From NCBI RefSeq assembly GCF_963853765.1, contig NC_088854.1, positions 16,182,001 to 16,246,000 on the forward strand: 64,000 nucleotides of DNA, in the 5' to 3' direction. The notes under the pieces were generated by a model, which saw only the letters and a list, made by a program, of their open reading frames with translations, was not told where the DNA came from and ran no database searches. A program made the position numbers and the translations under genes. Positions 1-64,000 of this stretch are shown here, one piece after another. The stretch's first letter is position 1. The number at the start of each line of letters is the position of its first letter. Source of the DNA: Magallana gigas (lineage: Eukaryota).

Positions 1-217
1 TTAAAAGTGAAATGTAATTGTACAATACATCCAACGATCATTCTTGAAGCCCGTTTACCTTTTTAAAATGGGAGGAGCTATAAAATAATAAATTGAATTT
101 ATGTGTCTTGCTACGCTGGCTGCAATCAAGCGTGCACGTTTTACAACATCAACGGCGCTAATTTGTTCATAAAATTGGGATCGTTAGTGTACTATCAAAA
201 GATAGCTGACTTGATAC

Positions 218-325
218 TAGTATCTTATCAGGCCAGTGTATCTTCAAGATTCTCTTGAGGCATTTCCGATTGAACGTATCAAGCTTCTCCTGATCTTTTT
301 GGGTGGTATGCACATATGCCATAAA
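218..325 (-). mobile_element. Tiny degenerate RTE-clade LINE reverse-transcriptase fragment
   Basis: Minus strand reads TQKDQEKLDTFNRKC, then after a frameshift LKRILKIHWPDKI. This resembles the KLDxFxRxCLRRILxIxWPDKI motif of RTE elements. Confidence 0.5.
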
Positions 326-879
326 AGTGTATTTTAGCTTTTTTAAAACTTAAAAGCCAGTCCTTGATATGGATTTTGATAATGTGGGTAAATATGGAGT
401 ACTTGTAATCAAAATGCATTTTGGATGGGAAGTTAGTAAAGTTACTTATATCAACAGGTAGGGACACACTTAGAGATACATGTATATACATGATATATCC
501 ATCTGTAGAGATACATTTAGAAATATGTCTCTCACTTTGTAAATTGGCAATTATAAAATTGGATTACAAATATTCTTTCACTAAAATAATAATAGACAGA
601 TAGTGTACACATTTCATAGAAACTGTCTTATAGAGCGAGATGATACATAAAATTACAGTAGAATGATTGATTTTGGAAAAAATTTGAAAAAGTAAATATG
701 ATCATGATGCTGGTTCATAATGCACTTGTTCACACACACAGAACTACACATACAATTTATCTTACCATTTCTTCCTTCGTACATTGGTAATTATCTTAAC
801 ATAATTAAGCATTTTACATTTCTGGATCATGATAAACATTTTCTCACATTTTTTCTTATTTTATTTATTTTTTGAAATA

Positions 880-1467
880 TTTGTTGTTGAAAATGGATTT
901 TAAATGTTGCTAAGCAAACTTTGATTGACCAATTTCAACAAAAATGGGTCTCTGATTGTAACGCATCTAGTAAAGGATTGATCTATAACTTGTTTACCAA
1001 TAACACTTTTGTACCTAGAAATTACATAAACTCTGGTGCTTATATGAATAACATTACTACATTAGTTAGATTTAGAACAAGCAACCATAAACTGCGAATT
1101 GAGACAGGCAGATGGAACAATGTACCTAGAAATCAACGATTTTGTAATTTATGTAAAAATAACATTGGCGACGAATATCACTATATCATGATATGTCCAG
1201 AATTGAAAGAATATAGAAAAGCTTATTTACCATCAATGTATTTTAGACGACCAAATGCTTTCAAATTTTTTGAATTATTTTCATGTAAAAAATTAGCTGT
1301 TATTAATAACTTATGTAAATTCATCAATATTATTAATAAGAGAGTCAACTCTCCAGGTTGATGTGTACAGTATACACTCTTGCTTTTTGTTTAATATTGT
1401 ATGTATTGTATATTTTCTCTATGTTGTTTTATACAATATGAGAATAAATAAATGAAAATGAATGAAA
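880..1467 (+). mobile_element. 5'-truncated LINE 3' end (RTEX-like ORF2 C-terminus)
   Basis: ORF 921-1361 contains RFRTSNHKLRIETGRW...CNLC...GDEYHYIMICP, the Zn-knuckle-like ORF2 tail. It is followed by a short 3'UTR, AATAAA and a (TGAA/TGAAA) tail at ~1443-1467. Confidence 0.8.
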
Positions 1468-2374
1468 TATGATAAAAAGCAGGAACATTAATGTATTTGT
1501 ACTTTTATTCATTAAATGACCTGATTATTTTCATATTCGACAATCATAGGATTTTCTATGACTAGATGTGACTGAATTATCGATTAATTAAACAATATCT
1601 TTTCTGTTTTGTGTGTTTTGATAACATAATTTGAAATAAAGATAATTTGAAAATTGTGTTCTTTCACAACTTATGTTATAACCATATTAGAGAAAATTTG
1701 TTTTGGAATAAGCAAACCATTTACAGCTAATTCAATTCAATTTATTCTCTCAAACCATTATCATACAATGGTACATGAGGTACAATAACATATTTACATT
1801 AAATTGTGATGTCAATAAATAAAAGCTAATAAAACGTATAGCATTTGTATTTTAAATGGATACATAATTATATTATGATTAGTCTCATTATACTAGATTC
1901 TACTCTAGGTGACTTGTTAGATTTAAAAGGTGTCATGAGCATTGTTTTGTTCTGATGAGCGAAAACTAAATTTGTTGTTGTTGTTGTTCAAGTTGATGAC
2001 TGCATCTTTTGATAAAGATACATTTGAGGTTGAAATACATCATCTACTAAAACGGCAAAGCATACGGGGATTAGACGTCCATTTAATACATTATACATAG
2101 TTGAAAGATATGTTTCGTAGAAAACAATCGCTAAAGAGGGATAACTCACGTTAACCTTATTAAATATTAAAGATTGTATAAAATTAACAAAATCAACAAC
2201 CTGAATATCATATTTAACATGTTTTATACTGGGATTTACGCCAGTATGGTTGGCTTTTACATAGGTTCCATAAACGTTCTTCTTGACGAGCATTTGTTTC
2301 TGTTAGTTAAATTCGAAATTCCCTTACATATATCTTAAAACATTACATAACATCAAAGTAAATGATATGATAAT

Positions 2375-3304
2375 TTAAAGCATTTTAAAAAACAATATAT
2401 TCAAAACAAAAAATTGAACGACTTCAAAATATTTACAGTTCTGATGTACTGAAAGTCCCTTTGAATACTTTGCTAAGACGTTGTAACAGACAGAACCGCT
2501 GTAAAAACCCTCACTGGAAGCTTCCTGAAAAGTTGATAATCTCTGGAACAACGGTAGAGTCGTCCAATCGGTTTTTGTGTATTGTTTGCATGACGTGATG
2601 ACGTTACTTGAATCAACCTCTGCACAGCCTCGGTAAATTATGGTTGCTGTGAATTTTTCATCTGAAAAAATTCTCTGATTTGTAGTTTTTTAAATATCAA
2701 ATTTGATACATTGTAAAGTATAGATTATGTTAAAAAATGAAAAGCAACGTACCTGGTGCTGACTTTGACGAAAACGTGAGAGTTCCGTCACATACCACAC
2801 ATGCAGGTATCTTTGACTGTGAATTAGACGAGCAATCGGAGATCAGATTAGTATCCTCGGCTCCAGCGGTTCGACATCCTGCCTGTGTGCAGAAGGAAGA
2901 TATCAAACCATACAAAGAAAACCGGATCTGGGAATCCCGAATCCCAGAAAGGTCCTCATTGTACGCACACACACAGTTCAAACAAGACGTATTGCTACCT
3001 GTCAACAGAAATGTTTAACACAACAAATAGACATTCGGTTGAAAATTTTAAAACGTTTTGGTACTCCCAAAGTTGTTATTTTTCAAGTTTTGAAAACTAA
3101 TTTAAAACATTTTAGCTTTAATCTTACAGAAATTATATTACGTGATACATGATTATTTACCTTGAAAATTAAAAAAAGATATGTTCACTGATTTTTTTTT
3201 TCATATACAATATATCTTAATTGAATACAGCTTAAAATGATACCTGTTGTAATATTCCAAAGTAAGAAGCACAGATATATTTCTTTCATTTTGCCTTTCA
3301 TCAT
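2375..3304 (-). CDS. Ly6/three-finger-like, putatively GPI-anchored protein, paralog C (197 aa, 3 exons)
   Basis: Exons 3304-3244 (MMKGKMKEIYLCFLLWNITT, signal peptide), 2998-2753 (GSNTSCLNCVC...) and 2661-2375 (...IYRGCA...SC...SGSVC... hydrophobic tail FEVVQFFVLNILFFKML*). All introns are GT-AG, phase 1, and the frame is open. It aligns with the two paralogs below. The fold assignment is inference from Cys spacing. Confidence 0.75.
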
Positions 3305-4424
3305 GTGAACATTTCTTTCATGTCGATCCATGTATATATGGTTATTTAGCAAAATATTTTTTCTCCTCGTGTCCTTTTAACATTGGACATATGAGTTTTT
3401 TAACCCTTGATGAATCTTAAGTACAATTGCTTGTAATCGACAGGGAACGATTATTATTTTGATTTTACATATTATTTGATTTAATAGTATTAATGTTTAT
3501 TCAGACATAAAAGGTGAATAGGTCAATGCATTAAAGAGGGAAATCAGATGATTTGCTTTCCTTTTTTGAGGGGACTATACTTAATAAATAGCAAAAGAAG
3601 ATTATTCAAAGACGATTTTCTGAAAAGATAGGCCAAGTATATTCATATTTATTTTAAGAATACGTTTAAGAAAATCTTAATAATTTAATTGACATGCTGT
3701 ATGAAAACTGGCAAAGCAGTAAAACTTTTTGGAAAAAGGTTTATCAACAAATTTTTCAAACAGATTAAAATCTTGAAAGCAATAATTTGTTAAAAAAAAC
3801 TACAACACAACCTCTAAATGATAATCCTCTTCTTAAAGCTTTACTCGACACGTGGCATATTAATTTACAATTCAAACGAATCTTCAATTTATCTCCAGCA
3901 AAATTAAAAATCCACCATTTTTTAACGACTTTCAATACAAAACAACTGTCAAATTGAAAAATAATGATCATATTAAATGACAATGCTGAAACCATCTGTT
4001 ATAAAAGATGACACCCCTTTTTATTTCCGTTTTTTTTAAGTTAATTTATTATTCACTAAATTTTATAGTTTCATAGTAATTTGCTCCCTTTTCAAACTAT
4101 ACTCCCACGTGTACACATTTAATTATTGTCATTCCGTTGATGAAATCAGTATTACAATCAGATAACCCTCCCCCTTCCTGAAAAATTCAAATTTAAAATT
4201 ATATGCATGTACAGTGAAATGATCTAAAATAGGTCTTAGCCAGCCCATCCCGAAAAAGGCTATTCCTATTACATTGAACTCTCCCCTCGGAAAACTTTTC
4301 AGACCTGAGTAACTCAGGTTTCCTAAAAATTGTATTAAAAATTGGTTAGTTGCGATTTTGTTTCTACAGGACCCACGAAAACGAGCCATTCAGACATTTC
4401 TTGCGCGTATGTTTTTTAATTTAC

Positions 4425-4760
4425 TCGTGAAGTAAACTATATACTGACTCAATAAGAATATTCAAAACTATGTTGCAAAATGTCATCTTGCAGTTTTACG
4501 CAAATTCTTTATCAAGGGTCAAAGATATATGTGTCGAATGTTTGCTAGTTATGTAATCTTTTACATTCCATCATGCATTGCGATTCTCTTAATAACAGAA
4601 TCAATTACGTCCTATTTGTAAATAGACTACCCTTGTCATCTTTTATAAATGCATTAATTTTAATATACTACATGTATTAACAACAACAACAAAAACTTAA
4701 TATACTATTTAAACACCATAATTTATTCTAATAAAACTTTGTTATTTTAAATTCAAATAA
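4425..4760 (-). pseudogene. Orphan relic of exon 1 plus upstream region of a paralog-A/B-type Ly6-like gene
   Basis: ATG at 4486 reads MTFCNIVLNILIESVY, homologous to MALCNIFLKSLIFIQSVNS (19646). Sequence at 4490-4760 resembles 12170-12400 and 19650-19860. There is no strong phase-1 donor. Confidence 0.6.
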
Positions 4761-5039
4761 ACGTGAATTTTCGATAACTGACATGGTCAGTATAGAGGCA
4801 AATCAGAATATTGACATACTCGCTGTAGGAATCACGTACGCGTTAAAAAGCAATGAACCAAATTAGCAAGGAAAATAATTTAAATGCACTAAATAGGTCT
4901 TTTAAATATGTAAATAAAAAATCAATTAAAAGGAAAAATAAAATCCTTATTTAAAAGTATTAATCTTTTTTTTTTGGGGGGGGGGGGGGAGGGGGGGGGG
5001 GGAGAGGGGTTAGTAAAAGTACAGTGTAAGTATGGTCTT

Positions 5040-5923
5040 AATTTTTGCGTCGTCGTTTTCTTGTAAACTACAAGGTTAATTGTTACCATTTTTAGTGTGA
5101 AGCAATTCTATGGTAGTAAATCTAAATTGGAAAATTAATTTCTCCACCACCCTTGTATGCCATAGGCTGGGTCAAATGTGCAAAAAATTCAAATTTTCTA
5201 GAACCTTAATTCTCTCCTCGGAAACATGTGGGGAAAATATTGAATGCATTGTTATGATTTACCAAAATTGTGAAATTTTGTGGCCTATGGGTCAGGGGTT
5301 ACGGCCCAAGGTGTGGCCAATATCGCCATATAGTAAAAATATATCAAAACTTATAAAATCTTCTTCCCTACTCCCGTACATATTTGAAATAAAACTAAAT
5401 CCATGGTTCTAATTTCTAAGAAGTCCTTTACCTAAAGTGCAAAATCAATGGTCACTGGAACAGGTGACAGGGCGGAGCCAATATCGCCATATAGATAAAT
5501 TCAATTCTTATAAAATCTTCTGTACTCCAATGCATGTTTGTGGAAAACTTAACGCTTAGTAATGATCTCCTTTACCTAAATTGCAAAATTAATTGTCCAT
5601 AAAACAGGGACCCAGGCCCTTGGACGGGGCCAATATGGCTATATTTTTTTAAAAATATTTAAAATATTAAAAAAATTCTTCTCTACTTCATATGTATTTA
5701 AGGAGAGCTAAATGCATGGTTATGATTCCTCCATTTCTTAACACCCCCTTTTTCATGAATAAAATAAATGTTTTTCAAAGATCAAATAATAAAAGTTGCA
5801 GTAACAGTCGATGGAATCTCAGATTAGGGTTCATATTTCAAAATGAATCTTAAAATACAAACACAAAACTCTTTGATATGTCATTCTACTCAAGTGACCG
5901 TCGAGGCCTGTGTGCATCTTGTT
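5040..5923 (+). mobile_element. Degenerate non-autonomous Helentron (HINE)-like element
   Basis: Decayed ~160-170-bp units (aaaatcttct...). The 3' end caagtgaccgtcgaggcctgtgtgcatcttgtt resembles the HINE subTIR + palindrome terminus. Confidence 0.55.
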
Positions 5924-6639
5924 TTATGTTTTATGACAACTATACTTGGTGTAGAGGAAATCAATGAGCAGGAAAAATGAATATTCAATAACTTTTGGAT
6001 ACGAATTAAAATGATACTTGAAGCATGTTTTTTTTTTAATAAATGAGTTATTGAAGGATTCCATTTGCATTTGCCTTAAGTTTTTTGTAACAAATACCAT
6101 TATAAATCAAGAAAATGAAATCTGGATTTTTATGGTCCAAAAATTTAAGAGTTATTAAACCGATATTATGAATGTTTTGCTAAACTTATAAATGAGGAGA
6201 GATTACTACTGAATATAAAACAAAGGTTGAACGAAGGCCTCGATTTGTATGATTTAAAACAAGAAGCCCATTTGCCATATTGCTTACCTGAAAAATAGTG
6301 ATTGCACGATTCTATTTCGAAATGTTTATAAATGAAACTCATTAAGAATATTGTAAAACTCATATTCCAGGATCTGATAATACATTAAACGATAAATCAA
6401 TAAATCAAAGAAGCATTTTTGGACATTATATCCCAAGATCTAAGATCTAAGATGCATCAATTGACCAACTTTATTATCCTAAGCCTTAATGTATTAAAGA
6501 TAACAAAAAATGTAAAATGGACTATATATAATAATGAAAAATAGGTGGAAAAAGTTACCGTGACCATAATATGGGGATATGAAGATATGAAGGTGCTTAC
6601 ATAGTAAAATAACTTAACGTAGCATTGTTTTTCATGAGA

Positions 6640-7600
6640 AGAAGATTTTTCAACATATTTCCTATAAACTTCTACGTTGTGCTTTGAACCCTTCCTTCGG
6701 TCCCTGCATTGGTTTGCGGGTCATGGTTTTTACCATTTAAATTCTACACTATTTGAGGATGCTTGCAAAGTAATCCCACACATTGTAGTGTTGTAGTTAT
6801 TGAGTAGAAGATTTCAAAACATTATCCCTATATCTTTCTTTGTTTAACTTTGAACCCTCCGAGGGCCCCGGTATTGGCCTGGGGGTCACGGTTTGAACAA
6901 ATCCTCATTATCTGAGGAGACTTGCATAGTAATCTCACAAATTGTAGCATATAAGTTATTAATAAGAAGGTTTTAATCATTTCCCTATATAATTATATAT
7001 TGGTTTTTGAACTTCTCCTGGTGTCCCAGTTAAGCCTGGGGGTCACGGTTTTAAAGCTTTAAAATCATTTTCCCTATACAATTCTACAATGTATATTGTT
7101 TTTAACCCCTCTTGGGCCTGGGGGTTACGGTTGTAATGATTGAAAACACTATATGATGATACTTGCATATTAATTTTACAAATTGTAGCATTGTAGTTTT
7201 TGATAAGAAGTGTTTTAATCATTTTTCCTATTTATTTTTATCTAGAGCTTTCAAGCCCTTTTGGGTCCTCATTATTTGATTAAGTAATCTCACAAATTGT
7301 AGCTTTGTATCTCTTTTATGCAAAACTTTGACCCAAGTATTGGTCCAGGGGTCTTAATTTGAACAATTTTGAATATACACCGTATACATACAAACATTGA
7401 TATAAATATTGTCATTTAAGACACACACGCTATTTTCACTGTTTCGTAATTATCACATATATATAAAAGGTTTCGCCCTTCATTTTAACGATTTTGAATC
7501 CCCTTCCCATCAGGGTGCTTTGGTTAAATGTAGCCTAGAATTACCAGTAAAGAAGACAATAATGTGAACATTTTACAGACAAACAACCTTCTTCTGTAAG
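6640..7600 (-). repeat. Degenerate tandem-repeat array, probably another HINE core
   Basis: Recurrent ggggtcacggtt, tcacaaattgtagc and ttccctata motifs at roughly 150-170-bp spacing. Confidence 0.45.
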
Positions 7601-7869
7601 TGATTTCCAAAATTAAAACGTTGTCATATCCATTTTTTGGTTTAGGCCAAATCCTACATTTTTTAGATTATCATATTTTTCTATTACGCCTGCAGTTTCA
7701 TACAAGCTATGACTAGTTGCCATTAGAAGGAATGTCAATTGTTTTGATACCTTTAATTTTAAATCTTCAATAACAATAAAAAAAAAATGCAATATTTGAA
7801 ATGTTTATATTTGTCTTTGTTTAATAATAAATTTTTCTCTCGAAATTTTATCTGCAAAAAATTACTTAA

Positions 7870-8620
7870 AAAGGCATACCTGTTGTGATATTTTAAGGTA
7901 AATACACATTGATAGTCGTTTGATTTTGCATTTCATTCTACTAACACTAACAGTGAATATTTCGGTCTACTTGTTAAGATGGTTCTTTTTCATATTTTTT
8001 TCTTTTAAACCCCGTGTCCCTTTGACTTTGAATACCTGATGTTTTTAAGCTTTGGTGAATCTTTTAAGTAAAATTGACTGCAATCGACCATGAACGATTC
8101 TTATTTTGATCTTTACATATCATTTCATTTTATTAAGATATGGAAGTTGAATAGGTCAGTACATAGGAGAAGGGAATCAAATGATCTGTTTTCCAAAGGA
8201 GAAATATCTGATGAACAGCTATACTAGATTTTTTAAGGACGATTTTCAATAAAATTGGATCAGGTATACTGGTATTAATTTATCAGTTGGTTTAAGAAAA
8301 TCTTATAGCTTGATTGACATGATGCATGAAAACTTGTTAAGCAGTTATAACTTGTCAAATTTTCCCGAACTGATAAAAAACTTTATTGATTTTAATTTTT
8401 AATGATTGGTCAAAAACAAAGACACATGTACAACTTCTAATAATAACCGTCTTTGTTCTTTGGATAGCTTTGCTCGACAGATTGGTTTACAATTCAAACT
8501 TACATTATGATATATTTATCTACAGCAGTAGAGTAGCACTACTCTTTTAACGATCTTCGTTGCAAAACAAACTGTCGTATCGGAAAAAAATGTTCATTCG
8601 AAACAAAAATTAAATTACAT
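7870..8620 (-). pseudogene. Orphan, frameshifted duplicate of paralog C exon 1 and its upstream region
   Basis: 7870-8620 is collinear with 3235-3990. The exon copy ATGAAATGCAAAATC...ACAACAG|GTATG is 57 nt, against 58 nt for the homologous stretch of paralog C, so the phase is shifted. No matching exons 2-3 were seen downstream. Confidence 0.65.
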
Positions 8621-9605
8621 TGCTTAAACTATACATGTATTTAGATGACGAGATTCGTAATTATAAGCCTATTAAGAGAGTTCTACTAAGAGAGGTGTAA
8701 TTAAATATTATTTGTCAAAAAAATACATTGCAATGACAAATAACAACAAAACGCTTTTTTGATTATAAGTTTTATTAGCTTTCTCTAGAACAATCTAAAT
8801 CAGCTTACTAATATATACCACTAATGCAACTGCATGCATGTGGGTACATTATTTTAGGCTGCAAGTATATTCAGACGAAAACAATATCAGAAAAGGGATG
8901 GAAATAGACACGTATATTACTTTTTCATTCTGTTTAATATATCTATGAAATAGCGAATAAATAATAATGACTTTATAGCACTACAATTTTACGTGAAATA
9001 TTTGGCAAAGGGGACGGGAAAGGGGTTAACATTATAGATACTTACATGTATGTAGAGGCAAGCAAGTTCCCGTATTTTAATTAAAAAATATTCTTATTTT
9101 TGTAAAAGGTTCTAATTTTTCCCCCCTAAAGACCACCTTTTGGTGGAGGCATTAAAGATTTAATATTTCAAATAAGGTATTGAAACTATAAAATTTTAAC
9201 AAATGTTTAGCTAGTCGTAGACATTTTAGATTATATTCGTTTCCTTCCTATAAAAGGGTTCCGTATAAAGATTAACAAACATATTTAAATTTTAACCCCA
9301 AAGATTTTTTTCTTACTTGATCTTATGTGAAATTTTAATTTAAATATAATAGGTAATTTTCTTATCATGAAGCCTCCTTAATTACTATCCTACTTCATTA
9401 ATTCGAATTTCTGTCTTTCATTTTTTACTATATCATAAGTATCATTAGCTCCAACAGATAGGATGTAAAAATGATGATTTACTTGTCAATCTGTTATAGT
9501 AAGGCAAATGGTATTCTATTTTGGTAATGAAAACAATTCCAATAATGCAAACGATAATAATACGTTATATTCATGCTAATTTTCTTCTTCTAAAAAGTCA
9601 GCTGT

Positions 9606-12166
9606 CTACAGGAGTCTCCAAGATGATAAAATGTGTAAAAAAAGGACGGCGGTGAGCATGAGCGGTTCCGGAGTTTCTGTGATTGACGCTCCTCTATGGA
9701 TATCGGTTATGCAGACCTGACCGGTGAATTCTCCAGCTGATACCAATGTGTGCAGGAGAGTAAACGATGAATTCCATGGTATGCTCATCATATTTTTCTT
9801 TGTTTCAATATGACACCCACTTTCCCAATCGGTCTGATTAGCACAATCTCTGTGAACCACGTCACTTGTTACATGGACACCTACAATGTGCAAAATTAAC
9901 CTATGTTCTTGGCATCAAAATTGTTTTTTAAAAAAATGTGAAATTTTAACCTCAGTGAAAAAAGGATCTATTTAATGTATTTAAGGATTTTCATATGGCT
10001 TGAATTTTTCTTCACGAGACCTTTTCTTTATTTCTAGAGCTGACGATTGAATTTTACAACTGGATAGGAAATGGAGCGATAACCTCACCTGGTAATCCAA
10101 CTAGCTCTGTAAATATCAAAGATCCGGTTATATTCAAACAACCAGTACGAACAGAGTCCAAGGGCTCCTGGCAGGTGGCGTCCGACACCTGTGTAGCGCT
10201 GCTTCCCAGGGTGGCTGTGTTACACGACGCTGCAGAGTACGAGGACGATATCACACCATCCATCACTGCCAAGGTGGGAGCATCAGTGATCTGAGAGAGA
10301 TCCACGTTGCTGAGATACGTACATTTTACACAGGACAGACTCAGTCCTAAAACAAAAGATATAGTATCAACTACTAAACTCAGATTGTCAACATAATAAC
10401 TAAATTTTTGCTTACTTTTGATACTATAGTAGTATGCAGAGGCAATTGAAGAAAAATTAGCTCTTCCAAAAACTTATTCGATGCTCTTTTCACTTAATGT
10501 TTATTTTATATTATGATTAAATTTTAAGTAAGGGTGAAGTGCGGCGATATTGTACGTTTGAGAATAAGAATTTTAACATTTCTTGAACTGGCTTGTTACT
10601 GCCTGAAACTGACCAAAAATGTTTTCAAAAGATATGAAAGCAATAAATATGAAGTCCTACATGTTATTTGATTGAAAAGTGTGCATACAAGAACAGGACA
10701 ATGCCTTTTTAATCACTCAGAACAGCTGCAGCTACAGACTTTTTTTTTTGAAGATTTAAAAATCTGAAAAAATATGAAAGGGGTTCATTGGTCTCCTCTC
10801 TACAACCATTTATTAAAAAAGTTAGAATTTTGCTAATTTCAGTTGTAACAGATATTCACAGAATCTGCAATGAATTTTAACAAAAGGTCCACAGACCTTG
10901 GCGGTTACCTGTGTACCATAGCCCGTGTAGAGAGCTGCATTTAAATGCTTCATTTGGAGTCAAGTTCCTGATTCGAGACGTCTGTGACTATTTTATTTAA
11001 TTTTTGCAAACATCAGGGTATAAGAATGACGATTGTCGGATAATTCTGGGACTATCTATACAATAGATCCAGGAACCAAAATTTGTAACCTTCCAATTTT
11101 AAGAGACATGAGTCAAGTTCATCGCACATTCTCAGGTCATAATATTTAAGTGAAGTTGGAAATTCCGATGTATCTCCAAAAGAAAGGTTAAAGCAAACAC
11201 AAATTATGGACTTTTTTTCAATAACCTTGAATTTGTTTGCAATAAGAACTTCAAATGTTCCTCAATAAGAAAATAAAAAATAGTCACCAATTTTGCACTT
11301 TTCCTTCCAGTGACCTTAACATGCGACAAAGACATATGAGTCAAAATCATGCCACACCCTCAGGTCATAAGCAACATTTGTTTGCAGTAAACTTTCCTCC
11401 ACAAGAAAGATATAGACCAGAGACAAATTTCCACTTTTCCCTCCAGTTACCTTGAACTTTCCAAATGACCTTCGGTCAAAATTATGACAAATTCTCAGGT
11501 CTTAATCAATCTTCGTGTAAAGTAAGAACTCCCCATGTTTTCTAAGAAAAAAATGAACCGGTCACAATTGCACAGACAGACGGACAAGGTGTTACCATCC
11601 CCCTCCTTCAAACTTTGTTTGTGGAGGAGATATAAAAATGTCACATTGTAAACGGACGATGCACTTTCTTTTATCCGAAAGTTGAATGTAAGAATATTCA
11701 ACAGTAAATGAAAAGTAATATTTTTGAATTTAAAATATACTTAATGACCATGAAAATGTGTAATTATAAAATATGTATCAATATTATGAAATAAGTACTC
11801 GAAAATGGTATCAAAAGCATACTTTGAAGTTAATATATTGCATGCATGTACAATACAAGCCTATATATCATTCTAATCACAATGTTTCCGTACAAAGCCC
11901 CCGTACGTCTTCTAATTAAGAAAACTAAATACTAACAAAGGCGTTTATTTCCACTACTTATGTTATAGTGCAGGTGTGTTTGGGGGATGGTTGTATGCTG
12001 CAATATTTGTATTCTCCATGCTTTTTGACAAAAATTACCAATATTTTTAAATAATTAACGAAATCATTTTACTTACACGTAAATATATTGAAGTGTTAAC
12101 ATACATACCTGAATTCACAGACAGAATAAAAATCAAACTTCTTAAGAATATGTTACACAAAATCAT
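9606..12166 (-). CDS. Ly6/three-finger-like, putatively GPI-anchored protein, paralog A (196 aa, 3 exons)
   Basis: Exons 12166-12109 (MILCNIFLRSLIFILSVNS), 10346-10089 (GLSLSCVKCTY...) and 9880-9606 (VHRDC...GC...GQVCITD...hydrophobic tail LMLTAVLFLHILSSWRLL*). Introns are GT-AG, phase 1/1. There are 8 Cys in the mature region. Confidence 0.8.
10878..11640 (-). mobile_element. Non-autonomous Helentron (HINE)-like element in intron 1 of paralog A
   Basis: Reverse-oriented terminal palindrome (aacaaaaggtccacagaccttggcggttacctg), a gacagacagacggac microsatellite at ~11570 and a terminal hairpin at ~11600-11630. Confidence 0.55.
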
Positions 12167-13842
12167 CTTGCAAATTCGAGTATCAGAGACAGCTGTGTGA
12201 AATGGTTTATATGTACGCCAAGCCATGTATTACTACCATCTCGATAGTAAAATCGATTTCACAATTTGGTCATTTCTGTATAAGATTTAACTCTCATTTT
12301 ATTATATATTGTAGTTATATAAACAATCAAAACAGAATGTTCTATACATGCAATTTAAGCTTCACTTCACTTAAGTAATTATTAAAGGTTTCTGTTATTT
12401 TGACTTCAAATACTTCAGAATTTTCAGAATCGTTAATTGTGAAATCAATAGTGAAACTAGAAAAATATTGCTGTAATCGGAACGTTGAAACACTAATATG
12501 AAAAAAAACCCTGATGCATGCAAAAAGAGCGTTATGTTCTCTTAGAATTGACCTATATGACTAATGTAACTTTTAAGGAATCAATTTTATTTTTTATACT
12601 TTCTTGACATCATTTGCAGTAATGTACATTTAAATTAAAATTACATTCGTAATAAATGCACATTTAAGTTAAAATTATATTCGTAAATTCAATTTGATTT
12701 TTTAATATATCGGCAATCTAAGAAACTTTGTGGTAAATATGAATTATAATTTGCATAACAAATGTGTGGGTAAGCAATAAATGGAAATTAAAGATGGTAA
12801 ACAGCAAAAATGCTACTTCACATCAATTGTACTGTAAACTAAGTATTGTTTTGTGCTATATTATAGAACTAGCATTTTTTTTTACTTTGTTATGTTGTTT
12901 TCTTGCGATGATAGTTATGATTTCAACACCATCAGGATTACGTTGTATATGTTGCTGTATAATGGTGGTAGACCTATTTGCAATTGGTTTATAATCTTAT
13001 CTGAAATCACCCTTTTAGAACATTAAAAAACCCTGTTTTATGATGTCGGCTGTGAAAATGTTTTGCTTAAAACTGCTTTTGCAGATGAAATTAATGAGGA
13101 TTTGCCTGTGCATTTTGATATTTTTGTTAAAATCCCCCCTATCAGGGAAATTCAAACAAAATGGCGAGTAATGTTTAAAAAAAAGAATTTTCATATCTTT
13201 GACAGCGTGAAACTGTAATTAACCCAATTCATTCCTTAGAAATCATTCAGACTTGTTCAGTGTCCTTAGTTATTTTATCACGAAGTAATACAACTCAGGA
13301 AAAACAATATCTGTTTTAAAGTCAACATTTACATTTTTCTTTTTTAATATAATTTGTGTGCTTCTTTGCTCAAGACATTTTATGTAATGAGTGTGGTAAT
13401 ACATCTTTCTGGGTACATCAAATGATCGCAGAATGCCAGAATCTTAAAAATGGAGTGGCTTCCTATTATTTAATGTATTAGCTTTACAGCCTTGTATGTC
13501 TTATGTACTCTCATTAAGGGTGATGTCATGAAACGCATTTCATTGCAAACTTGTGCAAACTTGACGTTTTTAGAGTGTGACAAAGAACAAGATTACCATG
13601 TGATGTTTAAATATATGATATGTAAACTTAAACTGCCTCTATGACTTGATATGACGTTTAATTTCAAGTTTGAAGTAGATGTATATATTTGTGCGAAGAA
13701 CAATTTCAACATTGTTTAGCCAAGATCGGTACTTTCCACCTTAGCTATAGCTTGCATGGTCATTGTTTACGCAAAGAGCCCGACATATAATCATAAAAAC
13801 TACAAATGTTTAACCACATATTAAGAACAAAATACTGTTAAT

Positions 13843-26424: not shown

Positions 26425-26870
26425 ATGGTATTTTATTGTGTAATTACACAAGAGGATTGGAAACAAGTTATTACAACTTACGTGTTCCTCTCCTAATGAT
26501 AATACATACAATATACACAATTATCATTTTTTGTTACATTTATGTACATGTTACTATTAGTTATTAACTTTATAATAGTAATATTCATAAATATGCATTT
26601 ACAAAGTATTTGCAAATATATAATAAATAGTGTTGACATACAGTATAAAATAGCATTAACAAGAAAAATTAGTTACTAAATCTTCCAGGCTCTTTAATAA
26701 CGTTTTGAACTGCTGAAAAAATAAAGCAGTTTGTATTATAAGACAGATTGTCACTACCCCAAAGAAGCACAGTAATATTTTTCTTGAATATCTTGAGAGA
26801 CGTTGCTTCCCTAACTTCTAAATTGAGAGAATTACTACAATTGTCAATACTGTATCATGTTCCGACCTTG
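26425..26870 (-). mobile_element. CR1-clade LINE 3' fragment
   Basis: Minus strand reads ITVLLWGSDNLSYNTNCFIFSAVQNVIKEPGRFSN*, homologous to the end of the 30173-30742 ORF. The 3'UTR shares ggaaacaagtt.ttacaactta with 29888. Confidence 0.65.
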
Positions 26871-26929
26871 ACATTACATTTTATCTATAATGCATTCAGA
26901 GTAAGAAATTCAGATGTGAAATAGCTTCA

Positions 26930-29900
26930 ATGGCGGACAAAGCAATTCCCATAGCCATCATTGTTTTCATCGTCCTCTTCATCGGAAGTCTCCTATTGGT
27001 TTTCAGTTTCAGTTACGTAGAATATTATGAGGTATTATTTCAAGTTTTATTCTCATAAAGTATTCTTATTAAGTTATATTTGCATAGATTCTATTCTATA
27101 CTTCCTTGTCTAACATATAATTGGCACTAAAGGTTTTGTTTCTGAAATATTATATTAATGCTTTCGTTTAATTCTCAAAGGGTAGTTTTAATCAATATGA
27201 TTTACATAAATTAATTACTATCTTGCAATTTATATGAAATATAATGGCATTTAAAAATGTTTCTGAAATATTCTTTTCATAGTAATGTTAACGTTTGATT
27301 TCATTGATAGGACAACTATATAAGAAAATAAGTTGTTTAAATCAGATTGTTTCATATTTTACTTGCTTGATCCAATTAGATACTTAGCTAAAAGAGTATT
27401 TCAACCAGTTCATTGATAACATGTTACACAAATAATACATTTTCATGTATGCTTAGTAGATGCATTGTATTTGTTATAGATTCATAGTTTTTTATACTGT
27501 TGATGAATTGAGTTTTTACTCTTAATGAAAATTAATATGCCATAAATATTACAGTTTGGCTTCAGACAACAAAAGTCCACTGGGAAGATTGACAGGACAA
27601 TAGTGTATACGACCGGCAGATATTTGTACGGACCGGATGTTACGTTCAAAGTGTTTCCGCTTGACGCCCATCACGTCACCCTGGCAGACGCACTGATATT
27701 TACAGCAGACAAACTAGAGGTGATTCTCAACAGTATAATACGAACAAGATCGATAGTTTTAATATAGGGGAGGGGGGGGGAGAAAATATGAACGTGGTGG
27801 ATAAATTACAGGAATATAGAAGTCTAATAGTCACAATACATTTGTCTGTAGTAATCAAATTATTGAGATAAAAAAATTAAAAGTATTTTTTGTATTTACT
27901 TCGAGATTTTACATTTAAATCATCAGGATCCCTCTTAATGAACTTGAATAAAATGAAACCTAAGATATAAATGGATAGGTATAAAACAAGCTTATTTCCA
28001 TTATCTACTGCATGTTCCCAGTTTCTAGGCAACGGGTAGTATTACTCTCCAGATTCTCATATTCTGTGTGTTTGTCGACTTTCGTTGTATTTGTGGGGAA
28101 ATCTATAAGATTTCCATAGAAACAATCTACAAAAGATACATAACTTTCACCTGTATGCTTTGACACATCGTTTAAATGTTCGATCGTTCAATGTCGTATA
28201 CGAAAGTCAGGAATAGTAACTCCCATTTACTATTTGATAAATAAATGTAGATGCAAAATAAGCAACAACAAAAGTTAACAACACTTTATCGATTAATTTG
28301 TAGAAATAACGTTGAACGATACAAATTATTCCGCAAAATTAGTACACTGTCCGTCTTAACTGAATATTATACATCTTTTGGATCGGGCGTTTTGCGATCG
28401 ATTCTGACCTAGTTATTGCATGTTTTGCATGTAATAGTTGGCTCATATTTTATAATTACCATGGAGTTCATTCAACATAAACATTTTAGGTTTATTGAAC
28501 GATCTAGCAGTAAGGTTTCTTGTTTAAAAACATGCATTATGCGATTCGAACGTATTATCAGCAAGATATTTGCCAATCTCAAGTTGAAAAATATATGCAA
28601 AATATGAACTTCAGTAAATTTCCATGACCTGTGGAAAATCATGCCAAAATTCTGTAAAATGAATATTTATATATGTACGTGATACCAAGGACTGGATATT
28701 TGACAAGATTTCCTTACTTTTCCTTATAAGTGAGATACAGGTCGTAACTAGCGTTTGAGTTATAATAGCCCACAAATGAATTCTTAGATAATACTACGAA
28801 GGCAGATGAAGGCAGATCAGATCAGTCTATTTTGAAAACGGCGACAGGTCACAGAACTGTCTTAATCATAGTTATGTTCAATTGAACTATGTAAAGAATT
28901 GGTTTTTTAACTCGCTTGTTGAAGTAAACTTTTCTGATCAAAATAAGTCCAGGGTCTGTCTGCATCATCGTAGACTTCTTATCTCTTCATCTTATTGCTA
29001 AAAAAAAATAAAAGATTTGAACAAATCTAAGTCAAAATTTCATTGGGTTACAGTCTTTTCAGGGTTTTTTTTAAATAAACGGTCAAATTTCTTACCAATG
29101 AGAGTTAATTAGAAATTGTTTAAAATAGGTTGGAACGATTTAAATATCATCTTCTCCTGGAACAGAAACGAGTAATTTCAAAACGTTTATAAGCTACATT
29201 TACCTTACGTATAGTAGATTCAAGTGTGCTCTTTACATGACCCTTGTAGTCTGAAATTAATTAAAGAGTCAAATCTCTGAAATAAAATTTCTGCGAAGAA
29301 GTAGGCGGCAATAACTTTTTATATTGCGGTACAATAAGCTATGATATCAAAATTGCATGAAAATATTTAGAAAATCTCAAATTATGATCAGAGTTTGGTG
29401 TCAGGTGAGCGATGCAGCTTTTGGTCCTCTTGTTATTAGGTGGCGATCACGGTCCACTTCCAATATTTCATACGTAAAGATGAGCTTCCCTTACTTCACG
29501 ACAAGTTTGACTTGGATTACAGAGGTCCTATTGAATCTAGCGCTTTGGATGCTATGAAGGTTAGTCCATTTTGTAGTTTATCTAATGTTGAATCATATAA
29601 CCAAAAATAGACAGCGGTGCCAAATTCATCTGAAGTGGTATGGGATACTTCGAGTAAATAATATTCAAAATGTAGCTTTTTCATATTACATGTTACAACC
29701 GTAAAATGCATTTACATTTAACAAATCTTAAAATTCTGTGGTTTTTTTAAAAATGCATTCAGTCGGTTTCGAACAAATGACTTACAGATTTAAATCTGGT
29801 CCTTAACTAATTGCACTATGTTAGTTTAAACTTTATTTCATTTTGAATTGTACATCAATATAAACAATAAATAATGCAAACAGGATTCGGAAACAAGTTG

Positions 29901-31988
29901 TTACAACTTATATTAATCCGTTTCCTTAAATTGACTTTCAACTATTAAAAACGATAGTTGCCCTTGCTGAATGGCAAGTATATTAGGAACAACAAATGAA
30001 AAAAAAGATGGAATTGATGGAAAAATTTAACAAAAAAAATGAAAAGGGAAAAATATGATAGAAAATATACAGAGAGAGATATCATAACTTGAATTAACAT
30101 TAAAAGTGACCGAGTAATAAACAGTCGTACGATGCAAAAATAACAAAATCGACAATACGGTAGCAAGTGGAATTAAGTTACAAATCGTTTAGTAGCAGAA
30201 ATAAATTGATGTACATGTTTGAAAATGTTTGTATTATAGGAATAGTTTCTATCTGGGTCGCCAAATAACAGAATGTTTAAAGTGACCGGTCTTAATGGGT
30301 CAATGAATTTTTTCCTTGCATCAGTGTATAGAGGACATTCTAATAAAAAGTGTATTGTTGTTTCAATTTGTCCACAGGCACAATTAGGATTATCTATTAT
30401 ATGTTTTTTGGATAAATGCGAATTAAGTATACTACAATTGAGTCTAAGTCGTGTGTGTAAGATCTGTTCTGTGCGCTTACCAAATAGAAAGTGTCTTGGG
30501 GTTTTACAACAGTTTGAGTTAAGCACACGTTTCAAATTGGATACTGAAGGATTTTCTTGGACACTTATCGGAAGATCGTTCCAAAGCTTTGTAGTGGACG
30601 GTAGAAAAGATTGTGAATAGTGGTTTGTATTAGATTTTCGTTGAGTAATGCAGTGCGATATTCTTGTGGGATAATGATGTGTTTCACTGATTCTTAAGGG
30701 GATTAGAGAAGATAGATAATCTGGAGCACTTCTATGGACCATGGTGTGGAATTTGATTTGTTTATGTTTTTGTCTACGATTGTGTAGAGTGTCCCATCCA
30801 ACCTCTCGGTACAGATCATTTAAACTTACGAGTTTTGTCGCACCTGAGACTATGCGAGCTGCCTCAATACTATGTTAGAAGAAAAACAATTAAAAATTCA
30901 ATTTAATTTTATTATTGAGATAAAAAAAACACCAGTATTTCACAAAAAAGCCGTGTCTCATACTTCATTAATATTTCCCATCCGTCACTGCATTTCTTAT
31001 TTTGATTCAACAAATCAAACCATGCAAATAAAGAACTATTGTTATCGGGCCTCACAGGGTTCTACATCAGCGTACACAACCCGGAATCTGGTAGATAACC
31101 GGAAGTTACTGGAGCAGACCATCTATAAGGCCATCAGGGAGCGACTAGGGGGCATGTGTTGCCGGCCAAACTGTTCATCGTATGCACACGGTGCAGTATC
31201 GTTCTGAAAATAAATTAATTTCCTATAACGTCGATTATGCATTAAGTAATTCGCTTCAAAGTAGTAGAAAAAGAGCAAAGGATAAATGCCCTTAGATAAC
31301 CTTATTTTTTACTTGTACACAATTTTTCATGTACAGACTGCCAAAAAAAAATGTTTATACAACTATCATATTTCAGCATGTCCCCCCAATTGCAAAGCCA
31401 TAAAATCGTGCACAAACGAAGATAAGGGATACTTTGTGGATGTGAAGTTTTTCCAGCTTGGACAGGTGATCATACCTAGCTCTGTACAGGAACGGTATAT
31501 GAAAGCACTGACCCTGAAGGAGGAGTCTGACAGGGAAAATCTTGTACAGGAAGCCAAGGTGGTGCGCAAAACTACTAATGCCATGGTAATCTAACTATTC
31601 TCATGTTAACATGTGTAGCTTACTCAGACTGATATCTACATCTTTTATCTATTTCATATGAATAAAATTTATCTAGTTTATTTTATTATGTCATACTGCA
31701 TAATTTTTATTTTTATTGATACTACAGGTTCAGCAAATCAGGAATACGGCGGAGGAAATTCGAAATAATGGCACAATAGAGGCGAATTTGTTAACTGCTG
31801 TAGCTCAGGCTAATTACAGTACAGTATTAGAGATCGCCCGGTCTGACGGACTGAAGCAGATCTTTCATGACCTTGGCTTTACACAACAAGAATACAAAAA
31901 TAGTTTCAACTATCTACGGACATTACGAGGGATGCCCTCTGCTCATTTTACTCTTGATTTCCAGCAAAGAATCGTTGGAAATATCTAA
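26930..31988 (+). CDS. SPFH/Band-7 domain membrane protein, paralog A (~329 aa, 6 exons)
   Basis: Exons 26930-27031 (TM helix), 27555-27719, 29440-29559, 31058-31190, 31377-31585 and 31728-31988, in phase. SPFH features: G(R/K)Y..GP...F..FP, YFI/LR, '[12 protein letters not shown]' and a coiled-coil tail. The exon 4 donor is weak (G|GTGCAG). Confidence 0.8.
28903..29434 (+). mobile_element. Degenerate HINE in intron 2 of SPFH-A, abutting the exon 3 acceptor
   Basis: 5' end ttttttaactcgctt...cttttctgatca; 3' end tcaggtgagcgatgcagcttttggtcctcttgtt, followed directly by attAG|GTG. Confidence 0.7.
29821..30873 (-). mobile_element. CR1-clade LINE 3' fragment in intron 3 of SPFH-A
   Basis: [15 protein letters not shown]...GWDTLHNRR...[14 protein letters not shown]...HTRLRL...C.CG.IET..HFLLECP, then a 3'UTR ending aataaagtttaaactaa. 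Confidence 0.85.
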
Positions 31989-33106
31989 TTATTGTGTATA
32001 AATTAGTTTTTGTAACGTTGGAGTATCCTTATGCAAATTAATATTAATTATAATATAACTGATTTATATCTGTATATGTTTTCAAAAAGAGAGGGTACGT
32101 GTTTTTGATCTGTTCCATCTCTTTGGTCATTCTGAATTTCCCTACGGAATTTTCCTTCGTTGGTTTTTACGACCAACACAGGAGCGGATTATAAACATTG
32201 AACAGAAAAAACGTAAATTTATTTATTGTACAATATGTTAACTTATTTAACTATATGTGTAAAATGTAGACGTTTTCATATATAATTATAATTATGAAAC
32301 TTTTGCACAAAATAAAATAAATTAATGGTCCTTATTTTCCAGAATGGCATATTTTAAACAAAACTAAGAGAAATACATATACATACCTACAAGTTAATGT
32401 TTACAATATCGTCATAGGTATTGATTATTTTTGCCGCATAACAATTGGTGGCCACATCAATTCTTTCTTGTTTCTACATGTAATCTACACTTTTCCATCC
32501 TTCGTGATATGCGCCATTAATTTACAAGACGTCTATTACAATTCTTTGTTAATAATGGGAAATACAGATATATTTAGTCTTAACTTTATTTACTTGAATT
32601 ATTATAAGAAATATACTCGATAGTAACAAATTCCATACGAAAAGCGGAAACTGTGACATCCCTTTTTAACTTATATATAGTCTCAGTAGCTATCGAATTT
32701 ATATACGTTGGATAGGCCTAGTTTTATATCCATAACTCTCAGTGTATCAAGGTCTGCATTGAGTTACATTTGAATTAAGAAGACTCGGTGGTCGTAACCA
32801 TTTTTAGACTGCATCTATCTCCTTTAGATGAGCTCTATATAAAATATACAAAAATACCCAAATTTAAAAGGAAAAAATATATGAATTTTTTTTTACTGAA
32901 TGAAAGTTTATATCAGGAGCGTATATATACTAACTAGTATGTATACATACGTACAGGTCTGTTTATATCAAAATAAATCATATCTCTAATTTTAGAATCT
33001 ATGTAGATCTGATGGTTCATTTATTGACCGCCCAGTCTCCTTAAAACGTATACAATGTAATCTTATATGTATTTCACACACTGAGGAAACGGCCGACTTT
33101 ATTAGA

Positions 33107-33607
33107 TATGGCCAGAAATTAGTCCTGACTTTTACCCAATGGTAATAGCTATAATCTATTGGTGACAAGAGGGAACATAGGTGACGAGCCTTTTTCTGTT
33201 TAGCAGGGGGTCTTATTTTATTTGGTTACAATGGTAACAGCTATATTCTCCTGGTGACAAAGGGTAACAGCGGTGACAGTCATTTTCATGATTTACAAGG
33301 GGGGGGGGGGGGGCTTTTTTTAAATTGGTTACATTGGTAACATTGGTTACAATGGTTACCTAACCTTAAAATAACCCTAACCCTAATTGGTTCCTAATCC
33401 TAAACTAACCCTAACCCCTAACCCTAATCCTAACCCTAACCCAAACCTAACTCTCTTTTTTAACCAATGTTACCAGTAACCACTGTAACATGTCACAAGT
33501 ACATCAAAGTTTGAAAATCATTCATAATCAAACATTTTTACCGATGTAACCAATGTTACTGGCTACAAATAGAAAGGGGTAAAAGTCAGGACTAATTTCT
33601 GGCCATA
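33107..33607. mobile_element. MITE with 27-bp TIRs and a telomeric-repeat core
   Basis: tatggccagaaattagtcctgactttt ... aaaagtcaggactaatttctggccata is a perfect inverted repeat with TA ends. Degenerate (TAACCC)n lies at ~33360-33452. Confidence 0.85.
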
Positions 33608-34035
33608 CATGTATATGGACTTTATACGGGTGTTGTATCTACATTATAGAGGGGAGGATTATTTGTTTTTTTAATTAGCTTTACATTTCGAAACATAACT
33701 TGTATATATGTGTATTTGCGCGACTCGGCGAGCGATGGCTACAGAATGAAGATAGCTACGTGTAAAGAAATACCCGACATGTGACGGATTGATCCACTTG
33801 CTTAACAACTAAGCCTCTGTTCTACTTGGATGGTCATCGATTCGTTACGTTTAAAAATACGGACTGTCGGCTCTACTATTTCGAAATGCACGAAATGTGT
33901 ATCTGAATAAGACATAGATAACCAGGAAATACCGAGTGTTTACGCAATTGCTGAATTAATAAGGATATATTTACTATAGTTGGTCTGTTCGTTTGGGGGA
34001 TTATTTGCATCCTGTTGTGAGGATAGTCTCTAACT

Positions 34036-37000
34036 ATGACGGACGATAATAAGTGCTTTTTCATCGTCGCGGTCGCTATTGGAATCCCGGTTCTATTAAT
34101 AGTGATCTTGGTTCCTGTTAGTTTTTCTGGACTGGAATATTATGAGGTAGGTATGTGATTGGGTTACTGAAACACATTATAACCGAGAACATTAAATTTT
34201 GTAATGAACAAAACATCGTGAGAGCTAGGTTCATTCAACGTATAGCTATTTAAACCATTGTCAATGAAATGAATCAGGTCGTGTCTCTATTTTCAAGGCA
34301 TAGTAAATAAACAACTCTGTTGACATTTCCCACTGGGAATACGTCTCTGGTTGGACTTGAGTACGTTGTAGGAAATAACCGTGGTATTGACTCTTAGCGT
34401 AAACACACGATATATTGGAAACGCGGTTTTAAAATATTCAATATAAAGCTAGGTAAAGTATTTGTTTACTCGCCCAACACATTAGAGTTGAAAAGGTAAA
34501 ATTGAGAAGAGTTTTTATGAAAAATAATAATATTAGAAGAGTAATTTTGTTAAATTTTAAATGTAAATGGTCCAAATACAACGTACATGTATTGTTGAAA
34601 CCATCCAATGGAAAGGAAACACCTCGCTATCCTGAATCCGGCTGTGTCGCGATACACGGGTTGCAGGAAAGGCGAAACATCTATTTCAACTAAAATAAAC
34701 TAGAAGGTGAATATTCAGTGGCACATGCTTGTTATCGTCTAATAAAGAATCGACAGGCACGATTGGCATCGATATCTGATCATTCTTTTCAAAATTGGGG
34801 GTTGCACAGACATATTTTCCAGAAAAAAATGACTAGCATCGCAAAGATTGAGTATGTAAAATAAATTAACAGTTCACTAAAATTTAATTTTTTTTATTGT
34901 ATATCTGAAAAAGGTGAAGGTAAATGAGAAAATGAAGTTACCCCCTGTAATCAGAACCTTTCATTGTTGTGGTTTTTTTTTTAAGCTTGTGAGGGAACGA
35001 AATATGTAATTCATTTTGGTTTTGAACGAAATTTTGATGTAAAACTTACCTACCATCATGTTTTGACATTATCTTTGTTAGAATCAAAGTCAAGACAAAT
35101 CATTTTCATTCTATGGGTACCATTACACATTTTCCCTGTGATCACGTACTGATTCTCGTTATAACTAGTTTATTACTCACCTTTTGTTCCAGTACGGGTT
35201 CAAGCGACAAAAGTCCACAGGAACCGTGGATAAAACTGAGGTATACACCACCGGTAAACACTTCGTGGGACCCGATGTGGAGTTTAAAACCTTTAACTCA
35301 GACGCACATTTTGTGACACTGAGCGATGTAGCGATTTTTACCGCTGACAAACTAGAGGTTAGTATAGATCTACCTACTTTGAATCATCTTTTAGCGTCAA
35401 CTCATTATCAATACAAAAAATGTGATATGAGGATTTCAAAAGTGATACAATCACGTCAAAATTTACAAATCTTTAAGGTATAATTAAATGCATATGCTAG
35501 CACTAAAAGTATTAACTTACTACTAACCTCATTTTGTAAGTACCAAAAGTATACAATAGCCCAAAACGTTTACTCTGTATATAATATATATTGATGATTT
35601 AAAAAAAAATACATCGGGTTATAGATATAACCTTTTTTTTTTAATGATAGGAAATCATTTAAAATTAAAAGAATTTTTGTAGTTGGTATACCTTATTTTG
35701 ACAGGTGAAAATGACCGCCTATCTCCAGTACTTCCTCCGGAAGGACGAACTGGTGCTCCTCCATGACGCCTACGACACGGATTACAAGGACATCATCAAA
35801 AACAGCGCGCTGGACGCTCTCAAGGTTAACTTATATTTTAATTGAAGGTTACTTATAATTAGTTTGATCGAAACAATATAATTCATGTCAATGATCTCCT
35901 TTAATGAACAGTGTACTAAACATTTGGATTTCGGGGGATTTGGAATCCTTGTCGAATTAACTCTTATAAGATATCACAAAAATCGATACTGTCTTCGTTA
36001 TTTTGCCTGACAAACATTTTGAAAGAAAATACAAAGCAATATTTACGGATGTTAAGAAATCAATATATTCAGAAATAAAAAAAACTCTACTTTAAAAGAA
36101 AGGTTGCAAAGAACAAAATGTTGACTTAACCAACTTATCTCAACTACTGGTGCGGGTAATTATCTGATTTCATGGAAATGGGAATGATATCGCATGTAGT
36201 ATAATCGCATAAAATTTTTGTCTAAGAAATTGGGTATTTTGCAACTTCCTAAACTGCGTCTCTGACTGTCAATATTGTTAATTGTTTTTTACATGTTTTG
36301 CCCGTAAATAAAATTTTACTTTTAAATGTGTTTGAATTTTGAAGGGTGCGACTACGGGGTACAATACAAGAGAACTTGTTGCAAACCGAAAGATTATGGA
36401 GGATAACATTTATAAAGCGGTCAGTCAGAGACTCGGGGGCACCTGCTGTCGATCAGACTGTACCGCTTACAAGTATGGTAAGTTAACAGCAGATAACAAA
36501 ATCACAAACAAACTTTTATAAAGTCATGTTACAAAAGATTTTAAATGTAGGACTATCTTATAAAACTCTAATTTCAACAAGATTCTTCAATTATATAAGA
36601 GAAATGTTTGATTACATGATTGATGAGCCGTGGTTGATCTACCTTTTCCCTTCTGATTCCGTTAGCATGTCCCACCGGCTGTAAGACAACCTGCACCTCC
36701 GCGGACAAAGGCTATTACGTGGACGTGAAGTATTTCCATCTTGGCTCCATCACTATCCCTAACGATGTCCAGAGTCAGTACATGAAGGCACTGACCCTGC
36801 AGGAAGAGGCTGACCGGGAGAAGCTGCTACAGGACGCGCAGGTTGTCAGGAAAAACACCACGGCAATGGTAGGATCAGTGTGGTCGAAGGCAAACAGTCA
36901 CTTGCTAATACTTTATATTTTTTGATTGTCAATGGGGTACTGTAGTAGTTTTATAGAGGTTGATTTTATCATATTTTCCAGTTTTATTTTAGTTCAATCT

Positions 37001-38064
37001 AATCACGGCTGAGATTCATGTCGGTTTAACCGTTTTTGGACTTGCACTTTAACGTTTAGAGATACGTTGAAGGCTTCCATCGAAACGTCATGTTGTAAAT
37101 TTTGAATTTAGAGGATGGGTGTAAATACTCAATTTTACAATGTGACCACAAGAAAACTTTTTCATCTTGTAAAGTTTGTACTTACGTCTACCCAGGAAAT
37201 TCAAATTTTCAAATGGTACGTATACCAAGCCGAGCCGAATCTCAGCTGTGCTCAAAGTTAATCCTTATGTCTTCGGCATAATAGAGAATAACTGTGTATG
37301 CTGTTAGGCATTGTATTAGTCAACTGACTGAAAGCCCCTAGAGACTTTCTCTCTCTTTCTCTCTTTCTATATTGGCTGACATTTACAACAATGACTTGTA
37401 TCATTATTTTCATATTTGGGAAAATGTCTTTATTAGTTTATATTGAAGTAATTTTGATTTTTAATTCATGACTTTTTTCGTATCATGAGTCTCACCTTTG
37501 TATAATATACTTAAGATATTAGTATGTGTGTGTGTATATTAAGTTGTTATTAAAATTTGCATCAAGTCGTTAAATAGCCATTGACAAAGATTATTTGTTG
37601 AAGGACTGTCAGTGGAATACCTTTGCCAATATTTGGAATAGATTTTAGACTGTATAATGGTTAAACATGTACATGTACTTTAAAAAAAAGGGTTAACCAA
37701 GTCTTTATTTGAATGACAAGTAGTTTAAATTCAATAGGTTTATATCAATTAATCTAAAAATATTTTTGTGAATAATTATACTGTATAATCTAACAATAAA
37801 TAGGTACAACTTATCAAAAATGAGGCCCTGGAAATTCGAGAAAACGGTACAGCCATTGCAAACCTGATTACGGTGACGTCACAGGCCAACTACACCGCCT
37901 CACTGGAAACAGCGCGGTCTGATGGACTGAAGCAAGTCTTCACTACTCTAGGGTTCACTCAACAACAATATAAGAACAGCTTTGATTATTTGAAAACCCT
38001 TCGAGGATTGGACAAGGCTCATCTCACAGTGGACTTCCAGCAGAGAATTGTGGGAAATTTATAG
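34036..38064 (+). CDS. SPFH/Band-7 domain membrane protein, paralog B (~330 aa, 6 exons)
   Basis: Exons 34036-34146, 35193-35357, 35705-35824, 36345-36477, 36666-36868 and 37804-38064. Phases match paralog A, and exons 2-4 have the same sizes (165/120/133 nt). Confidence 0.85.
37004..37250. mobile_element. Small MITE in intron 5 of SPFH-B
   Basis: TIRs cacggctgagattc... and ...gaatctcagctgtg. Confidence 0.5.
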
Positions 38065-39175
38065 TATCAAAATTAATTTACATTTTCCATTTATTTGTAT
38101 AATATATCATGATTAATCTATAGCTATTCATCTTTGTACTAGCTCATTGTAACTCATTTTACTGTCATTTATTTATTTATAAACCCACAAAAGCTTACTT
38201 TGATTGATATTTTAACTCGGACTTTTCTTCTAATCAATGTACATCGAATCAATGTATTGTAATCATGAACGATTGACGAGTATTTTAAGTAAAGGTATTG
38301 GCATATTGGTTTAGAGAAAAATCTAGTATATATACCGGTTTTTGATTAGAACATCAATATCATGACGGAATATAGAAAATGTACATTAGACCTCTTATTT
38401 ACACAACTTCGGGCAAGATTTTTAAAAATGTTTAATGCCAATGTGAACATATGTATGACAATGTCAATTTTTTGCTGATAACGTATAAATACTGATATTT
38501 ACCTATTACTTTATGTTTGTTGTACAATGCATTATATTTTGTGTATGTAAATTGTTAGTTGGTTTCTCTTTTCTGTGTCTCCCTTATTATACTCAGGTAA
38601 AAATTCAACTTCTCCGAAAACAGAAAAGGAGTCCAACTGTTGAAGATCGACGAAATTTATGTTAATAAATTGTTAGTAAATATTCATTCTCTGTTCCTTA
38701 CATGCCTTAATGATTATTAAAGTATCACTAAAGTAAATATAGTATTAATTTGTAGTATAAAACGTAACATTTTAAAAAGAAAGTTTCTAGATAAAATTTT
38801 ATCTGTAACAATAAAACAAAAAACAATTTAACTTATACTTTTGTGTCTTTACTTTTTATTTCATGTCAATAAAAAGAATTAATGATGCTTTTCCTTGTGT
38901 ATGAATATTAGATTGGATATATTCCACAATATATACTTAACTATAAATTTCATAGATATTACCTCGATTTACAAAATAATTAATCAAAGTCTGATAAAAT
39001 TGAATTACTTCATATAATTTAAAAATATATATAAGAATTAAAAATACTGTTAATGAACAGAAACTTCAAAATTAACCAAATTAACATCAATAATATGTTT
39101 TACTATTGGTATATATTTACTTAAATACAATAAAAAGAAATTAAAGAAATAAAAACATCGTGAAATCCTTTCTGT

Positions 39176-40668
39176 TTACTTCTTACCGGGTTTCATTTGT
39201 TGTTTGGCATGACAAAGCAAACAATTGTTCTGAAACATCTCAAAACAATTTTTGCAATAAAGTGATTTACACTGCTTGCATTTCCTAAAGGAAACATTAC
39301 CACTGGCCTCCTCCTCGCAGCTTATACAAGTTGCCTTTCGCGGTAAACAGATATCCAGGAATGGTTTACAAAAGATGCCAATCGAACTGTACTCTAAGAG
39401 ACCCCGGATAGAAACACGGTTATCGATGTCATGACGACGTATTTGCAGCCGTTGTCTAACCCAGGTGAAGAGCGTCTTGCGTCGATGACGTATCAACTCA
39501 TGAAGCAGACGACATCTTTCCTCCTCTCGGTCAGGATAAAAATGAGAAGTGATGACACGGCGGATTCTATGCGAGTACATTTGAACAAAGACAAGGAACA
39601 GCACACCGCCATACAAAAGCGAGAAAACGGGGATATTACTTTCACTTGGCAGGCTTGGGTTTGGTAAGCAATTGGTTATGTTGAATTCGACGGTCATGTT
39701 AACATTGAGATCTAAATTTGCTATAAGGTCTCGAAAGAAGTTGGCGAGGAATCCGCTGCCCTCCACCGTAATGTTAAGGCTGCTGACACTGGAGGACAGA
39801 ACAGCTACCTGTCCATAGTTACCGATCAGAACAAGGAGGTAATACAGGGCGTAATCAAAACCTATTACGACGACGGCAATCCCAAAATGGGTGAAGAAGG
39901 CGGCAAGGCCTGAAAGAGCCGAGGACAATTCTTGACCGGTAGGAAATGGCAATGAAGTGATGATGTACCTCGAGTGTTCTCTGAACTTCAGTGGAAGGAC
40001 CGACTCCCGTCCGCTTTTCTTGCATTTTTCGTCGTATTCTATAAATTCCGGAGATATGTATATGTTGTCGTAAAAATCTTGCTTCATGTAACGGGTCATG
40101 TATATAACAGACTTAATAAAAAGGAATAGGACTGTCACTCCAAGAGCCTGGCTGATGATGCCAGATATGGTAGTTATGCTGGATACTTTGCTGGTGATGT
40201 CTGCTAACACCTCAGTCACGATTTGCGATGCGGTTTTAGATGATGTTATATTCATGTTAAAGTCAAAGGAAGAGTTAAACCCAAAAACGAATTCATTTTT
40301 AAATTTGTTGAATTCGCTCATGGCTGCAGAAGCTGCCGATGAAAGCTCGCCCGACACAAAGTTTATTGCTTTACAAAGATAGGCTGGAATGTCCAATACA
40401 CTACAGACCACATCAACTTTTCCTAAAATGCCACATATAGAGCTCGCCAATGATCGTTTCCTCCTGAAACGCAAAGTATAACTCATCTTCAAAACCAAAA
40501 TAGAGATATATATTAAGGTACTAAATGTGTACATATGTTTTCAAACATCGGTAACTTTTGAAAGCTATAAGTACAAGTTTTAAGGATATACAGAGCGGAA
40601 AAATGTCAAATGTAAAGTTGATCAACAAGTCAATGAAGTTATTTAACTTACTAGAATCGTTGGTGGTT

Positions 40669-40753
<85 letters not shown>

Positions 40754-42340
40754 TATACCTGTCGCGTTTAACTCTACTCGCAGACAAGGCTCTGTATTCA
40801 CCCTCTTGAGTTACAGAGGGAGACGATAATCTTTCCTTTTCTTCGATTTCCATAACCAATGCATCATATGATCGACTTCGTCCCTCCTTCTTGTTTGCCT
40901 GTTTACCACGCATTGCTGTTGAATTCATTAGGCTATTCGGAGCACCAGACGTGTTTAGGGGGAGAAAACCTATGGCTCGTCTACGTCTTTTCCCCCAAAT
41001 TGACTTCACTGCATTCACCACTGTCTTTGCGGCATCTTCTAGCCATTTCACTGCCGCATTGACAGCGTCCTCACAGTCTTTTTCTGCTTTTTTGATCCCG
41101 TTAATGCACGAAGACTTAGCGTCTGCCATTGTTTTTTCACAAGACTGGATATAAAACATGTGTTCATCATGATAAAAAGACTAACTTCTTTTTAAATATC
41201 AAATCTTTATAACAAGGTTATCCTTTATTGTTCTTTTCCTTTTATCAATAACTATCCAACATTCCATATATATTGCTTTAAAAACATACAATAAAATTTG
41301 GATACGATGAAGGTATTATGAAAAATACTTACAGAAAACACATTGGAAATTTCAGCAGCGATTCTCTCCACTGTACTGAGAAACGACTCTAATTCGCTGA
41401 CAATAGAATTGATAGTATTAACCACAGGTGTTAGAGCATCGACCACAGTTTGAAACACATTCTTCAGTGCTGAGGCGATGCGATATAACGGCTGAAGGAT
41501 CTGTTTGCCTAGCTGCATCAACTGGTTCTGGATCAAGTCAGCCACGCATGCCAAACACCGAGACACTTCTACCGTGTTGTAGGCAATGTTTGATCCCGGT
41601 CCAGACATAAGGAGGATGAAAATGGCGGCGAGGACCAAACCCCTTCCTTGTGAGGTGAAAAGGGATGGCACCACTAGCAACAAGCAGCAGCTTAGGAATC
41701 GACTACCAAAAGCTCCAATCAGGACTAGAAGGAAGGCCACGCCCGTTATAATTCCTGATACTCTGTAGGTGTATCCAAAACTGTAAACGCAAATGGAGAA
41801 AAGGCCACCACAAAACAGCGCTCCCAGCAAAATACCACAGACAATCAAAACGATTCTCCGAATGGTGCGTGAAGTCTTGGGACTCAATGCATTGACTGGG
41901 AATCCTGTCCGAAGTCTCTGTGTAAGCTCCTCTATCAGGTTACCGTTGTTCGTCTGTATTGGTATTTCGCTCATTTCAAACTGACCAGGCTGGTCGTACC
42001 TCCCTTGTTCTGCTTTCTTATCTCCTTTCTCTAGCAGTGGTGTTTTCTGTTTTAAAAGATTTGGGGTTTCGTCATCGCTATCGTTCTGATCTTCGGGAAT
42101 AATCATGGTGGTACGATGTGGATTTTTAGGAAGCTCTGGGGACTGTCTAGAATACTCAGTGTAGGAAACAGGAAAGAACCCCGTCTCGTCGGTCCCTACT
42201 TTCCGCCCTAGAGCCCATTCATTGTTCAGAGGCTTTACATGCGTTATGTAATCTCCTTTTCGGAGTTCCAGATTTTGAGGTGCTGATGACGGGTAGTCTT
42301 TGATAACTTTGTACTCACGTGACAAGTCTTGTTCTGTCAT
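39176..42340 (-). CDS. DC-STAMP/DCST-family multi-pass membrane protein with N-terminal SH3 and C-terminal C4C4 RING-like motif (~899 aa, 3 exons)
   Basis: Exons 42340-41333, 41144-40759 and 40481-39176. Features: SH3 (YKVIKDY...LELRKGD...EWALG...GFFPVSY); TM block with CCLLLVVPSLFTSQGRG...GPGSNI; DC-STAMP core YMTRYMKQDFYDNIYIS...LPL; CLPNP; HFYPDRE.ER..L; CxxC x4 tail. The exon 3 acceptor was chosen by phase and is less certain. Confidence 0.85.
40673..40751. repeat. (TA)n microsatellite, ~39 units, in DCST intron 2
   Basis: Directly visible. Confidence 0.98.
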
Positions 42341-43673
42341 GGCTTTTTCTATATGCGGAAATTGTTAAAACATGATATCTTTTGAAATGGTGGATTAAAA
42401 GTAAATTTAAAATTAATAATGGTTATTATATAATTAATTCCATGCATTAAATGACAATAAAGACAGTGCATGTACTTTATATAAAGATAAATACCTTCGT
42501 CCTGGCATCAAGAAAGGTTTTAGTGTAAAAAAAAAAAAAAAAAAGCCCGCAATACGTGCTGAACGGATATTGTGTTTCCGGACTTTAACGGAAGTACTGA
42601 CTTTTTAACATGCATCTTACACAGAATAAAGATTAATGTAAATATTGGAGGTATTTTTCTTCTCTTATATACCACAACTCTGGACGTTGTGAAAAACAAT
42701 TTGATTATATATTTGTGAAAAAGAATTTGATTATATATTTGTGAAAAAGCACTTGATTATATTTTTCTCAAACTTTATTTTGATTTCTTTAAGGGGTTGT
42801 TTTCCTTCTATGTACATGTATTTTTATGATGTATACTGTAAACGAACATAGTAAAAGCACATACAAGTAGCTCATGACATGAGGGCATTTTTCAAAGATA
42901 CTTTTTTCCTCTTAAAACATTATTTATTATATTAAAATAAATTATAGGAAACTTGGAAAATAAATCAAAAGTTAACGATACAGGTGTACAGATGCATGAT
43001 TATTATGCAGTAAGCAAGAACTTCAGATCATATTTATGATAACGTGTATAAAATGTCTCTTTGAATATGTATTATGATCTTAATCATCTCAATAATGGCA
43101 GTTATATGCTAGTAAGTACTGTTTTACTATCATTGCTACACATACTGACAGAACAGAACTGTTTATAATTATTTCATTAAACACATATTTTTAATTTGTA
43201 CAGAATTGTTAATTTTTTATTTTACTGTGATTTATCTGTACATGCAAAACTTAACATTGATTACACTGTTAGGACAAAATGATTGTATACACAAAATTAC
43301 TACCAAAAAAATTAAAAGACCAATTCTTCATTTTATTTTCAACATACGATAAACACGAATGCATTACATATGTATTTGTACATTAACATGGCATACTATT
43401 TGGTTTGATCTGTATAAAGCAGTGTATTGCAAATTGGTCAAACCCATGGATTACAGGCAAGCACGTCACTGGCATTTGGTTAACACATGTACATATATCG
43501 TTATCATATAAAGACATACAATGTATATACAGGAAATATACTGCTTTCAGTCACAAAAGTTTCACGTTTTACAACAAACTTGGACAGAACACTAAACGTT
43601 CACGGTGACCATGATCACGTGATTCACAATCAATCTAGTCCCTCTTGCGTTTGTTTTCGCGAAATTCCATCAT

Positions 43674-45549
43674 TCAGATGCTGGGGTTTGCTGACTTGGC
43701 TTTCCACAGCTTCTTCCGTTCTATCAGCCCAGTCAGCATATCATTAAACAGTCTATCCACACCCTCTCCAGAGGCGGCAGAAGTCTCATAGTATCTAGAA
43801 ATGCCGAACATTGTGTTAAAGACTTGCAAAGTTTTTAGGTAGCATTACCGTGAGGAATCAGTCTTTGTTTTGCTTCAACATTCCGAATAGATTCACCATA
43901 ACAAAGCTGTTGCAAAATATTGTTTGAACCATACATGTATAGATGTATAATGTATATATAAATGTATTAAGATGAAACGAAATGAAAACCTTCATAGTTT
44001 CTTACTTTGCGTTGTTTTGCTGGGCCCATTTTTTAGAATCCTCTGATTTAACAACTCTTTTTGCTTTCAAATCGATCTGAAAAATAAAACATTGTAAATA
44101 TACTACTGATTCATGTAAGTTATATTGATAAATTTTTTAAAAATCCCCAATTAAATGCGGTTGATTGTCTCTAGAGGGAAATACCTTGTTGGCAACGACA
44201 ATAAGCTCGGGGTTTCCGGATGAGTATTTTTGCACTTCTTTCAGCCAATTTTCCATATTTTCAAATGTTGACAAATTTGTGACATCAAAAACAAGAAATA
44301 TGGCGTCTGTGTTGATATATAGTTCATTCCTAACATCGATGTATTCTGGACTGCCAGAGAGATCCCATAGATGTACTCTTACTTTGAAAATTAAGAAGAA
44401 ATTATACAATGTAAAGTATATATGTATTATACATTATTTTTTACAAAATCATTTCAGATATCGAGAACATTTCCAAATCGTTTTATACACAATATTTTTC
44501 CTGTCTATTTGATGTAGCAGATGTGGGGAATTTCTTATTTCAGTTTGCATTTTTCAATTCCATTTTAACTATCATTTTGTGCATAACTCAACCAAGCAAG
44601 GGTAGGTACATCTATATACTTACAGTCTACCCCCTCCACGTGCTGAATTTTAAACCCATAATCTACACCAACTGTTGGCTGGTACCCACCGCTAAACTGT
44701 AAAAACAAATTTACTTTGAAATCATAAGACTTCGTGGTGGCTCAATTCATGGGTACTACTCATCAACGAATTAACATCCTTGACGAATTATTAAATTATG
44801 GCATTAAAGCCACGTTTTCAATTGTAGGTATAACGTTATAAGATGATACGCGAAATTAAGCCCCCCGAACCTGTACATTAAAATTTAAGCAATCCATGAA
44901 AATTGGCCCCCGAGAATTTTAATGATTCCCCAGTATATGAATGAGATAAACAAACAACCTAAATGGTACATTGATTATTATCATTACGTTTTTATAACAA
45001 TAGTGTGAAGTAATTGTTCAATTGCATAGTAGATCTATGTCCACAATGCAACATTTTTACATAAATAAACAATTTCTTACTTTGCTTTCGCAAAAATGTT
45101 TGATAAGACAGGTTTTCCCAACGCATCCATTTCCAATGCCTACAACCTGCAACAGAAAGTGGTCTATATAGTTATTCATGCAACCATGCATATATATATA
45201 CATAATTTTTCAAAAATGTATTAATACAATAATTAATAAAAATGCAGAACCTACAAATATGGAAGTGAAATTAGTTTTTGGTCTTTCTTTCGCTATTGTT
45301 GCGTTTTATTTTGCATCGACACATCCGTACATGGGATGTTATCTACATCACTTTGACATGGGATGTCTAAGTTGGATAAATACATGTAGGCCTACTAGAG
45401 AAATAACAATTAATTTATAGATTCTTTTGTAACCATTTAGTGTTCGCCATTTTCTATAAATCGACAGTTATGTACTATACCTTTATCCACACCAAAGAAT
45501 TCACGGCATCCTGTGCATTTTTAGTCAAATGGCCTGGTTTTCTGTCCAT
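43674..45549 (-). CDS. RJL-family (DNAJC27/RBJ-like) small GTPase lacking the J domain (198 aa, 6 exons)
   Basis: Exons 45549-45481, 45146-45081, 44696-44624, 44381-44185, 44076-44006 and 43794-43674. G1 GNGCVGKT, G2 PTVGVDYG, G3 WDLSGS (no Gln), VRNELY, G4 NKID, G5 ETSA. The gene stops at KSANPSI* with no J domain and no CAAX. Confidence 0.88.
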
Positions 45550-45882
45550 GTTTACATTTTACATGTGCGCGGTAGCCATTTTGTGGTCTCCCTCGATACG
45601 GTAAACAAAAACAAAATATTAATGGGGAATATTATTTTCCATTTATCTCAATAATATGCACTGAAAACTTAATGAATAAATAAACAAATAAAAGTATGAT
45701 TTATTCTTTTTAATAATGGGCCTGTTTACAAAACTACATTTTAAACGACACGTTGCAAACAGTTATTTTTAGGTGTTAATGTTCGGGTATCCTCAAGCGT
45801 TTTCATGAGTCTACGCGTTGACTGGGGAAACACCGTAAATTAAAAGAGAAACGGAAAGTAGTGTATTCTGTCTGTTTGCAGT
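45550..45882. promoter_or_regulatory. Putative bidirectional promoter/5'UTRs shared by the RJL GTPase and DNAJC22
   Basis: The divergent ATGs are only 333 bp apart. Function is inferred from this arrangement. Confidence 0.55.
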
Positions 45883-48408
45883 ATGGCGCACATATTGATA
45901 GCATACGTATTATGGCTAGTTGGTGGTACATGGGGACTTCACCACTTTTATCTTGGGAGGGACAGACAAGCATTTATATGGTGGGCCACATTTGGCGGGT
46001 GCTTTGGACTTGGTTGGTTCAGAGATCTATGGCGAATTCCGGAGTACATATTTGCAGCAAACAGAGATAGTGGATATATTAAGGATTTCAGGCGTCAACA
46101 AAGCTGTTATCCACGCCCATCATTTAACGTCGTGAGATTTTGGGGGGAAGTAATCCTTGGATGGTCATTTGGGGTCCTTGCCCGCCTTTGCGTTCCAGAG
46201 GAACACGCATATGAAGGAATTGGTTGGTGGGTTTGTGTTACTGTACCCCCACTTGCCACCGCTTTAGGTAAGAGTATTATTATCAATTTCTATTTGAACT
46301 ACTTCTTATTTGTAATTATCTAAAATGGTGTTAATGTTGATTGCCTCTATAAGGGTTTGATAAAAAAAATCATTTATTTTTGTTCTAATGTTACAATAGT
46401 TTTCCATTGCTAGAATTTCAGTATAATACATTTTAATAAGTAAATTTCTCCAGTGTGATGAATATATTTCAATATTTGTTTTTTTTTTCAGGGGTTCATG
46501 TGGTTGCCAACGAAAAGCCATATAGGGCTTCTTTTTATTGGCCACTAGTAGGTGCATTGTGTGGAATTCCCTGGTTAATATACGACTCGGGGAGCATTCA
46601 CTACTCATCAATACTTGCTACTTTATTTGTTAATTGGAAGGGTGTGCAATGGAATCCAGAGGTAGGGAACAACAGACCATTCTGTAGACGCTTCTTGTGT
46701 TTGGTTTTTTGTTGTCTTCTATATTCCACCATGTGGGGAGTGGCTATTTATCAAACTGCCAGTATCACCACAAAGGATGGAGAGGAAATTCCACTGAGAG
46801 AGGCGATCCCTAACTTCTTTAACTCTCCTGCATGGGCAGAAATGAAGGAATCCCTGAAGCAGTTGTACAAATTCTATCAGGTGCACGGATTCGAGAGGCT
46901 TTGGGAAGAATTTGTGGAGAAATTAGACCCTACAGGAGAAGCACATGCATACAAGGTAGGACCTCAAATACAATGCTACATTTATATTTTATTTGAAAAT
47001 AGATTCAAGGCAAGAAAATGTTAGTGCTGTTAGCTGGAAAAAAATGTCAGAAATGAAAATATTTTATTTGTGAATGCATGCATAGTTCCATTGTATATCT
47101 ATATTGTATATCTATATTGTATGAATCTAAATGGTGAATGATTTACCACGGTATGTCCACAACTTTTTAGTGTATTGTTAATAAGGTTTTGTTTTTATAT
47201 TTTATAATGTTCAGTAACTGGTACATATAAATTCATATTCATTGAAATTCAAAATGCATTTACACTAAGATTGAACTTTCTACATCTGATTTTACAGCAT
47301 ATTGCATTGAATGGTATATTATAAATTCATTGATTTGATCTAGTGTTGTCAAATCTGACGATTTTGATAATTGGTTTTTCGCTTGCTTTTTCGGCTCAAG
47401 CACTCTGTTACTGGGATGATTGTTCATTTCAGTTTTCATATATAATATATTTTTTTTCCCACTTCCTTTAATTATCAGTAGCAATATAAAATTAATGTAT
47501 TAGCTTTTCATGAACTTTATTTACAAACTCCTTTTCAACCCCGATTTATATATGTTGTGATCGAGGAGAATTAATACATGTATAGCAGGTAATTGCCAGT
47601 TGTTTTGCAGAGTATCTAGTAAACTGCTGGCTTCCAAATTATGTTTAATTTTAGATGATTTAACATATTTGTAGTCCATGATGTATAAGATACTTCCAAT
47701 TCAATTAATTTATGTACATTTATCTCAGATTTTGAATCTGCATTTCTTTAAAATTAAAATATTCACACTTTTGATGTCTGTGGTGGCATCTTGCTATAAA
47801 TAATGTTCCTCAGACTAGCAAAGGTTTAAATGAGGTAAATTATAACCCAGGTCTTGAATACTTTTATATATCCCTTTACAATCAAAGCTATCAATTATAT
47901 AAACTGAAAACTTATCAAAATAAATTGATCCTGTTTGTGAACCACAAGACCAAGTTTAATGGTAATAGAAAAGAGAAATGTATTTGCATGCATTTCATAC
48001 CTTCAATAAATTCTAGCCTGAGTAACCGAATACCAGTTTTACTATCTGATATTTGCATCATTTGGCGCAGTTAACCAGTAAACTGAGTATTCGTTCACAA
48101 CACTAATTTAAACAAAAAGTATATATTTCTTCTACACTCTTTTTTAGGTCCTAAATATTAAAGAAAATGCTACAGAAAAACAAATCAAAACTAGTTATAG
48201 GAAACTAGCAAAAGAGTGGCACCCTGATAAACATACTGACCCAACTAAAAAGGCCGAGGCTCAGGAAAAGTTTATGGAGATACAGAGAGCATATGAAATT
48301 CTTTCCAAAATTCAGAGCAAGAGAATGAAAATGAACACGAGGGATAGACGGAAAGAAGAAGACTATGATCAAATGGGCAGAAAGAAAAGGATGAAAGATG
48401 AGTTTTAG
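45883..48408 (+). CDS. DNAJC22: DnaJ homolog subfamily C member 22 (TM2 domain + J domain; wurst-like), 3 exons
   Basis: Exons 45883-46267 (YVLWLVGGTWGLHHFYLGRD, TM2), 46492-46955 and 48148-48408 (VLNIKENA...YRKLAKEWHPDK...FMEIQRAYEIL). Confidence 0.92.
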
Positions 48409-50376
48409 GAGTATTTACTCTTAATTATTCATAAGTTAGTTTATGAAGAATTTGTTAAGTGAGGGTTCTTTTTTTCCAGTCATTCTATAATGTTGAACAT
48501 TGATAGGGATGAATGGTTGTGTGCCCTGGGGAAAGATTTTTTAAAAGCCTTTGAGAGCATAAAGCATGTCATCTAGCTTGTAAATTAGAGTTTTTTCTAT
48601 AGCTCTCACAAGTACAAACATGATCTGTATCCTGTTAACTACATGTACACAAGTTTTTTTTTCGAAATAGATATCATATGTATATTACACATATCCTCAT
48701 TTTTTTTTTACTCCAAGAGTTTTACAGTTTTCTAGAGATATGTAACATTCAAGTTTTTATTACATAAGCTGCTTTATCAATGTGGAAGACATGCTTATAT
48801 AAGGCCAAAATAAAATTATTGTTTGGAATTGCCTCATGGGAAAAACGTTACCCTCCGCTGATAAAATTTTATTAGCAAAAAATTTAAAAACTTTGTTTTA
48901 ATATGTGAAGATTTTATTGTTTACCAATTTTTGATTAGTTAAACTTATTAAGTTTGAAAAAAAAGAAAAAGATTCCCTGTCTCTCCCCTGGATCTAGAAA
49001 CCTCCAGATGGCATTTCCACATTTTTTGAAGGATGACCTAGATTTAGATACTTGTATATGGAAATTACCACCACTAGTACAGTATTTCATGCATTTTGTC
49101 ACAAACGTACACCCTTTTTAGACAATCAGCACATCATAACTGAGCACATGTACTAATTTTTGAAATTATATTTAAGATTTTTTGTCTTCTTTATAAAACT
49201 GTGCTAAAATGTACAAAATGCATGCGTGCCACAACTTTGTTAAATCTAAAGTATTTGAAAGTATACTTCAACATTGTCTATCTATGCAACTGAATTATTT
49301 AAATGATTAAACACTATTGGGTTTATGTCAAAATCTTTTTATCTTTATGTACATATATCATGTATATCAATCAAATCTCAAAATACAAGTCCGTCCTTGT
49401 CCTGAAATATCTTGGGGGGGGGGGGGGAGAAGGGGGCCATTGTGTGTGTGTTTGTCTTGAAACTAAATCTAACTGTTCATTTTTGTTGATTTGATTACCA
49501 TTTTTGCAATGTATATATTTTAAAGCTATTACTATACTGTTCATGTTGTTCAAATAGAATAATCATACATGTATTAGAATGTGTATGAAAACTATACAGA
49601 TACTGAGGAAAAGACCTGAGACAGATTATACACATGTAAATTGCAGTATTTTATTGCGGCACTGTATCCAAGATTGTCACAAAACTCTTCTTAGTCTTAT
49701 TAGATATTTGTATCAATTTTACTGTATACCATTCATTTATTTGTGTTCATTCCACTGATCTACTTCAGTAGATTAATTAATTGCTTAGCTATTTAAAAAA
49801 AAAAAAATGTAGCTGCTAGAATGTCGTACATGTATTTTGCAAGAAATAAATTTGTTGTTATTATGAATAAATGGAACAGCAATGCTCTCTAGCTACCATC
49901 CTCATTAGCTGATTACAATGTATTCCTTAAGGCAAAAATTAATTAGTATGCATATATTGATGAGGTATGTACTTTATCCTGATGTATGTTTATTAGATAA
50001 TTAATGAGAAAAAGATGAGAATTTAATTTTAACTACAGTTTTCCTGTTAATGTATGAGGAATATATATATTTTTTTAGAATTGCCTGAAATGTATATAGT
50101 TTATAGTTCAAATGCATTTTGCATTAATACTTCAAAATGTATTGTACAGGAAATGTTAGTAGATGTTCTCAATAACATGCAAGCATGCATGTACATATAT
50201 GTATCAGTTAGCTAAAACGCGTTTGTACATTATATCTTATTGTTTAAAAGAAATATTTATTCAGCATTGTCTTTAATAATAGAGAGCTTTTTTGTGCTTT
50301 GATCTGCAATATATATTATTTAAGCACTTCCTTACATCAAGATTTTTTCATTTTGTTCTATATTATTGTTATTTCA

Positions 50377-50866
50377 GGGGCATGGTCACAATTTTGGTCA
50401 AAATTTATTCCTTCCTTTTGAATGTTTACAATGCTTCAGTAACGCATTTTTAATGGTTAACCCAAATTTTAGTGTCAGTATTTGAGAGATACAGAATACA
50501 CAAATCTTTGTTATGTAAGCACAGCTTAGGTCATGTTTTTGTTTAACTTTTGAAAGTTGAAAAGAAAATTCCAGATTTAGACCTAAAATGAATGTAAAAA
50601 CAATATGAGCTGTTTAGTTATGTTCAAAACGAATGAGCAGATAGAAAAATCAGCTTGAAAAAGAAATTTTACTGAATATTAAACCAGTGAAAACAAAAAT
50701 ATGGCACAAGCCTTGTTTACATAACAAAGAATTGTGAGCTCTGTATCTTGCTTATAACCTTAAAACTGACTATCAAATTTTGGTTGATCATTAAAAACGC
50801 ATTATTAAAGCCTTATAAACAATATAAATAGCGAAAAATGTTTGGCCAAAATCGTGACCATGTCTT
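50377..50866. mobile_element. Kolobok-like MITE
   Basis: TIRs ggggcatggtcacaattttggtcaaa and tttggccaaaatcgtgaccatgtctt, flanked by ttca and ttaa. Confidence 0.6.
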
Positions 50867-51647
50867 TTAATGTTGAATGAATCTCTTTACATGAATGGCA
50901 CCTTGAATGCTTTAAAATCAAGAATTCAAATAATTTTGAACATGTAAATGTACAATGACTATTGTAGGTACTCATGTCAAGCATAGTACATTTGTGTATA
51001 TTAGATCTGTTCCATCTAGATAATAGATAAGCTGAAATCTCATAAATGCAGTATATATATTCTTTCATAAGTGAATACAGTTATCAGATCATTTTTATTT
51101 TAAAAATTTCATTTATTGTATATTTTTAAGTTTTTTGCCTCATTTAAGATTATTCCTGCCACTTGACATTTCAAGTTATTCATTATTATTTGTTTTGTTA
51201 GTATTTTGTGTGGTTGTTTTAAAGAAATAATTTGGCTCAATGGTGTAACTATTATTATTGGTGGAAGTTAAAAAAAAAAATTAAAACAACATATAATAAA
51301 TATTTGTTAACATAACATATACATGTATGTAATATTTAATTATTTTTATTTCATTTGGTTTTTTTTTACTGTTTCAACATAGTATCATTTTAAAGGTTCA
51401 TAATCACCTTATTCAATTTATTTTTTTAATTTACATTATTTATTATGTAATTGAAGTTAAAAAATATGTATGGTTTTTTTCTTTACTCTTTAGACTTTTC
51501 TCAATTGTATTTATCTTGAAAGGGGGATAATTAACAGAATACGCACTATTCTTTTGTTTGTATTTATCTAATAAATGAAAACCACTCTATATTGCTGTTT
51601 TGTGTGATTCATAAGATATTGTCTGACACCAGTAAATCAGTGGTTTA

Positions 51648-51794
51648 CATGCGCTGATCCAGCAATATTCCCGGGAGGTGGCAGAGGGATCAATGTGTTC
51701 GATTGGGGAGAGCGGGGCGCATCAAAGGCCTAATTGAGATTATTTGCCCAGAAAGAATGTTCGCCCCTTGCCTCCCGCTTTAGATCCGCGCATG
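51648..51794. mobile_element. Short MITE-like element
   Basis: Imperfect inverted ends catgcgctgatcc ... agatccgcgcatg with a GC-rich interior. Confidence 0.45.
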
Positions 51795-54085
51795 ATTCAT
51801 GTTTGCTTCATTACTAGTACAACTGGCCGTAGTCCATTACATGTAGATTGCTGATCCACCTGAAAGTATAACGATGTCGGACATCTAGGACGGTTGATTT
51901 CTGGGACTGCGGTCACCGCTGGTGGAATTCCTCAATATATGAATAGTTCATGTTAAGGTGTCTGTCTGTCAAGGTGTTTAATTGGTAAAAAGTAAGTCTT
52001 CCTGATCTCAGACTACAGATTATTACAGTGCTACATGCATGTATTAATTGTCCATCGCTTGGTTCAGCGTCACTAAGGATGCTTATTGCTCGCAATTTCC
52101 AGATTTACATTCATAAACTACATTGAAACCAAACTTAAAAAAAAAGTAATTGTGAAAAGAAATAAGCACATTCAACCGTCTGTTTTTGGTTATGTAAAGA
52201 ATTAAGCAAATTTTATAAAATTGCGAGAAAAAAGACCTTTTAATAATATATTAGCAGAAATATATGATAGGAACAAGATATTCAAAGTTCGTACAAGTTC
52301 ATTCGATCTTTACAATAAACGGCAGAAAAAGATACTGTCTTGAAGGCCGTTCGAATTTGTGAATTTTAAGGGGGGGGGGGGGGGGTTAGGCAGTGTCCTC
52401 CCTTCTGTAGTTTGGTTTTAATGTATTTTAATGTATTTTCGTTACAGAAGGATAAGTCACAAGTTCAGAACTTGACCTCTCTAATACTATCTCCACTGTT
52501 AAATAGTTGTTTCTGTCTTTTCCAACGTACATTTGAAAATATTTATGAAATATAACCTTCTAATGTGCGTTAAAATTAAGTTAGATATTTTTGCTTGTTG
52601 CCAGAATAATAGCATTTGCGTTATAATTCAGGATTTTTGTCTTTCCTTGTTACCAAGCGAATTTATGTTAATTTTACGTTTCTATAAAATATTTTGATAA
52701 AATATTGCTATAGTTGATATATTTTTATGCCAGGTAGTTCGCTTTAATTAGTTTACGTTATTAATAACTACATGTACTAGTATATCTAAACGTTAAGTGG
52801 TCAGCTAACTCAAGGAAACTCTCGGCCTAGCGTGTTAATTTAGACAGAACAGGGGTCTGGGACATTCCCAGGATGTTCAACGGAGTGGCTTGTGGGGTCT
52901 TCTAATAAGCGTCAATGGTATACAAATAGGCGACCATTATTGAAAACCCTCTCTCTCATCAAACAGAAATATGGCTCCAATGCGGGGACTTTGGGTTTTG
53001 CTTCTTGTTTTATGTAAGTATTTGTGCTGAGAGAGATTATGTTTTTTGCAGAATAATAATCTGGCAGTTTAAAAACATATTTGAGCGAATCCAAAAGTCA
53101 AAAGTAGTTTTAATTTAATTCTGATTATAGTTTCAATTTATAAAGTTCGATACTAGGAGAGGAAAACTTGACTCGCATACTGCTATCCTGAAAATGAATA
53201 GCATATGATTTGAATTAAAATTCAAAGACGCTTATAAGCGATAACAATTATTATTCAATATGCAAAATACTAGTAAATAACGTTGGATTAAATGATATAT
53301 ACCTATTGTAGCATGTTCTTAAAATTTCAAAATCAATGTCAATCTTTATGTATTTTCAGTCGTAGTTCAGCTTTAACAACTGTGTGAACAATTCGTTGAT
53401 GTATTATTCTAAAGAAAAAAATTAATTGCTTGGTAGAATACATGTATATATTAATACACTTTCATCGGTATTTGAAAATTTCTGTACTAAACGTTTTAAC
53501 GTTTTATAGAGAACCAAAGATTGTTTTTTCTTTGTTTTTATAAATTTGAATAAACTTATAATTTTTTTTTTCAATCGGAGGCAGTAAAGATTGACTTAGT
53601 TACGTTAAGGAGTTAATCCAATGGCCGTTTAGCGCCACACATTACGCGTGTTTTCCCTCGGTGCAGGTTGTTGCGACACGGATGATTGTCATCCTATAGA
53701 AAGCCTTACGTGTCACGCATCGGTGATTTAAAGCCCTGTGTTCTGGGGCCCAAACATTGTTCTTCAGGAAAAGTGTCGCAGTAAAAGCCTACACAACTAC
53801 ATATGTTTGTAATTAAGTGGAAACAACGAATATCTGTTTTCTTGGTTGTTCAGTCTGTTAATAGATTATTATTATTTATATCTAACTGTGCAGAGACACC
53901 AGTACAATATAATAGTGTTTTTGCGGTTAAAATAGAGGAAAGCCATTACAAAAAAAAAAAAAAACAACAAATAAAATTATATTTAAACGTTTTACGAATA
54001 AATGATAAATAATTATGTGTAATATTTTAAACAAATTCACATTTTATTACTTTCGAGCTATTTCTTTGTCTGCGTCTACTTTCAG

Positions 54086-57000
54086 ACTTGGACTCCGCGA
54101 ACAGCCAATGGGGATTGAGCTTTGGTTGGTTTTGGGGGAATTTAGAAGATCTCAAGTCATCAACAGTAGAATCCGGTGTTGTTAAATCTTCCTCGTATAT
54201 TCCTGGATCCAGGACCAAAACATCTCTGTTTGGAAATGGTGATGGCTCTTCGTCAGAGGAAGATTCTTTCGCTATTTTGTCTTCTATAGTGGACAGGCAA
54301 GAGCGCAACACACCCTTAAGGCCACGCAATGGAAAAGGCTTAGGGAAAAAGAAAAGATTGAGAAAGTATCGCAAGAGGAACAAATCATTGCGAAGAACCC
54401 AGCAGTATCGTAAAGGTCTTCAAGCAATTCGAAAAAAGTATAACAACCATGTTCGAAGAAAGTATAGTAACAGGCCTTATAAAGAAGAAAAAATATACGC
54501 ACAACAAAACATAGAACCTACAAAATATGGATCCCATACCAATCCATCCACATCACAAGGCAGACAAAAGACAACTACATTGGAGGACATTGTAAATGGT
54601 ATTCATGGCAGTCAAGGTACCATAAATCCTACAGAATCTGGACCCCAAAGTAGCCGACCCGTCCAACCAGGAAAACAAAAATCCACAACATTAGAGGAGA
54701 TAGTGAATGGCAATTATGATAGTCAAAGTAGCATTAATCCTACAGAATATGGACCCCAAAGTAGCCGACCCGTCCCACAAGGAAAACAAAAATCCACAAC
54801 ATTAGAGGAGATAGTGAATGGCAATTATGATAGTCAAAGTAGCATTAATCCTACAGAATATGGACCCCAAAGTAGCCGACCCGTCCCACCAGGAAAACAA
54901 AAATCCACAACATTAGAGGAGATAGTGAATGGCAATTATGATAGTCAAAGTAGCATTAATCCTACAGAATCTGGACCCCAAAGCAAATCGCATGGAAAAC
55001 AAAAGACAAGTACATTGGAGGAAATAGTAAGTGGCAGTCATGGTATTTCGTCTCCTTCGGTAATACCAGGTACGCAATCCAACGGACAAACAATCTTGCG
55101 GTCACAACCACAAAGAAGAAACTCAAACGTCATTCGAAAGAACTCAAGAAATGTTTCGAATCGTGCTGGAAACATTGGGACAACTTCACGTGGTGAACTG
55201 GAAGTAGAGCATGGGAATGAAACAGAGGCTACTGATGCTCCGGAATCAGAAGGACAGACTACATTACCGACAACCACTACGACCGAGTTCAAAACACTGG
55301 AAGTAGAGTATGAAAAGGAATACTACGACGGGATGGACTTATTTGGATTCGGACCTGATCCTTTTTATTCTAATCTCGGATTATCCAGAGGAGAGAATAT
55401 ATATGAAAATGGATTCACCACACCCCTTACAAAAACTCAGCAAGAAAATAGAAATAGTAATGCTAAAACACAGAGCAAAGGACAAACGTTAAATACTCAA
55501 GCTTCACCTCTCAAATCTAACGACGTTGCGGCAAAAGACCTAGAAACGGCTCCCCACAGTGCGCTTGATTCACAGAATAACAAAACGGTTTCCGATGGAA
55601 GCAACAACAATATAGAGGATTTTAAAAAGGGAAAGAGTTCACCCGCTTCGCTACCTGCTGTCGCCGAACACGCTGCAGCTCATTCTACATCTGCAGTACA
55701 TCCGCAGCAGAACAAAAATCTGAGCAAAGATGTTGATAATCATAGCCAAAGAAGCCTTTCCAGGAAACCACAGACGGTTTCTATTCCAAAAGAAGCGGAA
55801 AACAGATATTTGATGAAACACGGTAAAGTACCTCATAAACAGCAACAGGAGAAGACTGACAACCAGTTCAACTTACATGCTGATCACCCCCAAGCCTGGA
55901 AGTCTTATGACATAGTTAATCCCCAGCAACATTTACTTACTGACAGTAGAAGTAACATTCAAAGTTCCAAATCTGTCTCATCTGGACCCACAAACGTAAA
56001 ACCAACACAATATCAAATGTCAGATTCGTCTCCTCCATCTATAGAAAGCCAATCTCTTTCGAAAATTGCGTGGAAAAGTTCAAAGGGGAGCGATTTTACG
56101 GTTGGTAAAAATAATGGTCAAAAGACCAACCAAGAGGTGAACAAAGAAGGAATTACTTCATTTGACAAACAATTCAGAAATAACCAAAACGTTCAAACAT
56201 ATAATCGAGTAGGGTCTGGTAGAACGAATTATATAGAAAGGAATTCTTTCCAGACATCAGGAGTTCAAGCACATTCACCACCGGCTCATGGTGGCAAATC
56301 TTCTATTCATAATAACTCTATAATGAAAGGTAACGACCAAGGGACATCTTTACCATTAAGAGGAAGCGATGCAGGTGGTGGTGCAAATAATGCCAATCCT
56401 AGCCCAGGAGACAACATTACCAATGGTAAAAACGGCAAAAAAATAAACGCCTTGTTTTTGACACCTGCACAGAAAGCCAAGAAAAATTCCGAGTACTCGA
56501 GTAAAATTGAGAAAACTTGGGTAGACGGATTTCTTCCGGATAAAAATTCAATAAACGAACAGTCAGTCAAAGGCATTGATCCATCACACAAAAATATAAA
56601 AGGTAATGAACCAGGACCAAAGACCATAAATTCTTTATTTAGTCTCACTGAAACCGCATCCGAGGACAAAAACGCTCAACTACAGCAGTATAGAAAACAA
56701 TCAATCGCATCCAAACCTTCAGTTCCACCGAGGATGCATTCTTCTGAAATGCATAACTCGGCATCATCAAACACTATTTCGGTTGTACCGAAAGTAACAA
56801 ACATCAATGATTCTAAACAGAATTATATCAGTTCTAACACACAGTCAAAGCCAAATTTGGACACGGCGATTAAAAAGAGGCCAATGTCGACACTATCACA
56901 CATGTCCTCCTCAGTCACCGCCATCCCATCACATATACCGCAATCGTCTTGGGACAGAAGCGTTAACGATCGTATGTCTCACAAATACGGAAAACCGATA

Positions 57001-59760
57001 CTTAGTGGAGGAAAGAGTGCAACTATGGCAGATCACCACCGAAAGGATTCGATAAAAGACATACGGAGGTTAAATGTTGACAAAACTGAAAATATTAAAG
57101 TCTTTGACCGCATCAAACAACGCGTAATTAATACACAGGAAAGTGCTAATGGTGTTCATCGGATACCAACAACCAGTGACACGCTTATAATTCCATCAAA
57201 ATCCAGAATCAGCATTGTAGCAGATATAAAAAATGACATCCATCAATCAAAACCACATAAAACATCCAGTTTTGTTGAAAACACCAGTACAAAAGACCAG
57301 ACAAAAGCACAATTAAATGAAGCACCACTCAATACGCCACAAAAGGTGAAGCCACCAAATTTGATATCCGAAGGTTTCCCATCGCGCATGAACAAAATAA
57401 GTTCAAATAATACTGCTGAAGAGACAGAAATAATTCCTGATATCCCAGGTCAAGGTGATGTTCATATAAAACTGCCTGAGATACCTACCCGACTAACGAA
57501 GGCTCTCGGTCAAAGAGATAGAACCAACAGTCACCAGAAAAGCCCACCTGCACCACCTGTTGTTGTCGAGCAAATTCAAATTCCAAATAAAAACACATTT
57601 AGCTTCCCAAACTCCAATAAAGCACAGGAAGCAAAGTCAACATCAATAGACGGAACGTTGGCTAATCTTCAACGTCCAGAAAAAACGGCTAATAAACTGA
57701 AACTAACTCTCCTTGAAACCGAACAAAAACCACATACAAGAGTTGCTGCCCCTAACCCTGTTAAATCAAACAAGCGTCAAGAAACCAAGAAAAAGATTAT
57801 ACAAGCACATGACATACAATTGATACCATATTCAAATGCCATTCCTTTAGACAAGATCATGCGAAAACAACAGAATCATTTCCGAAAGTCTCCTTCGATT
57901 CACTCGAGTACTAATATGCACGGATTAGGGAAAAGGTACGACAAGCCAGTTAATAGGCATAGCAAATCAAACACGATAGAAAAACATCCAAGCAATAAGG
58001 CTGATTTCAATCACAAATCTTCAAATACATTCAGGCTTACATCGGCCGAGGTGATGAATACTCCTAACAAAAAAGAAAGAAAACGTCCATTGTTGACCAC
58101 AAACAAATTCCTTAATCAAAACCATGTGAATTCAACCAAAGATCATCATAAAAGAACAGGAGGAGGACGAAATATTATTCCAGAGATGAAATTTCAAATA
58201 AATAAGAAATCAACACCATCGGGAAAAATCGTATCACCGAATGCTCGAGAGTTTCAGTCATCACCAATTAAAGTTGAAAAAATTACAAAACATCCGAAGG
58301 TGTCTCTTCTCTCAAAATATCAGAAAAAACCTGTGCAAAAATCAGAACTAAATGCTATTGTCGGACTAAAACGAATTTCTCCTATGGATTATAGTAAACA
58401 AGCAGCCAATGATAAAAAATATAGGCAAAATCATCCTAATGGTCTTTCAAATTCTAATGGTCTTAAAAAGATGGTAGGTTCAGGACGGCGGTTCAACATC
58501 AAACCTAAAGCAGTTGTTACGGATTCTCCTAAGAAAACGACCCCAGTCGGTGAAAATGAATTTGAACAGGAAATGAATGGGCCAGCAAATAAAGTCAAAC
58601 CTTCTGGTGGATTGAAAACAACGTTTAATCCCGCGACTGAAAATGAAATAGAAGTAGAAGGTGGTATAACGACTTTACGGAGTAGTTCCAGCTCTACTAG
58701 TCCAATCTCAGTTAGTGGAGAAACCGAAAGTGAGGGCGAAGAACAAACCATGACTTCAAAGATACAACAAACTACAGAACAATCAACATCTACTCAACAA
58801 GATGAAATGGAGTACGAGTATGAATATGAGTATTCGACAACAACAGACGTGAATGGCAGAATGGGCTCCGGCCGAGACCCTTCTGTGGTTGGAACAGCAG
58901 GTGATAATATTTTCAGTGGCTCTTGGAAGAATGCAGCTCGCCAAAATGCGAGAGAGATCGCCTTGGAAATGGAAGGAACGTGGACAGGTTGGCTTAAAAG
59001 ATCTAATTGTTGTATGACATTTGCTGTGCCTACTTGATATTGTAAATTAATAGGGTTGTTTTTAACCTTTTCAGCTGTGAATGCCAGTGTCATTGGAAGA
59101 CAAAATACATGTCCATCTTACAAAATGCGCTACCAGAGAAATGCGGTTGTTTTCGATACCATCGATGAACANNNNNNNNNNNNNNNNNNNNNNNNNNNNN
59201 NNNNNNNNNNNNNNNNNNNNNNNNNNNNNNNNNNNNNNNNNNNNNNNNNNNNNNNNNNNNNNNNNNNNNNNNNNNNNNNNNNNNNNNNNNNNNNNNNNNN
59301 NNNNNNNNNNNNNNNNNNNNNNNTATATATTTCAGTTAAAGACTAAACAAACTTTCTACATTTTGTGTTCTCTCTTTACAGTATAATAACATGGAATAAG
59401 CGACAACAGAGGGAACAGGTGAAAGAGAAACTTTGGTGGGGTATCAACACTTACTATCGATCAAGGTATGCTAATACCACTAAAAGGCTCTGTAAACAAC
59501 ATTGCACGAGTACCTTAAATTAATTTTACCAACAGCTATCGTCTCGATTAAGTACATTATTTAGAATACCTAACTGTTATGAAACCCTGACAGGAAAAAA
59601 GCCAATTTGACAACGCTAATCAAAAAATTAAGCGGTTTGAGGTTCCTCGTTTTAATTGTGTAGCCAAAGAATTTTGTGGAAAACACAGCTTAAAGTAAAT
59701 GTAATTCTTTTCTTAAGGTCTGTGTATGTACCAGTTGTGACGTATGTTGATCTTCGATGA
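54086..59760 (+). CDS. Uncharacterised ~1,700-aa low-complexity, probably secreted protein with one 4.9-kb exon
   Basis: Acceptor ttcAG|AC at 54085 and open exon 54086-58987 (phase 1/1). Then an 87-nt intron and exons 59075-~59171, 59382-59465 and 59718-59760 (stop). The protein is S/T/N/K/Q/P-rich with no recognised domain. The start exon is unresolved. Confidence 0.7.
54513..55045 (+). repeat. In-frame 111-bp (37-aa) coding tandem repeat, ~4.3 units
   Basis: Unit STTLEEIVNGNYDSQSSINPTEYGPQSSRPVPQGKQK. The anchor ggaaaacaaaaatcc occurs at 54670, 54781 and 54892. Confidence 0.95.
59172..59323. other. Assembly gap (152 N) adjoining a (TA) run
   Basis: Directly visible. Confidence 0.99.
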
Positions 59761-60736
59761 ATAATGAGAACAAAGAAACAGAGGGAGAAATCCAGTTGTT
59801 GTAGATGAACTGAAAGCAAAGAATGCGTTTTAAACTTGAATAGAAAAACTTATTTTTTATGACGCAGATTTGTGGCAAATGGTAGATATGATGTCTACAT
59901 GTAAATTGGAGAGATATGGCTCGGAATGAAACTTTGAGTGACATGGAATTTTCATTTGATTTTTTTTTTCCTCACATGTAATGCATGGGTACATTATACG
60001 AATAGAGTTATTCCTAATTAATGTACAATCTATATTGATTTTGTAATTGCTTTTAAAGATTTCCCTTTTTCTTGGTCATATAATATGTGAATCAGTTGAA
60101 GCTTGGAAAATTATAATGATTAGTCACCATGGTGTGTATATACATTTATTAGTTTTTTATAGATATTGTAAAATTTTTGGTTAAATTTCTTCCATGAAAT
60201 TTGATTAAGGATCTTTCAAAAATACTACATGCATAAAAATACATATAATGTGCTAAAAATTATGTTTTATTTGTATATAAGACAATAATATGTACATATA
60301 TTTTTAGGTATATTTATGTACGTACATGATTTATAGAGATTATGAATAACGTACTTTAACTAAATTTTTGATTCGTCTTAGTAATGAAAAATAAGTGAAT
60401 GGTATTTTGATATCCGACGAATGTACATGAATATGCATTAAGACATACCTTTTTTTTATTGTGTATAAGTGATGAAAAATCTACAAATGATATTTTTGAT
60501 ATACAATGAATGTACATGGTTATGCATAAAGTACAAATTGTAAGTAATGAGAAGAAATGTGATTAAATTTTACCTGGCAATTCATGTTTGACAAAAAAAA
60601 ACCCAAATTGCAATTCTTTATATAAATGTGAATATACTCAGGGAAAAAAAGACATCTGTAAATCAAATGGAATGTAGCTTTGCTGCATTTATGAAATTGC
60701 ACATTCATAACAGTATTTTCATGCAACGATACCATT

Positions 60737-63700
60737 TCATTTGATATCGAGGAGAGAAAATCGCACTTTTTCTTGAGTGGACCCTGTATTGTAGCCTTCC
60801 TCCTCTTGATCAGTCAACACTATGTCCGGGGTGTTCAGTTTATTACGCAAAGGTACTCTTTCATAAGAACCAGACTCAAAAGTAGACACGCTTCTTTGTG
60901 ATGACGCAGACAGTGGCGGTGATGACATAGGCGGTCTCTTTGAATAGAAATTAGGCTCCTCCGTCAACTTTATGATTTTTGGATGATCTTCATTGAATGT
61001 ATTGTTTCGGGGTCTAAAATTTTGAAATAAATTTTGATTGATATAAAAACTGATTGTGCGATGCTGGAAATGCAATTTAATTTTAATTCATTAACCGAGT
61101 AGCTTGCATTTTTTAAAAAAAGTTTATATCGCTACATACAAGTATCCAAAAATGTAGTCCTTCAATTTACATGACCTAACTAGATTTCAATAAGAGACCC
61201 TTTCTTTTTACATAAAAACTTAATGTTACATACAAACGTGGCCGAGACTGGCGAAGTCTTTCAAGGCTGTCCGTGTCATCTGAAATAAATCGAAATAGAA
61301 AGAGTAGAAAATAGAGATTACACTCACAAATGTAAAGTCTTATTATTTTGTATACACCGTCTTGTCGAGGCTTACATGCGTAGTTCTTTTTCTTCGCTCT
61401 TTGGTTGCATTTTACATATACTCCACAACACACGATCGCCAGGAAAACGACGACACTACCAACTATTATAGCAATCAACAAAGGAGGACTTGTTGCTAGG
61501 GATACCTCTGAAATATAAGCCGAGAAAACGTTAAGTAAACATGTACTTAGTAAGACCTCTGAAAATGGAATACTCTTTAAAACAATTTCTCAAAATACTA
61601 TCAAAGTGACATTCACCTTTGACATCAACTTGTAAACGTGATGAGGCCGAGCTAAAGTAGCTGGACTTCGCTTCACACGTGTATTCTCCAGCCTCGCTTC
61701 CAGAAACGTCAAACACAACGAGATGGCCATTATCAAGTCCTCCGTACGGCAGGAACGTGACACGAGACGAGAGTTCAGAGAGACTCCTCCCATTCTTCTT
61801 CCACACGACTGACGGGGTGGGGTACCCAGCTGTCTTACAGTACAAGTGAAGAGAGTCCCCCACGTTTATTGTCTTCATTCCGTCGAGCATAGTTTTTGGA
61901 GGCGCTGTTAAGTGAATGATGAACAAATTTTAATACTTCAACGCTAGTAATTTCTGGAGACATATATTCGTAATTAGGATCATATCTTCTATTTTACCAT
62001 ATATTTCCATGGTTATCGACACCTGCTGCTGAGCAGGGGACCCCACTTCTAGGAGTATGTTGCATTCATATTTTCCAGCGTCCGATAGTTCTAAATAGAA
62101 ATTGATATAATGGTTTTAAATGGGTTATTGCAATGCTCCCTTTTGCTCGATATTAAGTTCTACCATATGGTATAAAATTACTAACGTGTACGGGTGATTT
62201 GAAGAGTCCTTGAGTTTGGGAAATAATTCATTCGTCCGTGAGAATCGAGGTCTTTTATGGAATTCCCTTCTTTTGTCCAAAACATTTGATACGGGACGTC
62301 AGTTGGCAGGCCTTTTACGTCGCACTCTAGGTACATTGTCTGGTTGGGCGTGATTGCCTGCCAAGAACCGTTACCGCTGACTATACGAGGAAAAGAAACG
62401 TTGAATTAAATTTTATGGAAAATCATGATATACTAGTACGAGAATCCAAGGTAACCTTTTTTTCAAAACCTTACCTGAAAGTACATTCACCTCCCAAGTC
62501 CGGGACATTTCACCAATCCGACAGGTGTAGTTGCCACTGTCAGTGACATCGACGTAAGGTTTCCGTATTGATGACGTCACAAAAACAGCTCCGTCGGACT
62601 TCTTGACGTCTCTGGTAATTTGGAATTGTCGGTTGTTAATATCACCACCAGCGTACTCCCAGGAAAAGTCACGGCGATTCAGTGACCGGTACTCACAGGA
62701 CAGGTGTACAGCGTTTTGAGAGGACACCCAGTACCTGTCTATCTTTGGACTTTTCTCCAGTGTCACTGTCAGCGACAAAGCAATCACAGTAATTTTCAAA
62801 AATATAAAGGCATGAGTATACCAGTACAATAGAGTGCTTTAAAGGATAGAAATGAAATCAACAGTTACTAAAATTTTGCGAGATCAGTCACAGATAACAA
62901 TGTCAAAGTGGAAATGAAGTATATACAAATAATAATAAACTACATTTTTATTTGATCAAAAAGCGCGTAATACAAACAGGATTAGATTATTAATATACAA
63001 TGACGTACATCGTTGAATTCTCTATCTTGTGATACTCACTTGCATGGACCGTTATAGTTTCACTGAAGGTACTGTTGGGGATAAAACACGTGTAATTTCC
63101 TGAATCCAGGAACTCCGTGGTGGCCTTAGTGATTGTGTCTGTAATTGTTACTCTTCCTCCGGATAGCTGTTCCTTGGAACTTCTTCTGAAACCGTCCACC
63201 ATTCCCATGCGAACATAGTCTTTGGACCAAGACACAACGTCCCTTTTGGATCCAGTGTATTCGCACGAAATCTTTAACGTCTCTGGTACCGGCAAATTGA
63301 TGGTTTTTCTTATCGGTTCTAATATTCGTAAATCTTTAAGAGATTAAAATTTCTATATTAACGTTTACAGTATATTCTAAATGAAAGACATAATTAGAAC
63401 CATTTTAACATGGCCTTGGACTTTCCGTTGGATGTAACTATCTATTTCTTGTGTCAAAACAAGTTAAAATGACGCTGGTTTCAAGCGAAATATACACCGA
63501 TTGCGTAGTCTTCGCTCGAAAGCCAGACAAATCTTGTTGATTTCAGAGAGCCTTGGCTGAATGGCTAGCAATGATATAGACAGGCCTACGTCACATTGCG
63601 TTTGACACGACTACCCAAAGTCCAAGCTCTTGTTAAAATGGTTCTAAGTTAAGCATATTCGCTCAGTGTACGTTTTAAATTATGCAAATGTAATTTGTAT

Positions 63701-63930
63701 GCTAAAACCTTAGATTTACTTTTCTATCATTATATAAAATAAGCCAAAACACCCCCAGAAAACCAAAACTTGTGGCACATACTTTGGGGTATGAGACATC
63801 CTTTGATCTCCAGCCTCAGTGCTATGTTCCCGTGCCAGGCTGTGGGAGAGATTCTGATGTACTTGGTTATGATGGGGGAGGGAAGGTCATTCTTCACAAC
63901 CGTGCCCGAGTCAGTGTTAGCGCGGAAATA
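60737..63930 (-). CDS. 3' part of a type-I membrane receptor: F5/8 type C (discoidin) domain + 4 Ig domains + TM + cytoplasmic tail (5' end outside window)
   Basis: Exons: 63930-63783 (YFRANTD...PIITKYIRISPTAWHGNIALRLEIKGC, discoidin C-terminus); 63318-63040, 62765-62475, 62380-62186 + 62090-61998 and 61904-61617 (Ig domains, C...W...DSGxYxC); 61507-61358 (TM); 61279-61234; 61013-60737. All are in phase. Confidence 0.88.
63394..63647. mobile_element. MITE in an intron of the discoidin-Ig gene
   Basis: Perfect 17-bp TIR ttagaaccattttaaca ... tgttaaaatggttctaa. Confidence 0.7.
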
Positions 63931-64000
63931 CTGTCAAACAATAAAACAGTTAGTTACCTTAATACGAGACAATAAACTAGATTAAAGGGAAAACTATGGG

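What the first reader, a model, noticed from the sequence alone, without database searches (positions are those of the whole stretch)
42110..42340. SH3 domain fused in-exon to a DC-STAMP/DCST protein, followed by its own PxxPxR ligand
Seen: the first 65 codons of the 1,008-nt exon 1 encode a canonical SH3. It is followed within ~10 aa by PELPKNPHR (class II PxxPxR = PKNPHR) and then, with no intron, by the DCST TM block. Known: DCST1/2, Drosophila Sneaky and C. elegans SPE-42/SPE-49 are needed for sperm-egg fusion or activation, and DC-/OC-STAMP for macrophage fusion. To my knowledge none of these has an SH3. Inference: an SH3-TM-RING architecture that could couple a fusion-competence protein directly to actin regulators, possibly auto-inhibited by the adjacent proline motif.
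Basis: partly seen in the sequence, partly recalled or inferred. Interest (0 to 1): 0.7.

Follow-up and report, generated by a model that had tools for sequence, protein, structure and literature searches.

The report
SH3-tipped DCST membrane protein, lophotrochozoan clade
A mollusc gene really does encode a sperm-fusion-type (DC-STAMP/DCST) membrane protein that begins with an SH3 adaptor domain; this design is shared by many molluscs and a brachiopod but I found no paper describing it, and the proposed self-inhibiting proline motif is not conserved.

Summary
Confirmed. On the minus strand, a three-coding-exon gene (42340..39176) encodes an 893-aa protein. It has an N-terminal SH3 (residues 8-63), a disordered linker, three TM helices, a helical ectodomain stalk, the DC_STAMP domain and a C-terminal Cys-rich RING-like tail.

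SH3 and TM block lie in one uninterrupted exon. RNA contigs cover the SH3 codons and splice them to an upstream non-coding exon, with an in-frame stop before the ATG, so transcripts start upstream of the SH3.

The design is not unique. SH3+DC_STAMP proteins occur in Pinctada, Mytilus, Mizuhopecten, Mya, Mercenaria, Patella, Haliotis and the brachiopod Lingula, filed as "DCST2-like", "sneaky-like" or "SH3 domain-containing". They form a strongly supported clade. It is separate from canonical DCST2 and DCST1, and this genome carries genes of both those types as well. Mammalian, amphioxus, insect and nematomorph DCSTs lack SH3. No paper I could search mentions the fusion.

Auto-inhibition is unsupported. 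PKNPHR is lost in the nearest relative and absent in most orthologues, its AlphaFold pLDDT is below 50, and the acidic RT-loop residue of this SH3 is Asn. The likeliest role is recruiting a cytoplasmic partner in trans. Function is untested.

The parts
42495..42512 (-). 3' end of an upstream non-coding (5'UTR) exon; its start is not defined. Contains an out-of-frame uATG at 42508.
   Evidence: 16 loose letters of RNA contig X1 record 7 beyond 42350 match 42497-42512. Script check of the junction and frames.
42349..42494 (-). 5'UTR intron (GT at 42494-93, AG at 42350-49)
41333..42348 (-). First coding exon. The ATG is at 42340 and 336 codons follow: SH3, linker, TM1-3 and the start of the stalk. 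An in-frame stop lies upstream in the spliced leader.
   Evidence: ORF. RNA contigs 41333-41893, 41741-41970 and 41897-42350. Frame analysis.
42152..42319 (-). SH3 domain, residues 8-63
   Evidence: Pfam SH3_1 E=2.2e-7. AF2 pLDDT 90-96. Foldseek SH3 hits with TM 0.8-0.9. Profile hits to LASP1, sorbin and nebulin SH3.
42113..42139 (-). PELPKNPHR (residues 68-76). Class II PKNPHR overlaps class I RQSPELP. Only the PELP...HRTTMI island is shared with the nearest relative.
   Evidence: pLDDT below 50.
41945..42151 (-). Disordered, fast-evolving cytoplasmic linker, residues 64-132
   Evidence: pLDDT about 40. 32% identity to the nearest relative.
41660..41944 (-). Juxtamembrane helix (residues 133-144) and TM helices 1-3 (154-186, 192-212, 214-227)
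   Evidence: AF2 secondary structure. Hydropathy. Conserved block in alignment A2.
41333..41659 (-). Start of the long ectodomain stalk helix (residues 228-336)
   Evidence: A single helix 230-335 in the AF2 model.
41145..41332 (-). Intron 1 (188 nt, GT..AG)
   Evidence: Joint 41144|41333 in RNA contig X1.
40759..41144 (-). Second coding exon: ectodomain insert with Cys, N-glycosylation sequons and multibasic RX[KR]R motifs
   Evidence: Model. Joints. Motifs.
40464..40758 (-). Intron 2, holding a (TA)n microsatellite
   Evidence: X14 record 12 joins 40760 to 40464, and X1 has a loose end at 40466. Sequence.
39176..40463 (-). Third coding exon: rest of the ectodomain, TM4-6, cytoplasmic tail and stop codon at 39176-39178
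   Evidence: ORF. RNA contig 39174-40466.
39500..40072 (-). DC_STAMP domain (PF07782)
   Evidence: E=3.2e-46. Same place in the genome search.
39209..39370 (-). C-terminal Cys-rich, non-canonical RING-like region (CxxC pairs at residues 844/847, 860/863, 868/871, 879/882)
   Evidence: Cys positions. Family feature described in PMC8989947. No Pfam RING hit.

Best explanation
The locus is an expressed gene for an 893-aa multi-pass membrane protein of the DC-STAMP/DCST family.

Its cytoplasmic N terminus is a genuine SH3 domain, fused in the same exon to the first three transmembrane helices. Its cytoplasmic C terminus carries the family's non-canonical RING.

It belongs to a clade found so far only in molluscs and a brachiopod, in which the N-terminal SH3 is the ancestral state. 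That clade sits beside, not inside, the canonical DCST2 and DCST1 groups, and this genome has genes of both those types as well.

Shown here: the architecture, its transcription, its conservation and its phyletic spread.

Inferred: the SH3 lies in the cytoplasm next to the RING tail. It works in trans, tethering a proline-motif partner to the DCST complex. That partner could be a cytoskeletal or adaptor protein, a RING substrate, or the tail of a partner DCST subunit. The adjacent proline motif is not a conserved auto-inhibitor.

A role in gamete or other cell-cell interaction is assumed from the family and was not tested.
For: - Domains: SH3 and DC_STAMP.
- One exon and one ORF.
- Splice joints, 5' leader and an in-frame upstream stop.
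- SH3 plus DC_STAMP confirmed by Pfam in 7 full-length named relatives, named.
- 70 of 131 retrieved proteins that carry the TM block also carry the N-terminal SH3.
- The SH3 clade has 100/99 support. The genome's own C1a gene groups with ecdysozoan DCST2 at 99/95.
- P0114 in the canonical group is amphioxus DCST2-like.
- The C-terminal half scores E=4e-43 to bat DCST2 and 1e-13 to DCST1.
- The SH3 is conserved at 73% against 32% for the linker.
- W42, P57 and G54 are near-invariant across the family.
- OC-STAMP termini are intracellular (PMC4456411).
- The proline motif is not conserved and is disordered in the model.
Against: - No ligand, tissue or phenotype is known.
- In this oyster-like lineage two ligand-contact residues are non-canonical (Lys14, Asn23). 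Binding may therefore be atypical or weakened.
- 7 of 21 clade members lack a detected SH3, so the domain is dispensable for some paralogues. Some of these may be truncated gene models: P0012, which has an SH3, is the close sister of the 'SH3-less' Potamilus model.
- The C1a and C1b sequences in the tree are partial, pieced from tblastn segments.
- The AU test does not reject C1a plus the SH3 clade as one group (p=0.063). The clade may be a fast-evolving lophotrochozoan duplicate of DCST2.
Confidence: 0.6

Rival explanations
1. Auto-inhibition: the PKNPHR/RQSPELP motif eight residues after the SH3 folds back into its groove and blocks it until a signal releases it.
For: - A class I and a class II consensus overlap right after the domain.
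- Such a motif within the first 16 linker residues arises in only 2.5% of shuffles.
- The short island PELP...HRTTMI is the one conserved patch of the linker between this gene and its nearest relative.
Against: - The second proline and the class II and class I registers are lost in the nearest relative (PELPNSSHR).
- Most orthologues have no PxxP in the linker.
- AlphaFold gives pLDDT below 50 for residues 70-131.
- The acidic RT-loop residue that pairs with the ligand's Arg is Asn here.
Confidence: 0.08
2. POSH-like logic: the SH3 is a substrate- or adaptor-docking module for the E3 ligase activity of the C-terminal RING. The protein would be a membrane-anchored SH3-RING ubiquitin ligase.
For: - SH3 and RING are predicted on the same (cytoplasmic) side.
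- The SH3 profile hits SH3RF1/SH3RF2 SH3 domains at E of about 1e-11.
- DCST1 is named an E3 ligase by databases, and its ligase activity is cited in PMC8830517.
Against: - The RING is non-canonical and gets no Pfam RING hit.
- Ligase activity has not been shown for any DCST2-like protein that I read about.
- Better SH3 matches are to cytoskeletal scaffolds.
Confidence: 0.15
3. Subunit bridging: the SH3 binds a proline-rich cytoplasmic tail of another DCST subunit, by analogy with the DCST1/DCST2 heterodimer. The candidate is the SH3-less paralogue on contig C5, whose tail before TM1 contains LPPTDPLPPEEPQIPP.
For: - The C5 paralogue belongs to the same clade, lacks an SH3 within 10.7 kb upstream, and has a proline-rich N-tail.
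- DCST1 and DCST2 interact in vertebrates (PMC11052572).
- A sub-clade of unnamed relatives has Pro-rich linkers of 300-400 residues with many PxxP motifs.
Against: - It was not tested here.
- The C5 tail has no basic anchor residue.
- The start codon of the C5 gene was not found.
Confidence: 0.1
4. Artefact: the SH3 belongs to another gene or to an untranslated leader, and the fusion is only an ORF coincidence.
For: A short uORF (uATG at 42508) overlaps the main ATG.
Against: - It is one exon and one frame, with no stop for 336 codons.
- RNA contigs are collinear.
- The same N-terminal SH3 occurs in more than 40 clusters at 50% identity or less.
- The SH3 is conserved as strongly as the membrane core.
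Confidence: 0.02

Closest known systems
DCST2 (vertebrate DC-STAMP domain-containing 2; worm SPE-42; fly DCST2)
   Same: It shares the N-terminal three-helix 'Dcst2' block, the helical ectodomain, the DC_STAMP domain and the C-terminal Cys-rich RING-like tail. The best named matches are bat DCST2 at E=4e-43, and databases call the clade 'DCST2-like'.
   Different: It has an N-terminal SH3, which is absent from mammalian, amphioxus, insect and nematomorph DCST2. It forms a separate clade, and this genome also has a multi-exon gene in the canonical DCST2 group. The gene is intron-poor, with three coding exons.
DCST1 / Drosophila Sneaky / C. elegans SPE-49
   Same: Same family and membrane plan. 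Some clade members are machine-named 'sneaky-like' or 'E3 ubiquitin-protein ligase DCST1'.
   Different: It is much more distant (E=1e-13 against 4e-43). The genome has its own DCST1-like gene on C1 at about 69.96 Mb. DCST1 has no SH3.
DC-STAMP / OC-STAMP (vertebrate osteoclast and macrophage fusion)
   Same: Both carry the DC_STAMP domain. Their experimentally supported topology, with both termini inside the cell, gives the basis for placing the SH3 in the cytoplasm (PMC4456411).
   Different: They are vertebrate-specific paralogues (PMC8989947) with no SH3.
SH3 domains of LASP1, nebulin/nebulette, sorbin (CAP) and vinexin
   Same: These are the closest solved SH3 sequences to the family profile (E=6e-18 to 7e-14). 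They share the 'GW-x-x-G' core in place of the 'WW' pair.
   Different: They sit in soluble actin-associated scaffolds, usually at the C terminus. Here the domain is at the N terminus of a multi-pass membrane protein.
SH3RF1/POSH family (RING plus SH3 E3 ligases)
   Same: SH3 and RING are combined in one polypeptide, and SH3RF SH3 domains are among the profile hits.
   Different: POSH proteins are soluble, carry a canonical N-terminal RING and have four SH3 domains. They are not homologous outside the SH3.

Membership tests
SH3 domain (PF00018) | Sequence match above the curated Pfam threshold | tested here: met
   30.8 bits against a cut-off of 22.9, E=2.2e-7, full-length model match 1-48.
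SH3 domain (PF00018) | Five-stranded beta-barrel fold | tested here: met
   AF2 pLDDT 90-96 with strands at 9-12, 31-38, 42-47, 53-57 and 61-64. Foldseek TM 0.8-0.9 to solved SH3 domains.
SH3 domain (PF00018) | Canonical PxxP-binding surface: two ALYDY tyrosines, an acidic RT-loop residue, the Trp, and the Pro and Tyr of the 3-10 helix | tested here: inconclusive
   Y16, W42, P57 and Y60 are present. The first Tyr is Lys14. The acidic RT-loop residue is Asn23, where 19 of 23 relatives have D/E. Binding itself is not testable here.
DC-STAMP/DCST family (PF07782) | DC_STAMP domain | tested here: met
   E=3.2e-46, 158 bits, model positions 1-191 of 191.
DC-STAMP/DCST family (PF07782) | Multi-pass topology with both termini intracellular | not testable with these tools
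   Three N-terminal helices and three later hydrophobic segments fit a 3+3 plan. Orientation is inferred from OC-STAMP experiments.
DCST1/2 subfamily | C-terminal non-canonical RING with invariant cysteines | tested here: met
   Four CxxC pairs in residues 844-882. The feature is described in PMC8989947. No Pfam RING hit, as expected for a non-canonical RING.
Canonical DCST2 orthogroup | Groups with vertebrate and ecdysozoan DCST2 in a tree, as the genome's DCST2 representative | tested here: inconclusive
   It falls in a separate clade with 100/99 support, while the genome's own C1a gene joins ecdysozoan DCST2 at 99/95. The AU test does not reject C1a plus the SH3 clade as one group (p=0.063).
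Auto-inhibited SH3 (intramolecular PxxP ligand) | Conserved adjacent ligand motif that docks on the domain | tested here: not met
   The motif is not conserved and the segment has pLDDT below 50.

The most novel reading that the evidence does not exclude
Lophotrochozoans possess a third, expanded DCST lineage beside DCST1 and DCST2. Its founding innovation was an N-terminal cytoplasmic SH3, and in pteriomorph bivalves and gastropods a furin-cleavable ectodomain insert was added. Through the SH3, the otherwise mechanistically opaque DCST machinery is wired to cytoskeletal or signalling partners in sperm or in somatic cells such as hemocytes. That would contradict the published statement that invertebrates have solely DCST1/2, and it would give an experimentally tractable handle (an SH3 with findable ligands) on what DCST proteins do inside the cell.
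Probability: 0.3. Interest if true: 0.7.

Novelty: new variant of a known kind. Interest (0 to 1): 0.5.

Why it matters
DCST1 and DCST2 are the only sperm fertilization factors known to be shared by vertebrates, flies and worms, yet what they do biochemically, especially on the cytoplasmic side, is unknown.

A natural, conserved DCST variant carrying a standard peptide-binding module offers a direct route to intracellular partners through pull-downs and peptide arrays.

It also shows that the family's history in invertebrates is richer than 'DCST1 plus DCST2'. Broadcast-spawning molluscs, where fertilization proteins are classic study objects, carry an expanded extra clade.

The finding is moderate rather than high in interest. 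The sequences are already public under automatic names, domain accretion is common, and no function was tested.

Tried and rejected
- Complex prediction of SH3 (residues 1-66) against the linker (64-100) gave no verdict (score 0.01, controls not run). It counts neither for nor against binding.
- The protein-atlas search with the first coding exon gave no usable hit.
- The search for homologous proteins with the Mytilus orthologue's N-terminal region returned only Mytilus proteins, because of word-index sensitivity.
- A search of solved structures with the C-terminal half found no DCST relative.
- The look-up of encoding contigs for P0019 and P0114 gave no DNA or taxonomy. A sub-clade of about 23 unnamed representatives, with an SH3 and a Pro-rich linker of 300-400 residues, therefore stays unassigned to a phylum.
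- Raw RNA reads of run X20 gave no reads on the gene at about 1% sampling, so no 5' end or expression level could be read. Run names are coded, so tissue is unknown.
- Literature searches for DCST together with SH3 or molluscs found nothing relevant. One badly posed search was uninformative.
- I rejected the idea that the C5 paralogue hides an SH3 exon. There was no hit at E<=1 in 10.7 kb upstream, and none near any other DC_STAMP locus in the genome-wide search.
- I could not submit the spliced 893-aa protein to the database tools, because it has no reference. Whether this genome's own annotated protein is in public databases was therefore not checked.

Full report
**What is at the coordinates**

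The feature lies on the minus strand. A 362-codon ORF (42340..41252) begins at the ATG at 42340.

Pfam finds SH3_1 at residues 11-58: E=2.2e-7, 30.8 bits, cut-off 22.9, full-length model match. SH3_9 and SH3_2 match more weakly.

PELPKNPHR is residues 68-76. PKNPHR fits class II PxxPx[RK], and the overlapping RQSPELP fits class I [RK]xxPxxP. The frame then runs without a stop into hydrophobic helices.

**Gene model and transcription**

I modelled three coding exons: 42340..41333, 41144..40759 and 40463..39176. Together they give 893 aa. The third exon holds a complete DC_STAMP domain (E=3.2e-46) and a Cys-rich tail with four CxxC pairs.

Contigs of public runs laid on 38600-44000 gave these results:
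- The joint 41144|41333 has GT..AG ends on the minus strand.
- One RNA-library contig spans the 40760/40464 joint. This equals my 40759/40463 model within one ambiguous base.
- There is no coverage of introns or of the intergenic DNA between 42401 and 43305.
- Coverage of the first coding exon is collinear: 41333-41893, 41741-41970, 41897-42350, 41969-42239 and 42187-42349.

The contig that ends at 42350 carries 16 further letters that match 42497-42512. The script check shows a GT..AG intron at 42349-42494.

In the spliced leader the main frame has a stop before the ATG. The protein thus starts at 42340 and the SH3 is its very N terminus.

A 15-codon out-of-frame uORF (uATG at 42508, inside the RNA contig) overlaps the main ATG.

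**The SH3 is a real domain**

With an alignment of 23 family SH3s, AlphaFold2 gives pLDDT 90 and five strands. In the whole-exon model the SH3 reaches pLDDT of about 96. Foldseek against the PDB returns only SH3 domains at the top (Hck, Src, CD2AP, cortactin, POSH) with TM 0.8-0.9.

A profile of the family's SH3 best matches the SH3s of sorbin/CAP, LASP1, vinexin, nebulette/nebulin and p47phox, at E=6e-18 to about 1e-13.

Against the nearest relative (about 70% identical overall), identity by region is as follows:

| Region | Identity |
|---|---|
| SH3 | 73% |
| Linker | 32% |
| Membrane core | 75% |
| Stalk | 75% |

The SH3 is therefore constrained like the core.

'Canonical' needs one qualification. 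Y16, W42, P57 and Y60 are in place, but the first ALYDY tyrosine is Lys14. The RT-loop acidic residue is Asn23 in this gene and its nearest relative, while 19 of 23 relatives have D/E. From general SH3 knowledge, that residue pairs with the ligand's basic anchor.

**Topology**

The exon model shows:
- a disordered linker (residues 70-131, pLDDT below 50);
- a short conserved helix (133-144);
- three TM helices (154-186, 192-212, 214-227);
- one long helix (230-335).

The segment after TM3 aligns with what Witwicka et al. place in extracellular loop 2 of OC-STAMP. [quoted passage not shown] Three further hydrophobic segments follow in the third exon, and N-glycosylation sequons and cysteines lie between them.

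I therefore infer a 3+3 plan, with the SH3 and the RING both in the cytoplasm. This is an inference from homology, not a test.

**How widespread the architecture is**

A full HMMER scan of 1.84 billion cluster representatives with the 336-aa exon gave 592 hits at E<=1e-3. Ten of the top hits match SH3 and TM block in a single stretch.

Pfam confirms SH3 in all ten. It confirms SH3 plus DC_STAMP in the seven full-length ones.

The source names cover these taxa:
- Pinctada imbricata (three genes)
- Mytilus galloprovincialis, M. edulis, M. trossulus and M. californianus
- Mizuhopecten yessoensis
- Mya arenaria
- Mercenaria mercenaria
- Patella vulgata
- Haliotis asinina, H. cracherodii and H. rufescens
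- the brachiopod Lingula anatina (two genes)

[quoted passage not shown] UniProt calls several 'SH3 domain-containing protein'.

With a family SH3 HMM, 70 of the 131 retrieved proteins that carry the TM block also carry the N-terminal SH3. Two Mytilus paralogues carry two SH3s.

Mammalian DCST2 and DCST1, amphioxus, insect and nematomorph DCST2-like proteins have none.

**Where the clade sits**

This genome has four DC_STAMP loci:
- this gene on C2;
- a close paralogue on C5;
- two multi-exon genes on C1.

A genome-wide search with the family SH3 profile finds the DCST-type SH3 only here (82 bits; the next hits score at most 56 bits and lie elsewhere). No SH3 lies within 10.7 kb upstream of the C5 paralogue.

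In maximum-likelihood trees of the C-terminal half:
- All mollusc and Lingula sequences, with one unnamed sequence (unk128/P0128), form one clade (100/99). SH3-bearing and SH3-less members are mixed within it: 14 with and 7 without, a minimum of 7 state changes.
- The C1 gene at about 46.96 Mb (partial, pieced from tblastn segments) groups with nematomorph and insect DCST2-like proteins (99/95), alongside amphioxus and mammalian DCST2.
- The C1 gene at about 69.96 Mb is DCST1-like.

The genome thus holds a DCST1 type, a canonical DCST2 type, and two members of a third group to which the SH3 belongs.

Because Lingula and molluscs share the SH3 at the same position, a single gain at or before their common ancestor, followed by several losses or truncated gene models, is the simplest reading.

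The AU test does not reject uniting the C1 DCST2-like gene with the SH3 clade (p=0.063). The clade may therefore be a lophotrochozoan duplicate of DCST2 that diverged fast.

Noda et al. state that 'invertebrates have solely DCST1/2' (PMC8989947). The extra clade qualifies that statement.

**The auto-inhibition idea**

- In the nearest relative the segment reads PELPNSSHR. The PELP core and the following HRTTMI are kept, but neither the class I nor the class II register survives.
- Mytilus, Patella, Haliotis, Mizuhopecten and one Pinctada paralogue have no PxxP in the linker. A few others (Pinctada a, Lingula b) have unrelated class I or II motifs.
- In shuffles of this linker a class I or II motif appears in 18% of cases, and within the first 16 residues in 2.5%.
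- AlphaFold leaves the motif at pLDDT of about 40.
- Together with Asn23, this gives no support for a conserved intramolecular lock. A lineage-specific one is not excluded.

**Likely mechanism**

I commit to trans recruitment. A cytoplasmic SH3 on a flexible 90-residue tether, beside the RING tail, brings a proline-motif partner to the DCST complex.

Three versions are ranked in the rival explanations: a cytoskeletal or adaptor partner, a docking module for the RING ligase, and bridging to a Pro-rich partner subunit.
- The cytoskeletal or adaptor version is hinted at by the LASP1, nebulin and sorbin likeness of the SH3.
- The bridging version rests on the N-tail of the C5 paralogue before TM1, which contains LPPTDPLPPEEPQIPP.

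None of these was testable here.

Whether the protein acts in sperm is unknown. One mussel study lists a 'DCST2' contig as up-regulated in hemocytes (PMC7023338), so somatic roles for the expanded clade are possible. That contig was not matched to this clade.

**Novelty**

The sequences are public and machine-annotated, so the architecture is visible in databases. Full-text searches for DCST1/DCST2 with SH3, DC-STAMP with SH3 domain and mollusc, and DCST2 with Mollusca found no paper that mentions it. A review of DCST evolution does not contain the word SH3.

I class it as a new variant of a known kind, of moderate interest.

Noticed in passing
window 40759-41144 and the start of 40463 downward (model residues 389-392, 460-468): The ectodomain insert encoded by the second coding exon carries furin-type multibasic motifs (RRRR, RVKR, RRKR). 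One or two RX[KR]R motifs at the equivalent insert (pairs in Pinctada a, Mytilus, both Mizuhopecten paralogues and Patella; one in Pinctada b and Haliotis). They are absent in heterodont bivalves, Potamilus, Lingula and canonical DCST2. This suggests convertase processing of the ectodomain.
   Followed up: partly
window 42464-42508 across the 5'UTR intron to 42317: A 15-codon out-of-frame uORF starts at the uATG at 42508, which is present in the RNA contig. It overlaps the main ATG and has a weak start context.
   Followed up: partly
window 40657-40759: A long (TA)n microsatellite lies in intron 2, directly after the donor site. The read tool skipped it as a repeat.
   Followed up: no
L009:4231-4812 (G000 C5 about 47.729 Mb): The SH3-less paralogue has a proline-rich tail (LPPTDPLPPEEPQIPP) just before TM1 and no in-frame ATG in that exon, so its start lies in an exon I did not find. 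It is a possible SH3 ligand.
   Followed up: partly
G000 C1:46952000-46969999 (L020, L021) and C1:69957000-69976999 (L022, L023): These are multi-exon canonical DCST2-like and DCST1-like genes of the same genome. Only partial models were pieced together from tblastn segments.
   Followed up: partly
P0177 and P0178 (Mytilus californianus and M. galloprovincialis): Paralogues with two tandem N-terminal SH3 domains ahead of the DCST block.
   Followed up: no
P0019, P0025, P0040, P0044, P0058, P0070, P0082, P0102, P0124 and others: A sub-clade of about 23 unnamed representatives from environmental or run assemblies has an SH3, then a Pro-rich linker of 300-400 residues (up to 16% Pro, many class I and II motifs), then the DCST TM block. 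The organism is unknown.
   Followed up: partly
window 43389-43794: A highly covered, spliced exon of the neighbouring gene lies about 1 kb upstream of this gene's leader. No contig links the two genes.
   Followed up: no
Ly6/uPAR proteins (Bouncer, SPACA4) are fertilization factors elsewhere, so their nearness to a DCST gene may be worth a look. It may equally be coincidence.
   Followed up: no
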